64,000 nucleotides of DNA from Oscillospiraceae bacterium (GTDB taxonomy: Bacteria; Bacillota; Clostridia; UMGS1840): positions 55,733-119,732 of the forward strand of contig SVKD01000002.1 in NCBI GenBank assembly GCA_015068645.1, read 5' to 3'. The stretch's first letter is position 1, and every line of letters begins with the position of its first letter. The notes under the pieces were generated by a model, which saw nothing but the letters and a program-made list of their open reading frames with translations, searched no databases and was not told where the DNA came from. Shown here in pieces: positions 1 through 64,000 of the stretch. The translations under genes were made by a program, and so were the position numbers.

Positions 1-2
1 CT

Positions 3-527
3 ATGGTAGAAAAACGTCAGCATCCCCTTTGGGCTATGCTTACCAATCAACTGTTATATGCAACTGTTTCCTTTATGATTGTCACCTCTATGGTGGGCAA
101 ATGGCAACAGTTTTTCGGGGCATTCTTTTTTATGCTGTACCTGTCGGGGATTTACAGTTATTCCAGACGGGCAGGCTTTTCTCATCAAAAATCATACAGC
201 AGCATTAAACCCCACATCAAATTCCCCACGGCATATGCCCTGGTGGCACTGGGGTATTTGGTGTTACCGTTGGGAATTGCCTATCTCGCTAAAAACTGGA
301 TTGTGCAACTGATTGTCATCTTTTGGGAAGCCCCCTTTTATTTCGGAAATATGATTGCAGCCTCCGGTGAAATCAACCTGATATCAGCTGCCATTTTTGG
401 CGGATTCATCATTGTGTTTACCTATCTGGGATACTTAGCAGGTGTGAAACAGTTTTATTTCACACCTTATATCACCAAATTGCTGTACCGTCCCGTGAAT
501 AACGAAAACGATAATACAAAGAAATAA
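3..527 (+). CDS. Hypothetical multi-pass membrane protein (start may lie upstream of the window)
   Basis: 174-aa ORF with about four hydrophobic segments; ends 11 bp before thiI. Confidence 0.6.
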   Translation: MVEKRQHPLWAMLTNQLLYATVSFMIVTSMVGKWQQFFGAFFFMLYLSGIYSYSRRAGFSHQKSYSSIKPHIKFPTAYALVALGYLVLPLGIAYLAKNWIVQLIVIFWEAPFYFGNMIAASGEINLISAAIFGGFIIVFTYLGYLAGVKQFYFTPYITKLLYRPVNNENDNTKK

Positions 528-538
528 GGAGCATTTTT

Positions 539-1711
539 ATGCGTAAATTATTGCTTGGAAAATGCGGTGAGCTGGCTTTAAAAGGCTTAAACCGCAGAAA
601 TTTTGAAGACCAACTGTTAAAAAATATCAGAAATCAGTTAAAAGGATTGTTAAAATCCGTGTCCATCCATCAGTCCGCCATTTATATGGAGCCCAATGAG
701 GATGCCGATTTCTACGAAATGCTGGAAAAAGCGAAAAACGTGTTTGGCTTAAAATCTGTATCCGTGGTATATCAGACCGAAAAGGATATGGACATCATTA
801 AAAAAGACGCTTTGGAATTGCTCCGTGATAAATTAACAGGCAAAACCTTTAAAGTGGAAGCAAAACGTGCAGACAAAACCTTTCCCTTGAATTCTCCTGC
901 CATCTGTCAGGAATTGGGCGGATTTTTGCACGATAATATTGAAAATTTAACCGTCAACGTAAAAAAACCCGACATTCAGGTGATGGTGGAAGTCCGTGAA
1001 AAAGGTGCCTACATTTACTTTGAAAAAGAAGAATGTCACGGTGGATTACCCGTTGGCACAGGGGGACGTGGGGTGCTGCTGTTATCAGGCGGTATCGACA
1101 GTCCCGTGGCAGGGTTTATGATGGCAAAACGTGGACTGAAACTGGAAGCCGTTCACTTTTATTCTTATCCCTACACCTCCGAACGTGCCAAACAGAAAGT
1201 AATCACCTTAGCAAGAATTATTGCCAAATACACAGGTCCCTACCGTCTGCACGTGGTACCCTTTACCGATATTCAGTTAGCCATCGGCGAAAAGTGCCGT
1301 GAAGATATGATGACCTTGGTGATGCGCCGTTTTATGATGAAAATTTCCCAGCGTGTGGCAGAGGATAACAACTGCGGTTGCTTAGTAACAGGGGAAAGCT
1401 TAGGGCAGGTGGCAAGTCAGACTATTGAGGGGTTACAGGTGACCAACTCTGCCGTGGATATCCCCGTATTTCGCCCCTTAATCGGGATGGACAAAACCGA
1501 AATTACTGAAATTTCCCGTAAGATGGAAGCTTTTGAAACCTCCATTTTGCCGTATGAAGACTGTTGCACCGTGTTTACCCCCAAGCATCCCAAACTACAT
1601 CCTCGGGTAAAAGACGTGATTTTTGAAGAACAGAAACTGGATATGGATGCATTGATTGAGGAAGCGGTTAAGAATATTGAGAGAGTGCATATTTCAGCAG
1701 AAGACTTATAA
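539..1711 (+). CDS. thiI: tRNA 4-thiouridine(8) synthase ThiI (short form, no rhodanese domain)
   Basis: THUMP region, PP-loop LLSGGIDSPVA, TGESLGQVASQT and PYEDCC motifs. Confidence 0.95.
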   Translation: MRKLLLGKCGELALKGLNRRNFEDQLLKNIRNQLKGLLKSVSIHQSAIYMEPNEDADFYEMLEKAKNVFGLKSVSVVYQTEKDMDIIKKDALELLRDKLTGKTFKVEAKRADKTFPLNSPAICQELGGFLHDNIENLTVNVKKPDIQVMVEVREKGAYIYFEKEECHGGLPVGTGGRGVLLLSGGIDSPVAGFMMAKRGLKLEAVHFYSYPYTSERAKQKVITLARIIAKYTGPYRLHVVPFTDIQLAIGEKCREDMMTLVMRRFMMKISQRVAEDNNCGCLVTGESLGQVASQTIEGLQVTNSAVDIPVFRPLIGMDKTEITEISRKMEAFETSILPYEDCCTVFTPKHPKLHPRVKDVIFEEQKLDMDALIEEAVKNIERVHISAEDL

Positions 1712-1828
1712 AATAATGAACAATGAAGAATGAAAAATGAATAATTGCGGTGGCAGGCGGAGCCTGCATTCTAATGCGCCCGTTGGGCGCCACCATGATT
1801 ATTCACTATTCACTATTCATTCTTCACT
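1712..1828. repeat. Family A palindromic element with heptamer-repeat arms
   Basis: (AATGAAN)n-ATAATTGCGGTGGCAGG...CACCAT-(ATTCACT)n fills the thiI-U32 intergenic space. Confidence 0.8.
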
Positions 1829-1843
1829 AAAGAGGAATGTATT

Positions 1844-3916
1844 ATGAAGATTTTATCACCTGCGGGTTCCTACGAATCCATGGTCGCTGCCGTAAAAACG
1901 GGAGCGGATGCGGTATATTTAGGACTCGATTCCTTTAACGCCAGAGCAGGCGCCGAAAATTTTACCGAAGAAAGCTTAAAAGATGCCGTATTCTACTGCC
2001 ACAAACGAGGCGTAGAAGTTTTTGTGACCTTAAATACCTTGGTTTACGATAACGAAATTGCTCAGATTACCAAAATCATTGATGTGATTTACAATTCCCT
2101 GGCAGACGGAGTTATCGTGCAGGACTGGGGTGTGGCAAATCTTGTTAGAAAAATTGCACCCGATTTGCGTCTTGTGGCATCCACTCAGATGACCGTCAAC
2201 AACTTAGCAGGGGTAAAACTTCTGGAAAAAGAAGGGTTTGACACGGTGGTGCTTCCCCGTGAATTATCCCGTGCCGAAATTGAAAAAATCAGAAAAGCAA
2301 CTGACATCAATATTGAAGTGTTTGCCCACGGTGCCTTATGTGTGTGCTATTCGGGGCAATGCTTAATGTCCAGCTTTATCGGTGAGCGAAGCGGAAACCG
2401 TGGCAAATGTGCGCAACCCTGCCGTATGTTCTATGAAACCCAGCAGAAAAAAGGAGCGTTACTTTCTCCCAAGGATTTAATGCTTTTAGACTATCTGCCC
2501 GAGCTGGAAGAAATGGGCGTGGATGTGATTAAATTAGAGGGCAGATTAAAAAGCAAATACTACACTGCCGCTATCACTGATGTGTATCGCAGAGCATTGG
2601 ATTCGGGCGAAGTATCGGAAGAAGATTACGCCATTATTGAAGCCTCTTTTAACCGTGGCGGATATACCCCGGGCTACTATGACGGCATTACCGATAAAAA
2701 TCTTTTTAATTTCTATAAAAATGAAAATCCCTACTCCAGAGAAACCAAAAAAATGGAGCGTTACTATGACCAGATTTTAAATAAAGACCGTGAATTTTCT
2801 CAGATTCCCGTGTCGGTTTCTCTGTTTTTGGAACTGGATAAACCTGTGAAAGCAGAACTGCTGTTAGGGGAAGATGTATATCCGTTCACTGTGGATATTT
2901 GTCCCCAACTGGCGCAAAATGCACCCGTAACCCGTGAAAAGCTGATTGACCAGCTCACCAAAACGGGGAACGAAACCTTCTGTTTTGAAGAAATCGAAAT
3001 TGTGTTGGCAGACGAAACACCTCTGTTTTTAAGTGTTTCCCAGATGAATGCCATCCGCCGTGAAATCGGGGCATATTTGGATAGCTTATTCCAGTTTGAA
3101 CGCCATATTGAACCCTATTCTTATCAGATGAGAAAGCGTAAAACCACCGACGAAATTGAGTATTACTGCACCGTTTCCACTGCTTTTCAGCTAAAATGGG
3201 TGCGAGAATGTTGGGACAAGTTGGTGTTTGCCAAAGCAGACGTGATTGAAGAATACATCCAAAAATACGGTGAAATTGAAAATGTGGGTCTGTGGTGCGA
3301 GCGAATCGCCACCGACAAACAGATTTCAAAAGCCCGTGCCTTTTTAACCAAACATCCCGAAATTACCAACGTTTTGGTTGGCAATATCGGGTATCTCAAT
3401 GCCTTTGATTCTTTTGGCAGTAAATATCATCTCTACTGTGATTACACCTTCAATGTAACCAATTCTTTATCTGCAAAGTATTTAGAAGAACACGGCGTAA
3501 AAAATGTGACTGCTTCGGTGGAAGCAAATTTAAAGAATGTGAAAAACATTATCACCGATTCTGCCGACTTAACTGTGCTTGGCTATGGTCAGATTCCCCT
3601 GATGATTACCAAATCCTGCATAAAATCCAACATTCGTGGCAAATGTAATCCCAATGATCTGGTGATGAAAGACAGAAAAGGCGAAGAATTTATCATCGCC
3701 TGCGAAAACTGCTCTCAGAATGCCATCTATAATCCCTATCCCATTATGATGTCGGATAAGTTAAACGACCTTCGTGCCGCAGGAATTGGTTCTGTGAGAC
3801 TGCACTTTTTCAGAGAAAACAAGGCACAGGTTCAGGAAATTATCCATTCCTTTAAAATGGAGCAGAATCCCTTAACCCGCTATACCAGAGGCCATTATTA
3901 CAGAGGAGCTTATTAA
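1844..3916 (+). CDS. U32-family Fe-S protein with DUF3656-like extension (RlhA-like RNA hydroxylase candidate)
   Basis: ILSPAG start, GADAVYLG, HGALCVCYSGQC...RGKCAQPCR cysteine cluster, LSPKDL, KLEGRLK; 690 aa. Confidence 0.85.
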   Translation: MKILSPAGSYESMVAAVKTGADAVYLGLDSFNARAGAENFTEESLKDAVFYCHKRGVEVFVTLNTLVYDNEIAQITKIIDVIYNSLADGVIVQDWGVANLVRKIAPDLRLVASTQMTVNNLAGVKLLEKEGFDTVVLPRELSRAEIEKIRKATDINIEVFAHGALCVCYSGQCLMSSFIGERSGNRGKCAQPCRMFYETQQKKGALLSPKDLMLLDYLPELEEMGVDVIKLEGRLKSKYYTAAITDVYRRALDSGEVSEEDYAIIEASFNRGGYTPGYYDGITDKNLFNFYKNENPYSRETKKMERYYDQILNKDREFSQIPVSVSLFLELDKPVKAELLLGEDVYPFTVDICPQLAQNAPVTREKLIDQLTKTGNETFCFEEIEIVLADETPLFLSVSQMNAIRREIGAYLDSLFQFERHIEPYSYQMRKRKTTDEIEYYCTVSTAFQLKWVRECWDKLVFAKADVIEEYIQKYGEIENVGLWCERIATDKQISKARAFLTKHPEITNVLVGNIGYLNAFDSFGSKYHLYCDYTFNVTNSLSAKYLEEHGVKNVTASVEANLKNVKNIITDSADLTVLGYGQIPLMITKSCIKSNIRGKCNPNDLVMKDRKGEEFIIACENCSQNAIYNPYPIMMSDKLNDLRAAGIGSVRLHFFRENKAQVQEIIHSFKMEQNPLTRYTRGHYYRGAY

Positions 3917-3920
3917 AAAC

Positions 3921-4346
3921 ATGAAAAATGAATTTATGCTCCTTGCCATAGAAGAAGCAAAAAAGGATAAAAACGAGGTGCCTGTGGGTGCCGTGTTGGT
4001 GAAAAATAAAGAAGTAATCGCCACAGCACACAATGAATGTGTGGCGCAAAACGGTATCTGCCACGCAGAGCTTTTGGTAATTGAACGAGGACTTTCTAAA
4101 CTTGGAACCACCTATTTGGAGGATTGCGAATTATATGTGACCAAAGAACCCTGTTTAATGTGCTTTGGTGCTACCGTGAATGCCAGAGTAAAGCGGGTGT
4201 ATTTCGGGTGCTATGACACCAAATACGGTGCTATGGAGTACATCGAAAAGCTTGGCTATCTTCATAAAATCAATCACGTTCCCGAAATTTACGGGGGCAT
4301 TATGGAAACAGAATGCAAAACCTTACTGGAGGAATTCTTCCAATGA
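3921..4346 (+). CDS. tadA: tRNA adenosine(34) deaminase TadA
   Basis: EVPVGAV, HAE and PCLMC zinc-deaminase motifs. Confidence 0.88.
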   Translation: MKNEFMLLAIEEAKKDKNEVPVGAVLVKNKEVIATAHNECVAQNGICHAELLVIERGLSKLGTTYLEDCELYVTKEPCLMCFGATVNARVKRVYFGCYDTKYGAMEYIEKLGYLHKINHVPEIYGGIMETECKTLLEEFFQ

Positions 4347-5911
4347 TTTTTTTAGTAAAGGATATCAAGCTTCCTGTCAGTTATACGGATGAGGAAGCAA
4401 TTTCCTATCTCACAAACACGTACTTTCCCAAAGGAAAGGTGACTGTTTATAAAAAATCGGTAGATGCCCGTAAAAAAGAGGACATCTGTTTCGTATATAC
4501 TTTTTTGGTGGAAGAAGATAGCAAAAGGATTCCGCCAAAACTAAAAAAGAAAACCGCTCCGTATCAAGAGAAAAAGCTGTCCGTCACCTATGGTGACGAA
4601 CCGCTGCCCAACCGCCCTGTGGTGGTGGGTGCAGGTCCGGGCGGTCTTTTTTGTGCCTACCTACTTGCCAAAAACGGCTACGCTCCCATTGTGTTGGAGC
4701 GTGGAGAACCCATTGAAGAACGAGTGAAAACCGTGGACGCTTTTTTTTCGGGGAAACCCTTAAACAAAGAATCCAATGTACAATTCGGCGAGGGTGGTGC
4801 AGGTGCATTTTCCGACGGAAAGCTGACCACCCGAATCAATGACCCCCTCTCTTCCGAAGTGGTACGGTTACTGGCAAAACACAGCGATTTGCCTCATCTT
4901 GCCTATCAGGCAAAACCTCATATCGGAACGGACAAACTAAGAACCTGCGTAAAAAGTTTACGAGAAGAAATTATCCGTTTGGGCGGTACTTTTTCTTTCA
5001 ATAGCCGTCTCTCTGACATTAGCATTACCAACAATAAAATCACCTCTGTTACGGTAAATGATACTGAAACAATCCTTGCATCCGTGGTGGTATTGGCAAC
5101 GGGACACAGTGCTAAGGACGTTTACGCACTCCTTCATCAAAAGGAAATTCCTTTATCAAAAAAGGCATTTTCCGTGGGTGCCAGAGTGGAGCATTTCAGA
5201 GAAACCATTGATAAAATTCAATACGGCTCTTTCGCAGGGCATCCCAACTTAGGGGCGGCAGACTATCAGGTGTTTCACCACTGCCAAAACGGGCATACGG
5301 CGTATAGCTTCTGTATGTGTCCCGGTGGTGTGGTAGTGCCCAGCCAGTCAGAAGAGGAATCCATTTTGGTCAACGGCATGAGTTACCTTGCCCGTGACGG
5401 CAAAAATTCCAATTCTGCCCTTTGCGTGTCGGTGTCTCCCGAAGATTTTGGTGACGGACTCTTTGACGGTCTTCATTTTATTGAAAATTTAGAGAAAAAA
5501 GCGTATCAAATGGCAGGTGCCAACAATCGGGCACCCTTTACCACATCTTTTGATTTTACAGGCGTAACACCCCGAGGTAAATACCCCGAACCCACCTATG
5601 CTCTGGGAGTAACTGAAGTTTCTTTTGATAAACTGTTTCCCTCTTTTATCACCGATGCATTAAGAGAGGGGCTACAAGCCTTCGATAGAAAAATGCCCGG
5701 CTTTTTAAGCCAGGGTTGCGTGTTTACGGGAGTGGAAACCCGAACTTCTTCTCCCCTTCGCATCAACCGTAACGAAGCACTCCAATCGGAGAAAGCCACG
5801 GGCTTATACCCTTGCGGAGAGGGAGCAGGCTATGCAGGCGGTATCGTGTCTGCGGCGGTGGACGGAATGAAAATCGCCGTGAAAATTATGGAATCTTTTA
5901 AACCGTTTTAA
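4343..5911 (+). CDS. Uncharacterised FAD/NAD(P)-dependent oxidoreductase (COG2509-like)
   Basis: VVGAGPGG, QFGEGGAGAFSDGKL, FCMCPGG, GVETRTSSP, GEGAGYAGGIVSAAVDG; ATGA overlap with the tadA stop supports start 4343. Confidence 0.85.
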   Translation: MIFLVKDIKLPVSYTDEEAISYLTNTYFPKGKVTVYKKSVDARKKEDICFVYTFLVEEDSKRIPPKLKKKTAPYQEKKLSVTYGDEPLPNRPVVVGAGPGGLFCAYLLAKNGYAPIVLERGEPIEERVKTVDAFFSGKPLNKESNVQFGEGGAGAFSDGKLTTRINDPLSSEVVRLLAKHSDLPHLAYQAKPHIGTDKLRTCVKSLREEIIRLGGTFSFNSRLSDISITNNKITSVTVNDTETILASVVVLATGHSAKDVYALLHQKEIPLSKKAFSVGARVEHFRETIDKIQYGSFAGHPNLGAADYQVFHHCQNGHTAYSFCMCPGGVVVPSQSEEESILVNGMSYLARDGKNSNSALCVSVSPEDFGDGLFDGLHFIENLEKKAYQMAGANNRAPFTTSFDFTGVTPRGKYPEPTYALGVTEVSFDKLFPSFITDALREGLQAFDRKMPGFLSQGCVFTGVETRTSSPLRINRNEALQSEKATGLYPCGEGAGYAGGIVSAAVDGMKIAVKIMESFKPF

Positions 5912-5924
5912 ATAAGTATCAAAC

Positions 5925-6800
5925 ATGAAAAAAATGAAATCATTATCCACGCTGATGATTCTCTTAGCCGCTGTGTTTTGGGGAATTATCGGACTATTTG
6001 TAAAATACTTAACTCCCTACGGCTACACTTCGGCAGAGCTTGTGGCGCTTCGGTCTTTGGTGACGGCAGTAAGCTTATTTGCTCTGCTTATCCTTACCAA
6101 TCCGAAAAAATTAAAAATTAAAATCCGTCATCTTTGGTACTTTTTGGGAACGGGATTTTTTAGTTTTGTGTTCTTTAATCTGTGCTACTTTCAGGCAATG
6201 AACTATTCCTCTCTTTCGGTAGCGGCAATTTTGTTATACACCGCTCCCTTTTTCGTGATGGGAATGTCTTGCGTATTTTTTCGGGAGAAAATCACTCGCC
6301 AAAAACTGTTGGCGCTTTTCATGGCATTTTTGGGATGCGTGGCGGTGTCGGGCGTGTTGGAGGGCGGCGGTTCCATTTCCGCAGAAGGACTTCTTTGGGG
6401 ACTTGGTTCCGGTCTCGGCTATGCGCTCTACTCCATTTTTGCCAAATTTGCCTTAAAAAAGTATGATACCTTAACGGTTATCACATATACTTTTTTGGTG
6501 GCAACGGTAGGTTCATTCTTTTTAATCAATCCCACTCATACGGTAGGAGTTCTGCAGCTTCACCCCCAAAGCATCTGTCTTTTGGTGGTATATGGCATCC
6601 TAACCGGTGCCGCAGCCTATTACTGTTACACCAAGGGACTGGAACACACTCCCCCTGCCAAAGCGTCGGTAATTGCCACGGCAGAACCCGTGGTGGCAAC
6701 CTTATGCGGAGCGTTTTTCTTTGGCGAAATCCCCTCTGTGTTTGGGATTTTTGGAATTTTTTTGGTAATATTTGCAGTATTGTATTTACAAAAGCAATAG
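5925..6800 (+). CDS. EamA/DMT family transporter
   Basis: Ten hydrophobic segments in two repeats; AILLYTAPFFV and ASVIATAEPVVA motifs. Confidence 0.88.
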   Translation: MKKMKSLSTLMILLAAVFWGIIGLFVKYLTPYGYTSAELVALRSLVTAVSLFALLILTNPKKLKIKIRHLWYFLGTGFFSFVFFNLCYFQAMNYSSLSVAAILLYTAPFFVMGMSCVFFREKITRQKLLALFMAFLGCVAVSGVLEGGGSISAEGLLWGLGSGLGYALYSIFAKFALKKYDTLTVITYTFLVATVGSFFLINPTHTVGVLQLHPQSICLLVVYGILTGAAAYYCYTKGLEHTPPAKASVIATAEPVVATLCGAFFFGEIPSVFGIFGIFLVIFAVLYLQKQ

Positions 6801-6903
6801 GCTTGAAAAATGGCGCACAATCCGTAAATCTCACCGCTCGGCATACAGTGAGTATGCCTTCGGGATTCGATTTCCGAATTCTGCATCCATTTTTCTTCAC
6901 CTT
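6801..6903 (-). repeat. Family C repeat (MITE-like) copy, abutting EamA stop
   Basis: GCTTGAAAAATGGCGC terminus; GGCATAC/GTATGCC core hairpin; CACCTT other end. Confidence 0.85.
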
Positions 6904-6915
6904 GCTTTCTATTCT

Positions 6916-6953
6916 AAAAAAAAGACGAAATTCTAAAAGAATTTCGTCTTTTT
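6916..6953. terminator. Bidirectional intrinsic terminator (repeated family AAAAGACGAAATTCT...AGAATTTCGTCTTTT)
   Basis: Perfect stem with A and T tracts on both sides, between convergent EamA and purC. Confidence 0.85.
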
Positions 6954-6969
6954 CTTTTTTCACTATCTG

Positions 6970-7086
6970 AGGCGCAGGTAAAACGATGCAAAATGGAGAA
7001 ACCGAACCCGCAGGGGTTATCCGAAGGCGTACGTACTGTACGCCGAGCGATGAGGTTCATCCATTTGGCGCGTTTTAACAAGCCGC
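6970..7086 (+). repeat. Family C repeat copy, abutting purC stop
   Basis: AGGCGCAG...GGGTTATCCGAAGGCGTAC-GTACGCCGAG...TTTTAACAAGCCG then TTA (purC stop). Confidence 0.85.
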
Positions 7087-7770
7087 TTATCTATTGAGAA
7101 TTAATTTAGTCAATTCAATGGGAGAAACAATTTCGCCGTCCTTATAAACTCTCATGTTACCGGAAGCGATTTCGTCAATCAGGATAACTTCGTCATTGTT
7201 GTAACCGAATTCAAATTTGATATCCCATAAATCCAGACCGATGGTTTTTAAATCGTCTGCCACGATTTTGGTGATTTTTAAGGTCTGTTCTTTCATATCT
7301 TCAAACATTTTGGGGCTCATAACGCCTAATGCTGCCAGACCTTCGCCGGTTACTAACGGATCGCCTTTTTCGTCATTTTTGAAAGTACATTCCACATAGC
7401 CACCTTCTAAAGGAGTGCCATCTTCAATGTATTCGCCGTATCTTCTGATGAAGCTGCCGGTTGCAACCAATCTGCAGATTACTTCCAAACCGTGACCAAA
7501 TACTTTACCGGGAAGCACTTCCATGGTAGCATCTTCCACATTTGCGCTAACATAGTGGGTTTTAATGCCTGCTTTTTTTAATAAATCAAAATAATAAATA
7601 GAAGTTCTTAAATTTTCTCTGCCGATGCCTTCGATGGTTAAGCCAACAGAGTTTTCGCCGGGGTCAAACACACCGTCTTTGCCGGTGCAATCGTCTTTAA
7701 ATTTTAACAGTACATTGCCGTTATCTAAGCTGAACACGTCTTTGGTTTTGCCTTCGTAAATTTTTTTCAT
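7087..7770 (-). CDS. purC: Phosphoribosylaminoimidazole-succinocarboxamide synthase
   Basis: [39 protein letters not shown] synthetase motifs. Confidence 0.9.
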
Positions 7771-7972
7771 TGGTTTGTACCCCTTTTCTTTTTAGAAATC
7801 AGATTTTAAACTCTTTTTATTTTACCACGTTTTTTTGAAAAATTCAATATTTTCTTTTTATAAATTCCCATTTTTTTAAAATTTTATGAAATTTTCTATA
7901 GAATTAGTGTGTAAGGTTGGAAAAAATCGTGAAAATTGAATAAGAAACCCAAATAAAAAAGTGGGTTTTTGG

Positions 7973-8001
7973 TTGACATTTCTATTGTTTTAGTATAAAA
8001 T
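7973..8001 (+). promoter_or_regulatory. Sigma-A-type promoter of fucI
   Basis: TTGACA-17 bp-TAAAAT. Confidence 0.6.
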
Positions 8002-8062
8002 AACAATGATAGGACAAACTGATTTATATGAAAATTTATAACATAAACGGAGGAAAAATGCT

Positions 8063-9856
8063 ATGGCAGAAAACAGATTAATCGGTTCTTACCCCGTAAT
8101 CGGCATCCGTCCCACCATTGATGGCAGACGCGGTGTGTTAAAAGTAAGAGAATCCTTAGAAGATCAGACCATGAATATGGCAAAAGCAGCTGCAAAACTG
8201 TTCACCGAAAACCTAAAATATTCCAACGGTGAACCCGTGAAAGTTGTTATCGCAGACACCACCATCGGCCGTGTGGCAGAAGCAGCAGCTTGTGCAGACA
8301 AATTCAAAAAAGAAGGTGTAGACATCACCTTAACCGTTACTCCCTGCTGGTGCTACGGTTCCGAAACCATGGATATGGACAAAAACACCATCAAAGCTGT
8401 TTGGGGCTTTAACGGTACCGAAAGACCCGGCGCTGTATATTTAGCAGCAGTGTTGGCAGGTCACGCACAGAAAGGCTTACCTGCATTCGGCATTTACGGA
8501 CACGATGTTCAGGATGCAACCGACACCTCTATCCCCGCAGACGTTCAGGAAAAACTGTTACGGTTCGGTCGTGCAGCAGTTGCAGCAGCAACTATGAGAG
8601 GCAAATCCTATCTGCAGATTGGTTCTATCTGTATGGGTATCGCAGGTTCTATCATTGACACCGATTTCATCGAAGAATATCTGGGCATGAGAGTGGAATC
8701 TGTTGACGAGGTAGAAATCATCCGTCGAATGACCGAAGGCATCTATGATGAAAAAGAATATCAGAAAGCTTTAGCTTGGGCAAAAGAAAAATGCAATATG
8801 GGCTTTGATAAAAACCCCGAAGACTTGCAGTTATCCGCCGAAGAAAAAGAAGAACAGTTTGCTTTCGTTGTAAAAATGATGTGTATCATCAAAGACTTAA
8901 TGAACGGCAACAAAAATCTGCCCGAAGGCTGCGAAGAAGAAATGGTTGGTCACAACGCTATCGCAGCTGGCTTCCAGGGGCAGAGACAGTGGACCGACTT
9001 CTATCCCAACTGTGACTTCCCCGAAGCAATGTTAAACACTTCTTTCGACTGGAACGGCGCAAGAGAACCCTATATCTTAGCAACTGAAAACGACGTGTTA
9101 AACGGTATCGGTATGCTCTTTGGTAAACTCTTAACCAACCGTGCACAGATGTTTGCAGACGTTAGAACCTACTGGAGCGGTGACGCAGTGAAAAAAGCAA
9201 CCGGTTATGATATCGAAGGCAAAGCCAAAGAAGCAGACGGTTTCATTCACTTAATCAACTCCGGTGCTTGCTGTCTGGATGCTTGTGGCGCAGTGAAAGA
9301 CGAAAACGGCGACGCAGTGATGAAACCCTGGTATGAAATGACCCAGGCTGATCAGGATGCAGTTATGGCTTCCACCACCTGGAATATGGCAGACTTAGGC
9401 TACTTCCGTGGCGGCGGTTTCTCCTCCAGATTCTTAACCAAAGCGCAGATGCCTGCTACTATGATTCGTTTGAACTTAGTAAAAGGCTTAGGCCCCGTTC
9501 TTCAGATTGCAGAAGGTTGGACCATTGACCTGCCCGATGATGTTTCCGATAAATTATGGAAACGTACCGACTACACCTGGCCCTGCACCTGGTTTGCTCC
9601 GAGATGTACCGGTGAAGGCGCATTCAAAACCGCTTATGACGTGATGAATAACTGGGGTGCAAACCACGGCGCAATTTCTTACGGTCATATCGGTGCAGAC
9701 TTAATCACTCTGTGCTCCATCTTAAGAATTCCCGTATGTATGCACAACGTTCCCGAAGAAAAAATCTTCCGTCCTGCCGCTTGGAATGCATTCGGTATGG
9801 ATAAAGAAGGTCAGGATTACAGAGCTTGTGAAACCTACGGACCTCTGTATAAGTAA
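8063..9856 (+). CDS. fucI: L-fucose (D-arabinose) isomerase
   Basis: [46 protein letters not shown] motifs. Confidence 0.96.
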
Positions 9857-10110
9857 GGGCTTGTAAAATTACCGAGATTGCAAAAGGCATAGGATTTTTT
9901 CCTGTGCCTTTTTCATAGCCTTCCCCTCGAGGGGAAGGGGGACCGCTTGCGGTGGATGAGGTGTTTTTCTAAAGTGAAAATTTGTTAGCACAAATTTTAA
10001 TTTGAAATGCCTTTTGCTATCAACCAACCTCGCCTCTCGGCGTACCTATGTACGCCTTCGGGTAACCCCTGCGGGCTCGGTTGATTGATTCTCGGAAATT
10101 TTCCTACACC
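9857..10110 (-). repeat. Family C long variant, abutting fucI stop, with family B element inserted at 9918-9963
   Basis: GGCTTGTAAAA terminus at 9858; core CTCGGCGTAC-GTACGCCTTCGGGTAACCC; GCCTTTTGCTATC segment shared with other long copies. Confidence 0.8.
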
Positions 10111-10149
10111 CCGTAAAAAGAAATAGGCTCAATAAAAGGCACCAAACAG

Positions 10150-10214
10150 ATTAACTTCACCACTCGCTGTACCGGTTCAGTTTCTCTGTTTTGCATCCTT
10201 TTCTCATCGCCTTA
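10150..10214 (-). repeat. Family C short deleted copy
   Basis: CTCGCTGTAC...TTTTGCATCCTTTTCTCATCGCCTT matches the outer end of family C. Confidence 0.6.
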
Positions 10215-10229
10215 TGGATGAGCAATAAT

Positions 10230-10270
10230 AAAAAGACGAAATTCTAATCAAAGAATTTCGTCTTTTTTTT
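10230..10270. terminator. Bidirectional terminator, same stem as 6916-6953
   Basis: AAAAGACGAAATTCT-aatcaa-AGAATTTCGTCTTTT. Confidence 0.85.
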
Positions 10271-10279
10271 CTATAATGT

Positions 10280-10480
10280 AAGGTGCGGAAAAAGGACTTA
10301 GAATTCATCAATCGAGCCCGCAGGGGTTACCCGAAGGCGTACATTGGTACGCCGAGAGGCTCGATTGGTGGATAGCAAAAGGCATTCTAATCAAATTGTT
10401 TGCAAAACAATTTCACCTTAGAAACAAAAAGGCACAGGAAAATCCTATGCCTTTTGCGGTCTATGTTCTTTTTCAAGCCG
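10280..10480 (+). repeat. Family C long variant, abutting malic enzyme stop
   Basis: AAGGTGCGG...GGGTTACCCGAAGGCGTACATTGGTACGCCGAG...TTCAAGCCG then TTA. Confidence 0.85.
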
Positions 10481-11653
10481 TTAGATGCGAGCGACACCTG
10501 TGTCGCGTGCAGCCTGAGCCACTGCTTTGGCTACAGTTTCTGCCACTCTGGGATCAAAGGGTGCGGGAATGATATATTCCGGTTTTAATTCCTCGTCGGA
10601 AACTAAAGATGCAATCGCTTTTGATGCGGCAATCTTCATTTCGTCATTGATGTCAGACGCTCTCACGTCCAATGCACCACGGAAAATTCCGGGGAATGCC
10701 AGTACGTTATTGATCTGATTTGCAAAGTCAGAACGTCCGGTACCCATAACTGCGGCACCTGCTTTTAGGGCATCTTCGGGGAAGATTTCGGGAGTGGGAT
10801 TTGCCATTGCCAAAATGATGGGGTCACGGTTCATAGTCTTGATCATTTCTTCGGTGAATGCACCTGCAACGGACACACCAACCAACACGTCCGCACCTTT
10901 GGCAACGTCTGCTAAGGTACCCTGTTTCTTTTCTTTGTTGGTGATTTTTGCAACTTCTACGATTTCGGAGTTTAAGCCTTCTTTGCCTTCGTAAATAACC
11001 CCTTTGGAGTTACACATAATTACGTCTTTCACGCCGGAAGATAACAGCAGTTTCCCGATGGCAACACCTGCAGCGCCGGCACCGTTAATCACAACCACTA
11101 AATCTTCGATTTTTTTGTTGACCAGCTTTACTGCGTTTAACACAGCCGCTAAGCAAACAACGGCGGTACCGTGCTGGTCATCGTGGAATACGGGGATATC
11201 CAGTTCTTTTTTCAGTCTTCTTTCAATTTCAAAGCAACGGGGTCCGGAAATGTCTTCTAAATTGATGCCGCCAAAAGTGGGAGCAATCATTTTTACGGTT
11301 TCCACGATTTTGTCCACATCTTTGGTGGCTAAACAAATCGGAACAGCGTCCACGCCGCCAAAATGCTTAAACAACACTGCTTTTCCTTCCATAACGGGCA
11401 TGCCTGCTTCGGGGCCGATGTCACCTAACCCTAACACAGCGGTACCGTCCGTCACAACAGCAACCAAGTTCCCTTTTCGGGTATATTCATACGCGTTTGA
11501 CACATCTTTGTTGATTTCCAGACAAGGCTCGGCAACACCGGGAGTGTACGCGATGGATAAATCATCTTTGGTTTCTAAGGGGCACAAAGGAGTTACTTCG
11601 ATTTTCCCCTTGAGTGCTTTGTGTAATTTCAAAGCTTCCTGTGCATAATCCAT
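10481..11653 (-). CDS. NAD(P)-dependent malic enzyme (no PTA domain)
   Basis: AYTPGVAEPC, VTDGTAVLGLGDIG, PVMEGKA, INLEDI, FHDDQHGTA, NQINNVLAFPG. Confidence 0.93.
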   Translation of the reverse strand: MDYAQEALKLHKALKGKIEVTPLCPLETKDDLSIAYTPGVAEPCLEINKDVSNAYEYTRKGNLVAVVTDGTAVLGLGDIGPEAGMPVMEGKAVLFKHFGGVDAVPICLATKDVDKIVETVKMIAPTFGGINLEDISGPRCFEIERRLKKELDIPVFHDDQHGTAVVCLAAVLNAVKLVNKKIEDLVVVINGAGAAGVAIGKLLLSSGVKDVIMCNSKGVIYEGKEGLNSEIVEVAKITNKEKKQGTLADVAKGADVLVGVSVAGAFTEEMIKTMNRDPIILAMANPTPEIFPEDALKAGAAVMGTGRSDFANQINNVLAFPGIFRGALDVRASDINDEMKIAASKAIASLVSDEELKPEYIIPAPFDPRVAETVAKAVAQAARDTGVARI

Positions 11654-11708
11654 AGCAATTTACTTCCTTTCTTTAAGATTTCGTTTTATAGTAATTTGAT
11701 ATAGGATT

Positions 11709-12641
11709 TTACGAATGAGTATAAGGTGTTACCTTATCAATATCATAAGGGGTAATCTGATATACACAATAGTTCAGCCAGTTGGAGAACAGTAAAGTTG
11801 CATGGCTTCGCCAACGGTTCACAGGTTTTTTATTGGGATTATCATCGGGATAATAATTGCAGGGAACGTGAATTGGGAGCCCCTTATCCACATCACGGCG
11901 ATATTCCAAATCCAGGGTTTCATTATCGTATTCAGAGTGTCCCATAATGAAAATCTGGCGGTATTTTTTGGTAGTTACCGCATACACACCTGCCTCTTTG
12001 GAGGTGGCAACTAAGCTAAGCTCGGGCACTTTTTTAATATCTGCCTCTCTCACCTCGGTATGGCGGGAATGAGGCGCATAAAAAGTATCTTCAAAGCCAA
12101 AAAACAGTTTCTTATGTTTCTGCAATAACTGATGTTCAAAAATGCCAAACATTTTTTCGGGCAAATCGTATTTCGGAACACCGAAATGATGGTAAAGTCC
12201 TGCCTGAGCACCCCAACAGATATGTAGGGTAGACCAGACGTGTTTGGTGGACCAGTCCATAATTTCCTTTAGCTCGTCCCAGTAGTCCACTTCTTCAAAT
12301 TCCAGCTTTTCCACGGGAGCACCGGTAATAATCATCCCGTCAAAATGCTCTTTCTTAATTTCAGAAAAGCGTTTATAGAAGGTGGAAAGATGCTCCGCGG
12401 AAGTGTTTTTCGATTCGTGAGAATCGGTCATCACCAAGGTGATTTCCACCTGCAGAGGAGAATTCCCCAACAAACGAAGCAGCTGAGTTTCCGTGACGAT
12501 TTTGGTAGGCATCAGATTCAAAATGGCAATCTTTAACGGTCGGATATGCTGACTGCAAGCACGCTTCTCCGACATGACAAAAATATTTTCACCCTCCAGC
12601 GTTTTTCTGGCAGGCAACTCATTTGGTATTTTAATTGGCAT
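11709..12641 (-). CDS. metA: MetA-family homoserine O-acyltransferase, probably acetyltransferase
   Basis: [15 protein letters not shown] catalytic Cys, GHSEY; ITGAPVE has Glu at the specificity position associated with acetyl-CoA use. Confidence 0.92.
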
Positions 12642-12741
12642 TTTGACACCTCTTTTCCTATTTATACTATATCATAAAATGGCTCAAAAATCAAGCGTTA
12701 AATAAATAACAAAGGGGTTCTTGCAAACTCCGTCAAAAATT

Positions 12742-13740
12742 CTACCCCTTCTTAATCAAAAGTTCCGCCAGACGGTACATGGAATCATAGTCTGCCTCAC
12801 TGATTACATTGGCAGGCGAATGAATATAACGTCCCGGTAACGACAAGGTTGCCGTGGGAACACCGCCGGACACATAGCTAACGGCACCGGCATCGTTTCC
12901 GCCTTTAGTTGTGAGTTTTTTTTGAATGGGAACATTTTTGGCAGTAGCAATCTCCCAAATGAAAGAATTCCAGGCACTATCGGAAACAGATGCACCGTCT
13001 AACACGGACAACGCAACCCCCTCACCCATTTTGGTGGTGGGCTCCGTAGCACCGGGCATATCCGCACAGGTAGTCACTTCCAGCACTACCGCTTTTTCGG
13101 GTGCAATCACAGGAATGGTCATTTTAGCCCCCATAATGCCGATTTCCTCACGGGTGGTAAACACCGCAGTAAAAGAATATTTTTTCGTGAGTAACAGTCC
13201 TAATATGACTGCTACTCCAACACGGTCGTCCAAAGCTTTTGCCTTGATAAGACCGTCCCCAAACTGCACAAAATCGCTCTGCCAGTATATGGGATCTCCA
13301 ATTTTCACCAAACTTTGGGCGTCCTCTTTGGAAGTGGCACCAATATCAATCATCATATCAGGAATTTTCGTTTCTTTATCAGAGGATTTTTCCTGCAAGT
13401 GCTTTGGAATATTACCAATCACACCGGGTATTTTGTTTTTTCCAATCACCACAGGAGTGGAAAACAGAATTCCGTCCGTCACACCACCGATGGCGGCAAA
13501 CTTAATCATGCCGTCGGGACGGATTCCACGTACTCCAAATCCAACTTCGTCCATATGGGCAAACAGCGTAATACGGTTGGGAGTTTTGCCGGTCTGCACA
13601 ATCATGTTGCCCAGCGGGTCTTTTTGGTAAGGAATATCGTGTTCGGTTAAAAGGGTAGTGATAAAATCAATCACCTCATCCTCGTAACCGGAAGTCCCGT
13701 TTAAGGCGGTTAATTGTTTTAATAATGCAATTTTATCCAT
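12742..13740 (-). CDS. M42-family (TET-like) aminopeptidase
   Basis: AHMDEVG, KALDDRVG, REEIG, LEVT, RYIHS metal-binding motifs. Confidence 0.88.
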   Translation of the reverse strand: MDKIALLKQLTALNGTSGYEDEVIDFITTLLTEHDIPYQKDPLGNMIVQTGKTPNRITLFAHMDEVGFGVRGIRPDGMIKFAAIGGVTDGILFSTPVVIGKNKIPGVIGNIPKHLQEKSSDKETKIPDMMIDIGATSKEDAQSLVKIGDPIYWQSDFVQFGDGLIKAKALDDRVGVAVILGLLLTKKYSFTAVFTTREEIGIMGAKMTIPVIAPEKAVVLEVTTCADMPGATEPTTKMGEGVALSVLDGASVSDSAWNSFIWEIATAKNVPIQKKLTTKGGNDAGAVSYVSGGVPTATLSLPGRYIHSPANVISEADYDSMYRLAELLIKKG

Positions 13741-13750
13741 ATTTTACCCC

Positions 13751-14731
13751 CTATCCCAGCGCTGTTTCCCAGTCGTAGATGGCAAGAAAATCAGCCAAAG
13801 AACGCACATCCTGTTCCGACAGGGTTTCCACAGTAGTATGCATATATTTTAGGGGAATAGACAGCATCACCGCAGGAATCCGATGCAATACCGCACGGTA
13901 CGCATTGGTGCCGGGATGGGAAGGTTCCAATTCCGTGTGATAAGGGATATTTTGTTCGGTTAGATACTGCTCAATCTGAGCGGTCAAGCGATTATCTAAA
14001 ATACCGCCGTAGCAAATGCTGAATCCTTGTCCCACAGGGTAGGAACGGCAGGGATTCAATCCCTCAAAATACCCGTGTGTCACATCTAAAATAATGGCTA
14101 AATCAAAGCTTCGATTTCTGAGAAACAGTTCAATCCCCTGAAGACCCCGTTCTTCGCCGATACTGCCAAGCACCGTAACACTCACGTTCTGATTCCATTT
14201 TTCTGCAGCTAAAAGCGCCGCAAGGAAACCGGCACGGTCATCCAGACAGCCGCCGGAGCACTGTCCGTTCGCCAGGGTCTGAAATTTTGTCTTCAGCTTA
14301 ATCGGTGTCCCAACGGGAATCTTTTTAGTAGCGTCTTTTAAGCCGGTATCAATCAGGTACTCTTTTTGTTCTTCCCCTTTTTTGGCAAGATGGGGTGGAA
14401 TTGCACCAATCACGCCATAGATGGGTTCTTCGGTAAGAATGGTAACTTCCTGACAAAGAAGATTTTTTTTATCAATCCCACCGGACATTTCAAAGCGAAC
14501 AAACCCACCGTCTAATACCTGGGACACAACCAGTCCGATTTCGTCAATGTGGGCATCAATCAAAATATGAAAGGACGGATTTTCCGCCTTTTTTTCTGCA
14601 AAAATATTGCCGTAGGCATCGGTTTGGGGGATTAAGCCAAACTGACGAAAGATTTCAAAAAATTGGTCTTTTCCCATTTTTTCGTAACCCGACACGGCAG
14701 GAATTTTAGATAATGTTTCAAGTTGTTTCAA
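13751..14731 (-). CDS. M42-family (TET-like) aminopeptidase, second paralogue
   Basis: AHIDEIG, LDDRAG, GEERG, LDVT, YMHT; TTG start at 14731 follows a GAAAGGAAG RBS. Confidence 0.85.
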   Translation of the reverse strand: MKQLETLSKIPAVSGYEKMGKDQFFEIFRQFGLIPQTDAYGNIFAEKKAENPSFHILIDAHIDEIGLVVSQVLDGGFVRFEMSGGIDKKNLLCQEVTILTEEPIYGVIGAIPPHLAKKGEEQKEYLIDTGLKDATKKIPVGTPIKLKTKFQTLANGQCSGGCLDDRAGFLAALLAAEKWNQNVSVTVLGSIGEERGLQGIELFLRNRSFDLAIILDVTHGYFEGLNPCRSYPVGQGFSICYGGILDNRLTAQIEQYLTEQNIPYHTELEPSHPGTNAYRAVLHRIPAVMLSIPLKYMHTTVETLSEQDVRSLADFLAIYDWETALG

Positions 14732-14753
14732 AATATACTTCCTTTCGGAATAA

Positions 14754-14877
14754 AATAGTGAATAGCGAAGAATGAAAAATGAAGAATTATGGTAGGTTGG
14801 CGAAGCCAACCATTATACGATGCAGGCTCTGCCTGCCACCGCAATTATTCATTATTCACTATTCATTCTTCATTGTT
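14754..14877. repeat. Family A element; supplies the last murD codons and stop
   Basis: Same arms and GCCTGCCACCGCAATT core; overlaps murD NNEE-stop. Confidence 0.8.
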
Positions 14878-16218
14878 TAAAGATTTTACAAAATCTTTAA
14901 ACAACCGTCCTCTTTCCATAAAGTTTTTGAAAAAGTCAAAACTTGCACAGGCAGGCGATAACATCACCACATCACCTGCTTCGGCTTGTGCATAGGCTTT
15001 ATGCACGGCATCTTCCAAGTTTTCTGCCACGCTGATGGGGAACTCGGGGTTCTCATTCAGCACAGCGGACTTGATCTTGTCTTTGGTGTGTCCCATTACC
15101 ACCAAATGTTTCACGCGGTCAACTACTTCCTTGGCATAGGAATCAAAGGGAATATTTTTGTCACTTCCCCCTGCAATCACAATAATTTTCTGGTCGAAAG
15201 AATGTAACCCTGCGATGGCACGGGAGGGGCTGGATGCGATGGAATCATTATAAAAACGAATGCCATTTAACTCACGCACAAATTCGATACGGTGTTCCAC
15301 ACCGCCAAATTCTTTTGCCACTTGTTTGACATAAGCTAAATCGCACAGAGGGCTAACCGCACAGGTTGCCGCCAGATAGTTATCCACATTGTGAATACCG
15401 GGGAGCAGAATATCTTCGGTTTTCATTACCTCTTTGCCGTTAAAATACACGGCGTCACCCTGTAAGTATGCCCCATTTTTTACAGGTTGTTTCAAGCTGA
15501 AAGAAAGAGAATTTTCCCCGATAAATTCTTTTGTGATGTCGTTTTCTAAATTAAACACGGTTATTTTGCTACCGTGACGGAAAAGGTTGGTCTTTGCCTC
15601 AACGTATTCAGCCATATCAGTGTGTTTGTCTAAATGATTGGGCGCTAAGTTGGTTACCACAGCGATATCGGCACTTTTTTGCATGGTCATAAGCTGGAAC
15701 GAAGATAATTCCACAATCACAAGATGATCTTCCTTGATCTGGGAAAGTTCGGGCAACAGAGGATTTCCGATGTTACCGCCTAAATGACAGGTGTAGCCTG
15801 CCTTTTTTAAGATTTCATAAATTAAGGTGGTGGTGGTGGTTTTGCCGTCACTACCCGTGATGCCGATAATCTTGGCAGGGCACAGGTCAAAGAACAGCTC
15901 CATTTCGGAAGTGAGTTCGGCTCCACGAGCAGTTGCGTTCACGATTTCCAAAGAAGTTGGCATAATACCGGGAGAACGGAAAATTACGTCTTCGGTGAGA
16001 TTGTTAAGATAGTCATCCCCCGAAATCATGGGTAAGTTATTTGCTTCGGCAAGTGCTACTGCTTCGGGTGACGGGTTTTTATCACGAAGGGTTATTTTGG
16101 TAACACCATGTTCCAACAGAAAGGTTACCAAAGGAAGATTACTTACCCCAACCCCTAACACTGTGACAGTTTTATTGGATAATTGTTCTGTTACATCTGC
16201 TAAATTTTTAAATCTCAT
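14863..16218 (-). CDS. murD: UDP-N-acetylmuramoyl-L-alanine--D-glutamate ligase
   Basis: GITGSDGKTTTT, GGNIG, ELSSFQL, NLAPNHLD, NDSIAS, LSPACASFD. Confidence 0.95.
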   Translation of the reverse strand: MRFKNLADVTEQLSNKTVTVLGVGVSNLPLVTFLLEHGVTKITLRDKNPSPEAVALAEANNLPMISGDDYLNNLTEDVIFRSPGIMPTSLEIVNATARGAELTSEMELFFDLCPAKIIGITGSDGKTTTTTLIYEILKKAGYTCHLGGNIGNPLLPELSQIKEDHLVIVELSSFQLMTMQKSADIAVVTNLAPNHLDKHTDMAEYVEAKTNLFRHGSKITVFNLENDITKEFIGENSLSFSLKQPVKNGAYLQGDAVYFNGKEVMKTEDILLPGIHNVDNYLAATCAVSPLCDLAYVKQVAKEFGGVEHRIEFVRELNGIRFYNDSIASSPSRAIAGLHSFDQKIIVIAGGSDKNIPFDSYAKEVVDRVKHLVVMGHTKDKIKSAVLNENPEFPISVAENLEDAVHKAYAQAEAGDVVMLSPACASFDFFKNFMERGRLFKDFVKSLNNEE

Positions 16219-16319
16219 CGTTTGCTACGCCCTTTCTCCCTTGGTTTTAACCAATATATTCTTATTGTATATTATAATACTTTTAGCATCTGTTTGCAAG
16301 GGGTTTGGGAAAAATTAAA

Positions 16320-16372
16320 GAAGAAATAATGAGGAAGAAAGAATAAATGCGGTGGCATCCTACGGATGCATT
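16320..16372. repeat. Partial family A element
   Basis: AATGAGGAAGAAAGAATAAATGCGGTGGCATCC-TAC-GGATGC. Confidence 0.55.
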
Positions 16373-16399
16373 GTAGGGGAGGGTTTCCACCCCCTCCCG
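16373..16399 (+). repeat. GTAG-type REP
   Basis: GTAG followed by GGGAGGG...CCCTCCC hairpin. Confidence 0.7.
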
Positions 16400-16422
16400 T
16401 GTATGGTTCCGCAAACACATTC

Positions 16423-16520
16423 GTAGGGGACGGTGCCCACACCGTCCCGTTTTATCACAATATATTGCATAATGTTGTGCAATCTTCAAAAAACGGACAG
16501 ATGTGGGCATCTGTCCCTAC
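16423..16520. repeat. Inverted GTAG-REP doublet (REPIN-like)
   Basis: GTAGGGGACGGTGCCCACACCGTCCCG ... CGGACAGATGTGGGCATCTGTCCCTAC. Confidence 0.8.
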
Positions 16521-16583
16521 AAAACAAAACGATCACAATATCTACATTGGTAGGGGACGATTCCAAATGGAGGAGACGAAAAA

Positions 16584-16754
16584 GGCTTCCCCTTGAGGGG
16601 AGGCTCCGCCGCAGGCGGTGGTGAGGTGGAATTGAGGGGAACAGCCTTTAAAATGTTCCGAAAACACAACATTCGGTTCGTCGGAAAACGCCGAACCCTA
16701 CAACACCTCATCCGAGTTTGCTTCGCAAACCCACCTTCCCCTCAAGGGGAAGGC
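16584..16754. repeat. Inverted family B doublet enclosing a GTAG-REP (16676-16701)
   Basis: CTTCCCCTTGAGGGGAGG...GTGAGGTG and CACCTCATCC...CCTTCCCCTCAAGGGGAAGG. Confidence 0.75.
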
Positions 16755-16814
16755 TTTGTTGAAATGTGATACATAAAACCATAGTGCAGAAAAATGGATG
16801 TACCCATAAACTCA

Positions 16815-17059
16815 GGTGAAGAGAAGATGGCTCAGAACGGACAAACTGAGCCAAAGCTGTAGTACTGCGTACAGCATAACTGTACAGCGAGCGGTGAAAT
16901 TTACGGATTGGGCACAATTTTGTGCAGTCAACCTAAGCGCAGGGAAAATTGATGCAGAATTTGGAAATCGAAAGAAAACCATTGGTTTTCTCTTCCCGAA
17001 GCTGTACTGTGTGTACAGCGAGCGGTGAGATTCACGGATTGGGCACAATTTTCACAAGC
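16815..17059 (+). repeat. Two tandem family C copies
   Basis: Cores GCTGTA...GTACAGCGAGCGGTGA at about 16858 and 17000; TTTTCACAAGC terminus next to a terminator. Confidence 0.75.
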
Positions 17060-17096
17060 AAAAAAAGAGGAAACCCAATTGGATTTCCTCTCTTTT
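17060..17096. terminator. Intrinsic terminator of the surface-protein/peptide operon
   Basis: AAAAAGAGGAAA-CC...GG-TTTCCTCTCTTTT hairpin. Confidence 0.75.
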
Positions 17097-17126
17097 ATTT
17101 CTGTTATTCAATTAATTAACAGGCAA

Positions 17127-17288
17127 TTAGATCTGAGAACCTTCGTCTAACAGAGCCATGTTGTAAGTGGTGGTGATTTTACCATCAGTAGTGGTTACAA
17201 CAGCGGTTTCTAACGGATTGGTGTAAGATACAGCTTCATTAGCCTGTAAGGAAATAATTTCAACAGAAGGGCAAACATAATTTTTCAT
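17127..17288 (-). CDS. 53-aa peptide with YxxP (RRE-recognition-like) leader
   Basis: MKNYVCPSVEIISLQANEAVS-YTNPLETAVVTTTDGKITTTYNMALLDEGSQI; strong AAGGAGG RBS; last gene before a terminator. Confidence 0.75.
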   Translation of the reverse strand: MKNYVCPSVEIISLQANEAVSYTNPLETAVVTTTDGKITTTYNMALLDEGSQI

Positions 17289-17310
17289 CTCTATATATCC
17301 TCCTTTAAAA

Positions 17311-18165
17311 TTATTCAACTACTACGGTGAAGGTAGTGTCAGCGATGATAGTATCGTTAGCGAAGAAGTTTAATACTTTAGTACCAGTATGAACGTTTTC
17401 TAAAACGATTTCGAAGGTACCGTCCCAGTTACCGAAGGTGAAGGTGGTAACGCCGTCGTTGCCATCGGAAACGGTATCGCCGTCCATAGCGCCATAGTAT
17501 TTCTGAGCTCTTGCGCCTTCTACGGTAGATTCTTTGGTGAATTCTACACCGTAGTTGGTAACGGTAGCGTCAACTTTACCTGCACAGGTAATGGTGGTGC
17601 CAGCTGCAGTTGCAGAGAAGGCAGAACCACCATCAACTTCGAGAGTAAAGTAAGCGGGGTTATTTACAGAAGTAAACTTAGCACCAGCAGTCTGACCAGC
17701 TACAGTATAACCAGCAGAGGTGGGGATTTTAGATGCGGTTAAAGCTTTGTCACCATAAGCAAAATCAGCTTCGGTTAATTTGGTAGCTGCATCAACTTTG
17801 TTAACAGTGTAAGAAACTGCTAATAAAGTACCTTTTTCAGTAACATAATTACCTAAATCAGAGAAAGAACCGATCATTTTAATCTGACCAGGTTTATTCT
17901 GGGTGTCATTCAGAACACAAGTAGCAAATTTTTCGCCTAAAACTGCAGAACCTTCAACATAAGTTGCAGCTGTAGTTAACAGAATGGAGTTGAAACCAGC
18001 ACAAGCGTTAACATTGGTAACATAAACTTCAACAGTTGCAGTAGCGCCGTTATCTGTAATCACGGTATGCATACCACCGTCTTTATGAGGATCAGCAGCG
18101 AAAGATACCAGAGATAAAGAAGCCAGCATAGCCACTACTAATAAGAGTGAAAATACTTTTTTCAT
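17311..18165 (-). CDS. Secreted protein with a cohesin-like beta-sandwich domain
   Basis: Signal peptide ending SFA; VEVYVTNV..AGF...GQIKM...GTLLAVSYTV pattern resembles cohesin folds. Confidence 0.6.
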   Translation of the reverse strand: MKKVFSLLLVVAMLASLSLVSFAADPHKDGGMHTVITDNGATATVEVYVTNVNACAGFNSILLTTAATYVEGSAVLGEKFATCVLNDTQNKPGQIKMIGSFSDLGNYVTEKGTLLAVSYTVNKVDAATKLTEADFAYGDKALTASKIPTSAGYTVAGQTAGAKFTSVNNPAYFTLEVDGGSAFSATAAGTTITCAGKVDATVTNYGVEFTKESTVEGARAQKYYGAMDGDTVSDGNDGVTTFTFGNWDGTFEIVLENVHTGTKVLNFFANDTIIADTTFTVVVE

Positions 18166-18205
18166 TGTAATCAATTTCCTTTCAAAATTATAATTGAACT
18201 AAATC

Positions 18206-19129
18206 TTACAGATTGTCGTTAATGAAATCTGTACCGTAGTCATACAGAGACAGACCGTTATTTCCTAACAGAACGGCAATATCACCGCCATCGATGAATA
18301 AGTCATGTACAACGTCATAACCAGCAACAGTAGCGCCTTCAGTGATATCTAAACCGTTAACGTCCAACACTGTAGCAATGTCACTACCGTCGATAAAGAA
18401 GTCTTTTGCACCGATTACGTCACCGAACAGCATATCAACAGCGCCCATGTCTACGTCAGCATCTTCAACAGTTGCATATTCCATATAGGGTAATGCAGCG
18501 TCTCTGGTGATAACAACAGCATATGCGCCAGCTTCTAAGCCTTCGAATGCGTAGGTACCGTCAACGATTTCAACGGTTGCGATGGGATTGATGATGAGTT
18601 CATCACCATAGTTTCCAGCAAATTCCAGAGCTTCGTCCACAGTTACTAAGTGAGCAAAAGTTCCGTATGCTGCTTTGTAAGCGTCTAAATCTTCTTCTGC
18701 AACGATTTCGTCAGCAACTAACATATCATAGTAGTCAGCTTCTACGAAATTGTTAACAGAACCGCTTACGGTGTAGGTATCAGCTTCTTTTTCAAAGAAA
18801 ATGGTACCAACTTCCTGTTTGTCGATGGCTTCGCCACCCATAACAACTTTAACGTTTTCAGTTAATTCATCTTTTAACTGGAAAGTAAAGCTGTCTGCTG
18901 CTTCCTGATTGATGTACTGGATAGAACCAACATCGATAGTGTCGCCTTTGTAAGCAACGATGGTGGTCTGTTTACCAGCATTCGCAGTAGCAGCTTCGCT
19001 GGATAAAGTTGCGGTATAGGTAGTGCCGTCTGCGTTCAGAGCGATTTCATCAGAAAAAGCTGCAAAAGAAGTCATAGACATGCTACCAACCACTGCTAAA
19101 CCAGCGAGTAAAGCGATGAGTCTTTTCAT
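18206..19129 (-). CDS. Secreted protein ending in an X-module plus type II-like dockerin
   Basis: Signal peptide; GTYAFEGLEAGAYAVVITR module; duplicated GDVIGAKDFFIDGSDIATVL and GYDVVHDLFIDGGDIAVLL repeats. Confidence 0.7.
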   Translation of the reverse strand: MKRLIALLAGLAVVGSMSMTSFAAFSDEIALNADGTTYTATLSSEAATANAGKQTTIVAYKGDTIDVGSIQYINQEAADSFTFQLKDELTENVKVVMGGEAIDKQEVGTIFFEKEADTYTVSGSVNNFVEADYYDMLVADEIVAEEDLDAYKAAYGTFAHLVTVDEALEFAGNYGDELIINPIATVEIVDGTYAFEGLEAGAYAVVITRDAALPYMEYATVEDADVDMGAVDMLFGDVIGAKDFFIDGSDIATVLDVNGLDITEGATVAGYDVVHDLFIDGGDIAVLLGNNGLSLYDYGTDFINDNL

Positions 19130-19381
19130 AGTTTTTCTCCTTTACTTTTTTTCCGGGGGAAAAAACCCGGGTATATTTATTTTTTTTTAAACAAAGTAAT
19201 ATATTCATTTCTTTGATACCAAAGAATTTTTTTGGAATAGTCAAAGAAAGAATCGCCAAGTGTTTTTGCAATCCCCACATCCGTCTTCCTGCATCTTTAC
19301 TCCATTGCAAAACAACGGCGGAGATTTTAGATTTGTCTTTCGATAAGGAAAGAAATAAGCGGTATTTCTAAGATAATTTGA

Positions 19382-20653
19382 TTACTGAACGCTTGCGTAA
19401 GCGTAATCACGCAAGGTCAGCATCAGCATAATTTCAGACATTAACTGTTTTTCAACATCTTTTTCTGCATTCCAGGGATAGTTTGCAGGAGAAACGATTA
19501 CCATTCTCTGTGCATTTAACCACTGAACATCACAGTTTAATGCTTCTGCTACCGCACGCAAGGGAACGAAGGTTCTGTCCTGAGAAATCTCGGGAGCAAC
19601 GTCCATGGTTTTTTTCAAACCGTCATTGGTGTAGGTAGTGGAGCCAATCTGGAATACCAGTTTGGTTCTTTCATTTTCAATTAAAATTTCTTTGGTTTCT
19701 TCCACATAACTTACTTTGCATTTTAATTCTTCTGCAATGTAGCGCAGGGGAATCATAGTTCTGTCATCTTTAATATAAGGTTTAACGTCTTTGTTGTCTT
19801 TATCTACCCATTTTAAAGTACCGTTCCCAACAGTACCGTAGTTGTTAATCTGCAAAAATACTACGTTTTCTGCTCTTAATTGTTTACGGGTTACCATATC
19901 AAGATTTGCAGTGCTGTCGGAGCTGGTAATATCATTTACGCCAGTTACATCAGAAGAATCTGTTTTGCCATCGGGATAGTTAAATTCCACAGCACAATTC
20001 TGCATACCATAAGAATTAACTACCATCATGCCACCTGTTATCACATTGCTCTCTGCTAATTTAAATTCTACAGGAGCATCGGTTAATTTTTTCATAGTGA
20101 TTCGGATAATTCCCAAACCGTTTTCGTCAGCTAATGCCTGGAATTTATCAGATACAACAGAGTTGGGCGCAACCTTGGTATCTGTTATGCTGAACAATGC
20201 TAAAATACCGTTTGCTGCTTTGGAACCTTTGAAAGACTGCCAGTCAGCAATTTCTTCCCCGGTTTCTAAATCTTTTGCCACAACAGGACAAGATAAAGCT
20301 TCCATTAAATCAGTGGTAACTTCTTTGGTATCTTTATTTACAGGAGCAACTACTTCCGGGTCATAGGAAACGGTAGAAATGATACCTTTGTATGTAGCGT
20401 TATATAAAGTGATATCAACAGTGAAGAATCCGTCTGCATCGGGAGCGGATACATCAAATACTACTTTTGCCTTATCGGCTACCGGTGCTTCTGCAACGGG
20501 TGCATCTCCGGCTTCTTCGGAAATCAGCATGATATCTCCCTGAATTTCTTCAATTGTGCCATCTTCTACCGGCTCATTTGCAAATGCCATGCAGGAGCAG
20601 GAGAGGATTAATACCATCATCAATGCGAACAGTTTCTTTGCCATTGGAATCAT
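19382..20653 (-). CDS. Secreted type II-like cohesin fused to a copper amine oxidase N-terminal (stalk) domain
   Basis: YDPEVVAPV..DTKE, NGIL, GIIRITMKKL cohesin pattern; PYIKDDRTMIPLRYIAE and DRTFVPLRAVAEAL stalk motifs. Confidence 0.72.
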   Translation of the reverse strand: MIPMAKKLFALMMVLILSCSCMAFANEPVEDGTIEEIQGDIMLISEEAGDAPVAEAPVADKAKVVFDVSAPDADGFFTVDITLYNATYKGIISTVSYDPEVVAPVNKDTKEVTTDLMEALSCPVVAKDLETGEEIADWQSFKGSKAANGILALFSITDTKVAPNSVVSDKFQALADENGLGIIRITMKKLTDAPVEFKLAESNVITGGMMVVNSYGMQNCAVEFNYPDGKTDSSDVTGVNDITSSDSTANLDMVTRKQLRAENVVFLQINNYGTVGNGTLKWVDKDNKDVKPYIKDDRTMIPLRYIAEELKCKVSYVEETKEILIENERTKLVFQIGSTTYTNDGLKKTMDVAPEISQDRTFVPLRAVAEALNCDVQWLNAQRMVIVSPANYPWNAEKDVEKQLMSEIMLMLTLRDYAYASVQ

Positions 20654-20714
20654 ACCTTTCTGTTTGTAGTTTTCCTCAAAGAAAATTTCTTTCTCCGAGG
20701 GTTTCTCATCAAAA

Positions 20715-21347
20715 TTATCGGATATTGTTGCGACCTAAGGGGGAGAGATCCAAGCGAACCTCAGCCAAAACAGCATTTTCCGCCGCATTACCTTCCAACC
20801 AAGGAGAAGCAACATCGGTAACAACAACAATACGTTCTGCGGAAAGCCAGGTAACCGATTTGCCCAGCGCTTCTGATACGAAACGAACAGGAACAAAGGT
20901 TCTGTCTTCCAGAATTTCTGCGGCACAGTCCATCTCGAACAGTTCACCATTTAAAAGATAAGCTTTTTCGCCCACAGTGAGCTCCATCGCAATATCTCCT
21001 AAAGTGACGGTGATGCCACGGGTTTCTGCATTATAACCCACGGTTGCACCCAAGGATTCGGTTAAAAATCTTAAGGGAACCATGGTTCTATCTTCTTTAA
21101 TATAAGGAATTACATTTTTATTTGCCAGGTCAATCCAAGTGAGTTTACCATCGGTAACAGCAGCATAATTGCCGATTTGCAGAAAAATGGTATCTGCTTT
21201 CCGAAGACGGATTTCCTCCGGTTCCTCATCTGACTGCGCAGCAACAACGGAATCTGCTTCTGCAACAGAGACAGATTCATTCGCAAATACGCCAACTGAC
21301 ATACAGATTGAGAGCATCAAAACAAACAGCAAAATCTTCTTCACCAT
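20715..21347 (-). CDS. Secreted stand-alone copper amine oxidase N-terminal (stalk) domain protein
   Basis: Signal peptide; DRTMVPLRFLTESLGATV and DRTFVPVRFVSEALG; paralogous to the C-terminus of the 19382-20653 protein. Confidence 0.8.
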   Translation of the reverse strand: MVKKILLFVLMLSICMSVGVFANESVSVAEADSVVAAQSDEEPEEIRLRKADTIFLQIGNYAAVTDGKLTWIDLANKNVIPYIKEDRTMVPLRFLTESLGATVGYNAETRGITVTLGDIAMELTVGEKAYLLNGELFEMDCAAEILEDRTFVPVRFVSEALGKSVTWLSAERIVVVTDVASPWLEGNAAENAVLAEVRLDLSPLGRNNIR

Positions 21348-21397
21348 TGGTCAAACGCCTCCCCACCTCTAGACAATATAGCTATTTTACTATGATA

Positions 21398-21426
21398 ATT
21401 ATAGCACAGCCCATTTTTTTGGTCAA
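21398..21426 (-). promoter_or_regulatory. Sigma-A-type promoter of the surface-protein genes
   Basis: TTGACC-17 bp-TATAAT with extended TG. Confidence 0.65.
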
Positions 21427-21702
21427 CCCTTTTTCAAAAAAAAATGAAAATTATTTGTAAAATTCATTCGCATTTTTTTGTGCAAAATAACCAAAGAAAT
21501 TGCCACTTCTTATTTCGTTTTGCTGTTTCCACAAATTTTTTCCACAAAAGTTGGGGAATACAAATTTTGTGGCACATTTTCTGTTTTTCGTGTAGCAAAT
21601 TTTTCGGATTAGGACTTTTTTTGTGCAGATTGAGTAATTTTTTCGCAAAAAATTCTCCTATATATATAATATAATAGTATAGGATTTTTTGCTCTGTGAA
21701 TT

Positions 21703-23307
21703 TTATCCAACTGAAACAATTTTGCGGTTTTCCACAGCGATTTTTCTGTCTGCGATATCAAAAGCAGCCTGTTTATGAGAAATAATAATACAGGATTTGC
21801 CTTGCATTGCCTTTAAATTGGATAGCACCTTCTGTTCGGTGGCTTCATCTAAGGCAGAGGTACATTCATCCAGCAAAAACAGGGGAGCATCCAGGTACAC
21901 CGCTCTTGCAATGGCAAGTCGTTGCACCTGACCTTCAGAGAGACCAAGACCTTTTTCCCCTAAAACAGTGTCAAACCCTTCGGGAAGAGTTTGGATAAAG
22001 TCATAAATTTCAGCTGTTTTGGCAGCTTTTATAATATCATCCTCACGAACACCGCGATAAAAGGCAATGTTTTCCCGAATGGTGCCGGAAAGAATCATAT
22101 TCCCTTGCGGAACATAAGCAAGTTCCCGATAGCAACAAACTTCGCCGCTTTTGGGAGTGAGGATGCCCATAATCAATTTTAATAAAGTGGATTTACCGAT
22201 ACCGGAAATACCGGAAATGGCGATGAATTCTCCGTCTTTCATGGTGAAATCGGTATTGTCAAAAATTTCTTCGTCACCGTAGGAGAAGCTCATGTTTTTC
22301 ACTTCCACCACAGGTTTTTTGTTATCCACCAAAAACTTGCGACCGTCAGCAGACAGATTTTCCAGTTCCTGCAGACGTTCTGCAGATGCTAATGTGGAAA
22401 AATACTGAGGCACAATGGACGATAAATCTTTAAAAGGTGTTTGCACCTGATTTACCAGCTGCAAGATTGCCATCAGAGTACCAAAAGTCATCAGTCCCAG
22501 CGAAAGCTTCCACGCACAGTAGCCCATCGCGACATAGTAACTTGCAGTTAATGCTAAGTAGAACAAAATGTTCATCAGAATACTGATGTGATTGCGTTTT
22601 AAGGTAAATTTAAAATGCAAAAACTGAAATGTGCGGGACTCTTCCACCACTTTATCTTCTGCACGGTATGCTTTAATAACCAATAAATTCTGCAAAATTT
22701 CCTGCATAAAGGATTTGGTTTTCCCGTCTGTTTCCATACATTTTTTGTGCAGCTTTTTCATACGGGATGAATACAGCCGAGCCGTCAACAAAATGAAGGG
22801 TGCCAGAATCAGACAAATGGTTGCCAACAGCCAATCCAGCTGAAACATTTCATAAAAGCTTAAGAAAATCCGAACCAGCAGGGAAATCAAATTGGGGACT
22901 AACAGCATAACCCCCGTCACCACCACGTTTACATCGGAATGGATACGGTTGATAAGTTCCCCGGAGTGAATATTGCTGACTTGTTGCCAATCACGCTCTA
23001 AACAGGTGCGAAACACATGTTCTTTTAAGCGGATTCCGTATTGCCCGCTAACACGGGCGTTGTATAAAGAATAAAAAATCTGACTTGCCAAAAGCAAACC
23101 AAGCATCACAAAAAGACGGATAACCTGGGCGGTTAAATCACCTTCCACGGAATGAGAGGCGATATCCAAAAGGTCTTTGGATACGATGGCGAACCGCACG
23201 CCAATAGTTGACATCACAACACCAAGCAAGGTTAAAAGAGCCAGTTTCCCATACATTTTGGGCCCGGTTCTTTTTAAAAGCCATTTTAATTGACTGTTCT
23301 TCTTCAT
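21703..23307 (-). CDS. ABC exporter (fused permease and ATPase, no C39 peptidase domain)
   Basis: N-terminal transmembrane domain; GISGIGKS Walker A, LSEGQVQR signature, LLDECTSALD. Confidence 0.9.
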   Translation of the reverse strand: MKKNSQLKWLLKRTGPKMYGKLALLTLLGVVMSTIGVRFAIVSKDLLDIASHSVEGDLTAQVIRLFVMLGLLLASQIFYSLYNARVSGQYGIRLKEHVFRTCLERDWQQVSNIHSGELINRIHSDVNVVVTGVMLLVPNLISLLVRIFLSFYEMFQLDWLLATICLILAPFILLTARLYSSRMKKLHKKCMETDGKTKSFMQEILQNLLVIKAYRAEDKVVEESRTFQFLHFKFTLKRNHISILMNILFYLALTASYYVAMGYCAWKLSLGLMTFGTLMAILQLVNQVQTPFKDLSSIVPQYFSTLASAERLQELENLSADGRKFLVDNKKPVVEVKNMSFSYGDEEIFDNTDFTMKDGEFIAISGISGIGKSTLLKLIMGILTPKSGEVCCYRELAYVPQGNMILSGTIRENIAFYRGVREDDIIKAAKTAEIYDFIQTLPEGFDTVLGEKGLGLSEGQVQRLAIARAVYLDAPLFLLDECTSALDEATEQKVLSNLKAMQGKSCIIISHKQAAFDIADRKIAVENRKIVSVG

Positions 23308-23324
23308 GCCGTGTATCTCCAAAT

Positions 23325-23792
23325 TTATTTTTTAGGATTCGCCCTAGCGTTTCGCAAACGGAAATTCACAATTTTCCAGCGATAAGGCATCAAAAGGTGC
23401 CAGATGCGAACATAGAACCAATAGCCGAGGCCTTTTGGTTGTTTCACCTTCCCCCAACGGGTAAACTCGGTGACAACGCCTAAAATCTGCTCCCGACGCA
23501 CCGGAGGCTCGGTTTTTAGCTCATTGTCTCCCGCAATCAGGTAAGTGCCGTTTTTACAAACTTTCAGCACACGGTGCAGAATGTATCTGCCGTCATCCCG
23601 TTTATGAAAGGTAATATCATATTTTTTGATGTGTTTGGCAGGGGACAGGACTACCGTGTCACGTCTGGTGTGAAACAGAGGATACATACTGTTCCCCGTT
23701 ACTGTCATACGGACGGTGTCTCCCCGACGGAGTGCTTCCTCGGTAACTGCTCCCATCAGTGCCACATCTGCTATTTTTCTTGTCGGTTCCAT
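23325..23792 (-). CDS. S24/S26-family peptidase (Ser-His type)
   Basis: TGNSMYP nucleophile, YILHRV, GDN motif; no transmembrane helix before the catalytic Ser. Confidence 0.85.
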   Translation of the reverse strand: MEPTRKIADVALMGAVTEEALRRGDTVRMTVTGNSMYPLFHTRRDTVVLSPAKHIKKYDITFHKRDDGRYILHRVLKVCKNGTYLIAGDNELKTEPPVRREQILGVVTEFTRWGKVKQPKGLGYWFYVRIWHLLMPYRWKIVNFRLRNARANPKK

Positions 23793-23795
23793 AGC

Positions 23796-24053
23796 TTATT
23801 CCATTAAATTATTGTCAGAAAGAATTTTTAAAAATGCTTCGATATCCCGTTTTGCGGTGGCTTCGTCGATATCGTATTCCGCAGTCATTTTGGCGCAAAG
23901 ATGGTCCATATCACAGTCATCACCCAAAAGCTCCCACAAGAAAGCACCGGTTTCGTTCACGGTGATCATCGCAGTAAAATCTATCTGGCCAACGGGAATC
24001 ACAATATAGCTGCCTGCCACTTCTTTGAGCATAAAGCCGTCTTTTAATTTCAT
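23796..24053 (-). CDS. PqqD-family RiPP recognition element (stand-alone)
   Basis: 85 aa; VNETGAFLWELL...EYDIDEATAKRDIEAFLKIL.DNNL winged-helix pattern. Confidence 0.88.
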   Translation of the reverse strand: MKLKDGFMLKEVAGSYIVIPVGQIDFTAMITVNETGAFLWELLGDDCDMDHLCAKMTAEYDIDEATAKRDIEAFLKILSDNNLME

Positions 24054-24080
24054 AATTTCTCCTCTCTGTTACCAAAAAAC

Positions 24081-24866
24081 TTACCGAAAAATACGTTTGA
24101 AAAAGCCTTCCGGCTCCGCCTGATAATAGTTGCTGGCGAATTTTTCGATATATTCATTATCTAATAACAAATGACTGTTCACATTCATGTACTGCGCAAA
24201 TTCATCCGACACTTTATGATTAAGATAGTCATACGCTTCTGCCAGATTGGGGGAACGCTCAGACTGATTGTGACAATCGCTTCCCATCAGGTGGATGGCG
24301 TCTTTTTCAACCATTTTAAGTACGTATTTACGCATTTTTTTATCTAAAATAGATTCGGCGTTAATCTGAAAATACACATCCATTGCCGCAAGTTTATTAA
24401 TCTTTTTCTTATCCACGTGAGGATAACGCTCAATATGCGCAATCACGGGAATCAAGTTACAATGGGCAATCAGCGCATAAATAGAATCAAACATCCAATC
24501 GTACCAAGCGGTGGAATAAGGCATTTCCACCAAAATGTATCGGGTACCTTCGATGGCGAGCTTCTCAATACCGTTAATTTCCGAAAGGTCACAGTTTAAA
24601 AGCACTTCTGCACCCAAACGAAGATCGGGAAACGTTACTCCTTTTTCTTTGGCAAATTGCCGAAGCTCCATGGCACGTCTGTTGCGTTTGGCAATAAATT
24701 CATCAATGGAAATATTTTCAATATCCTTGCAATGAGGAGTGCAAATCACCGTTTCCACATTCTGACGGTATTCTTCCTCCAACATTTTTAAGGAGGTTTC
24801 AATATGCTCGGGACCGTCATCAAATTTGGGAAGAATATGAGAATGCACGTCTACGTATTTCAGCAT
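24081..24866 (-). CDS. CpsB/CapC PHP-family tyrosine-protein phosphatase
   Basis: DVHSHILP.FDDG, TPH, AHIER, GSDCHN. Confidence 0.9.
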   Translation of the reverse strand: MLKYVDVHSHILPKFDDGPEHIETSLKMLEEEYRQNVETVICTPHCKDIENISIDEFIAKRNRRAMELRQFAKEKGVTFPDLRLGAEVLLNCDLSEINGIEKLAIEGTRYILVEMPYSTAWYDWMFDSIYALIAHCNLIPVIAHIERYPHVDKKKINKLAAMDVYFQINAESILDKKMRKYVLKMVEKDAIHLMGSDCHNQSERSPNLAEAYDYLNHKVSDEFAQYMNVNSHLLLDNEYIEKFASNYYQAEPEGFFKRIFR

Positions 24867-24911
24867 GTGCTCACCTGCTTTCCGATGGTTGATTTCAAAG
24901 GGAAATGCGGA

Positions 24912-25841
24912 TTATTTTTCTTTGGAGTCGCGCTTTCTCACGGTGGCTTTTTCACCGGCGGAAACTTGACCGCCCTGTCTCATTTTCTTGAGCAACTCAG
25001 CTCTTTCTTTGGTACGGGAATCTTTTGCTTTGTTGGAATATTCGTAAGAGCTGTAAGAACCGCTATAGTTACCGTAATAACGGCGTTTGTAGTAACCGTA
25101 TCTGCCGTAACCCATATGGTAGCGATAGTAAGAGCCGCCGTCTTCCACGGCATCATTTAAGAGAAATCCCAACACTTTTGCGCCTGAGAATTTCAGTTTT
25201 TCCAATGCTTCCTGCAAAGACTTATGGTCAGTTACTCCCTGACGGGCAACCATAACGGTACCGGATGCAGAGCTTGCCAATAGCAGCGCATCCGCCAGAA
25301 GATTTACAGGGGGAGTATCAATTAAAATATATCGGTATTCTTTCTTAAGCTCGGTGAGCATGTCCTGCATTTCCTTAGAGGATAACAACTCTGCAGGGTT
25401 GGGAGGAATATGACCGGAAGGCATAACAAATAAGTTCTCATACTGGGTAGCTTGAATTGCTTCCTTCACCGGACAAAAACTACGAAGTGCGTTGGACAAG
25501 CCTGTTTTAGAGACAATACCAAATACTTTGGCAACACGGGGCTTTCTTAAGTCACAGTCAATCAGCAGCGTTTTCTCACCGGTTTGTGCAAAGGCAATCG
25601 CCAGATTAATGCAGTTGGTGGTTTTGCCTTCCATGGGCCAGGAACTGGTTACGATGATGACGCTGCTTTCTTCTTCGGGCAGAGCAAAACGAATATTGGT
25701 TCTGCCGATTTTATATGCTTCACGAATACTGAAGTTGGATTTATCGTCAATTAAGTGGGTGGAACGGGTAGCGCGACGAGGCGATTCTTTTTTGCGGGAA
25801 CGAAGCAGGGAGCCTACCGTGTGATTATTTAACTTTTTCAT
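24912..25841 (-). CDS. CpsD/CapB bacterial tyrosine kinase
   Basis: EAYK..RTNI, TSSWPMEGKTT, IDCDLRKP, LIDTPP, C-terminal Tyr cluster. Confidence 0.92.
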   Translation of the reverse strand: MKKLNNHTVGSLLRSRKKESPRRATRSTHLIDDKSNFSIREAYKIGRTNIRFALPEEESSVIIVTSSWPMEGKTTNCINLAIAFAQTGEKTLLIDCDLRKPRVAKVFGIVSKTGLSNALRSFCPVKEAIQATQYENLFVMPSGHIPPNPAELLSSKEMQDMLTELKKEYRYILIDTPPVNLLADALLLASSASGTVMVARQGVTDHKSLQEALEKLKFSGAKVLGFLLNDAVEDGGSYYRYHMGYGRYGYYKRRYYGNYSGSYSSYEYSNKAKDSRTKERAELLKKMRQGGQVSAGEKATVRKRDSKEK

Positions 25842-26632
25842 ACTGATTTCCCTCCTTCTTCCGGATTTTCAGGCTCAGACTGATAATGAGAGCCGTAGTT
25901 GTAACTGTAACCGTATCTTCCGCCGTAACGACTGTGAGAAGAGCCTTCGTGGTGCAGATTGGGAATAACCGAAAGCACCGGAAGCTTATACTGCTCGCTA
26001 AGCTCTTCTTTGGATTTTACGGAAGTGTTCATCAGCTCGAACACAAATGCCATACCGCAGGCTACCACTAATCCCACCAGAACACCGATGATGGTATTCT
26101 GAGAAACATTGGGGGAGCTGGGCTTGGTGGGAAGATTTGCCTTGTCCACCGTTTCCACCGCACCGGCACGAACCACACGGATAATTTCCATGGGTGCCAC
26201 CTGCTCAATCGCATCTGCAATAATTTTTGCGTGTTCCGCATCGGTGCAGGAAACCGCAACTTCAAATACTTCGGTTTCTTCCAGAACGTCGGAAGAAATC
26301 ATCCCTCTTAATTCGTTGGCAGTGTAGTTCACGCCAAGACGACTGATTTTGTTGGAAACAGTTTCCAAAACCGTGTCACTTTTTAAAATAACCATATAGG
26401 TATTAACCAGCTTGGCAGACAGGTTAAAGTCATTCACGTTCATTCCCTGATTTAAGGGGTCATTTTTTTCGTTATACACATAAAGAGCAACTTTAGCGGT
26501 GTATTTTTTCGGCAAAACATACTGAGAATAAGAAAATGCAATGATGCCTCCGATTAAAGCCATCGTTACAATCAGCCACAGTCGTTTTAACAGTATTGTG
26601 ATAATCTCGTTGACGGTAAAATTCCGTTCCAT
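25838..26632 (-). CDS. CpsC/CapA (Wzz-like) transmembrane kinase modulator
   Basis: Two transmembrane helices, PKKYTA, PTKPSSPN before the second helix; overlaps the kinase start. Confidence 0.9.
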   Translation of the reverse strand: MERNFTVNEIITILLKRLWLIVTMALIGGIIAFSYSQYVLPKKYTAKVALYVYNEKNDPLNQGMNVNDFNLSAKLVNTYMVILKSDTVLETVSNKISRLGVNYTANELRGMISSDVLEETEVFEVAVSCTDAEHAKIIADAIEQVAPMEIIRVVRAGAVETVDKANLPTKPSSPNVSQNTIIGVLVGLVVACGMAFVFELMNTSVKSKEELSEQYKLPVLSVIPNLHHEGSSHSRYGGRYGYSYNYGSHYQSEPENPEEGGKSV

Positions 26633-26694
26633 ATCCTTTGCTTCCTTTCCGGGATTGATGTTTTTATACTATAAGAAAACAATTTTCCGCATCC

Positions 26695-26723
26695 ATTATA
26701 GCATGTGTTTGCCCAAATGTCAA
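26695..26723 (-). promoter_or_regulatory. Consensus sigma-A promoter of cpsC-cpsD-cpsB-pqqD-peptidase-ABC
   Basis: TTGACA-17 bp-TATAAT with extended TG. Confidence 0.75.
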
Positions 26724-26944
26724 CTGATTTCTTGATTTTTTAGCTGTTTTTCCTCAGATTTTACTGTTTTTTGACCCTTTTTTCCACAACCTTCCTTTTG
26801 GGGCTTATATCAAGGGATTTTTCAGGGAAAACAGCGAGTTTTTTCTTGACTTTTTCCCCATTTTATAGTATGATGGTGTTATATAATAGCGTAATATGCA
26901 TTTCCCCACCGCGAAAACCTTACCGAAGAAGGAGATTTTTTCCG

Positions 26945-28804
26945 ATGGACACCTTTAAAAAATACAAAAAATACAGCCTGATTTTTGCGGATTTTGTCTG
27001 CATTGTTTTCTCATATCTTGCATTCATTCTCATCCGGTTTGATGAAGGAGTATCTCAGGCGATTGTAGACCAAACCATTCGCACGGTTCTGTTAACCACT
27101 GTCTGTGCTACCGTTTCCTTAATCATCGGCGGTTGCTATAACACCCTCTGGAAGTACAGCAGCGTGAGGGAATACGGCAGAACTATGGGATATTTCGGCA
27201 TCGGTGTGATTCCCGTATTTTTGGCAAGAGTATTTTTCTCCAATTTGTTCTTATCACACAAAATTATTCTGATCTTCAGCTTTTTGGCAGCAGTTATTGT
27301 AGTTATCAACCGTGTGGCAATCCGTATGATTTTGTCTGCTACCGACCTGCCGCACAAGAGCAAAGACGGCGCCAACACCTTAATCGTGGGTGGCGGTTCT
27401 GCCGCAAAGCTTTTGATTGAAGATATTTTGAGAAATCAGCAGAATTTATACCGTGTTGTAGGAATTATTGACGATAACCCCCAAAAAGTGGGACGTTCCA
27501 TTCACGGATACCGTGTGTTCGGCTCCCGAAAAGACATTCCCCAAGTAGCAAAAGCACAGAATGTGGAAGTGATTATTATCGCCATTCCCTCGGTTGACCA
27601 GGCATCTTTGCAGAAGATTTTATCCATCTGTAGCGAAACCGCCTGCAAAATCAAAATTCTTCCCGGCATTGAACAATCTATGTCTGATAAAAAGTCCATT
27701 TCCTCCAACGCCATTCGTGACGTGGAAATTGAAGACCTTTTGGAACGTGACCCCATCCATCTGGATAACCAGAGCTTAAAAAGTCAGATAGCCGGCAAAA
27801 CCGTGCTGGTAACCGGAGGAGGCGGCTCCATCGGCTCTGAGCTTTGTCGCCAGATTGCCAAATACAATCCCGGCAAGTTGGTTGTGGTGGATTGCTACGA
27901 AAACAATGCCTACGATCTGCAGCAGGAGCTTCGTTATCAATATCCTGATTTGTCGCTGGATGTAATTATCGCTTCCGTACGAGACCAGCAGCGTCTAGAC
28001 GAACTGTTTGCACATTACCGTCCCCAGTTGGTGTTCCATGCAGCAGCCCACAAACACGTGCCTCTCATGGAAAAAAGCCCTCAGGAAGCTATTAAAAACA
28101 ACGTATTCGGCACCTTGAACACAGCCCTGACCGCTCATAAGTATCAGGTAGAAAAATTTGTGCTGATTTCCACCGATAAAGCGGTAAATCCCACCAACAT
28201 TATGGGTGCTACCAAACGTATCTGCGAAATGATTACCCAGTCCATTCAGTCCATTTCGGAAACTGATTTTGTGGCAGTTCGGTTCGGAAACGTGCTTGGC
28301 TCCAACGGTTCGGTAATTCCGCTGTTCCGCAAACAGATTCAGCGTGGCGGACCTGTTACTGTAACACACAAAGACATCACCCGTTATTTTATGACCATTC
28401 CCGAAGCGTCCCAGCTGGTGTTGCAGGCGGCAAGCTTTGCCACCGGCGGCGAAATTTTCGTGCTGGATATGGGACGCCCCGTTAAAATTTACGATTTGGC
28501 AGAAAAACTGATTCGTCTTTCCGGCTACACTCCCGGAAAAGATATTGAAATCAAGGTATCCGGTCTTCGTCCCGGCGAAAAGCTCTACGAGGAGCTTTTG
28601 ATGGCAGAAGAAGGCTTAACCAATACCTCTCACAACAAGATTTTCATCGGGCAGCCTATTGCCTGTGAATATGAACAGTTAACCAAACAGCTGGAAACCT
28701 TAAAAGCTGTGCTTTACGATACCGATCCCGACGGAGTGAAAAAAGCGGTTGCCGCTATGGTAGACACCTATACTCCCGATCTGGATGCCCAAAAAGTAAA
28801 GTAA
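26945..28804 (+). CDS. CapD/PglF-like nucleotide-sugar 4,6-dehydratase
   Basis: Four N-terminal transmembrane helices; VTGGGGSIGSELCRQI, HAAAHKHVPLME, STDKAVNPTNIMGATKR, VRFGNVLGSNGSV. Confidence 0.92.
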   Translation: MDTFKKYKKYSLIFADFVCIVFSYLAFILIRFDEGVSQAIVDQTIRTVLLTTVCATVSLIIGGCYNTLWKYSSVREYGRTMGYFGIGVIPVFLARVFFSNLFLSHKIILIFSFLAAVIVVINRVAIRMILSATDLPHKSKDGANTLIVGGGSAAKLLIEDILRNQQNLYRVVGIIDDNPQKVGRSIHGYRVFGSRKDIPQVAKAQNVEVIIIAIPSVDQASLQKILSICSETACKIKILPGIEQSMSDKKSISSNAIRDVEIEDLLERDPIHLDNQSLKSQIAGKTVLVTGGGGSIGSELCRQIAKYNPGKLVVVDCYENNAYDLQQELRYQYPDLSLDVIIASVRDQQRLDELFAHYRPQLVFHAAAHKHVPLMEKSPQEAIKNNVFGTLNTALTAHKYQVEKFVLISTDKAVNPTNIMGATKRICEMITQSIQSISETDFVAVRFGNVLGSNGSVIPLFRKQIQRGGPVTVTHKDITRYFMTIPEASQLVLQAASFATGGEIFVLDMGRPVKIYDLAEKLIRLSGYTPGKDIEIKVSGLRPGEKLYEELLMAEEGLTNTSHNKIFIGQPIACEYEQLTKQLETLKAVLYDTDPDGVKKAVAAMVDTYTPDLDAQKVK

Positions 28805-28861
28805 CCCCATAAGCAAAAGCAACCAACCCAACGCAATCCTAGCAAAAATGGAGAAAAAATT

Positions 28862-29164
28862 ATGGTAAAACACATTGTATTCTGGAACATTAAAGACGAA
28901 GTAAACGGCGAATCCAAGGCGCAGATGATGCTGAAGATGAAAGAAATGCTGGAAGACTTAAACGGCAAAATCCCCGGTCTTCTCACCTGCGAAGTGGGAA
29001 TTGACCAAAATAAAAGCGATGCGGCATACGACATTTGCCTGTATTCCGAATTTCCCGATTGGGACAGCTTAAACGCTTATCAGGATCATCCTCTGCATGT
29101 TGCTTGCAAAGGCTATATCAGAGCAATTGCAGAAAGTCGGGTACTCTGCGACTACGAAGCTTAG
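28862..29164 (+). CDS. Dabb (stress-responsive A/B barrel) protein
   Basis: MVKHIVFW, YQDHPLH, DYE C-terminus. Confidence 0.88.
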   Translation: MVKHIVFWNIKDEVNGESKAQMMLKMKEMLEDLNGKIPGLLTCEVGIDQNKSDAAYDICLYSEFPDWDSLNAYQDHPLHVACKGYIRAIAESRVLCDYEA

Positions 29165-29169
29165 AAAAC

Positions 29170-29422
29170 AGCTTGTAAAAGAACGCAGACCACAAAAAAG
29201 CAACATTTTTTGCCACCTTCCCCTCGAGGGGAAGGTGGCAAAACCATAGGTTTTGACGGATGAGGTGTCATTTTTCAAAGTGAAAATTGTTTGCAACAAT
29301 TTTGAATTGTAATTGCTTTTTTGTTACGAACAAACTTCACCTCTCGGCGTACCTGTGTACGCCTTCGGGTAACCCCTGCGGGTTCAGTTTGTCCGTTCTG
29401 CGCCCTTTTCCTGCACCTCAGA
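29170..29422 (-). repeat. Family C long variant after Dabb stop, with family B element at 29212-29267
   Basis: AGCTTGTAAAAGAAC terminus; core CTCGGCGTAC-GTACGCCTTCGGGTAACCC. Confidence 0.8.
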
Positions 29423-29490
29423 TAGCGGAGAACCAAACAAATGCTTGCTCCAACAATGCGGATTCGGTGGATTCATTCTCACCTTACTGT

Positions 29491-29548
29491 GTAGGGAATG
29501 CATTTATGCATTCCGCAAAATAACAGAACGGATGAATCCGTTCCCTAC
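29491..29548. repeat. Inverted GTAG-REP doublet
   Basis: GTAGGGAATGCATTTATGCATTCCG ... GAACGGATGAATCCGTTCCCTAC. Confidence 0.7.
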
Positions 29549-29605
29549 AATGCAGGCTTTGCCTGCCACCGCAATTCTTCATTATTCATTATTCACTATT
29601 CATTC
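29549..29605. repeat. Half family A element
   Basis: TGCAGGCTTTGCCTGCCACCGCAATT plus ATTCATT/ATTCACT heptamers. Confidence 0.75.
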
Positions 29606-29621
29606 AAACCGGGGAGGCACT

Positions 29622-30041
29622 ATGTATCCGAGAACGTTAGCGATTGACTACGGTGACCGCAGAATCGGTCTTGCCGTTTCCGACCTGCTTGGCATCACCG
29701 CTCAACCCATTGGTTATATTACCGTGAATGGGGATCGGGATGCCCTAAAACAGTTGGTTGGGTATGTCAATGAATATCAGATAAAAAAATTCGTGCTGGG
29801 CCTTCCCAAAAACATGGATGGCAGTGAGGGTCCCCGTGTGGAAAAAACCCGTGACTTTGCCAAAAAACTTTCCGAAGATTTCCCCCAAATCCCCATTGAT
29901 TTTTACGATGAGCGAATGACCACCATTGTGGCACAGCGGGCGTTAATCGGAATGAATGTGCGTAAAAAAGAAGGCAAAAAAGATATGCTTTCTGCGGCAA
30001 TTATTCTGCAGGGATATATACAAAGCCATCCTCAAGGCTAA
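29622..30041 (+). CDS. ruvX: YqgF/RuvX-family RNase H-fold nuclease
   Basis: LAIDYGDRRIGLAVSD, VLGLPKNMDG, DERMTT; GGGGAGG RBS before 29622. Confidence 0.92.
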   Translation: MYPRTLAIDYGDRRIGLAVSDLLGITAQPIGYITVNGDRDALKQLVGYVNEYQIKKFVLGLPKNMDGSEGPRVEKTRDFAKKLSEDFPQIPIDFYDERMTTIVAQRALIGMNVRKKEGKKDMLSAAIILQGYIQSHPQG

Positions 30042-30122
30042 ACAGAAGATTTTAAATTTCATTTCATATTTTTGGAACAAATTGATTCCAAAAAAGTCAA
30101 AAGAACAAGGAGGTCATTCAAA

Positions 30123-30446
30123 ATGGCAAACAATAAAAACTTAAATGAACAGGAAAATATTGTGACAATTCCTCAGGAAGAGGAAGAAACCATCGAACAG
30201 ATTGTTACCTTATACGATGAAAACGGTAAACCTGAAGACTATGAACTCATTGACTTATTTGAGTTTGGAGACGGTGTTTACGGTGCATTCACTCCCGTAT
30301 TGACCGCAGAAGAACCTGATGAAGTGGATGTGGTAATGTTAAAAGTTACCGAAGACGGCAACGCTTTCATCGAAATTGAAGACGCTACCGAAGAAGAAGC
30401 GGCATTCCGTGAACTTCTTCGCCGTGAAGACGAATTATTAGACTAA
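30123..30446 (+). CDS. DUF1292 family protein
   Basis: Acidic; VTLYDENG, IEIEDATEEE; customary neighbour of yqgF. Confidence 0.75.
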   Translation: MANNKNLNEQENIVTIPQEEEETIEQIVTLYDENGKPEDYELIDLFEFGDGVYGAFTPVLTAEEPDEVDVVMLKVTEDGNAFIEIEDATEEEAAFRELLRREDELLD

Positions 30447-30503
30447 TCTTTTTGATAAATTTTAGTCTTTTCGCAAATTTCTGAATTAAAAGAGGCTTTT
30501 TTA

Positions 30504-32735
30504 ATGGTATTATGTTCAAAATGTAAAAAGAATATGGCAGTTGTGTTCGTCACAAAAATGGAAAACGGTAAGGAAGTTTCCGAAGGATTGTGCTTCCAGT
30601 GTGCCAAAGAGTTGGGAATTAAGCCCTTTGATAAGATGCTTTCCCAGTTTGGCATCAATGAAGATGATTTTATGAATATGAACGAACAGCTTACCGAAAT
30701 GATGGAACAAGGCGCTATGTTCGGCGACAATATGATGATGATGCCCATGGATGAAATGCCTGAGGAGGCAGAAATCCGTCCGGAGGACATTGGCATCAAA
30801 CAGAAAAACAAAAAACAGAAAAATCAAAAGAAAACTCCGTTGGAATCCTACGGCACCAACTTAAACGACAAGGCTCGTTTGGGCGAAATCGACGCGGTCA
30901 TCGGCAGAAATGCAGAAATCAACCGCGTAATTCACATCTTAAACCGCCGTACCAAAAATAATCCGGTTCTTTTAGGGGAACCCGGTGTTGGGAAAACTGC
31001 CATTGCAGAAGGTCTGGCATTAAAGATTGTGAAAGGCGAAGTGCCTCACAAGCTGTTAAACGCTCAGATTTTCTTAGTGGATTTTGCGGGAATGATTGCA
31101 GGCACCCAGTTTCGGGGTCAGTTTGAGCAGCGCTTAAAAGCTGTGGTAACAGACGCCATCGAACGTGGCAACGTGATCTTGGTGATTGACGAAATTCACA
31201 ACATCGTGGCGGCAGGTGATGCCAACGGCGCAATGAATGCGGCAAACATCTTAAAACCCTATCTGGCAAAAGGTCAGCTTCGCATGATTGGTGCCACCAC
31301 CCCCGAAGAATACAGAAAGCATATCGAAAAGGATTCTGCCTTAGAACGCCGTTTTGCAACGGTTATGGTGGAAGAACCCGATGTGTATGAAACCATTGAA
31401 ATCTTAAAAGGTATCCGTGGCTACTACGAAGATTATCACAAGGTAACCTATTCCGATGAAGCTATTGAAACCGCTGCTGTAATGGCAGACCGCTATATTT
31501 TCGATAGAAAACTGCCCGATAAAGCAATTGATTTGATGGACGAAAGCGGTGCGGTAAAAAATGTGACCAACGATTCTTTGGTGGAACTGGAAAAATTAAA
31601 GGCAGAACTTGCCTCCATCGTGGAATTAAAGGAAGCATCGGTGGAAAACGATTCCATCGACGATTATCAGAAGGCGGCAGACTATAAGATTAAAGAATGT
31701 CAGCTTCGTGACAGAATTGCTGAGCTGGAAAAAGGGGCATACCGTGCGGTAACCACCGAAGATATTGCCACCGTGATTGAAAATATCACAAGAATTCCCG
31801 TTCGCAATATCACAGGCATTGAAGCGAAAAATCTGATTCACTTAGAAGAGAAACTGAAACTCCGCATTGCAGGTCAGGAAGACGGGGTAAACGCCGTTGC
31901 CGCTGCAGTTCGCCGTGGCAGAGCAGGTCTTTCTTCCAAAAGAAAGCCCACCTCTTTCATTTTCGCAGGTCCTACGGGTGTGGGGAAAACCGAGCTGGTA
32001 AAAACCTTGGCGTATGAACTGTTTGGCAGTGAGGAAAGCATCATTCGTTTTGATATGAGTGAATATATGGAAAAGCACACCGCATCTAAGCTGATTGGTT
32101 CCCCTCCGGGATACGTTGGCTACGATGATGCAGGGCTTCTTACCGAAAAAATCAGAAAGAAACCCTATTCCATTATTCTCTTTGACGAAATTGAAAAAGC
32201 ACATCCTGATGTGTTTAACCTGCTTCTGCAGATTTTAGATGACGGTATTTTAACCGATAGCCACGGCAAAACCGTGCGGTTCTATAATGCCATCATCATT
32301 ATGACCACCAATGCAGGCAGTGACTATAAAGCCGCATCCTTAGGTTTTTCGGAAGGAAACGAAGGAAAAGCCAAAGATAAGGTGAATAAAGCACTTCGTG
32401 AATTTTTCCGTCCCGAGTTTTTAAACCGAGTGGATAAAGTTGTGGTGTTTGACCCGTTGGGCAAAGAAGAACTTCGCAAAATTACCCACATTATGCTCTC
32501 GGATATTAAAAAGAATCTCAGAGATAAAAAGCTTTATGTTTCCTTTACCGATGCGTTAGTGGAATACCTGATCGAAAACGGTTTTGATGAAAAATTCGGT
32601 GCAAGACCCCTTCGCCGCTTGATTGAACGTGAAGTGGAAGACAAGATTGCAGATCTTTTCATTTCGGGCGAATTGCTCGCCGGCGAAACCTTTACGGCAG
32701 ATTATCAAAATAACGAAGTAACCATTACAAAATAA
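30504..32735 (+). CDS. Clp ATPase with N-terminal zinc finger (ClpE/ClpC-like)
   Basis: CxxC...CxxC N-terminus; GEPGVGKT and GPTGVGKT Walker A motifs; FRPEFLNR; GARPLRR. Confidence 0.9.
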
Positions 32736-32736
32736 T

Positions 32737-32770
32737 AAAAAGAACGCTATCAATGATAGCGTTCTTTTTT
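32737..32770 (+). terminator. Intrinsic terminator after the Clp ATPase
   Basis: AAAAAGAACGCTATC-AAT-GATAGCGTTCTTTTT. Confidence 0.85.
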
Positions 32771-32789
32771 GTTTGAAAGAAGAAAAATT

Positions 32790-32887
32790 GTAGGGACAGA
32801 TGTGGTCATCTGTCCGATTTTATGATTTCGCATAACATAAAGAATAGCAATACCAAAAAACGGGACGGTGTGGGCACCGTCCCCTAC
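32790..32887. repeat. Inverted GTAG-REP doublet
   Basis: GTAGGGACAGATGTGGTCATCTGTCCG ... CGGGACGGTGTGGGCACCGTCCCCTAC. Confidence 0.8.
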
Positions 32888-32890
32888 ATT

Positions 32891-33139
32891 TTATAAATTA
32901 TGATTTCTCGTATATTTTCGTAACGATTCAATTTTTTCTAATTTCAAAGCGTAATTTTTATTGCGGGGACACTGGGTATGAACACATTCGTTGCAATCAT
33001 GTTTTCCACGTAATTCAAAGCAACAACACATATAATTACATTCATCGCAACAGCACTCATTTCCGTTTTCACCATTACCGGGACAGTCTTTTCCGCCATT
33101 TCCTGGAATCAGTTCTATTCCTGTAATATCAATAATCAT
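32891..33139 (-). CDS. 82-aa cysteine-rich hypothetical protein
   Basis: MIIDITGIELIPGNGGKDCPGNG...ECCCDECNYMCCC...; 11 Cys; AGGGGG RBS. Confidence 0.65.
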   Translation of the reverse strand: MIIDITGIELIPGNGGKDCPGNGENGNECCCDECNYMCCCFELRGKHDCNECVHTQCPRNKNYALKLEKIESLRKYTRNHNL

Positions 33140-33156
33140 AGATTTTCCCCCTATAA

Positions 33157-33306
33157 TAAAAAAGTGTGCCTTCAACCGAAGACACACCGAAAAAGTATTA
33201 TCCTCGATTGTTGCGACACAATCCATACCCCAACGGATAAGAAATAGAGGAAATACCTTTTACCAAGAGTATTTCCATTGGGGTACAATATATAGGATTA
33301 TGTCGC
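33157..33306 (-). ncRNA. Candidate structured leader RNA or sRNA ending in an intrinsic terminator
   Basis: Nested stems 33211-33224/33295-33308, 33226-33237/33274-33285 and 33249-33257/33267-33276; terminator 33164-33187 with U tract. Confidence 0.5.
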
Positions 33307-33312
33307 AAATTT

Positions 33313-33341
33313 ATTGTATCATAAAAATTTTAAAATTACAA
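33313..33341 (-). promoter_or_regulatory. Sigma-A-type promoter of the leader and Cys-rich gene
   Basis: TTGTAA-17 bp-TACAAT with extended TG. Confidence 0.6.
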
Positions 33342-33409
33342 GTATTTTATCAAAGAAAAATTGTAGGGACAGATGTGTAAATTGTTCTATGCAACTTTAT
33401 CTCAAAAAC

Positions 33410-33449
33410 AAAAAGACGAAATTCTTTGAAAAAGAACTTCGTCTTTTTT
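33410..33449. terminator. Third copy of the AAAAGACGAAATTCT terminator
   Basis: AAAAGACGAAATTCT-ttgaaaa-AGAACTTCGTCTTTT. Confidence 0.75.
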
Positions 33450-33463
33450 ATTGATCCTAACGT

Positions 33464-33809
33464 AAGGCGATGAGAAATGGATGCAGAATTCGGAAATCGA
33501 ATCAAGGCAACACCTTGACGAGCCCGAAGCCGTAGTACTGCGTACAGCATAACGGTACGCCGAGCGGTGAGATTCACGGATTATGCGCCATTTATCAAGC
33601 CGTTCCCAAAGGCGAAGAAAAAGGGCATAGAATTTGCAAACTGAACCGAAGGGTTACCCGAAGGCGTACATTGGTACGCCGAGCGGTGAAGTTTGCAGAT
33701 AGCAAAAGGCATTCTAATCAAAATTTGTGCCAACAAATTTTCACCTTAAACAAAAAGGCATAGGAAATAAATCCTATGCCTTTTGCGGTCTATGTTCTTT
33801 TTCAAGCCG
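33464..33809 (+). repeat. Tandem family C copies (short 33464-33604, long 33609-33809), abutting carB stop
   Basis: Both end in TCAAGCCGT; the second is followed directly by the carB stop. Confidence 0.85.
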
Positions 33810-36800
33810 TTAGAAAGAAACTTTACCTTCAAAGGATTTCACCGCCGGTCCAGTCATTTGAATAGTTGAATCTGTGTAACGGATTTTTAAATCTCCGCCG
33901 GGGAGCTTCACGGTGATATCGGTATCTTTTTCACAGTGACCGTTTAAGATTGCTGCAACAGCTGCTGCGCAAGCACCGGTACCGCAAGCTAAGGTTTCGC
34001 CGATACCACGTTCCCAAACACGCATTTTCAGGGTGTTTTTATCAATCACAGTAACAAATTCCACGTTTACCCGATCGGGGAACATGGGATGATATTCCAG
34101 TTCGGGACCAATTTTTTCTAAGTTTACGGTGTCTAAGTTTTCAGTGAATACTACTGCGTGAGGATTGCCAACTGCTAAGCAGGTTACGTTAAAGGTTTCG
34201 TCTGCAACACTGATGGGTTCGTTAATCACCGGTTCTTTGTCGGAAACCACGGGAACCAGTTCGGGTTTGGTTTCTGCCTTGCCCATATCTACCTGTGCTG
34301 CAACTACTTCGCCCTCCATGGTGTAAACCTTCAGCTTTTTCACACCGCTTAAGGTTTCAATTTCCATATCTTCACGGGGAACAATGCCCTTGTCATACAG
34401 GTATTTACCCACGCAACGGATAGCGTTTCCGCCCATTCTGCCCTCGGTGCCATCTGCATTGAAGATTCTCATTTTCGCATCAGCAATTTTGGAAGCTTCA
34501 ATGACCACCGCACCGTCTGCACCGATGCCAAAGTGACGGTCGGAAAGACGGATTGCCAGTGCTTCGGGGTTATCAATCTGCTTGTCTAAGCAATCAAAAT
34601 AGATATAATCGTTGCCCAAGCTCTGCATTTTGGTAAATTCCACAGTCACTTTATCTTCGCGCATATTGTTGATATCCACGATTTCGATGCTTTGTTCAGA
34701 GTATTTACCTTTCATAGAGTTGATAACAGCGTTTGCAGTGTCAATAGAGGTGAAGCAGGGAACGCTTCTTTCTACCGCTTTTCTTCTGATTTTTACGCTG
34801 TCACGTTCGGGCAGTCTACCTTTTGCGGAAGTGGAAACTACAAAGTTTACTTTACCGCTTTCAATCAAGGTTAGAGTGTTGTTTTCTGCATTTTCGTGAA
34901 TTTTATCCACGGGGATAACAGGAAGACCTGCATCGGAGAGCACTTTTGCGGTGCCGTGAGTGGAATATAAGGTGAATCCTAAATCGTGGAATCCTTTTGC
35001 CACGCCGTAAATTTCCGCTTTGTCGGAATTTCTTACGGAAATGAACACACCGCCTTTTTTATGGAGCTGATAGCCGGCTCCGATTAAGCCTTTATACAGG
35101 GCTTCTTCCAAGTTTGCACCGATACCTAAAACTTCCCCGGTGGATTTCATTTCAGGCCCTAAGTGAATGTCTACCCCTAAGAGTTTGGCAAAGGAGAACA
35201 CAGGCACTTTGACTGCCACATAGGGAGAATTTCTGTAAAGACCGGTGCCGTAACCCATATCTTTTAATTTTTCGCCCAACATTGCACGGGTTGCCAAGTC
35301 AATCATAGGCACCTTGGTTACCTTGCTGATGTAGGGAACAGTTCTGGAAGATCTGGGATTTACTTCGATGACATATAATTCGTTATCATACACCAGATAC
35401 TGGATATTTACCAGACCTTTGGTGTTTAAGGCAACGGCTAATTTCTTGGTAGCATCAATGATTTTTTGAATCATGGGAACATCTAAGTTAAACGCAGGAT
35501 ATACGGCGATAGAGTCACCGGAGTGTACCCCTGCACGTTCAATATGTTCCATAATACCGGGGATTAAAATGTCTTCCCCGTCGGAAATGGCGTCAACTTC
35601 AATTTCAGTACCCATTAAATATTTGTCAATCAAAATGGGGTTTTCGTCCAGACCGTGCAAAATAATCTTCATATATTCCTTGGTGTCGTTATCGTTCCAA
35701 GCAATAATCATATTCTGACCGCCCAATACATAAGACGGACGAATCAGCACGGGATAACCGATACGGTTTGCAGTTTCCAATGCTTCTTCTTCGGTTAACA
35801 CGGTAAAGCCCTGAGGACGTTTGATGTTGAGTCTTTCAAGTAAATCGTCAAAACGTTCTCTGTCTTCCGCCATATCAATGCTGTCTGCACTGGTACCCAA
35901 GATTCTTACCCCGTTTTCCTGGAGGAAGTTGGTCAGTTTAATGGCAGTACCGCCACCAAATGCAACCACCACGCCGTAGGGTTTTTCGGTGTGAATCACG
36001 TTCATCACGTCTTCGGGGTTTAAGGGTTCAAAATACAGACGGTTTGCAGTGTCAAAGTCGGTGGAAACGGTTTCGGGGTTATTGTTGACGATAACCACTT
36101 CGTAACCTGCTTCCTGGAGCGCCCATACACAGTGTACGGATGCATAGTCAAACTCAATCCCCTGACCGATACGGATCGGACCGGAACCGAATACGATAAT
36201 GGTCTTTTTGTCGGTGGGATTGTTATCAATAAATTCTCTTGCTTCGTTGGCTTCTTCATAGGAAGAATAGAAGTAGGGGGTCTGTGCATCAAATTCCCCT
36301 GCACAGGTGTCTACCATCTTATAGGAAGCATAGATTTTTTCAGGAACTTTCTGATTGGATAAGTTTTCAATCACCTTGTCCAAAAAGCCCATTTTCTTCG
36401 CTTCTAAGTGAAGTTCTTTGGTTAAGGGTTCTTCTTTCAAGCGACATTCCATCTTGTAAAGATTATAGAGCTTGGATAAGAACCAACGGTCAATCTTGGT
36501 GATATCATAGATGGTGTCGATAGAAACGCCACGGGTGATAGCTTCATACACCACGAAAATTCTTTCGTCGTTGCACTGATAAAGTTTTTCGTTAATCACC
36601 TCATCGGATAAGCCAACCAAGTCTTTATGGCGCATAGAATCCTTGGAAATTTCTGCTCCGCGGACTGCTTTCATAATGGCTTCTTCAAAGGTGGCACCGA
36701 TTGCCATAACTTCCCCGGTAGCCTTCATCTGAGTGCCTAAATCACGTTTTGCATACACAAATTTATCGAAGGGGAATTTGGGGAATTTTACTACCACATA

Positions 36801-37853
36801 GTCAATGGCAGGTTCAAAACAAGCATAGGTTTTGCCGGTTACTGCATTTAAAATTTCGTCCAGCTGATAGCCGATTGCAATTTTTGCCGCAACTTTTGCA
36901 ATGGGATAACCGGTTGCTTTGGATGCAAGTGCAGAAGAACGGGAAACTCTGGGGTTTACCTCGATAACCGCATATTCAAAACTGTTGGGATTTAATGCGA
37001 ACTGACAGTTACAACCGCCTTCGATTTTTAATTCGTTCAAAATGTCAAGCGCTGCACGTCTTAACATGGAATATTCGTAGTCAGACAGAGAAACCGCAGG
37101 TGCGATAACAATGGAGTCACCGGTATGCACACCAACAGGGTCTAAGTTTTCCATACTGCAGACGGTGATGGAATTGCCTTTGCTGTCACGAATTACTTCA
37201 AATTCGATTTCCTTCCAGCCGGACACACATTTTTCCACCAAAACCTGAGTAATGGGAGAAAGACGCAGACCGTTGGTGGTAATCTCAATCATTTCTTCTT
37301 CGTTATTTACAATACCGCCGCCGGTACCGCCTAAGGTAAATGCGGGACGGATAATCAACGGATAGCCGATGGAATGTGCAAAATCCAGGGCGTCTTCCAA
37401 AGTGTTTACAACCTTGGAGGGGATAACGGGCTGGTTGATTTTTTCCATCATATCCTTAAACATCTGACGGTCTTCTGCCTTGTCGATGGTTTCAGGATTT
37501 GCGCCCAATAATTTTACGTTATGCTTGTCCAAAAAGCCTTCTTTTGCCAGCTGCATAGACAGGGTTAAGCCTGTCTGACCGCCTAAGGTTGAGAGTAAGC
37601 TATCCGGCTTTTCTTTTTCGATAATTCTTTTGATAACGGGCAGAGTTAAGGGTTCAATGTAGATTTTATCAGCCATTTTGCTGTCGGTCATAATGGTTGC
37701 AGGGTTGGAGTTTACCAAAACAACTTCCAGACCGTCTTCTTTTAAAGCACGACAAGCCTGGGTGCCTGCATAGTCAAACTCTGCTGCCTGACCAATGACA
37801 ATGGGGCCGGAACCGATGACTAAAACTTTTTTGATTTCTTTATTTAACGGCAT
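33810..37853 (-). CDS. carB: Carbamoyl-phosphate synthetase large subunit fused to a C-terminal DapF-like domain
   Basis: GSGPIVIGQAAEFDYAG, duplicated ATP-grasp halves, MGS domain; then KMQSLGND, FNADG, GNPH, ERG and LACGTG DapF motifs in one reading frame. Confidence 0.93.
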   Translation of the reverse strand: MPLNKEIKKVLVIGSGPIVIGQAAEFDYAGTQACRALKEDGLEVVLVNSNPATIMTDSKMADKIYIEPLTLPVIKRIIEKEKPDSLLSTLGGQTGLTLSMQLAKEGFLDKHNVKLLGANPETIDKAEDRQMFKDMMEKINQPVIPSKVVNTLEDALDFAHSIGYPLIIRPAFTLGGTGGGIVNNEEEMIEITTNGLRLSPITQVLVEKCVSGWKEIEFEVIRDSKGNSITVCSMENLDPVGVHTGDSIVIAPAVSLSDYEYSMLRRAALDILNELKIEGGCNCQFALNPNSFEYAVIEVNPRVSRSSALASKATGYPIAKVAAKIAIGYQLDEILNAVTGKTYACFEPAIDYVVVKFPKFPFDKFVYAKRDLGTQMKATGEVMAIGATFEEAIMKAVRGAEISKDSMRHKDLVGLSDEVINEKLYQCNDERIFVVYEAITRGVSIDTIYDITKIDRWFLSKLYNLYKMECRLKEEPLTKELHLEAKKMGFLDKVIENLSNQKVPEKIYASYKMVDTCAGEFDAQTPYFYSSYEEANEAREFIDNNPTDKKTIIVFGSGPIRIGQGIEFDYASVHCVWALQEAGYEVVIVNNNPETVSTDFDTANRLYFEPLNPEDVMNVIHTEKPYGVVVAFGGGTAIKLTNFLQENGVRILGTSADSIDMAEDRERFDDLLERLNIKRPQGFTVLTEEEALETANRIGYPVLIRPSYVLGGQNMIIAWNDNDTKEYMKIILHGLDENPILIDKYLMGTEIEVDAISDGEDILIPGIMEHIERAGVHSGDSIAVYPAFNLDVPMIQKIIDATKKLAVALNTKGLVNIQYLVYDNELYVIEVNPRSSRTVPYISKVTKVPMIDLATRAMLGEKLKDMGYGTGLYRNSPYVAVKVPVFSFAKLLGVDIHLGPEMKSTGEVLGIGANLEEALYKGLIGAGYQLHKKGGVFISVRNSDKAEIYGVAKGFHDLGFTLYSTHGTAKVLSDAGLPVIPVDKIHENAENNTLTLIESGKVNFVVSTSAKGRLPERDSVKIRRKAVERSVPCFTSIDTANAVINSMKGKYSEQSIEIVDINNMREDKVTVEFTKMQSLGNDYIYFDCLDKQIDNPEALAIRLSDRHFGIGADGAVVIEASKIADAKMRIFNADGTEGRMGGNAIRCVGKYLYDKGIVPREDMEIETLSGVKKLKVYTMEGEVVAAQVDMGKAETKPELVPVVSDKEPVINEPISVADETFNVTCLAVGNPHAVVFTENLDTVNLEKIGPELEYHPMFPDRVNVEFVTVIDKNTLKMRVWERGIGETLACGTGACAAAVAAILNGHCEKDTDITVKLPGGDLKIRYTDSTIQMTGPAVKSFEGKVSF

Positions 37854-38910
37854 CTTTTCTATCCTCCATCATCTTTGTAAATCTGCCCACCAAAAATCCG
37901 GGATTCATGGGCTCGGAAAAGCTTTCAATGTTAAACTGCACGGAAAATGCAGGAATGTTGGCATAGTCAATTCCCTCAACCGTGCCATCGTTTACATTAC
38001 GATACGAAACTTTACCAAAAGCTTCCACAGAATCGTTTACCACCTGGTAGCTGTGATTCTGAGAGGAAATGTAAACCTTGCCGGTGGTTTCATTGCGAAC
38101 GGGAACAGATGCACCACGGTGGCCGAATTTCAGTTTTTCAATTTTTGCACCCTGAGACAGCGCCAACAGCTGGTGTCCCAAACCAATTCCCAGAGTGGGA
38201 ATGTCTTTTAACTGACGGATTTCGGTAATCACATCGGTTAAGGTAGTGGGGTCCCCGGGTCCGCCGGATAAAATCACACCGTCGGGCTTTAATGCGAGAA
38301 TTTCTTCTGCCTGAGTGTTGTAGGGAACCTTGGTCACATCACAGCCTGCATCTAAAAATGCTTTTGCCATATTGTTGTTGCAACCAAAATCCCACATGAC
38401 CACATTGTATTTGCCTTCTTTTGCAGGAATGGTTTCCTTTTCGGAAACGGATACGGATTTTACCGCATCCACAATTTTATAACTTGCAATATCGTCAGTA
38501 AAATCAGGGGTAAAGGAAATTTTTGCGTTCATAGTGCCGGCGTCTCTTACCATTTTGGTCAGCTTTCTGGTATCAATGCCGTAAATACCGGGGATGTCTT
38601 TTTCCTTTAAAAAAGTGTCAAGATCACCCTCCAAACGCCAGTTGGACGGTGCCTGACACCAATCTTTCACAATATAACCAAAACAAGACGCTTTTTTGCC
38701 TGCCATTTCTTCTGCGATGGTACCGTGACAACCCATTTCGGGGAAAGTGGAAATCACAAGCTGACCGAAATTCGCAGGGTCGGTCAGAGTATCCATATAA
38801 CCAAGCATATTGGTGGAAAACACAAGTTCGCCTACCGCTTCACGGTAAGCGCCAAAGCTTTTTCCACGAAAAACTGTTTTGTTTTCCAGAATCAAGTACA
38901 TCTCTTTCAT
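37840..38910 (-). CDS. carA: Carbamoyl-phosphate synthetase small subunit with a degenerate glutaminase site
   Basis: GELVFST.M.GY..TLTDP, GIDTRKLT, GPGDP; GIGLGHQ and QFNIE in place of GICLGHQ and QFHPE. Confidence 0.92.
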   Translation of the reverse strand: MKEMYLILENKTVFRGKSFGAYREAVGELVFSTNMLGYMDTLTDPANFGQLVISTFPEMGCHGTIAEEMAGKKASCFGYIVKDWCQAPSNWRLEGDLDTFLKEKDIPGIYGIDTRKLTKMVRDAGTMNAKISFTPDFTDDIASYKIVDAVKSVSVSEKETIPAKEGKYNVVMWDFGCNNNMAKAFLDAGCDVTKVPYNTQAEEILALKPDGVILSGGPGDPTTLTDVITEIRQLKDIPTLGIGLGHQLLALSQGAKIEKLKFGHRGASVPVRNETTGKVYISSQNHSYQVVNDSVEAFGKVSYRNVNDGTVEGIDYANIPAFSVQFNIESFSEPMNPGFLVGRFTKMMEDRKDAVK

Positions 38911-39229
38911 ATGAGCGAAAACTTCCTTTCTGATTGTGTGTATCGTAGCCAAAAATCAACGATTTTAAGCGGTTTTTTCTAAAAATGGGTAAAATTTTTT
39001 CCGAAATCACAAGGGATTTCGGTTTTTTTAGAAAAGCAGATGCTATTCTTTTCGAAATTCAGGAGAAATTTCTTTCTATTTATTGTATCATTTCTGACGA
39101 TAATTGTCAATGATTTTTTCTTGGTTTTTTTCGTATATTTCTACAATTTTTCGGGATTGGAAAATCAAAAAATTTCCTTGAAAAACCGTAAGGATTCTAA
39201 AGATAAAATCCTTACGGTTTTTTGCTTAA

Positions 39230-39350
39230 AATAATGAAGAGTGAAGATTGAATAATGAATAATTATGGTGGCACCCTTCGGGTGCATTATAATGCAGGCA
39301 ACGCCTGCCACCGCAATTTTTCGTTATTCATTTTTCATTATTCGTTCTTC
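39230..39350. repeat. Family A element
   Basis: Heptamer arms around GGTGGCACCC-TTC-GGGTGC and GCAGGCAACGCCTGCCACCGCAAT. Confidence 0.8.
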
Positions 39351-39353
39351 AAC

Positions 39354-39496
39354 TGTGCGCCATTTGTCGAGCCATTCCCCGATAGCGATGGAAAAATTGT
39401 TCAGAATGTCGAATCAAACCCGAAGGGGAGTCCCCGAAGCCGTACCGTGTGTACGGCGAGTGGTTTGCATTCGGCATTATGGGCAATTTTAACGAG
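39354..39496 (+). repeat. Degenerate family C copy (plus terminus remnant), abutting pyrH stop
   Basis: CCCCGAAGCCGTAC-GTACGGCGAG core; TTTTAACGAG then CTA (pyrH stop). Confidence 0.7.
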
Positions 39497-40201
39497 CTAT
39501 TTCACCAGAGTACCGATAGTTTCGCCGGTGATGGCCTTAATAATATTTTCCGGCTGCTGCAATCCAAACACGTGAATGGGAATGTTATTATCCATACACA
39601 GAGAAGTTGCGGTGGAATCCATAACACCTAAACCACGGTTTAACACATCGATGTAGGAAATGTTGTCGAATTTTTTTGCATCGGGATTTTTTGCGGGGTC
39701 GGAATCGTAAACAGCGTCCACTTTTTTCGCGAGCAGGATTACGTCTGCACTGATTTCAGCAGCACGAAGAGCTGCAGCAGTGTCGGTGGAGAAGTAGGGG
39801 TTACCGGTTCCGCAACCAAAAATTACAACTCTGCCTTTGTCTAAATGACGTTCTGCTCTGCCACGGATATAGGGTTCTGCAATCTGACGCATATCAATGG
39901 CAGTCTGCACTCTTGCCTGAACGCCTAATGCTTCCAGGGAATCTGCAATTGCCAGAGAGTTGATGGCAGTTGCCAACATACCCATATGGTCTGCACGGGT
40001 TCTGTCCATATTTTCGCCGGTTCTTCCTCTCCAGAAGTTACCGCCGCCTACTACGATAGCAACCTGAACGCCCATCGATACACATTTTTTTACCTGTTTT
40101 CCGATATCTGAAATCACATTAAAGTCTAAACCAAAGCCGTTAGCCCCTGCCAACGCTTCGCCACTAATTTTTAACAATACTCTTTTATAAATCGGTTGCA
40201 T
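39497..40201 (-). CDS. pyrH: UMP kinase
   Basis: [49 protein letters not shown]. Confidence 0.96.
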
Positions 40202-40343
40202 TTTGTATGCTCCTCTCTCTATATAAAACACATCTCTGTTTTCTTTTCCACTTTCAACTTGTCCTCCCAACCTTTGAGAGAACCGCCGCCGAAGGCGGGA
40301 AAAACACCCATTGGGTGCCGGAAAAACAGCTAATAGCTGCCGT

Positions 40344-40382
40344 AAAAATGGCAAGCATCAAAGGATTGTGCTTGCCATTTTT
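40344..40382 (-). terminator. Terminator after tsf
   Basis: AAAAATGGCAAGCA...TGCTTGCCATTTTT. Confidence 0.8.
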
Positions 40383-40393
40383 GAAATCGTTAA

Positions 40394-41281
40394 TTATTTA
40401 GACATATTTGCAACTTCTTCTGCAAAGTTGTCAACTTTCTTTTCTAAGCCTTCGCCTTTTTCAAAACGAACAAATTTCACCAGTTTTACGCCTTTGGAAG
40501 CTAAATACTGTTCCACGGTTTTGTCGGAATCTTTCACGAATTCCTGCTGGTTTAAGCAGTTTAAGGTGTAGAATTTAGAAATTCTGCCCATTACCATTTT
40601 TTCGATAATCTGGTCGGGTTTCCCTGCAGATTTGGGATCGTTTTTAATCTGTTCGATTAAGATTTTCTTTTCTTTTTCCACATCTTCTGCGGGAACGGTA
40701 GATTTATCTAAATAGGTGGGGTTGATAGCTGCAATCTGCATAGCTGCATCACGAGCTGCTTCGTAAGCGTCGCCGTCTAAAGCGTTTTCAGCCTGAACCA
40801 TAACACCGATTCTGCCGCCGCCATGGATATAGGTAGCAACAGCACCTTCGTATCTTTCAAATCTTCTGATGGTCATGTTTTCGCCGATGGTTAAGATTTT
40901 GTCTCTTAACATTTCTTCAACGCTCATACCGGAATCTTTGTAAGCCAATTTTAATAAAGCGTCAACATCTGCGGGATTTTCTTTTGCAACGATTTCAGCC
41001 AAATCTTTTACGAAGGTCTGGAAATCAGCATTTTTACCAACGAAGTCGGTTTCGGAGTTAACTTCGATGATAACACCAACGCCATCGCAGGTGAAATCGG
41101 AAACGATACCTTCCGCAGCAATTCTGCCTGCTTTTTTTGCAGCAGCTGCTAAACCTTTTTCTCTTAAAAATTCAACTGCTTTGTCCATATCGCCATTGGT
41201 TTCGGATAATGCTTTTTTACAGTCCATCATACCGCAACCGGTGATTTCTCTTAATTCTTTAACCATCTGAGGTGTAACCAT
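40394..41281 (-). CDS. tsf: Elongation factor Ts
   Basis: VKELREITGCGMMDCKKAL, EVNSETDFV, YIHGGGRIGV, FVRFEKGEG. Confidence 0.97.
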   Translation of the reverse strand: MVTPQMVKELREITGCGMMDCKKALSETNGDMDKAVEFLREKGLAAAAKKAGRIAAEGIVSDFTCDGVGVIIEVNSETDFVGKNADFQTFVKDLAEIVAKENPADVDALLKLAYKDSGMSVEEMLRDKILTIGENMTIRRFERYEGAVATYIHGGGRIGVMVQAENALDGDAYEAARDAAMQIAAINPTYLDKSTVPAEDVEKEKKILIEQIKNDPKSAGKPDQIIEKMVMGRISKFYTLNCLNQQEFVKDSDKTVEQYLASKGVKLVKFVRFEKGEGLEKKVDNFAEEVANMSK

Positions 41282-41360
41282 AATAAAATTCTCCTTTTCT
41301 TTGTCATATGGAAAATAGGCAAGCGCAAGGTTGCCTATTTTCTTAAAAATCAATTTCTAA

Positions 41361-42092
41361 TTATTCAGCTGCAGCTTCGTCGGTTTCTTCTTCCATTGCC
41401 TGAGCTGCGCCTTCTCTGCCTTCGATCATAGCGTTTGCCATGGTTTCAGCAATCAGTTTAACAGCGCGGATCGCATCGTCGTTACCGGGGATTACATAAT
41501 CCACTTCATCGGGATCACAGTTGGTATCTACGATTGCAACAACGGGGATATGCAGTTTCTTAGCTTCTAAGATTGCATTTCTTTCTTTTCTGGGGTCAAC
41601 AACAAACAGAACGCTGGGGAGCTTTTTCATGTTTTTGATACCGCCCAGGTATTTTTCTAATTTTTCTCTTTCTAAGTTTAATTTGATAACTTCTTTTTTG
41701 GGAAGTAAATCAAAGGTACCGTCTTCTTCCATTTTGTTTAACTGGAAGAGTCTGTCAATTCTTTTACGGATGGTTTTGAAGTTGGTTAACATACCGCCTA
41801 ACCATCTTGCGTTTACATAGTACATACCAATTCTTTCAGCTTCTGCTTTTACAGCGTCTGCAGCCTGTTTTTTGGTACCAACAAACAGGATTTCACCGCC
41901 CTGAGCTGCGATATCTCTAACAAAGTAGTAAGCTTCTTCTACTTTTTTCAGAGTTTTCTGCAGGTCGATGATGTAGATTCCGTTTCTTTCGGTGAAGATG
42001 TAGGGAGCCATTTTGGGGTTCCATCTTCTGGTCTGATGACCGAAGTGAACGCCGGCTTCCAATAACTGTTTCATGGAGATTACGTTGCTCAT
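41361..42092 (-). CDS. rpsB: 30S ribosomal protein S2
   Basis: [46 protein letters not shown]. Confidence 0.98.
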
Positions 42093-42104
42093 GATAAATT
42101 TCCT

Positions 42105-42220
42105 TTCTGGTTGTTCCTCGGCGCCGCGTAAAGCCTTGAAAATGCCTTACTTACAAACGAACAAAGCCATAAAAAAATTTAACTTTGTCACCGGGTTTGT
42201 ATAAGGGCGCGTGCGAATTC
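42105..42220 (-). ncRNA. rpsB 5' leader (t44-like S2 autoregulatory RNA)
   Basis: Transcript begins ...CGCACGCGCC and ends GCGGCGCCGAGG before the RBS, at the position known for the rpsB/t44 leader. Confidence 0.5.
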
Positions 42221-42226
42221 TCGAAC

Positions 42227-42255
42227 ATTATAGCACACCTTTTTTCAAAAATCAA
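42227..42255 (-). promoter_or_regulatory. rpsB promoter
   Basis: TTGATT-17 bp-TATAAT with extended TG. Confidence 0.7.
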
Positions 42256-42436
42256 GTTTTTTTGGTAATTTTTTTTATTTTTTTGAAATTTCTCTGTAAA
42301 AAGTATCCTCCCCAAGCCTTCTTTTTATATTACAAATTCAATACAATCACTAAAAAATAGTTGAAATTTCAAAAGAAATATGATATGATATTATTGAAAT
42401 GAATGCAACGCTACAGAAAGAAAGGAAGGATACCTA

Positions 42437-42676
42437 ATGACCGAAACAAGAATGGTTCAGATTCCCAAAGAGGAAGAAAAAAACATCCGTGAAATTTTGC
42501 ATTCCGTATACGAAGCTCTGAAGGAAAAGGGATATAACCCCATCAATCAGATGGTTGGTTATGTGCTTTCGGGGGACCCGACCTATATCACCAGCCACAA
42601 CGGAGCAAGAGCTATGATCGGTAAACTGGAACGGGACGATATTTTAGAAGAGCTGTTCCGCTTCTATTTAAATTAA
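42437..42676 (+). CDS. ireB: IreB/ReoM (DUF965) phosphoprotein
   Basis: [44 protein letters not shown]. Confidence 0.88.
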
Positions 42677-42684
42677 TCATAAAC

Positions 42685-42719
42685 AAAAAAGACTGCAGAT
42701 TTTCTGCAGTCTTTTTTTT
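42685..42719. terminator. Bidirectional terminator
   Basis: AAAAAAGACTGCAGA-TTT-TCTGCAGTCTTTTTT. Confidence 0.85.
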
Positions 42720-42766
42720 AATGAATAAAGAATAATGAATCATCTATTCTGCAATCTAAGGCGCAG

Positions 42767-43007
42767 AAAAAGGACATAGAATTTGCAAACCAAACCGAAG
42801 GGTTACCCGAAGGCGTACATCGGTACGCCGAGAGGTGAGGTTTGCAGATAGCAAAAGGCATTTCAAATTAAAATTTGTGACAACAAATTTTCACCTTGAA
42901 AAAACACCTCATCCACCGCAAGCGGTCCCCCTTCTCCTCGAGGAGAAGGCCATATCTAAGATAAACCCCTATGCCTTTTGTGGTCTATGTTCTTTTCCAA
43001 GCCGCCC
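42767..43007 (+). repeat. Family C long variant with family B element at 42905-42950, abutting spoIIE stop
   Basis: AAGGCGCAG...GGGTTACCCGAAGGCGTACATCGGTACGCCGAG...TTCCAAGCCG. Confidence 0.85.
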
Positions 43008-45371
43008 CTAATGCAAAATCTTTATTCCCAATACCGTAATATCATCAGGATTGTCACGACTTGCTTCATACGCCACAGATGCCAAAAAGTCCACGTTTTC
43101 CGAAAGATGGGGAGAGGGATTTTTACTCAGCGCGCCAAATACCCAGTCCTCTTTGGGAATGGCATCCTCCACACCGTCGGAAATCATAATGAGCATATCC
43201 TCATCGCATAAGTGGACGGTTTTTACATAAGGTTTTTTGGAACGGATTCCCGCAGGCATAGAGCCTGCTCCCACCTCAATCACCTCGTCACCCCGTTTGA
43301 AATAAGTGGGGCAAGCACCTGTTTTCACCAAAGTTGCCGTCATTTTCTTTAAATCCACAATGGCAAAATCCAATGTGGCAGATGCAGACGAAGAGGCAAT
43401 GAGAAAGGAATTGAGCATAGAAAATGCCGATTCTGCCGAAAAACCTGCCCGAAGCATTTCATCCAGCAGAGTTACCATAGAGCAGGACACTTCCGCCGCG
43501 TCTTCTCCCGTTCCCATCCCGTCGGATAAGGCAATCAAGTAACGATGACGGCTTAATCGGGAAATGATATGGCTGTCTCCCGAAGCATCCCCCTCCTGCC
43601 TGGAAAAGCTCTGCACACGCTGCTCCACGTTCCCCAGGTCTCCCTCGGTTAACAACAAACGGCACATACGGCGACTGCACCCGCCTTCGGTCACCGTCAT
43701 AGGAATGCCCAGAAGCTCGGTGGCAATTTTTTCTAAGGTGGGAAAACAGTTTTGGGTATATTTGCAAGGAGAAATTTCCAGCTTCACAAAGTATTGGTCC
43801 TCCGCTGAATGAAAGACCGACGCTTCCCGTATCAGATACCCTTCATTTCCCAGTACGCTGTAAAGCTCGGCGGAAAGGGGTGCATCAAAATAACGGTTGG
43901 TTTCCATATTTTTTTTAAGCTGACAGATAATATCAGACAGTTCCAGAAACTGCTCCCGAAAAGCGTTGGTGTTTTCCGAAAGACGACGTTTCCAAAACGC
44001 ATTTAGACGGGAAAGCTCAAAGAAATTTTTCAGAGTTTCGGTAAGCTTTTCGTTTTTTACACACCGTTTTCGGAAACCATCGGGAAAATGCTTGGGGGCA
44101 AGGGTACCGTTTTTGGTCAAACGGTTCATTCCTGCCGTCAAACCTGCTGTGGTTTCGGCGAAAAACTCCTGCCAGCAGGTACGTTTTAAGCTGCAGGAGC
44201 GACAAAGCCGTTCCTTCACAAAATCATGAAGGGTTTGTTCGCTGACCGATGCTGCATTTTCCAGCTGTTTTTTATGACGTCCGATTTCCGCCGACAATCC
44301 CGAAAATGATCTGGCGAGACGATCTAATCTGCCGATGGTAATGGCATTTTGGGAAGAAAGCCTGTCTGCCACAGGGGTTCCTTCCCGATAGCGGTCTAAA
44401 TAAGGCTCTAACAGTCCGTTGGGGATGAGAAGAAACAACATCCCTGACCAAAGGATATCCCGATAGGAAACCAGATTTTCCGTTTGGGGAAAATAGGCAG
44501 CCACAAACACATAGGAAAGCAGAAATCCCAGGCAGGCAGTCACCTTGGTGAATTTGGAGAAAATTCCCGTGAAAAATCCGTAAAGAGAATAAACGGACAT
44601 GGACAGGGTGGCAAATTCGGCAGGACGCCCCGACAAAATCCCCAAAATGGCACCTGCGGTGGTACCGCCGCCGATGCCAAAGCTGTAAGCGGCACGGGCA
44701 ATGACCAAAAAGGTGAGAATATCGTGAATCCTTACCAAAAAAATCACTGTTTCCGAACGAATACCCGAAAGCAGGGCAAACAGCAGGAATACAGAACAGT
44801 AGGTTTCGTCATGGGTAAATTTCAGCTGACTTGCTTTCACAAACTGGGCACGATATGCCTTTTTTAAGATGTAATACGATGCCACGGTAAGAATCACGGA
44901 TATTATTTTTACAATCACGTCCGACGGCAAAGGGTCTTTGGTAAAGAGTACCACGGAAAATACTCCCGCAAAGGAAAAGAACAGGTGATAAGGGTCCCAC
45001 CGTTCACTGCGTAAGATGCGTTTTAAGAAAAAACAGAGCGTTAACGCAACAATGCTGTCGTACCCGCCCACGGTATAACTTCCCAGTACGGCACCGATGT
45101 AGGCAGAAAGTCCCCCGCCCGTTGCCAGAAAAACAGATCCCCCAAAGGGAGCAATTTTGTAAAACAGACTTGTCCTGCTTAAAAAGAATGCCAGAAGAAA
45201 GTTTAATAGCTCAAACAAGATGCAAACAAAAAGCTTTTGCTCTGCTTTTTTTCGTTTCGGTTTTTTTCGTTTTTTCGGTTTTTTCGGTTCTTTTGGTTTT
45301 TTCCCTTCAGGTTTTTCTTCGTTTGGCTTCGGTAATGTTTTTGTGATGGTATCCTTCACAAGAGAAAGCAT
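43008..45371 (-). CDS. spoIIE: Stage II sporulation protein E (PP2C phosphatase)
   Basis: Multi-TM N-terminus, C..C....CW central motif, SGDS, LSDGMGTG, SATLD, ISDG and DDIT PP2C motifs. Confidence 0.85.
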   Translation of the reverse strand: MLSLVKDTITKTLPKPNEEKPEGKKPKEPKKPKKRKKPKRKKAEQKLFVCILFELLNFLLAFFLSRTSLFYKIAPFGGSVFLATGGGLSAYIGAVLGSYTVGGYDSIVALTLCFFLKRILRSERWDPYHLFFSFAGVFSVVLFTKDPLPSDVIVKIISVILTVASYYILKKAYRAQFVKASQLKFTHDETYCSVFLLFALLSGIRSETVIFLVRIHDILTFLVIARAAYSFGIGGGTTAGAILGILSGRPAEFATLSMSVYSLYGFFTGIFSKFTKVTACLGFLLSYVFVAAYFPQTENLVSYRDILWSGMLFLLIPNGLLEPYLDRYREGTPVADRLSSQNAITIGRLDRLARSFSGLSAEIGRHKKQLENAASVSEQTLHDFVKERLCRSCSLKRTCWQEFFAETTAGLTAGMNRLTKNGTLAPKHFPDGFRKRCVKNEKLTETLKNFFELSRLNAFWKRRLSENTNAFREQFLELSDIICQLKKNMETNRYFDAPLSAELYSVLGNEGYLIREASVFHSAEDQYFVKLEISPCKYTQNCFPTLEKIATELLGIPMTVTEGGCSRRMCRLLLTEGDLGNVEQRVQSFSRQEGDASGDSHIISRLSRHRYLIALSDGMGTGEDAAEVSCSMVTLLDEMLRAGFSAESAFSMLNSFLIASSSASATLDFAIVDLKKMTATLVKTGACPTYFKRGDEVIEVGAGSMPAGIRSKKPYVKTVHLCDEDMLIMISDGVEDAIPKEDWVFGALSKNPSPHLSENVDFLASVAYEASRDNPDDITVLGIKILH

Positions 45372-45616
45372 TCCCACACCAATCACTCCTTTTCCATTTT
45401 TTTCCAATTTGCACCAGTATAGCACAGATTTTATGAAAAGGGTGTTGCAATCTGTCGGGAAACAGAAAGAAACTAAAAAAGCGTTCGACTGATTTTGCCA
45501 AAGGAAACCTCTCCCAAACAGAAGATGACTTTTTTTGAGGAATTACTTGTATTTTTTGATGTGATATGTTATGATGAAAAGAGATGCTATACAAAGAGAA
45601 AAGGAATTTTTTTATC

Positions 45617-46273
45617 ATGCGATTACGAAAGAAAAAGAACACGCCCACAAGGCTGGAATTTTATAAAGATTTTTTCCTGGATTTTTCCGATGTGGAAAAA
45701 AACGGAGAAACCAACGTATCAGACTATATTGATTGCAAAGCCATTTTCGGCAACGACAATCCCGTGCATATTGAAATCGGAGCGGGGAAGGGTGATTTTA
45801 TCACCACTTTGGCAAAGGAAAATCCCCATATCAACTACATTGCATTTGAAAAATGTGCCGACGTTATCGCCATTGCGGCAACCAAATCGGAAGGGATTTC
45901 CAATTTGCGCTTTGCAAATCTGGATGCGAACCTTTTGGATGCGATGTTTGCCCCCGGCAGTATTGACCGCATCTACTTAAATTTTTCCGACCCCTGGCCC
46001 AAAGGACGTCACAGAAGAAAACGTTTAACTCACAAGCTGTTTTTAAAGAAATATGAAACCGTACTGGTAAAAGACGGGGAAATTCATTTTAAGACCGATA
46101 ATGTACGCCTGTTTCGTTTTTCTCTCCTTGAAACTAAGGAATACGGCATGGAATGGCTTCTTTTAACCTTCGATTTGCACAGAGAATATCCTGAGGGAAA
46201 CATTATGACCGAATACGAAACCCGTTTTTCCTCCATGGGTTATCCCATTCAGAAGCTTGTTGCCAAATTTTAA
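45617..46273 (+). CDS. trmB: tRNA (guanine-N7)-methyltransferase TrmB
   Basis: MRLRKK, IEIGAGKGDF, LNFSDPWPK.RH.RKRLT, FKTDN, MTEYE.RF. Confidence 0.94.
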   Translation: MRLRKKKNTPTRLEFYKDFFLDFSDVEKNGETNVSDYIDCKAIFGNDNPVHIEIGAGKGDFITTLAKENPHINYIAFEKCADVIAIAATKSEGISNLRFANLDANLLDAMFAPGSIDRIYLNFSDPWPKGRHRRKRLTHKLFLKKYETVLVKDGEIHFKTDNVRLFRFSLLETKEYGMEWLLLTFDLHREYPEGNIMTEYETRFSSMGYPIQKLVAKF

Positions 46274-46297
46274 ACACACCGAAAGGAACGAGCCATC

Positions 46298-47239
46298 ATG
46301 CATGAACACATAATCCCGCCGGTATGGCGGCTGCTGTGGTTTTGGATTCTGCTTTTTGTGGCAATTCTCTCCGGCTGGATGCTCTTTTCCACCTTAACAA
46401 ATGTGAAAACTACAGCCCCTGAAATTTCAAAGCCTGTTTCCTATGTCACAGAACCGACAAAACCGAAAGAACCGGCAGATCCTACTCAGGATCAACTGGA
46501 CGATGCCATAAAACGGGCAGAACAACTGTGCACCGAAAAATTTCTTTCCCAATACGAAATTTCCATCCAACTGAGGTCGGAAGGTCATCATTACAAAGCT
46601 GTTGAATATGCATTGAATCACCTTGCGGTGGACTGGAATGAAACAGCGCTGAAACGGGCAGAAGATTGTGCCCTCAATCAGGGAAAATCCCAACAGGAAG
46701 TCTCCACGGAAATTTCAACCCACTTTACGAAAAAAGAACTGCAATACGTCCTTCATAACATCACTGCAGACTGGAATCTTGCTGCCAAAAAGCGGGCAAA
46801 AATTCTGTCGGAGGAATACGGTGATTCCAAGCAGAACATTTATGAGATGTTAATGGAAAAAAATTTTTCTGCCCAACAGGCAAAATACGGTGTAGATTAT
46901 GCAGAGATAGACTGGAATGAAAATGCGTTAAAACATGCCAAACAGTTTCATCTGATTGATCACATGCCGGCAAAAGTGATTCTCACAAAACTGACTTCCC
47001 AAAGAGAAGAACAATTTACTGCGGAAGAAGCAAATTATGCTGTAACTGCGCTGCAAACATGGATAGAAGAGGGCATTGCCATACAAGACGGTGAGTTGGC
47101 AGATTATAACGTCAGTTATCCGAAAGGTTCTGCCAAACCTCTTTATAAGAAAAAATTCCGGATATCAGAGTATCTGTTAGATGATTATATTCCAACAACA
47201 GACACCACCTCCTATTATATCCCCTCTTACAGTTACTGA
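46298..47239 (+). CDS. Membrane-anchored protein with about four Ltp-like helix-turn-helix repeats
   Basis: N-terminal TM helix; repeated A...A......S...I..QL..E....A.YA...L..DWN..A pattern. Confidence 0.7.
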   Translation: MHEHIIPPVWRLLWFWILLFVAILSGWMLFSTLTNVKTTAPEISKPVSYVTEPTKPKEPADPTQDQLDDAIKRAEQLCTEKFLSQYEISIQLRSEGHHYKAVEYALNHLAVDWNETALKRAEDCALNQGKSQQEVSTEISTHFTKKELQYVLHNITADWNLAAKKRAKILSEEYGDSKQNIYEMLMEKNFSAQQAKYGVDYAEIDWNENALKHAKQFHLIDHMPAKVILTKLTSQREEQFTAEEANYAVTALQTWIEEGIAIQDGELADYNVSYPKGSAKPLYKKKFRISEYLLDDYIPTTDTTSYYIPSYSY

Positions 47240-47323
47240 TTCCAAAATAAGAACCCGACCCGATGACGCAATCAAAGATTGCGGTCGGGTGCCCCGGAAC
47301 CTTGTTGTATTCACAATAAATAT

Positions 47324-47350
47324 CCCCCCGTATAACGGGGGGTTTTTCAT
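47324..47350 (+). terminator. Intrinsic terminator
   Basis: CCCCCCG-TATAA-CGGGGGG followed by a T tract. Confidence 0.7.
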
Positions 47351-47487
47351 TTTCGGGCATAGCCCTAATATTACTGGCAACACACAAGTTCGTTTTTTAT
47401 TGGCCTGCCAGACATGCAACTTATACTTGCTACCCATAAATGGGTTACCGAAGTAATCTTTCTGACGAAAACTACAGAGTAATCTTC

Positions 47488-47638
47488 GGCTCCCTTGTGT
47501 AAAGGGAGCTGGCAAACCGCAAGGTTTGACTGAGGGATTGTTATATTGTGTTTTCTTCTAAAAGCTCCCTTCTTACATCAGTCACAACCCCTCCGAGTTT
47601 TGCTTTGCAAAACCCACCTCCCCTTACACAGGGGAGGC
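47488..47638. repeat. Inverted family B doublet
   Basis: GGCTCCCTTGTGTAAAGGGAGCTGGC...TGAGGG and CCCCTCCG...CACCTCCCCTTACACAGGGGAGGC. Confidence 0.7.
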
Positions 47639-47784
47639 TTTTGCTAAGAGTAGTTTGTTGTTAAATTCAAAAAAGCTGCAGTATAAATGTTACTTCAGTT
47701 GAAACGTTTGGTATCCTGCTCACCGGTGAACCTTTATCGAACCACGCGACTATCGCGTGGTTTTCGTTATACAACAAAAAGACA

Positions 47785-47961
47785 TGGAATAAAATCCATG
47801 CCTTTTGCGTTCTCCATATTTCTTTTCCAAATCTCTATCCAAGGCGAAGAAAAATGGATGCAGAATGAAGAAACCGAACACCGAAGGTGGTTACCCGAAG
47901 CCGTACCGCGTGTACGGCGAGCGGTGAGGTTCATTCATTATGCGCCATTTATCAAGCCGTC
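47785..47961 (+). repeat. Family C tail remnant plus full copy (47841-47961), abutting the epimerase stop
   Basis: AAGGCGAAG...TACCCGAAGCCGTAC-GTACGGCGAG...TTTATCAAGCCGT. Confidence 0.85.
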
Positions 47962-48951
47962 TTAGAGGTCAAAGTCTTTGTCGGTAAACTCCAACACAAT
48001 TTCAGTGGTAATAGATTCGCCCGGTTCTAAGAATTTTAATTCGCCGTTTTCACGCATAGTTTTTCTGCCGCAAGGCCAAGCGTTACCGGGTTCTAAACCA
48101 AGCACATATTCATATTCACCCATCATTTTCCATTCGGTTAAGAAGGGGAGAGTTTCTTTGGAGATACTCATGGTGAAGCCAACCTTACAATCGGGATTGT
48201 AGATACCGATTTTTGCTTTGCCTGCAGTTTCCGCCACGTCATACACATAGCATTCTTCCGCAAAACCTGCCTGAGGTTTTTCCATCACTTTTCTTTGGTC
48301 ATATTTGGGAATGAATGCATCAGCGGTGGGCTTACTGGAGATTTCGGGAATCATCACCTTTGCGTTTTCTGATAACAGCGGATATCCCAAGTTGATATGA
48401 TATAACACCTGGGAAGGTGCAGTTTTGTTACCGATATTGGTGATGGTATCAGACAGGGTGATTTTATCTTCGGTTTTGGAAATTTTATAAGTACGTTTCA
48501 TCTGGGTGTGACAAGCAAATAAAGATGCTTCGGTTGCAACTGCTTCCACGATGATTTCGTCTTCGGTTTCCCAGTAGTTGTAGCTATCGCAGGGGATGTT
48601 GCTGATTAAACCGTGCATGGGAGTGCTTTCGCCGTCATCCTCGCAGGAGCCACCAACAGCAGTCAGACCGCAGGTGGTCATAAATCCTGCAGTAAAGTTC
48701 TGTAAGAACCCTTTTCCTTTGGCATCATCATACAAACCGGGTGCCACGTAACCTGCAGGAGAGAACCATCCTAAGTTCACACCTTTGTAAGATAAGCGGG
48801 ACATATCCATACATCTGTCACAAGTTAAAGTTAAGTCAATCGCTTTGGTATTTTTAATCTGCAGAAGGTTCATACCTTTTCCTTTGCCTTTAGCTAAGGT
48901 TACTTCTTCCACACCGCCCAGCTGAGCGGGATTTCCAATATACTTATTCAT
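47962..48951 (-). CDS. Aldose 1-epimerase-like (DUF4432) protein
   Basis: DRCMDMSRLSYKG.NL, FMTTCGL, PMHG, YHINLGYPL, LGLEPGN. Confidence 0.82.
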   Translation of the reverse strand: MNKYIGNPAQLGGVEEVTLAKGKGKGMNLLQIKNTKAIDLTLTCDRCMDMSRLSYKGVNLGWFSPAGYVAPGLYDDAKGKGFLQNFTAGFMTTCGLTAVGGSCEDDGESTPMHGLISNIPCDSYNYWETEDEIIVEAVATEASLFACHTQMKRTYKISKTEDKITLSDTITNIGNKTAPSQVLYHINLGYPLLSENAKVMIPEISSKPTADAFIPKYDQRKVMEKPQAGFAEECYVYDVAETAGKAKIGIYNPDCKVGFTMSISKETLPFLTEWKMMGEYEYVLGLEPGNAWPCGRKTMRENGELKFLEPGESITTEIVLEFTDKDFDL

Positions 48952-48988
48952 AATGAATACTCCTTTATTAAATTTATAGTTTGTTTAA

Positions 48989-49036
48989 GGCTTCCCCTCG
49001 AGGGGAAGGCTCATATGTTGTTTGTTTTATCAGGCT
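48989..49036. repeat. Family B hairpin plus family C terminus remnant at trpS stop
   Basis: GGCTTCCCCTCGAGGGGAAGGC and TTTTATCAGGCT then TTA. Confidence 0.65.
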
Positions 49037-50044
49037 TTAGCGTTCGATAAAGCCGATTTTCTTATACACTTTTCTTAAAATCTTGCGGGATGCAAGACAA
49101 GCTTTTTCGGCACCCTGTTTATAAATCTGTTCCAGGTACGCTTTGTCGCCCTGCAATTGCAGGTATTTTTCTCTTACGGGACGTAATTCTTCCACCACAC
49201 ATTCTGCCACATCGCTTTTGAACACACCATAGTTTTTGCCCTGGTATTCGGCTTCGATTTCCTCAAAGGATTTGCCTGTGATGGCACCCATAATGCTCAT
49301 TAAGTTTTCGATACCTTCTTTGCCTTCCCCACGGCAGATTCTCATATCGCTGTCGGTCACCGCAGACTTGATTTTTTTGGTGATGGAATCCGCATCATCG
49401 GTGACGGTGATATAAGCTTTGGGATTTTCGTCGGATTTGGACATTTTCTTGGTGGGTTCCTGCAAACTCATAATTTTTGCGCCTGTTTTGGAGATGTAGC
49501 CTTCGGGAACGGTGAAGGTGTCACCATAATGATTGTTAAAACGGATGGCGATATCACGTGCTAATTCCAGATGCTGCATCTGGTCAATCCCAACGGGAAC
49601 CAGGTCGGTACCGTATAACAGAATGTCTGCCGCCATTAAAACGGGATAAGTGAACAGACCTGCACCGATGGATTCGTTCTGTTTGTTTTTGGTTTTATCT
49701 TTAAACTGAGTCATACGGGATAATTCACCCATATAGGAATTACACATCAATACCCAAGCCAGCTCTGCGTGAGCAGGGTTATGGGACTGCATAAACATAA
49801 TGTTTTTCTCAGGATCCAACCCGCAGGCGATATACTGGGTTAAAAAGTCCAGACAACGCTTTCTTAAATCCGCAGGATTCTGACGGACGGTGATGGCGTG
49901 CATATCCACCACGCAGTATGCACAGTCATATTCATCCTGGAGCTTTACCCAGTTTTTCAATGCACCGATATAGTTGCCGATGGTGATATGTCCTGAGGGC
50001 TGAATGCCCGAAAAGATTCGTTTTTTTCTTTCGATTTTTTCCAT
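49037..50044 (-). CDS. trpS: Tryptophan--tRNA ligase
   Basis: SGIQPSG.ITIGNY, YPVLMAADIL, VPVGIDQ, KKMSKS. Confidence 0.97.
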   Translation of the reverse strand: MEKIERKKRIFSGIQPSGHITIGNYIGALKNWVKLQDEYDCAYCVVDMHAITVRQNPADLRKRCLDFLTQYIACGLDPEKNIMFMQSHNPAHAELAWVLMCNSYMGELSRMTQFKDKTKNKQNESIGAGLFTYPVLMAADILLYGTDLVPVGIDQMQHLELARDIAIRFNNHYGDTFTVPEGYISKTGAKIMSLQEPTKKMSKSDENPKAYITVTDDADSITKKIKSAVTDSDMRICRGEGKEGIENLMSIMGAITGKSFEEIEAEYQGKNYGVFKSDVAECVVEELRPVREKYLQLQGDKAYLEQIYKQGAEKACLASRKILRKVYKKIGFIER

Positions 50045-50104
50045 TTTCTTTGCTCCTCGTCTCTGTTAGGATAATCAAAATTATAATTTGGTGATGCCAC
50101 CTCT

Positions 50105-50175
50105 AAGGCGCAGAAAAAGGGCACAAAACACCTCATCCACCGCAAGCGGTCCCCCTTCTCCTCAAAGGAGAAGGC
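50105..50175. repeat. Family C outer-end remnant joined to a family B element
   Basis: AAGGCGCAGAAAAAGG followed by CACCTCATCCACCGCAAGCGGTCCCCCTTCTCC. Confidence 0.7.
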
Positions 50176-50216
50176 TTATATGCCACCCTATTTCCAATCC
50201 ACCAACCTACTGCAAA

Positions 50217-51410
50217 TTACAGGTTTTCTTTCAGAACATCCGCTAAGATTCCAATGCCTTCCACAATTTTTTCGTCGGTCATGGTGGAATAATTTAAGCG
50301 GAAGCAGTTACAGGGTTTTGCCATGTCGGTCATAAAGTTACTTCCCGGCACAAACGCCACATTCTTTTCCACGCCTTTTTTCACGATGCCTGCCGCGTCC
50401 ATACCTTCGGGTAAGGTACACCAGATAAAGAGTCCACCTTCGGGACGGGTATATTTCACTTCTTTGGGGAAGTGTTTATCCATTTCGGATAACATCAGTT
50501 CGCACTGATGTCCGTATAATTCTCTTGCTTTGCCAATATGAGCATCAATGTCGCAGGTTTTTAACCATTCGGATGCAATCACCTGAGTTAAGAGGTTGGT
50601 ATGTACGTCATTAACCTGTTTTGCAACTACCATTTTTTCCATAATTTCGGGAATACCGTGGGTGAAACCAAGTCTCAGACCGGGTGCCAAAATTTTGGAG
50701 AAGGAACCAAAATACATCACGGCGTTTTCGGTATCCATCGATTTTAAGGTGGGCACATTTTCCCCTTTAAAACGAAGCTCGCCGTAGGGGTTATCTTCAA
50801 AAATCACCACATTATACTGATATGCCAAAGAAAGCAGTTTCTTTCTTTTTTCCAAACTCATGGTGATGCCTGTGGGATTCTGGAAGGTGGGAATCACATA
50901 AATGATGCGAACTCTGTCATCTGATTTCAAAATCTCTTCCAGTTTATCCAGATTCATACCGTCTTCTTCCACGGGAACCCCTTTTAACACGGCACCGTAT
51001 GTACGAAAAGAGTTCAACGCACCGATAAAGCTGGGTTCTTCCACAATGATGGTGTCACCGGGATTTAAAATGCTTTTTACCGCTAAATCAAGTCCCTGCT
51101 GACCGCCGGTGGTGATGATGGTGTTGTTGCCTTCTTGGTAAATACCCTGTTTTTTCAGTCTCGCTTCCACCTGCTCAATTAAGGGGGTATATCCTTCGGT
51201 GATGCCGTACTGCAAACACAGAGAAGGCATTTCGGTTAACACTTTTTGAGCAATTTCCTTGATTTCATCCACAGGGAATGTCAAGGGAGAGGGATTTCCT
51301 CCCGCAAAAGAGATAATGCCGGGTTTTGCCATAGTTTTAAACATTTCACGAATGGCAGAGCCCTGCATGGTTTTCATATTATCGGAAATATGATACTTCA
51401 TATTTTTCAT
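50217..51410 (-). CDS. PLP-dependent class I/II aminotransferase (LysN/MocR-type, no HTH)
   Basis: ISFAGGNP, LQYG.TEGY, IPTFQNPTG, FEDNPYGEL, GSFSKILAPGLRLG. Confidence 0.9.
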   Translation of the reverse strand: MKNMKYHISDNMKTMQGSAIREMFKTMAKPGIISFAGGNPSPLTFPVDEIKEIAQKVLTEMPSLCLQYGITEGYTPLIEQVEARLKKQGIYQEGNNTIITTGGQQGLDLAVKSILNPGDTIIVEEPSFIGALNSFRTYGAVLKGVPVEEDGMNLDKLEEILKSDDRVRIIYVIPTFQNPTGITMSLEKRKKLLSLAYQYNVVIFEDNPYGELRFKGENVPTLKSMDTENAVMYFGSFSKILAPGLRLGFTHGIPEIMEKMVVAKQVNDVHTNLLTQVIASEWLKTCDIDAHIGKARELYGHQCELMLSEMDKHFPKEVKYTRPEGGLFIWCTLPEGMDAAGIVKKGVEKNVAFVPGSNFMTDMAKPCNCFRLNYSTMTDEKIVEGIGILADVLKENL

Positions 51411-51431
51411 CTTCCTTTCTGTTACCAAGTT

Positions 51432-52106
51432 CTATACTTCATCAGGGTAATAAGTTTCGATTGCTTTTTTTGCAGCTTGTTTTTCTGCTTCTTTTTTGGT
51501 TTTTCCTTCCCCAACACCAAGCACTTTTCCCAAATGGGACACTTGGGACACAAAGTGTTTATTGTGGTCGGGACCTTCGGATTTCAACAGTTCATACACC
51601 AAATCCACCTTGGATTCTTTTTGCACCAATTCCTGAAGCTTCGACTTGGAATCCAGCACATTTCGGTTTTGAATAGTCTCTTCAATAGCCCCTCTCATCA
51701 AACGAAGCACCACCTCTTTGGCGGTTACAAAATCGCTATCCAAAAACACGGCACCAAAAATGGCTTCCAAAGTGTCTGACGTGGTGGAATCTAATTTTTC
51801 AATTCCCAGTAACCGTTCTCCGTTTCCAATGAGTAAGTATCGGGGAATTTCTAAAGAATTTGCCACAATAGCCAAGGATTTTTCACAAACTACAGATGCT
51901 TTTAATTTGGTCAACTCCCCTTCTTTCACGTCGGGAAGCAGTTTGTAAAGCTCCTCGGCAATTGTTAAGCCCAAAACCGAATCTCCCAAAAATTCCAACC
52001 GCTGATTGTACTCTTTCAAGTTATGCTCCACCACATAGGAACGGCGTGTTAATGCGGTGCGAAGCAATTCTTTATTTTGGAAGACGTATCCGATTTTCTT
52101 TTCCAT
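51432..52106 (-). CDS. rnc: Ribonuclease III
   Basis: NQRLEFLGDSVLG signature, EAIFGAVFLD, C-terminal dsRBD (KSKLQELVQ...GEGKTKKEAEK). Confidence 0.95.
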   Translation of the reverse strand: MEKKIGYVFQNKELLRTALTRRSYVVEHNLKEYNQRLEFLGDSVLGLTIAEELYKLLPDVKEGELTKLKASVVCEKSLAIVANSLEIPRYLLIGNGERLLGIEKLDSTTSDTLEAIFGAVFLDSDFVTAKEVVLRLMRGAIEETIQNRNVLDSKSKLQELVQKESKVDLVYELLKSEGPDHNKHFVSQVSHLGKVLGVGEGKTKKEAEKQAAKKAIETYYPDEV

Positions 52107-52140
52107 ATCTTTTGGTTTCCTCCTTTCTGAAAATATCATT

Positions 52141-52213
52141 GTAGGGACAGATGCCCACATCTGTCCGCTGTTTTGAAATGGTAACACGGGACGATGAAGG
52201 CATCGTCCCCTAC
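52141..52213. repeat. Inverted GTAG-REP doublet
   Basis: GTAGGGACAGATGCCCACATCTGTCCG ... CGGGACGATGAAGGCATCGTCCCCTAC. Confidence 0.8.
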
Positions 52214-52224
52214 AGTTTCATTTT

Positions 52225-52830
52225 TCATTTTGTTGGAAAATTGATAAAATTTTCAAGTAGCTTCAGTCCTGTTTTTCCGCTTTTTTCGGGGTGAAACTGG
52301 GTCAAAAACACGTTTTCTCTCTGATATGCACAGTCAAAGGGAATACCGTATTCCGAAGTGGCAATCACTTCCTCACGGTTTTTTGCCTCTAAATAGTAGC
52401 TATGCACAAAATAAAAATAATCGTCAGGCAAGTCGCAAAATAAGGGACTTTCTTTGTATTCAATTCGGTTCCAGCCAATCTGAGGCACTTTTTTGCAGAT
52501 GTCCACGGGAAATTTTTTGATTTCACCGGGAAAAATGCCAAGACCGGGTAAATTACCTTCTTCGGATGTTTCAAAACACATCTGTAACCCCACGCAGATG
52601 CCCAAAAAAGGTGTTTTTTTCTCAATCACTTCGTACACGGTTTCAATGAGGCCTGATTTTCTGATGCTTCCCATAGCATCATCAAAATGACCCACACCGG
52701 GCAGAATCACGTGGTCTGCAGAACGGATCATATTTTTGTCAGAGGTAATAGATACCTCATCGGTAAACTGTTTTAAGGCGTTGGAAACCCCGAACAGATT
52801 CCCTGCGCCGTAGTCAATAATCGCTATCAT
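52225..52830 (-). CDS. hisH: Imidazole glycerol phosphate synthase glutaminase subunit
   Basis: IIDYGAGN, LPGVG, GICVGLQ, YFVHSY, QFHPEKSG (triad intact). Confidence 0.95.
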   Translation of the reverse strand: MIAIIDYGAGNLFGVSNALKQFTDEVSITSDKNMIRSADHVILPGVGHFDDAMGSIRKSGLIETVYEVIEKKTPFLGICVGLQMCFETSEEGNLPGLGIFPGEIKKFPVDICKKVPQIGWNRIEYKESPLFCDLPDDYFYFVHSYYLEAKNREEVIATSEYGIPFDCAYQRENVFLTQFHPEKSGKTGLKLLENFINFPTK

Positions 52831-53465
52831 TATTCAATAACCGCCTTCACTTTTTCAATCATGGGCAGAATCTGCTTTTTCATTTTCATACTTACTTTAT
52901 TGACAATCAGACGTGCAGACAGCTGACATACTTCTTCCAACACGCCAAGACCGTTTTCTTCTAAGGTTTTGCCCGATTCCACAATATCCACAATCACATC
53001 GGATAAGCCCACAATGGGAGCTAATTCAATAGAACCGTTTAATTTGATGATGTCGGGAGACTGTTTTTTCACATCTTTAAAATAAGCTCTTGCAATATTG
53101 GGATACTTGGTAGCAACCTTTAGGGATGACACACGGCTGTTTAATTTTTCTCTTGCCGATTCGGGTCCGCAGACACACATTCTGCACTTTCCAAAATTTA
53201 AATTTAATACTTCGTACAGACTTCTGCCTTCTTCCAAAATAGTGTCTTTGCCCACCACGCCGATATCGGCAGCGCCGTATTCCACATAACAGGGAACATC
53301 ACTTGCTTTTACCAAAATATATTTAACTTTACCGATTTCGTCAGTAAAAATCAACTTTCTGCCCTTGTCTTCCAGACAGGAAATATCGTAACCTGCTTTG
53401 CCGAAAATTTCGGCAGCATAGTCACCTAATCTGCCTTTTGCCAATGCAACGGTAATGTATTTCAA
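52830..53465 (-). CDS. hisG: ATP phosphoribosyltransferase, short form
   Basis: VALAKGRL, YVEYGAADIGVVGKD, VATKYP, GSIELAPIVGLSDVIVDIVESGKTL; TTG start. Confidence 0.95.
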   Translation of the reverse strand: MKYITVALAKGRLGDYAAEIFGKAGYDISCLEDKGRKLIFTDEIGKVKYILVKASDVPCYVEYGAADIGVVGKDTILEEGRSLYEVLNLNFGKCRMCVCGPESAREKLNSRVSSLKVATKYPNIARAYFKDVKKQSPDIIKLNGSIELAPIVGLSDVIVDIVESGKTLEENGLGVLEEVCQLSARLIVNKVSMKMKKQILPMIEKVKAVIE

Positions 53466-53480
53466 TTCGCTCTACCTCCC

Positions 53481-54566
53481 TTATCCGTTTACAATCACAG
53501 ATTTGCCTTGTTTTCTAAGTTCTTTGGCCTGTTCAATCAGTTCCTTTTTGTCATCACCTGATAACAATTCATCTGCTTTGGGAGCTTCGTGGGAAATCGC
53601 GTGGCTCATACCGTCGGTCAAACGGTTGATATAAATAGCAGAACCGGTTGCAGGAATTTCTTTGCCAAATCGGGAAATCAATTTGTCATAACGACCACCG
53701 CCTGCCACGGGGAATCCCACACCCTGATGGAAGATTTTAAAAATCATACCGGTGTAGTAATCCATATTTTTGTTCATACCCAAATCAAAAGTAATATAAT
53801 TTTCGTAACCGTAGTAAGAAAGATAAGTATCAATTTCCAACAGTTCTTCCAATGCTTTTTTAGACTGTTCGGGCAATTTTTTATTGAGCATTTCGGTGAT
53901 AACTTCTTTTCCGCCGAATAAGGTGGGCAGTTTTAAAATGATATCTTTAATGGACTCATCAAGAGTAACGGTTTGGAGCACTTCTTCCATAGACAGGATA
54001 TCTTTTTTTACCATCAAATCATTGATTTCATCCTGCAATTCTTCGGATAAGTGACTTTCGGACAGAAGACCTCTTACAAAGTTTACGTTCCCTAATTCCA
54101 CCATAAAGTCGGTAGCACCTGCATCCAATAATGCATTTATCGTTAAAGCGATAACTTCCGCATCATAGAAAGTGCCTTTTTCACCCAGAAGCTCAATACC
54201 TGCCTGGGTGAATTCATTCTGTCTGCCACCTTTGGTGGGGTCGGAAAAACGGTATACGTTTCCCAAATAAGATGCTCTCACAGGCAACTGATCAAATAAT
54301 TTGGTTGCAGCTACTCTGGCAATAGGCATAGTCATATCAGGACGCAAGGATACCACTGCACCGTTTCTATCTACCAATCGGTACAGTCCTTCTGCATCAG
54401 AATTACCAAAAAATACGCTGTCGTACTCCATTAAGGGAGTTTCCAACGGAAAATAACCGTAGCTTTTAAAACATTTCATAATGTTTTCTTCTATCTGATG
54501 CTTAAATTCACACTCCGAAAATAAAATATCGTTGGTACCTTCTAAGGTTAATGCCGTTTTTTTCAT
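53481..54566 (-). CDS. hisZ: ATP phosphoribosyltransferase regulatory subunit
   Basis: HisRS-like LRPDMTMPIAR, QAGIEL, YYTGMIF, GGGRYD; upstream of short hisG. Confidence 0.9.
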   Translation of the reverse strand: MKKTALTLEGTNDILFSECEFKHQIEENIMKCFKSYGYFPLETPLMEYDSVFFGNSDAEGLYRLVDRNGAVVSLRPDMTMPIARVAATKLFDQLPVRASYLGNVYRFSDPTKGGRQNEFTQAGIELLGEKGTFYDAEVIALTINALLDAGATDFMVELGNVNFVRGLLSESHLSEELQDEINDLMVKKDILSMEEVLQTVTLDESIKDIILKLPTLFGGKEVITEMLNKKLPEQSKKALEELLEIDTYLSYYGYENYITFDLGMNKNMDYYTGMIFKIFHQGVGFPVAGGGRYDKLISRFGKEIPATGSAIYINRLTDGMSHAISHEAPKADELLSGDDKKELIEQAKELRKQGKSVIVNG

Positions 54567-54629
54567 AGTGCAGGGGTTCTCCTTTTTGCTTTTTTTAATG
54601 AGAGGTGATTTTCAGGTTCCTATTTCAAA

Positions 54630-54778
54630 ACGTGCGCCATTTTACAAGCTCTCTATAATCTGAGGCGAAGAGAAAAGGATGCAAAATGGAACAACCGAAC
54701 CGAAGGGTTATCCGAAGGCGTACTGTTGTGTACGCCGAGTGATGAGGTTACTTCATTTTGCGCCTTTTATCAAGCCAT
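54630..54778 (+). repeat. Family C terminus remnant plus full copy (54663-54778), abutting dnaN stop
   Basis: AGGCGAAG...GGGTTATCCGAAGGCGTAC-GTACGCCGAG...TTTTATCAAGCCAT then TTA. Confidence 0.85.
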
Positions 54779-55873
54779 TTATAGTCTTACAGGTAATACC
54801 ATATACAAAAATTCTTCCGTCTCGCCTTTTAAAATACAGGGACTTAAATTATTGCTGAAATCCAAGAAAATTTCGTCGGTTTCCGATGCTTTTAAGGCAT
54901 CCAATAAGAATTTATGGTTAAATCCGATTTCCAAGTCTTCCCCTGTTTTTTCAATGGAAATGATATCCTGAGCGTGACCAATTCTGGAAATGGTGTTTAA
55001 GGTCATCTTGTCTCCTTCTAAGTGCATACGGATGGGAGCTTTGTTATCCGCAGTAATTAAGAGAGATGCACGTTCCAAAGATTCAATCAGCTCCTTGGTA
55101 GAAGTTTTCACTTTGATTTCCGCATTTTTGGGAATAATCTGTTCATAGTTAAAAAATTCCCCATCAATTAATCTGGTATAAAATTCATAGTTATCCAGTT
55201 TGATCAGTGCTTTTCTGTCACCAAATTCGATTACAATTTCTTCTTTGGTGTCTGCTAAAATTTTAAGTAGCTCATTCAAACTCTTACCGGGAATTACATA
55301 AGAACGGTTTTCACCGGTAGGAATGATTTCTTCTTTTCTCACTGCCATACGGCAACCATCTAAGGTCACCACGGTCAGTTCATTATCTTTTACTTCAAAC
55401 AACGCACCGGTAAAGGTGATTTTGGTATCTGCTGTACCGATGGAGAATAGGGTTTTCTTAATGATTTCCTTTAATTTCTGTTCGGTAATTTTCATGGAGA
55501 ATTCCGGATTAAGTTCTTCCACCACAGGGAACATTTCTGCATCCATTGCCACGATTTCATATTTGGCGGAACCGGATGTAATCAGAGTAGTCAGTTTTTC
55601 GTCTACCGAAATACTTACCATACCTTCCGGCATCAGACGAACCATATCGAACAAGTTTTTGGCATTGATAACGCCAACACCTTCTTCTTGTATGTCTGCT
55701 TCAAAACGGGCTTTGATGGCAATTTCAGTGTTGTTACCGATTAAGGTAATCATATTGTTTCTCGCCATCACATAAACCCCTTCCAGTTGGGGAACGGTTG
55801 CTTTGGGAGATACCGCTTTTAATACGGTGGATAAATTTTCTAAAAATATCTCTTTTAAAAAACTAAACTTCAT
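54779..55873 (-). CDS. dnaN: DNA polymerase III beta sliding clamp
   Basis: Three-domain clamp; LDGCRMAV, RLIDGEFFNYEQIIP, IGFNHKFLLDAL, YMVLPVRL. Confidence 0.96.
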   Translation of the reverse strand: MKFSFLKEIFLENLSTVLKAVSPKATVPQLEGVYVMARNNMITLIGNNTEIAIKARFEADIQEEGVGVINAKNLFDMVRLMPEGMVSISVDEKLTTLITSGSAKYEIVAMDAEMFPVVEELNPEFSMKITEQKLKEIIKKTLFSIGTADTKITFTGALFEVKDNELTVVTLDGCRMAVRKEEIIPTGENRSYVIPGKSLNELLKILADTKEEIVIEFGDRKALIKLDNYEFYTRLIDGEFFNYEQIIPKNAEIKVKTSTKELIESLERASLLITADNKAPIRMHLEGDKMTLNTISRIGHAQDIISIEKTGEDLEIGFNHKFLLDALKASETDEIFLDFSNNLSPCILKGETEEFLYMVLPVRL

Positions 55874-56615
55874 TTTTTAGTCCTCGTCTTTCATAAGGTT
55901 GTCAGAATTGTAGGATATCAATTCCTCATAGAATTATGGATACAAAAAATCGTTTTGATGATTTCAAAAATCAGTCCATCTATATAAGGAAAATATTTTA
56001 GTATAAAACAGTATATTGTTATAGGTGATGTGGAAATGTTGAAAAATCTCTTTTCTCTTAGAAAACAAAGGATTTTTGGTGTTTATAACTTTTTTTATAA
56101 TTTGTGCATAAATCAGCAACTTTCCACATAGGATATGATGGGAACTTTTATCCACAGAAATTTTACAGGTTTTCCCTGTGGGAATGTGTAATAATTTGTG
56201 GATTGTTTTGATCGAGAAATTTTTCTTAAAAAACTGTTGTGGAGAACTCTTTCAAAATACACAGGAATTCTGTTTATTTCCACAGAACTTATCCCCAAAT
56301 CCTGTTTAATTTTTTTGGATCTGTGTTTTATCAAATGATAATACTATTATATATCAGCACAATTTTTTAGGATTCATATCTGTAATAACCGTTTCTAAGT
56401 ATGCCGGAGGGTATCATTACCGAGAACAATCACCTTCTCATTTTATATGATATTATCATAGTGCTATCCTAAAAAGAGGGTATCAATTCATAGAAGTGTT
56501 ATCTTCTGGATTCATGCTATTTTATCATAGTGTTATCCTGAAAAAGAGGGTATCAGAAAATAGAAAAATAAACCTTCAAGTTCTGCTATCTTACAATAGT
56601 GTTATCCTAAAAGAA
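55874..56615. other. Probable oriC (dnaA-dnaN intergenic region)
   Basis: Perfect DnaA box TTATCCACA at 56148-56156; near-matches at 56103, 56120, 56197, 56276 and 56289; AT-rich stretch near 55980-56030. Confidence 0.8.
56384..56615. repeat. Diverged tandem repeat with about 69-bp period
   Basis: ATAGTG(C/T)TATCCT at 56458, 56527 and 56596; GAGGGTATCA at 56407, 56476 and 56546. Confidence 0.8.
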
Positions 56616-57938
56616 TTAATCTTCTAATAAACCGGTGATTTCTTCAATAATGGTATCAATATAAGCGTCAGATTTACGAGCTTCCTTGATTTTTTCAATG
56701 GAATACATTACGGTGGAATGGTCTCTTCCGCCAAATTCTTCCCCGATTTTGGGCAAGCTCATTTCCAACACTTCTCTTGCTAAGAACATTGCCACCTGAC
56801 GGGCTTTTACAATTTCTTTCTTTTTGGAAGAAGATTTTAAAAGCTGGGGATCAATGTTAAAGTAGCCTGCAGTTTCCACCATCACCGTTTCAATACCCGG
56901 TTTTGCTTTTTTGGAATCTGCAATAATAACTTTAATAACATCTTCTGCCAGTTCTTTGGTAATTTCCTTTTTCGATAACTTGGTTAAGGCAACCAATCTG
57001 GTAAAAATACCTTCCAATTCACGTACATTGGATTTGATTTTGGTGGCAATAAACTGGATAATTTCATCATCAATCGGAAAATTTTCTTCCTCGGTTTTCT
57101 TCTTTAAAATGGCGATTCTGGTTTCTAAGTCAGGTGCATTGATATCACACATTAACCCTGCTTCAAAACGGGTTCTTAAGCGTTCTTCCAAGGTTCTGAT
57201 ATCCTTAGGAGGACGGTCGGAAGATAACACAATCTGTTTGTCATTATGATATAAATGATTAAAGGTATGGAAAAATTCTTCCTGCGTACCTTCTTTTCCG
57301 CCGATAAACTGAATATCGTCTACCATCAATACGTCAATATTACGAAGTTTATCACGGAATGAGGTATTCTGACCGGATTTAATGGAATCAATAAACTCAT
57401 TCGTAAAGGATTCCGAGGTCAGATACAACACTTTTTTTGTAGGATCATTTTCTTTGATTCTGTTACCGATTGCATGCAGCAGATGAGTTTTGCCTAATCC
57501 AACACCACCATAGATAAATAAGGGGTTATAGTTTTCTGCCGGACTTTCTGCTACGGCAATTGCTGCAGCATGGGCAAAACGGTTGGATTCTCCAATAACA
57601 AAATTCTGGAAAGTATATTTTTTGTTTAACGTGGATAATTCATCCTGAGTATCGGAAAAACGGTCTAACACAGAAGGAGCATTTCTTCTGTCATCCACCA
57701 AAAACATGAAATCAGAAATTCTGCCTTGGGATGCAGTTACCACTGCAGTTTTTACCAATTCGGAGTATTTTTTTGTGATCATATCACGGGTATATTCAAT
57801 GGGAACGCGAAAATAAAATATATTGTTTTCTATCTTTTCCGGGGTGACAGAGGTAAACCAGGTACTGTATGCCACCGGGGAAATTTCACTTTTTATTATG
57901 TCTACTACCTTTTCGTAGAGTTCATCTGTGGAAAACAA
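56616..57938 (-). CDS. dnaA: Chromosomal replication initiator DnaA
   Basis: YNPLFIYGGVGLGKTHLL, DVLMVDDIQF, QEEFFHTFN, GGRDHSTV; TTG start. Confidence 0.98.
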   Translation of the reverse strand: MFSTDELYEKVVDIIKSEISPVAYSTWFTSVTPEKIENNIFYFRVPIEYTRDMITKKYSELVKTAVVTASQGRISDFMFLVDDRRNAPSVLDRFSDTQDELSTLNKKYTFQNFVIGESNRFAHAAAIAVAESPAENYNPLFIYGGVGLGKTHLLHAIGNRIKENDPTKKVLYLTSESFTNEFIDSIKSGQNTSFRDKLRNIDVLMVDDIQFIGGKEGTQEEFFHTFNHLYHNDKQIVLSSDRPPKDIRTLEERLRTRFEAGLMCDINAPDLETRIAILKKKTEEENFPIDDEIIQFIATKIKSNVRELEGIFTRLVALTKLSKKEITKELAEDVIKVIIADSKKAKPGIETVMVETAGYFNIDPQLLKSSSKKKEIVKARQVAMFLAREVLEMSLPKIGEEFGGRDHSTVMYSIEKIKEARKSDAYIDTIIEEITGLLED

Positions 57939-58010
57939 GTGATTTCACCTCATTTTTATGATTTATCCACATTTTTTGTGGAATATTTTTTTATTTTGTG
58001 TGGAAAACCT
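57930..58010. promoter_or_regulatory. DnaA-box cluster over the dnaA start and promoter
   Basis: TTATCCACA at 57963-57971; reverse near-boxes at about 57927, 57977 and 57999. Confidence 0.75.
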
Positions 58011-58108
58011 TTCCCAAGTTCCCTAAGGGTTTTCCAACAACGTGGTTTACATAATAATTCTAAAAATGTTTTTTACTTTTTGTTACAAACCCTCTTGACA
58101 TCTTTTTA

Positions 58109-58236
58109 GTATGGCACTTTTGAAGGGTTGTACAAACTTTTGATATAGCATCTCGCCATTTTTTTTGTATGGCACTTTTGAAGGGATATACAAACTTCCA
58201 ATATAGTGTCTTGCCGTTTTTTTGGTATGGCACTTT
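58109..58236. repeat. 58-bp tandem repeat (about 2.2 copies)
   Basis: GTATGGCACTTT at 58109, 58167 and 58225; the first two extend to TGAAGGG...TACAAACTT. Confidence 0.85.
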
Positions 58237-58240
58237 GCAG

Positions 58241-58394
58241 CAATGAATATTGAACAATGAATAGTGAATAATTATGGTGGCAGGCAAAGCCTGCATCATA
58301 AGGCTCTCCCCTCAGGGAGAGCTGTCAGCAAAGCTGACTGAGAGGGCTAAATGGTTGGCAACGCCAACCCACCTCAATTATTCATTCTTCATTA
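58241..58394. repeat. Family A element enclosing a family B element (58302-58346), abutting serS stop
   Basis: Heptamer arms, GGTGGCAGGCAAAGCCTGCAT core, CTCTCCCCTCAGGGAGAG insert. Confidence 0.8.
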
Positions 58395-59726
<1,332 letters not shown>

Positions 59727-59741
59727 TTAGCGACACATTCT

Positions 59742-59771
59742 ATTATAACATAATGGAATTTGAGCCGTCAA
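59742..59771 (-). promoter_or_regulatory. serS promoter
   Basis: TTGACG-18 bp-TATAAT with extended TG. Confidence 0.6.
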
Positions 59772-59894
59772 GCTCGATAATTTGTACAATTTTTATCAAG
59801 CGCTTTGAAATGCATCTTTTGTTTATTTGATTCTGCTTTAAAAGGTATCAAAAAGCTTTTTTGTTTTTTTAAAACTTTGTTGCGCAGAGCTATA

Positions 59895-60740
59895 CTAAAA
59901 TAAATCGATGATACGTTTTAAATCATCCTGAGTGTAGTACTCAATTTCAATCTTGCTTTTGATTTTACCGCTCTTAATCTGCACTTTGGTGCCGAATTTC
60001 TGGGTTAATTGAGTTTCCACCTCAATCAGATTGGGGTCTTTTTTCAAGGTTTTTTTGATTAAATTGGTACGTTTTTTCTCGGAAAGTTTTTTTGCCAATT
60101 CTTCTGCATCTCTTACGGAAATCTCGTTTTTCACAATTTCATAAAGGAGCAGTTTCTTCCCTTCGTCCGATTCTAAGGAAGACAGGGCTTTTGCGTGTCC
60201 TAAAGACACTTTTCCTGCTTTGATTTCTTTTAACACGAAATCAGGCAGATTTAAAATTCTTAAAATATTCGCCACGGTGGAACGGCTTTTGGATACTCGT
60301 TTGGCAATATCTTCCTGAGTTAAGCCAAACTGTTCCTTTAAAGTCTGATACCCCATAGCTTCTTCCAAGGGATTTAAGTCTTCTCGCTGCAGGTTTTCAA
60401 TTAAGGCAATTTCCATTACCTCACGGGTTTCATAATCCTTCACAATGGCGGGAATTTTTTTCTTCCCTGCCAGCTTGGAAGCACGCCAGCGGCGTTCCCC
60501 TGCAATGATTTCATATAATCCGTTCTCTTTTTTTCTTACCAGAATGGGTGATAACACTCCAACCTCTGCAATGGAATCTGCCAACGCACTCAATGCTTCT
60601 TCCGAAAAATCTTTTCTCGGCTGAGTGGGGTTTGGCTCAATATCCATAATGGAAAGTTCATGGACTTTTCCGGAGCCGGTATCAATTTTTTCTTCCAAAA
60701 GTGAAGAAAGTCCGCGGCCAAGTCCGCCTTTTTTTGTCAT
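59895..60740 (-). CDS. parB: Chromosome partitioning protein ParB/Spo0J
   Basis: GLGRGL ParA-stimulating motif, PNPTQPRK, IIAGERRWRA, ENLQREDLNPLEEA, HTH. Confidence 0.95.
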   Translation of the reverse strand: MTKKGGLGRGLSSLLEEKIDTGSGKVHELSIMDIEPNPTQPRKDFSEEALSALADSIAEVGVLSPILVRKKENGLYEIIAGERRWRASKLAGKKKIPAIVKDYETREVMEIALIENLQREDLNPLEEAMGYQTLKEQFGLTQEDIAKRVSKSRSTVANILRILNLPDFVLKEIKAGKVSLGHAKALSSLESDEGKKLLLYEIVKNEISVRDAEELAKKLSEKKRTNLIKKTLKKDPNLIEVETQLTQKFGTKVQIKSGKIKSKIEIEYYTQDDLKRIIDLF

Positions 60741-60842
60741 ATCTATGTTCCTCTTTTCTTACCTTTTTGCTGTGGTTTTTCTTTCAAATGGATTCTGAAA
60801 AAGGATGAAAAACCCAGTGTTTGCAATGGTTTTTACGGTTTT

Positions 60843-61607
60843 CTAGTCATTATGATTGATGATATCCTCCGATATCTGTAAGTAAGCTTCGGTGCAACGG
60901 GAACGCTTATCATAATATAAAATCGGTTCTCCGTAGCTGGGTGCTTCTCCCAAACGAACACTTCTGGGAACGGGTGATTTAAACACCTTGTCTCCGAAGT
61001 ATTTTTTAATTTCACTTGCCACCTGAAGGGTTAAATTGGTTCTGCCGTCATACATGGTCAGCACTACCCCTTCAATTTCTAAATCTTCATTGTAACGGGA
61101 TTTGATTTTTCTTAAGGTATTCATCAGCTGACTGAGCCCTTCCAGCGCAAAATATTCGCACTGCAACGGAATCACAATGGAATCGGAGCCTGATAAGATG
61201 TTGATGGTGATAAGCCCTAAAGATGGTGGACAATCCACAATCACATAATCGTATTCATCCCGTACCGGTTCCAAAGACTTGGTAAACTGAAATTCACGGT
61301 CGCTGAAGCTGACTAATTCCACTTCGGCACCTGCTAATTCAATGTTACAGGGGCAAACCCATAAATTCTCAAAATTCGTTGCAATTACTGAGTTTTTAAT
61401 GGGTTCATTTCCAATCAGAACGTCATAAAATGAGGTTTCAACGCTCTCTTTGTCCACCCCAACGCCACTGGTTGCATTTCCCTGAGGGTCTGCATCAATG
61501 AGCAGAACCTTTTTGCCGAAATGCCCTAAGCAGGCAGCAATATTGATGGCAGAAGTGGTTTTTCCCACGCCGCCTTTCTGGTTGGCAACTGCAATAATTT
61601 TTCCCAT
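60843..61607 (-). CDS. parA: ParA/Soj ATPase
   Basis: NQKGGVGKTT, IDADPQGNAT, DCPPSLG, QCEYFALEGL. Confidence 0.96.
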   Translation of the reverse strand: MGKIIAVANQKGGVGKTTSAINIAACLGHFGKKVLLIDADPQGNATSGVGVDKESVETSFYDVLIGNEPIKNSVIATNFENLWVCPCNIELAGAEVELVSFSDREFQFTKSLEPVRDEYDYVIVDCPPSLGLITINILSGSDSIVIPLQCEYFALEGLSQLMNTLRKIKSRYNEDLEIEGVVLTMYDGRTNLTLQVASEIKKYFGDKVFKSPVPRSVRLGEAPSYGEPILYYDKRSRCTEAYLQISEDIINHND

Positions 61608-61654
61608 TTTTTTGACCTTTCTTTCTGCTACGCTATTTAAAAGTGAATGCGAAA

Positions 61655-61670
61655 TGTTCCCCGTGGAACA
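61655..61670. promoter_or_regulatory. parS site 1
   Basis: TGTTCCCCGTGGAACA, close to the parS consensus TGTTNCACGTGAAACA. Confidence 0.8.
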
Positions 61671-61710
61671 TGCTGTTTGTTACATTAGTTCATGTAATTT
61701 CTGCCAAAAT

Positions 61711-61726
61711 TGTTCCTCGTGGAACA
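61711..61726. promoter_or_regulatory. parS site 2
   Basis: TGTTCCTCGTGGAACA. Confidence 0.8.
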
Positions 61727-61854
61727 AAAGGCAGTTGTTTTCCATCTAAAAAATAGGTGTGGTACCGATAATTGTACCATAAAACAGCAAAAAAGTCCAT
61801 AGTTTTTCATAAAAAAATATTTTTTTTGTGTACTTTGCCTTTTGAACCGAAAAT

Positions 61855-61870
61855 TGTTCCCCGTGGAACA
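61855..61870. promoter_or_regulatory. parS site 3
   Basis: TGTTCCCCGTGGAACA. Confidence 0.8.
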
Positions 61871-61943
61871 TTCAAAGATATGTTTTATCATATCCCGAAG
61901 TTAGCATAAAGGCCTAAAACAGCAGACAGGAGGGATTTTTACC

Positions 61944-62177
61944 ATGAAACTTAGAGATGGATTAAAAACCGTAGAAAAACGGTGTATTTCGCTGCTTGGG
62001 TGGTTTCTTCGTGCAGCGATTGTTCTCACATTAGTTGGAATTGTGATTGCAAAGGCAGACCAAAACATATCGGATGCCCGATATTTGTTGATTTTGGCAG
62101 TAACGCTGGTGTGTCAGGGAGTTTGGGGAGCAGTTTTGTTTGATTGCATCTTCCGCAGACTGGGGAAAAAGGAATAA
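61944..62177 (+). CDS. Small two-TM hypothetical membrane protein
   Basis: GGAGGG RBS, two hydrophobic segments, downstream terminator. Confidence 0.6.
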   Translation: MKLRDGLKTVEKRCISLLGWFLRAAIVLTLVGIVIAKADQNISDARYLLILAVTLVCQGVWGAVLFDCIFRRLGKKE

Positions 62178-62237
62178 GAATGTTGTTTGAGCAGGAATTG
62201 TCACATTTTTTCCAACAGAATTATTTACCACCAAATT

Positions 62238-62274
62238 AAAAAGCACGAAATCCCTTGAAATTTCGTGCTTTTTT
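62238..62274. terminator. Bidirectional terminator
   Basis: AAAAAGCACGAAAT...ATTTCGTGCTTTTTT. Confidence 0.8.
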
Positions 62275-62281
62275 CATATAA

Positions 62282-63640
62282 TTAGTCAGAAACTTTGGCA
62301 TATAGAAAGACGCCGTCAGTGCGGTAGGGGATTACTTGATAGATTTTATTTTCCAAAATCCCCTCCCCTTCTAAAATCACCGGTAAATGATTTTCGCTGA
62401 GTCCGTAAACCCCTGATTTTTCGCCATTTTTTCCTGTTTTTTCTTCTTCTGCCAGTACGTTTAGTGTTTTTCCTAAGAATGTATTTAACACATTCTGTTC
62501 CAGCTCTTCGGATATTGCTAATAACGCTTTACTGCGCTTTTCTTTGATAGTTTGGGGAATCTGCTCAGGCATACCGTCTGCCACCGTTCCCGAACGTCTG
62601 GAATAGGGAAAGGTGTGGACCTTTAAAAAGCCCACTTTCTTTACGAAATCAAGAGTTTGTTGGAATTCTTCCTCTGTTTCTCCCGGAAATCCTACGATAA
62701 CATCAGTGGTAATGGTAGTTTCGGGCTTGATTTCTCTGAGTTTTTCCACGGTTTTTAAGTAATATTGGGCGGTATAATGCCGATTCATTCGTTTTAGAAC
62801 GGTGTCTGAACCACTTTGCAGAGAAATGTGGAAAGATGGGCATAGTTTTTTAGATTTTGCATAGTGGTGAAAAAACTTTTCGTGGAACGCAAAGGGTTCG
62901 ATAGAGCTTAAACGGATTCGACAAATTCCATCAATTTTTTCTAATTTTTTCAATAAATCGGTTAAATCGCAGATGTCAGAATCGGGTGGAAAATCAATTC
63001 CGTATTTACAAACATGAATTCCTGCCAGCACAATTTCCTGGTATCCGTTTTTGGCTAAAAGTCTCGCTTCTTCCAGTATTTCCAAGGGATTTCGGCTTCT
63101 TAGCCGCCCTCTCACATAGGGAATAATGCAGTAAGAACAGAAGGAATTACAGCCATCCTGGATCTTTAAAATGGCTCTGGTTTTATCCCGATATTCGGTA
63201 ATGGGGATGCTGTCAAATGAGGTTTCTGCAGTGAGTTCGGCAAGGGTTGTTTTGTTGTTTTTGGAAGATTTTTCCATTTCCTTTGCCTGCAAACACTCCT
63301 CAATGAGAGCAAACAGCTTGTGTTTGTTGCCGTTTCCAATCACTAAATCCACGCCCTCAATTTGGGAAGCTTCCTCCGGTTTTGCTTGTGCGTAACATCC
63401 GCACACAGCAACCAGCTCACTGTTTTTCACACACTGACGAATCAGCTTACGGGATTTTCTATCGCTGATATTGGTGACTGAACAGGTATTCACCACCGAA
63501 ACAGACACAGCTTCTCCCGATTTAGCAGTCTGATACCCTGCCCGAAGAAATTGCTGTGCCATCGCTTCTGATTCATATTGATTTACCTTGCAACCTAAGG
63601 TGATGATGCGAAAAGTTCTTATTTTTTTCATTTTAACCAA
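62282..63640 (-). CDS. mtaB: tRNA methylthiotransferase MtaB
   Basis: TLGCKVNQYESE, NTCSVT, KIQDGCNSFCSYCIIP radical SAM motif, HISLQSGS.TVLKRMNRHY. Confidence 0.9.
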   Translation of the reverse strand: MVKMKKIRTFRIITLGCKVNQYESEAMAQQFLRAGYQTAKSGEAVSVSVVNTCSVTNISDRKSRKLIRQCVKNSELVAVCGCYAQAKPEEASQIEGVDLVIGNGNKHKLFALIEECLQAKEMEKSSKNNKTTLAELTAETSFDSIPITEYRDKTRAILKIQDGCNSFCSYCIIPYVRGRLRSRNPLEILEEARLLAKNGYQEIVLAGIHVCKYGIDFPPDSDICDLTDLLKKLEKIDGICRIRLSSIEPFAFHEKFFHHYAKSKKLCPSFHISLQSGSDTVLKRMNRHYTAQYYLKTVEKLREIKPETTITTDVIVGFPGETEEEFQQTLDFVKKVGFLKVHTFPYSRRSGTVADGMPEQIPQTIKEKRSKALLAISEELEQNVLNTFLGKTLNVLAEEEKTGKNGEKSGVYGLSENHLPVILEGEGILENKIYQVIPYRTDGVFLYAKVSD

Positions 63641-63760
63641 ATTTGCCTCATTTTTTTGTGTTTTTTCTAAGGATACAAAAACCCTTGAAAATCAAGGGTT
63701 TTGGAGTATATTTTGCTGTTTTTTCGTGCGGCTGGAGCCGATAGAATTTTTTTCCACGAC

Positions 63761-64000
63761 CTAGAGCATGTCTTTCTTAATTAAAATCCACGCAGCCACA
63801 CAGATCGCAACTACGGAAATTGCCAGTGGGAACCACCAGAACTGATCCAGCGGAATTCCTCCCTGAATGTTCATTCCGTAGAAAGAGGTTACGATGTTGG
63901 GAATCGCCATTAAGATGGTGATGGACGCCAACACCTTCATTACGATATTTAAGTTGTTGGAGATAACCGAAGCAAAAGCGTCCATGGTACCCGACAAAAT
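63761..64000 (-). CDS. corA: CorA-family Mg2+ transporter, C-terminal part (cut by the window edge)
   Basis: SNNLN.VMKVL...FYGMN signature followed by a second TM helix. Confidence 0.8.
   Translation of the reverse strand: MLSGTMDAFASVISNNLNIVMKVLASITILMAIPNIVTSFYGMNIQGGIPLDQFWWFPLAISVVAICVAAWILIKKDML

Follow-up and report, generated by a model that had tools for sequence, protein, structure and literature searches.

A conserved carbamoyl-phosphate synthase small subunit with a disabled glutaminase site in gut Clostridia, part of a putative ammonia-dependent synthase

The carA*-carB-dapF locus

The window analyzed here, a stretch of 64,000 nucleotides from a genome of an Oscillospiraceae bacterium, carries on its minus strand a gene for a small subunit of carbamoyl-phosphate synthase (CPS) whose class I glutaminase site is dead; the gene is called carA* in the following (positions 37,840–38,907). 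It encodes 355 amino acids starting from an ATG at 38,907; the longest open reading frame opens at a TTG at 38,952, and all database homologs open at the ATG (MKEMYL..., 355–356 amino acids). The protein matched PF00988 (143.5 bits, cut-off 27), followed by PF00117 (125.1 bits, cut-off 22.8), that is, a small-chain domain and then a glutamine amidotransferase (GATase) domain, and it exceeded the cut-offs of the curated CarA profiles TIGR01368 (346.1 bits, cut-off 307.35) and NF009475 (365 bits, cut-off 221). Escherichia coli CarA aligned with it over the full length at 36% identity (E = 8e-68). An AF2 model, built from an alignment of 26 sequences, reached a pLDDT of 71 with low confidence at the altered loops and was used for fold assignment only, as it is silent on tunnels; Foldseek matched the fold of this moderate-confidence model to CarA (1cs0_B, TM 0.80, E = 3e-35), with a TM of 0.75 against vertebrate CPS1. 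By domain order, profile cut-offs, adjacency to carB and fold, CarA* is a CPS small subunit.

The preliminary description of the window, made from the sequence alone, had read a nucleophile motif GIGLGHQ in place of GICLGHQ and QFNIE in place of QFHPE, and both readings hold when the codons are taken from the minus strand and placed into E. coli numbering by a HMMER alignment to PDB 1c30_B and 1a9x_B. Gly242 (GGT, 38,182–38,184) stands at the position of the nucleophile Cys269, and the His353-Pro354-Glu355 motif (37,924–37,932) reads Asn326 (AAC, 37,930–37,932), Ile (ATT, 37,927–37,929) and the retained Glu (GAA, 37,924–37,926). Cys269 and His353 are invariant in 138 aligned live-type CarAs. 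The catalytic triad Cys269-His353-Glu355 that defines EC 6.3.5.5 is therefore present in CarA* as Gly, Asn and Glu, and annotation pipelines nonetheless label the protein “glutamine-hydrolyzing.” Further replacements comprise Ala45 for Ser47 (TDPAN in place of TDPSY, 38,773–38,775), Ser267 for Asn294 (GHRGASVP, 38,107–38,109) and Glu332 for the tunnel-wall residue Gly359 (37,912–37,914), which is invariant among live CarAs, as well as changes at Lys202, Asn240 and Gly313. Besides Glu355, Gly241, Gly243, Leu270, Gln273 and Asn311 are kept, five residues known to contact glutamine or to form the oxyanion hole.

As the preliminary description had stated, carA* is full length and shares 14 nucleotides with carB: its frame contains no stop codon and no frameshift, its stop codon lies at 37,840–37,842 and the ATG of carB at 37,851–37,853. 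This overlap (37,840–37,853), a sign of translational coupling, is present at all ten loci of the genus that reach carB. The CarB core (residues 1–1071; 34,641–37,853, minus strand) matched NF003671 with 1503 bits and TIGR01369 with 1451 bits and contains both ATP-grasp halves, the oligomerisation domain and the MGS-like allosteric domain. It retains 308 of 314 live-invariant columns and evolves with a dN/dS of 0.029, and the synthetase is intact in sequence. Its gate residues C232, A251 and A314 (E. coli numbering, judged by eye on the translation) are kept, and Gln262 is replaced by Ser (37,068–37,070).

Fused to the C-terminus of CarB is a DapF-like domain (33,810–34,640, minus strand; TIGR00652, 286 bits). 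DapF enzymes are defined by two catalytic cysteines acting as a thiol/thiolate pair, of which this domain has only the second (33,984–33,986); the first is Gly (34,431–34,433), as seen in GRMGGNAIRC versus GKSCGNGLRC of Bacillus anthracis DapF (2otn). The Gly is fixed in nine of nine sequences of the genus, with a dN/dS of 0.070 for the domain, and a second DapF homolog was not found in the window’s genome. The fusion was considered as a marker of dead CarA and discarded, since Oscillospiraceae, Lachnospiraceae, Eubacterium and Scatolibacter have it beside a live CarA as well; losses of the Cys in DapF and in CarA show only partial coupling.

Two elements flanking the genes on the same strand are consensus matches only, namely a promoter-like TTGACA-17-TACAAT with extended TG (39,082–39,110; 11 of 12 matches), approximately 175 nucleotides upstream of the carA* ATG, and a terminator-like hairpin of 18 pairs with a T-run downstream of carB-dapF (33,410–33,448). 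A regulatory RNA upstream of carA* was searched for in Rfam without any match nearby, the only hits being sub-threshold ones to ylbH and a Thr leader elsewhere. Metatranscriptome contigs matching pieces of carA* were short and of 90–93% identity, a weak sign of transcription, and deep peaks on conserved stretches of carB stem from other organisms.

Fixation, selection and recurrence of the altered site

The preliminary description had named the retention of Cys and His in close relatives as an observation that would speak against its reading. Both substitutions are, however, found in all 11 species genomes of the genus, and independent metagenome contigs (runs X1, X4, X7, and X8) do not differ at either codon. 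Twelve metagenome clusters with 69–97% identity extend this state deeper, all of them carrying Gly at position 269 and N, Q, A or R at position 353, so that Gly occupies position 269 in 23 of 23 sequences of the clade. Within the deep clade, residues drift at positions 47 (A, T or H), 353 (N, Q, A or R), 354 (I or P) and 355 (E or D). The next relatives, at most 56% identical, are canonical. Strong purifying selection acts on the gene, a point that the preliminary description had proposed to check: at a dS of about 0.8 within the genus, dN/dS amounts to 0.081 overall, to 0.059 for the N-terminal domain and to 0.072 for the GATase domain. The genus consists of metagenome-assembled genomes (MAGs) from ruminant colon, cecum, rectum and feces, which agrees with the early guess of a rumen or gut habitat.

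A second intact carA, also to be looked for according to the preliminary description, was not found: each of the 11 genomes of the genus contains a single carA, and the window’s genome, a MAG of 97.3% completeness whose missing part could in principle hold a second copy, has a single PF00988 match. No other class I glutaminase that could serve as a partner is present either, the PF00117 matches of this genome being CarA* and HisH only. HisH (52,228–52,833, minus strand; TIGR01855, 221 bits) served as internal control and has an intact Cys, His and Glu; it retains both motifs (GICVGLQ and FHPE), just as described before. The genome encodes the carbamoyl-phosphate consumers ArgF (OTCase) and PyrB (ATCase), and a carbamate kinase is absent from it (27.6 bits, cut-off 358).

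The loss is not confined to the genus. Among 401 evenly sampled Clostridia species, CarA without the Cys was found in at least 32 further species outside the genus, about a tenth; these counts are lower bounds, because the pattern survey misses motif variants such as AIGLGHD. Proteins of about 200 amino acids with GIGLGHQ in three genomes (G184, G236, and G046) turned out not to be CarA and were set aside. The Cys was lost at least seven times independently, since parsimony requires 13 changes, of which at least seven are forced by well-supported branches. A single ancient family of dead CarAs is rejected by these 13 changes and by the existence of live/dead sister pairs. The window’s CarA* nests within Clostridia CarA as sister to Oscillospiraceae-type live CarAs. 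In all four Cys-less copies whose flanks were inspected, an own carB lies directly downstream; some other Clostridia have a dead and a canonical kind side by side, for example the genome G334 with the tandem carA*-carB-carA-carB. Convergent changes affect the triad, Ser47, Asn240, Asp244, Asn294 and residues 359–362. Among 24 independent Cys-less lineages, Ser47 is replaced in 17 (by Ala in 10), Asp244 has become Asn in 15 and Asn294 Ser in seven, and Gly359 is replaced or deleted in 12, while Gly241, Gly243, Leu270, Gln273 and Asn311 are kept in nearly all. In the literature searched, a bacterial CarA without the Cys was not found to be described.

Comparison with known enzymes and genomic context

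With canonical CarA (E. coli; TIGR01368; PDB 1jdb and 1cs0), CarA* shares the two-domain architecture and the coupling directly upstream of carB; the canonical protein keeps Cys and His, whereas CarA* lacks both, a state fixed across the genus under selection. Several of the positions changed here by nature have been altered in E. coli in the laboratory, as in the CarA mutants C269S (PDB 1c30 and 1c3o), H353N (1a9x) and G359F (1m6v). Exchange of Cys269 for Gly or Ser and of His353 for Asn reportedly abolishes glutamine-dependent synthesis in E. coli and leaves NH3-dependent synthesis. Gly at the nucleophile position together with Asn at that of the general base implies that CarA* cannot form or hydrolyze the glutamyl thioester.

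A close functional parallel would be vertebrate CPS1 (EC 6.3.4.16; PDB 5dou and 5dot), which also contains a dead glutaminase-like module, needed there as part of the enzyme; for CarA* the use of ammonia is what we infer. Human CPS1 has Ser294 in place of the Cys, and external ammonia is proposed to reach it by a path that bypasses the old site; in E. coli, ammonia-dependent activity survives mutations that block or perforate the tunnel (PMC4655335). The two systems differ in architecture and descent: in CPS1, which belongs to the metazoan CPS I/III clade, small and large subunit are fused into one polypeptide, whereas the locus described here consists of two genes of independent origin in Clostridia. 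CPS1 moreover depends on N-acetylglutamate. The window’s CarB has an MGS-like allosteric domain. Unlike CPS1, CarA* has lost both Cys and His and kept Leu270 and Gln273, and its CarB bears the DapF-like domain. On the sequence evidence, the locus is best read as encoding a bacterial analog of vertebrate CPS I, in which the synthase depends on ammonia and the small subunit is a pseudo-glutaminase.

In Bacteroides thetaiotaomicron, CarB2 (BT3866) was proposed from genetics to be an ammonium-dependent CPS (Liu et al., 2021; PMC8121099) and is paired with Ddh, an ammonium-dependent route to meso-DAP (PMC8121099). Like the host of CarB2, the window’s genome has Ddh, in addition to the inactivated DapF module. 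CarB2, however, is an orphan large subunit beside a canonical CarAB, whereas here a dead CarA is coupled to carB and a canonical CPS is missing. PyrJ (DUF1846), an ammonia-only CTP synthase (bioRxiv 10.1101/2024.09.24.614635), likewise replaces a glutamine-dependent step of nucleotide synthesis in Firmicutes, though as an unrelated family taking over from PyrG, while in CarA* the original subunit was disabled in place. PyrJ is present in the window’s genome, in which the PF00117 search did not find PyrG, and it occurs in every examined genome that lacks PyrG and has a Cys-less CarA. The same genome encodes GuaA as the synthetase half only, without a glutaminase domain, a PurF-like protein that begins with MGGIFG and is devoid of the Cys, and a single-domain form of NadE. 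In a comparison of 41 relatives, the GuaA-type and PyrG-type GATases were both absent from 20 of 22 genomes with Cys-less CarA and present in 11 of 11 genomes with live CarA. This context fits an ammonia-type CPS.

Interpretation of the locus

The preliminary description had proposed a CPS that is unable to use glutamine, and all of its suggested checks that can be run in silico speak in favor of such an enzyme. We consider it probable that carA* and carB-dapF encode the only CPS of the cell, with free NH3 as nitrogen donor and CarA* as an obligatory non-catalytic partner; which substrate the enzyme uses, how strongly it binds NH3 and what CarA* does are the points that we infer. CarB would phosphorylate bicarbonate, NH3 would attack to give carbamate, and a second phosphorylation would yield carbamoyl phosphate for ATCase (pyrimidines) and OTCase (arginine). 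CarA*, presumably co-translated with CarB and retaining the CarA fold and most conserved positions, probably has a stabilizing or activating effect on CarB. In addition, it may contribute to the path by which external NH3 enters; both the former pocket and the tunnel-wall loop at 359–362 are remodeled. The switch would be one of several in this genome toward biosynthesis from ammonia, in a gut habitat that is rich in ammonia and limited in energy and in which bypassing glutamine synthetase saves one ATP per nitrogen.

That the state of carA* results from a sequencing or assembly artefact or from a decaying pseudogene is extremely improbable. The reliance on MAGs calls for general caution, but the same codons recur in independent metagenome assemblies and in 11 species genomes, the state is found down to 69% identity, and the coupling to carB is conserved. 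A pseudogene is likewise at odds with the open frame, a dN/dS of about 0.08 at a dS of about 0.8 and fixation in 11 of 11 species. It is also very unlikely that CarA* delivers nitrogen by another chemistry or from another donor, be it through an alternative nucleophile or a bound water acting on glutamine, asparagine or another amide, or through a docked ammonia-producing enzyme. Such a function could be suspected from the directional-looking convergence (Asp244 to Asn in 15 lineages, Asn294 to Ser in seven, Ser47 to Ala in 10), from a sister group with Glu at 269 and an intact His-Pro-Glu, and from a Cys-His pair which the genus gained in the N-terminal domain (MGCHG). Nevertheless, no Cys or Ser was gained at or beside position 269 in the window’s clade, the general base was lost as well and its replacement is not conserved, and the MGCHG Cys is missing in the deepest clade members (P0011 and P0012) and was therefore dismissed as a substitute nucleophile. 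In addition, HisH is the only further class I GATase in the genome, and the rest of the genome has dropped glutamine-dependent enzymes, too.

Since five residues known to contact glutamine or to form the oxyanion hole are retained, glutamine binding and hence a sensing role are conceivable. CarA* would then bind glutamine without hydrolyzing it and tune an ammonia-fed CarB allosterically, a refinement of the explanation preferred here that we regard as rather unlikely. The E. coli C269S protein still binds glutamine, PDB 1c3o being that complex, and the five residues are present in the window as well as in almost all of the 24 Cys-less lineages. Vertebrate and frog CPS I, furthermore, lost the use of glutamine partly through changes at the neighbor of the Cys, the equivalent of Leu270 (PMC4655335). 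Against sensing stands the replacement of Ser47, Lys202, Asn240 and Gly313 in CarA*, the drift at positions 47, 353, 354 and 355 in the deep clade suggests a pocket under relaxed constraint, and folding alone may explain why the G-x-G-L-G-H-Q elbow persists.

For NH4+, the Km of the E. coli enzyme is very high, so that a CarB without modifications might perform poorly at the ammonia concentrations of the gut. It is possible, though we hold it to be doubtful, that CarA* was rebuilt into an ammonia-intake subunit within a glutamine-free biosynthetic module, with the dead DapF domain in a structural or regulatory role. Changes that recur directionally in many independent Clostridia lineages (Gly for Cys269, Ala for Ser47, Asn for Asp244, Ser for Asn294 and the remodeling of the tunnel-wall loop 359–362), joined in this clade by Gln262 to Ser in CarB, would have made the former glutamine pocket and its tunnel an external entry for NH3, with a physiologically useful affinity for ammonia. 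The module would comprise CarA*B, PyrJ, the GATase-less GuaA, the Cys-less PurF, an NH3-dependent NadE and Ddh, and would save the ATP of glutamine synthetase in ammonia-rich guts.

For the ammonia-dependent CPS with a non-catalytic CarA*, the explanation favored here, the wider meaning lies in a gap that a functional-genetics paper from 2021 named explicitly: all eubacterial CPSs studied until then were glutamine dependent, and a bacterial ammonium-dependent CPS was called a gap in knowledge (PMC8121099). The locus of the window and those of at least 32 other Clostridia species are natural candidates to fill it, being complete CPS operons in which the glutaminase is disabled yet conserved. 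If this holds true, the origin of vertebrate CPS I would have been paralleled many times in gut bacteria, and thousands of annotations as [quoted passage not shown] would be functional misnomers. Many rumen bacteria have long been known to require ammonia, a requirement for which such an enzyme would offer a molecular basis, and in metabolic models of Clostridia from rumen and gut, free ammonia should then be the nitrogen source for arginine and pyrimidines. The repeated independent losses may moreover be used as a natural mutational scan, separating the residues of CarA that serve glutaminase chemistry from those that serve other roles of the subunit.

Replacement of catalytic residues in the window's CarA

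The gene for the small subunit of carbamoyl-phosphate synthetase (CPS), carA, is read as a full-length ORF on the minus strand (38952..37840), with all database homologues (355-356 aa) beginning at the ATG at 38907 (MKEMYL...). The product contains the Pfam CPSase small-chain (143.5 bits) and class I glutamine amidotransferase (GATase; 125.1 bits) domains and exceeds the curated NCBIfam cut-offs (NF009475, 365 bits; TIGR01368, 346.1 vs 307.35). Built from a shallow alignment, an AF2 model (pLDDT 71, moderate confidence) gave TM values of 0.80 against E. coli CarA and 0.75 against the N-terminal part of human CPS1. Alignment to E. coli CarA (PDB 1c30_B, 1a9x_B; E 8e-68), which set the residue numbering used here, places Gly at Cys269 (GGT, 38182-38184), Asn at His353 (AAC, 37930-37932) and Ile at Pro354 (ATT, 37927-37929), while Glu355 is kept (GAA, 37924-37926; all minus strand). 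Codons and alignment therefore agree with the preliminary description, according to which the nucleophile Cys and the motif His are replaced; the full length of the gene and the 14-nt overlap of the carA stop with the carB start, both likewise claimed, were seen at the locus, and HisH from the same window (52228-52833) indeed retains both motifs (GICVGLQ and FHPE).

When relatives were checked for fixation of both substitutions, all 11 species of the genus, at 86-98% protein identity, were found to read G-[I/T]-G-L-G-H-Q and Q-F-N-I-E; their genomes are "Clostridia bacterium" MAGs recovered from the colon of water buffalo, the cecum and rectum of water deer, the rectum of roe deer and similar samples. 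In metagenome protein clusters of 69-97% identity, Gly269 was present in 12/12, position 353 was N, Q, A or R, and Glu355 was changed to Asp in one of the 12. The next matches (≤56% identity) are of the Ruminococcus/Oscillospiraceae type with canonical GICLGHQ/QFHPE. Both altered codons were also identical in contigs of independent fecal and bovine-gut metagenomes, and an assembly error was rejected because the same codons recur there and in the 11 species genomes. A decaying gene would be expected neither to share this state down to 69% identity nor to be under purifying selection, and was rejected as well: pairwise Nei-Gojobori comparison among the 11 species gave a dN/dS of 0.081 for carA (N-terminal domain 0.059, glutaminase domain 0.072; dS ~0.8). 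In the CarA tree, the genus and its metagenome relatives form a fully supported monophyletic clade with a long stem (0.47 changes per site).

This clade retains 100 of the 137 columns that are ≥93% conserved among 138 live-type CarAs, i.e., those possessing Cys269. Replacements include Ser47->Ala, Lys202->Asn, Asn240->Gly, Asn294->Ser, Gly313->Ser and Gly359->Glu, the last at a tunnel-wall residue mutated in PDB 1m6v, and Gly241, Gly243, Leu270, Gln273, Asn311 and His312 are retained. In the N-terminal domain, the loop P-L-I-G-N-Y-G of live CarAs reads P-E-M-G-C-H-G in the genus (38725-38745, minus strand; residues 55-61), forming a new Cys-His pair missing in the deepest clade members. For CarA residues other than the triad and Gly359, roles are presumed from the E. 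coli literature.

Proposed reading as an ammonia-dependent CPS

Since both the thiol nucleophile and the general base are absent, class I glutamyl-thioester chemistry is not available to this CarA, and loss of its glutaminase chemistry is, judged from the sequence, close to certain. In E. coli C269S and H353N mutants, glutamine-dependent synthesis is reportedly abolished, with ammonia-dependent synthesis retained. These counterparts at the same positions are found in PDB 1c30/1c3o (C269S) and 1a9x (H353N). In human CPS1, Ser294 occupies the Cys position, which makes glutamine unusable; its former tunnel is closed off, the likely route for external ammonia runs along the interface between subunits, and blocking or perforating the tunnel of the E. 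coli enzyme leaves ammonia-dependent activity in place (PMC4655335). The lost thioester chemistry, the E. coli mutants and the human precedent together lead us to infer strongly that ammonia would be the substrate of the window's CPS. CarA would then be a required non-catalytic partner of CarB, and might form part of the ammonia intake path.

By sequence and fold the protein belongs to the CarA family, but it lacks the catalytic feature that defines the glutamine-hydrolysing function, even though members of its own cluster are labeled "glutamine-hydrolyzing" by NCBI. If it uses ammonia, the enzyme can be likened in its working to vertebrate CPS I without being a member of that group, from which it is set apart by its two subunits, by having arisen independently within Clostridia and by other residue changes. 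It also differs from the proposed CarB2-type enzyme in retaining a small subunit. A 2021 paper states that glutamine dependence holds for every eubacterial CPS studied (PMC8121099), and the literature searched did not yield any account of a naturally occurring bacterial CarA that lacks the catalytic Cys.

Operon and other glutamine-dependent steps

CarB (33810..37853, minus strand, same operon; NF003671, 1503 bits) keeps 308 of the 314 columns invariant in 15 live-partner CarBs, with a dN/dS of 0.029. One of the six altered columns is Gln262->Ser, at a residue which would adjoin Arg265 at the tunnel wall, a position altered in the E. coli perforation mutant aP360A/aH361A/bR265A. A check for a second intact carA yielded none, the genome (a MAG of 1.76 Mb, 97.3% complete) having a single PF00988 match; PF00117 matched only CarA and HisH. 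Both carbamoyl-phosphate consumers, ornithine and aspartate carbamoyltransferase, are present, and carbamate kinase was not found in the genome (best score 27.6 bits vs a cut-off of 358).

By consensus match, carA is preceded by a strong promoter-like site and carB-dapF is followed by a terminator-like hairpin; no Rfam elements were found near the operon, and RNA evidence at the locus is weak. Upstream lies rpsB-tsf-pyrH (39497-42092, minus strand), separated by a 545-nt spacer with carA's own promoter-like site, and this closeness to pyrH may point to a connection with pyrimidine metabolism. Just past the terminator, a 111-aa Cys-rich ORF (32891-33226, minus strand; containing ...GNECCCDECNYMCCCFELRGKHDCNECVHTQCP...) may be there by chance, or may code for a metal-binding protein or Cys-rich peptide.

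The C-terminus of CarB carries a DapF domain (33810-34640, minus strand) whose first catalytic Cys is Gly (codon 34431-34433). This Gly is fixed in the genus, and the domain, with a dN/dS of 0.07, evolves under purifying selection and is the genome's only DapF homolog; a meso-diaminopimelate dehydrogenase (Ddh) is encoded at G000:C2:152749-153735 (457 bits; G000, the window's genome). In B. thetaiotaomicron, the high-ammonium set comprises Ddh and CarB2, and the low-ammonium set DapLF and CarAB (PMC8121099). Going by its residues, the window's operon joins both low-ammonium activities, each apparently disabled. CarB-DapF fusions (~1346-1365 aa) are widespread in Clostridia, also with live CarA; the DapF Cys is retained at loci L046-L050, Gly at L057 and L059 (live CarA) and Ser at L051.

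Several other glutamine-dependent enzymes are also replaced in this genome. PyrG appears absent, as neither its motif nor its glutaminase domain was found in the genome, and PyrJ/DUF1846, an ammonia-only CTP synthase (bioRxiv 10.1101/2024.09.24.614635), is encoded outside the window (G000:C13:40969-41964; E 7e-178) and in 10/11 genus genomes. GuaA consists only of the synthetase (ATP-pyrophosphatase/dimerisation) half (G000:C2:134165-135181, outside the window; profile positions 196-512 of 512); neither a GMP synthase GATase domain nor a separate GATase subunit was found anywhere in the genome, and a 510-530 aa GuaA ORF is absent across the genus. A PurF-like amidophosphoribosyltransferase (G000:C1:40424-41848, outside the window; 188 vs the PurF cut-off of 350) begins MGGIFG, with Gly for the nucleophile Cys1, and has a DYHSHLGT motif and a Cys-rich tail (CKVCTYCWDGKECPGKCK). 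NadE is of the single-domain form (243 aa). A type III glutamine synthetase was found, so that HisH and protein synthesis can still be supplied with glutamine.

Among 41 relatives, GuaA-size and PyrG-size GATase ORFs are missing in 20/22 genomes with Cys-less CarA and present in 11/11 with live CarA, these genomes being phylogenetically non-independent, with joint loss in about five lineages and not in two (G021, G027). PyrJ occurs in every PyrG-less genome with Cys-less CarA, barring one of the genus (G004, 94% complete). All genomes compared are MAGs.

Recurrence of Cys-less CarA in Clostridia

An evenly drawn sample of 401 Clostridia species (399 scored, 270 with CarA) was screened for Cys-less CarAs by a codon-level pattern search, and the matches were then fetched; as the pattern misses motif variants such as AIGLGHD, counts are lower bounds. 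At least 32 species from ~20 families, all of them outside the window's genus, were verified to carry a Cys-less CarA, which is the sole CarA in ~25 of them. Position 269 is mostly Gly, with Ser in four and Glu in one genus, and positions 353 and 355 are frequently replaced too. CarA trees require 13 state changes by parsimony, at least seven forced by well-supported branches, and live/dead sister pairs were found within genera.

Across 24 independent Cys-less lineages, replacements affect position 269 in 24/24, 353 in 18, 47 in 17 (Ala in 10), 360 in 16, 244 in 16 (Asn in 15), 240 in 14, 359 in 12, 355 in 10 and 294 in 10 (Ser in 7), against a median of 2 of 24 for conserved CarA columns. Such clustering would be expected if the glutaminase function was lost and the remaining subunit was still useful, and the fact that the same replacements recur hints that adaptation, and not just drift, was at work.

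The Glu-bearing genus belongs to a sister order (f2 g3; L017, L018, L020, L021 and L023; G016, G018, G019, G023 and G024) and reads GIELGHQ with His-Pro-Glu intact; as Cys->Glu takes three base changes, this state looks selected, not accidental. Separately, ~200-aa GATase-domain ORFs with P-I-L-G-I-G-L-G-H-Q and no Cys (L072, L073 and L074; G236:C98, G184:C82 and G046:C129) were rejected as CarA (27-28% identity, GATase domain only) and may be dead class I amidotransferase subunits of a further family.

A second CarA match was found in five species, and its Cys confirmed in G086, G249 and G334. In G334 (L070, G334:C1:4003000-4019000), a Cys-less carA-carB pair is followed in tandem by a live carA-carB pair, and its two CarAs are sisters of each other, so the tandem is a recent duplication with loss of the Cys in one copy. 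This tandem offers a natural within-organism pair for comparing ammonia-type with glutamine-type CPS.
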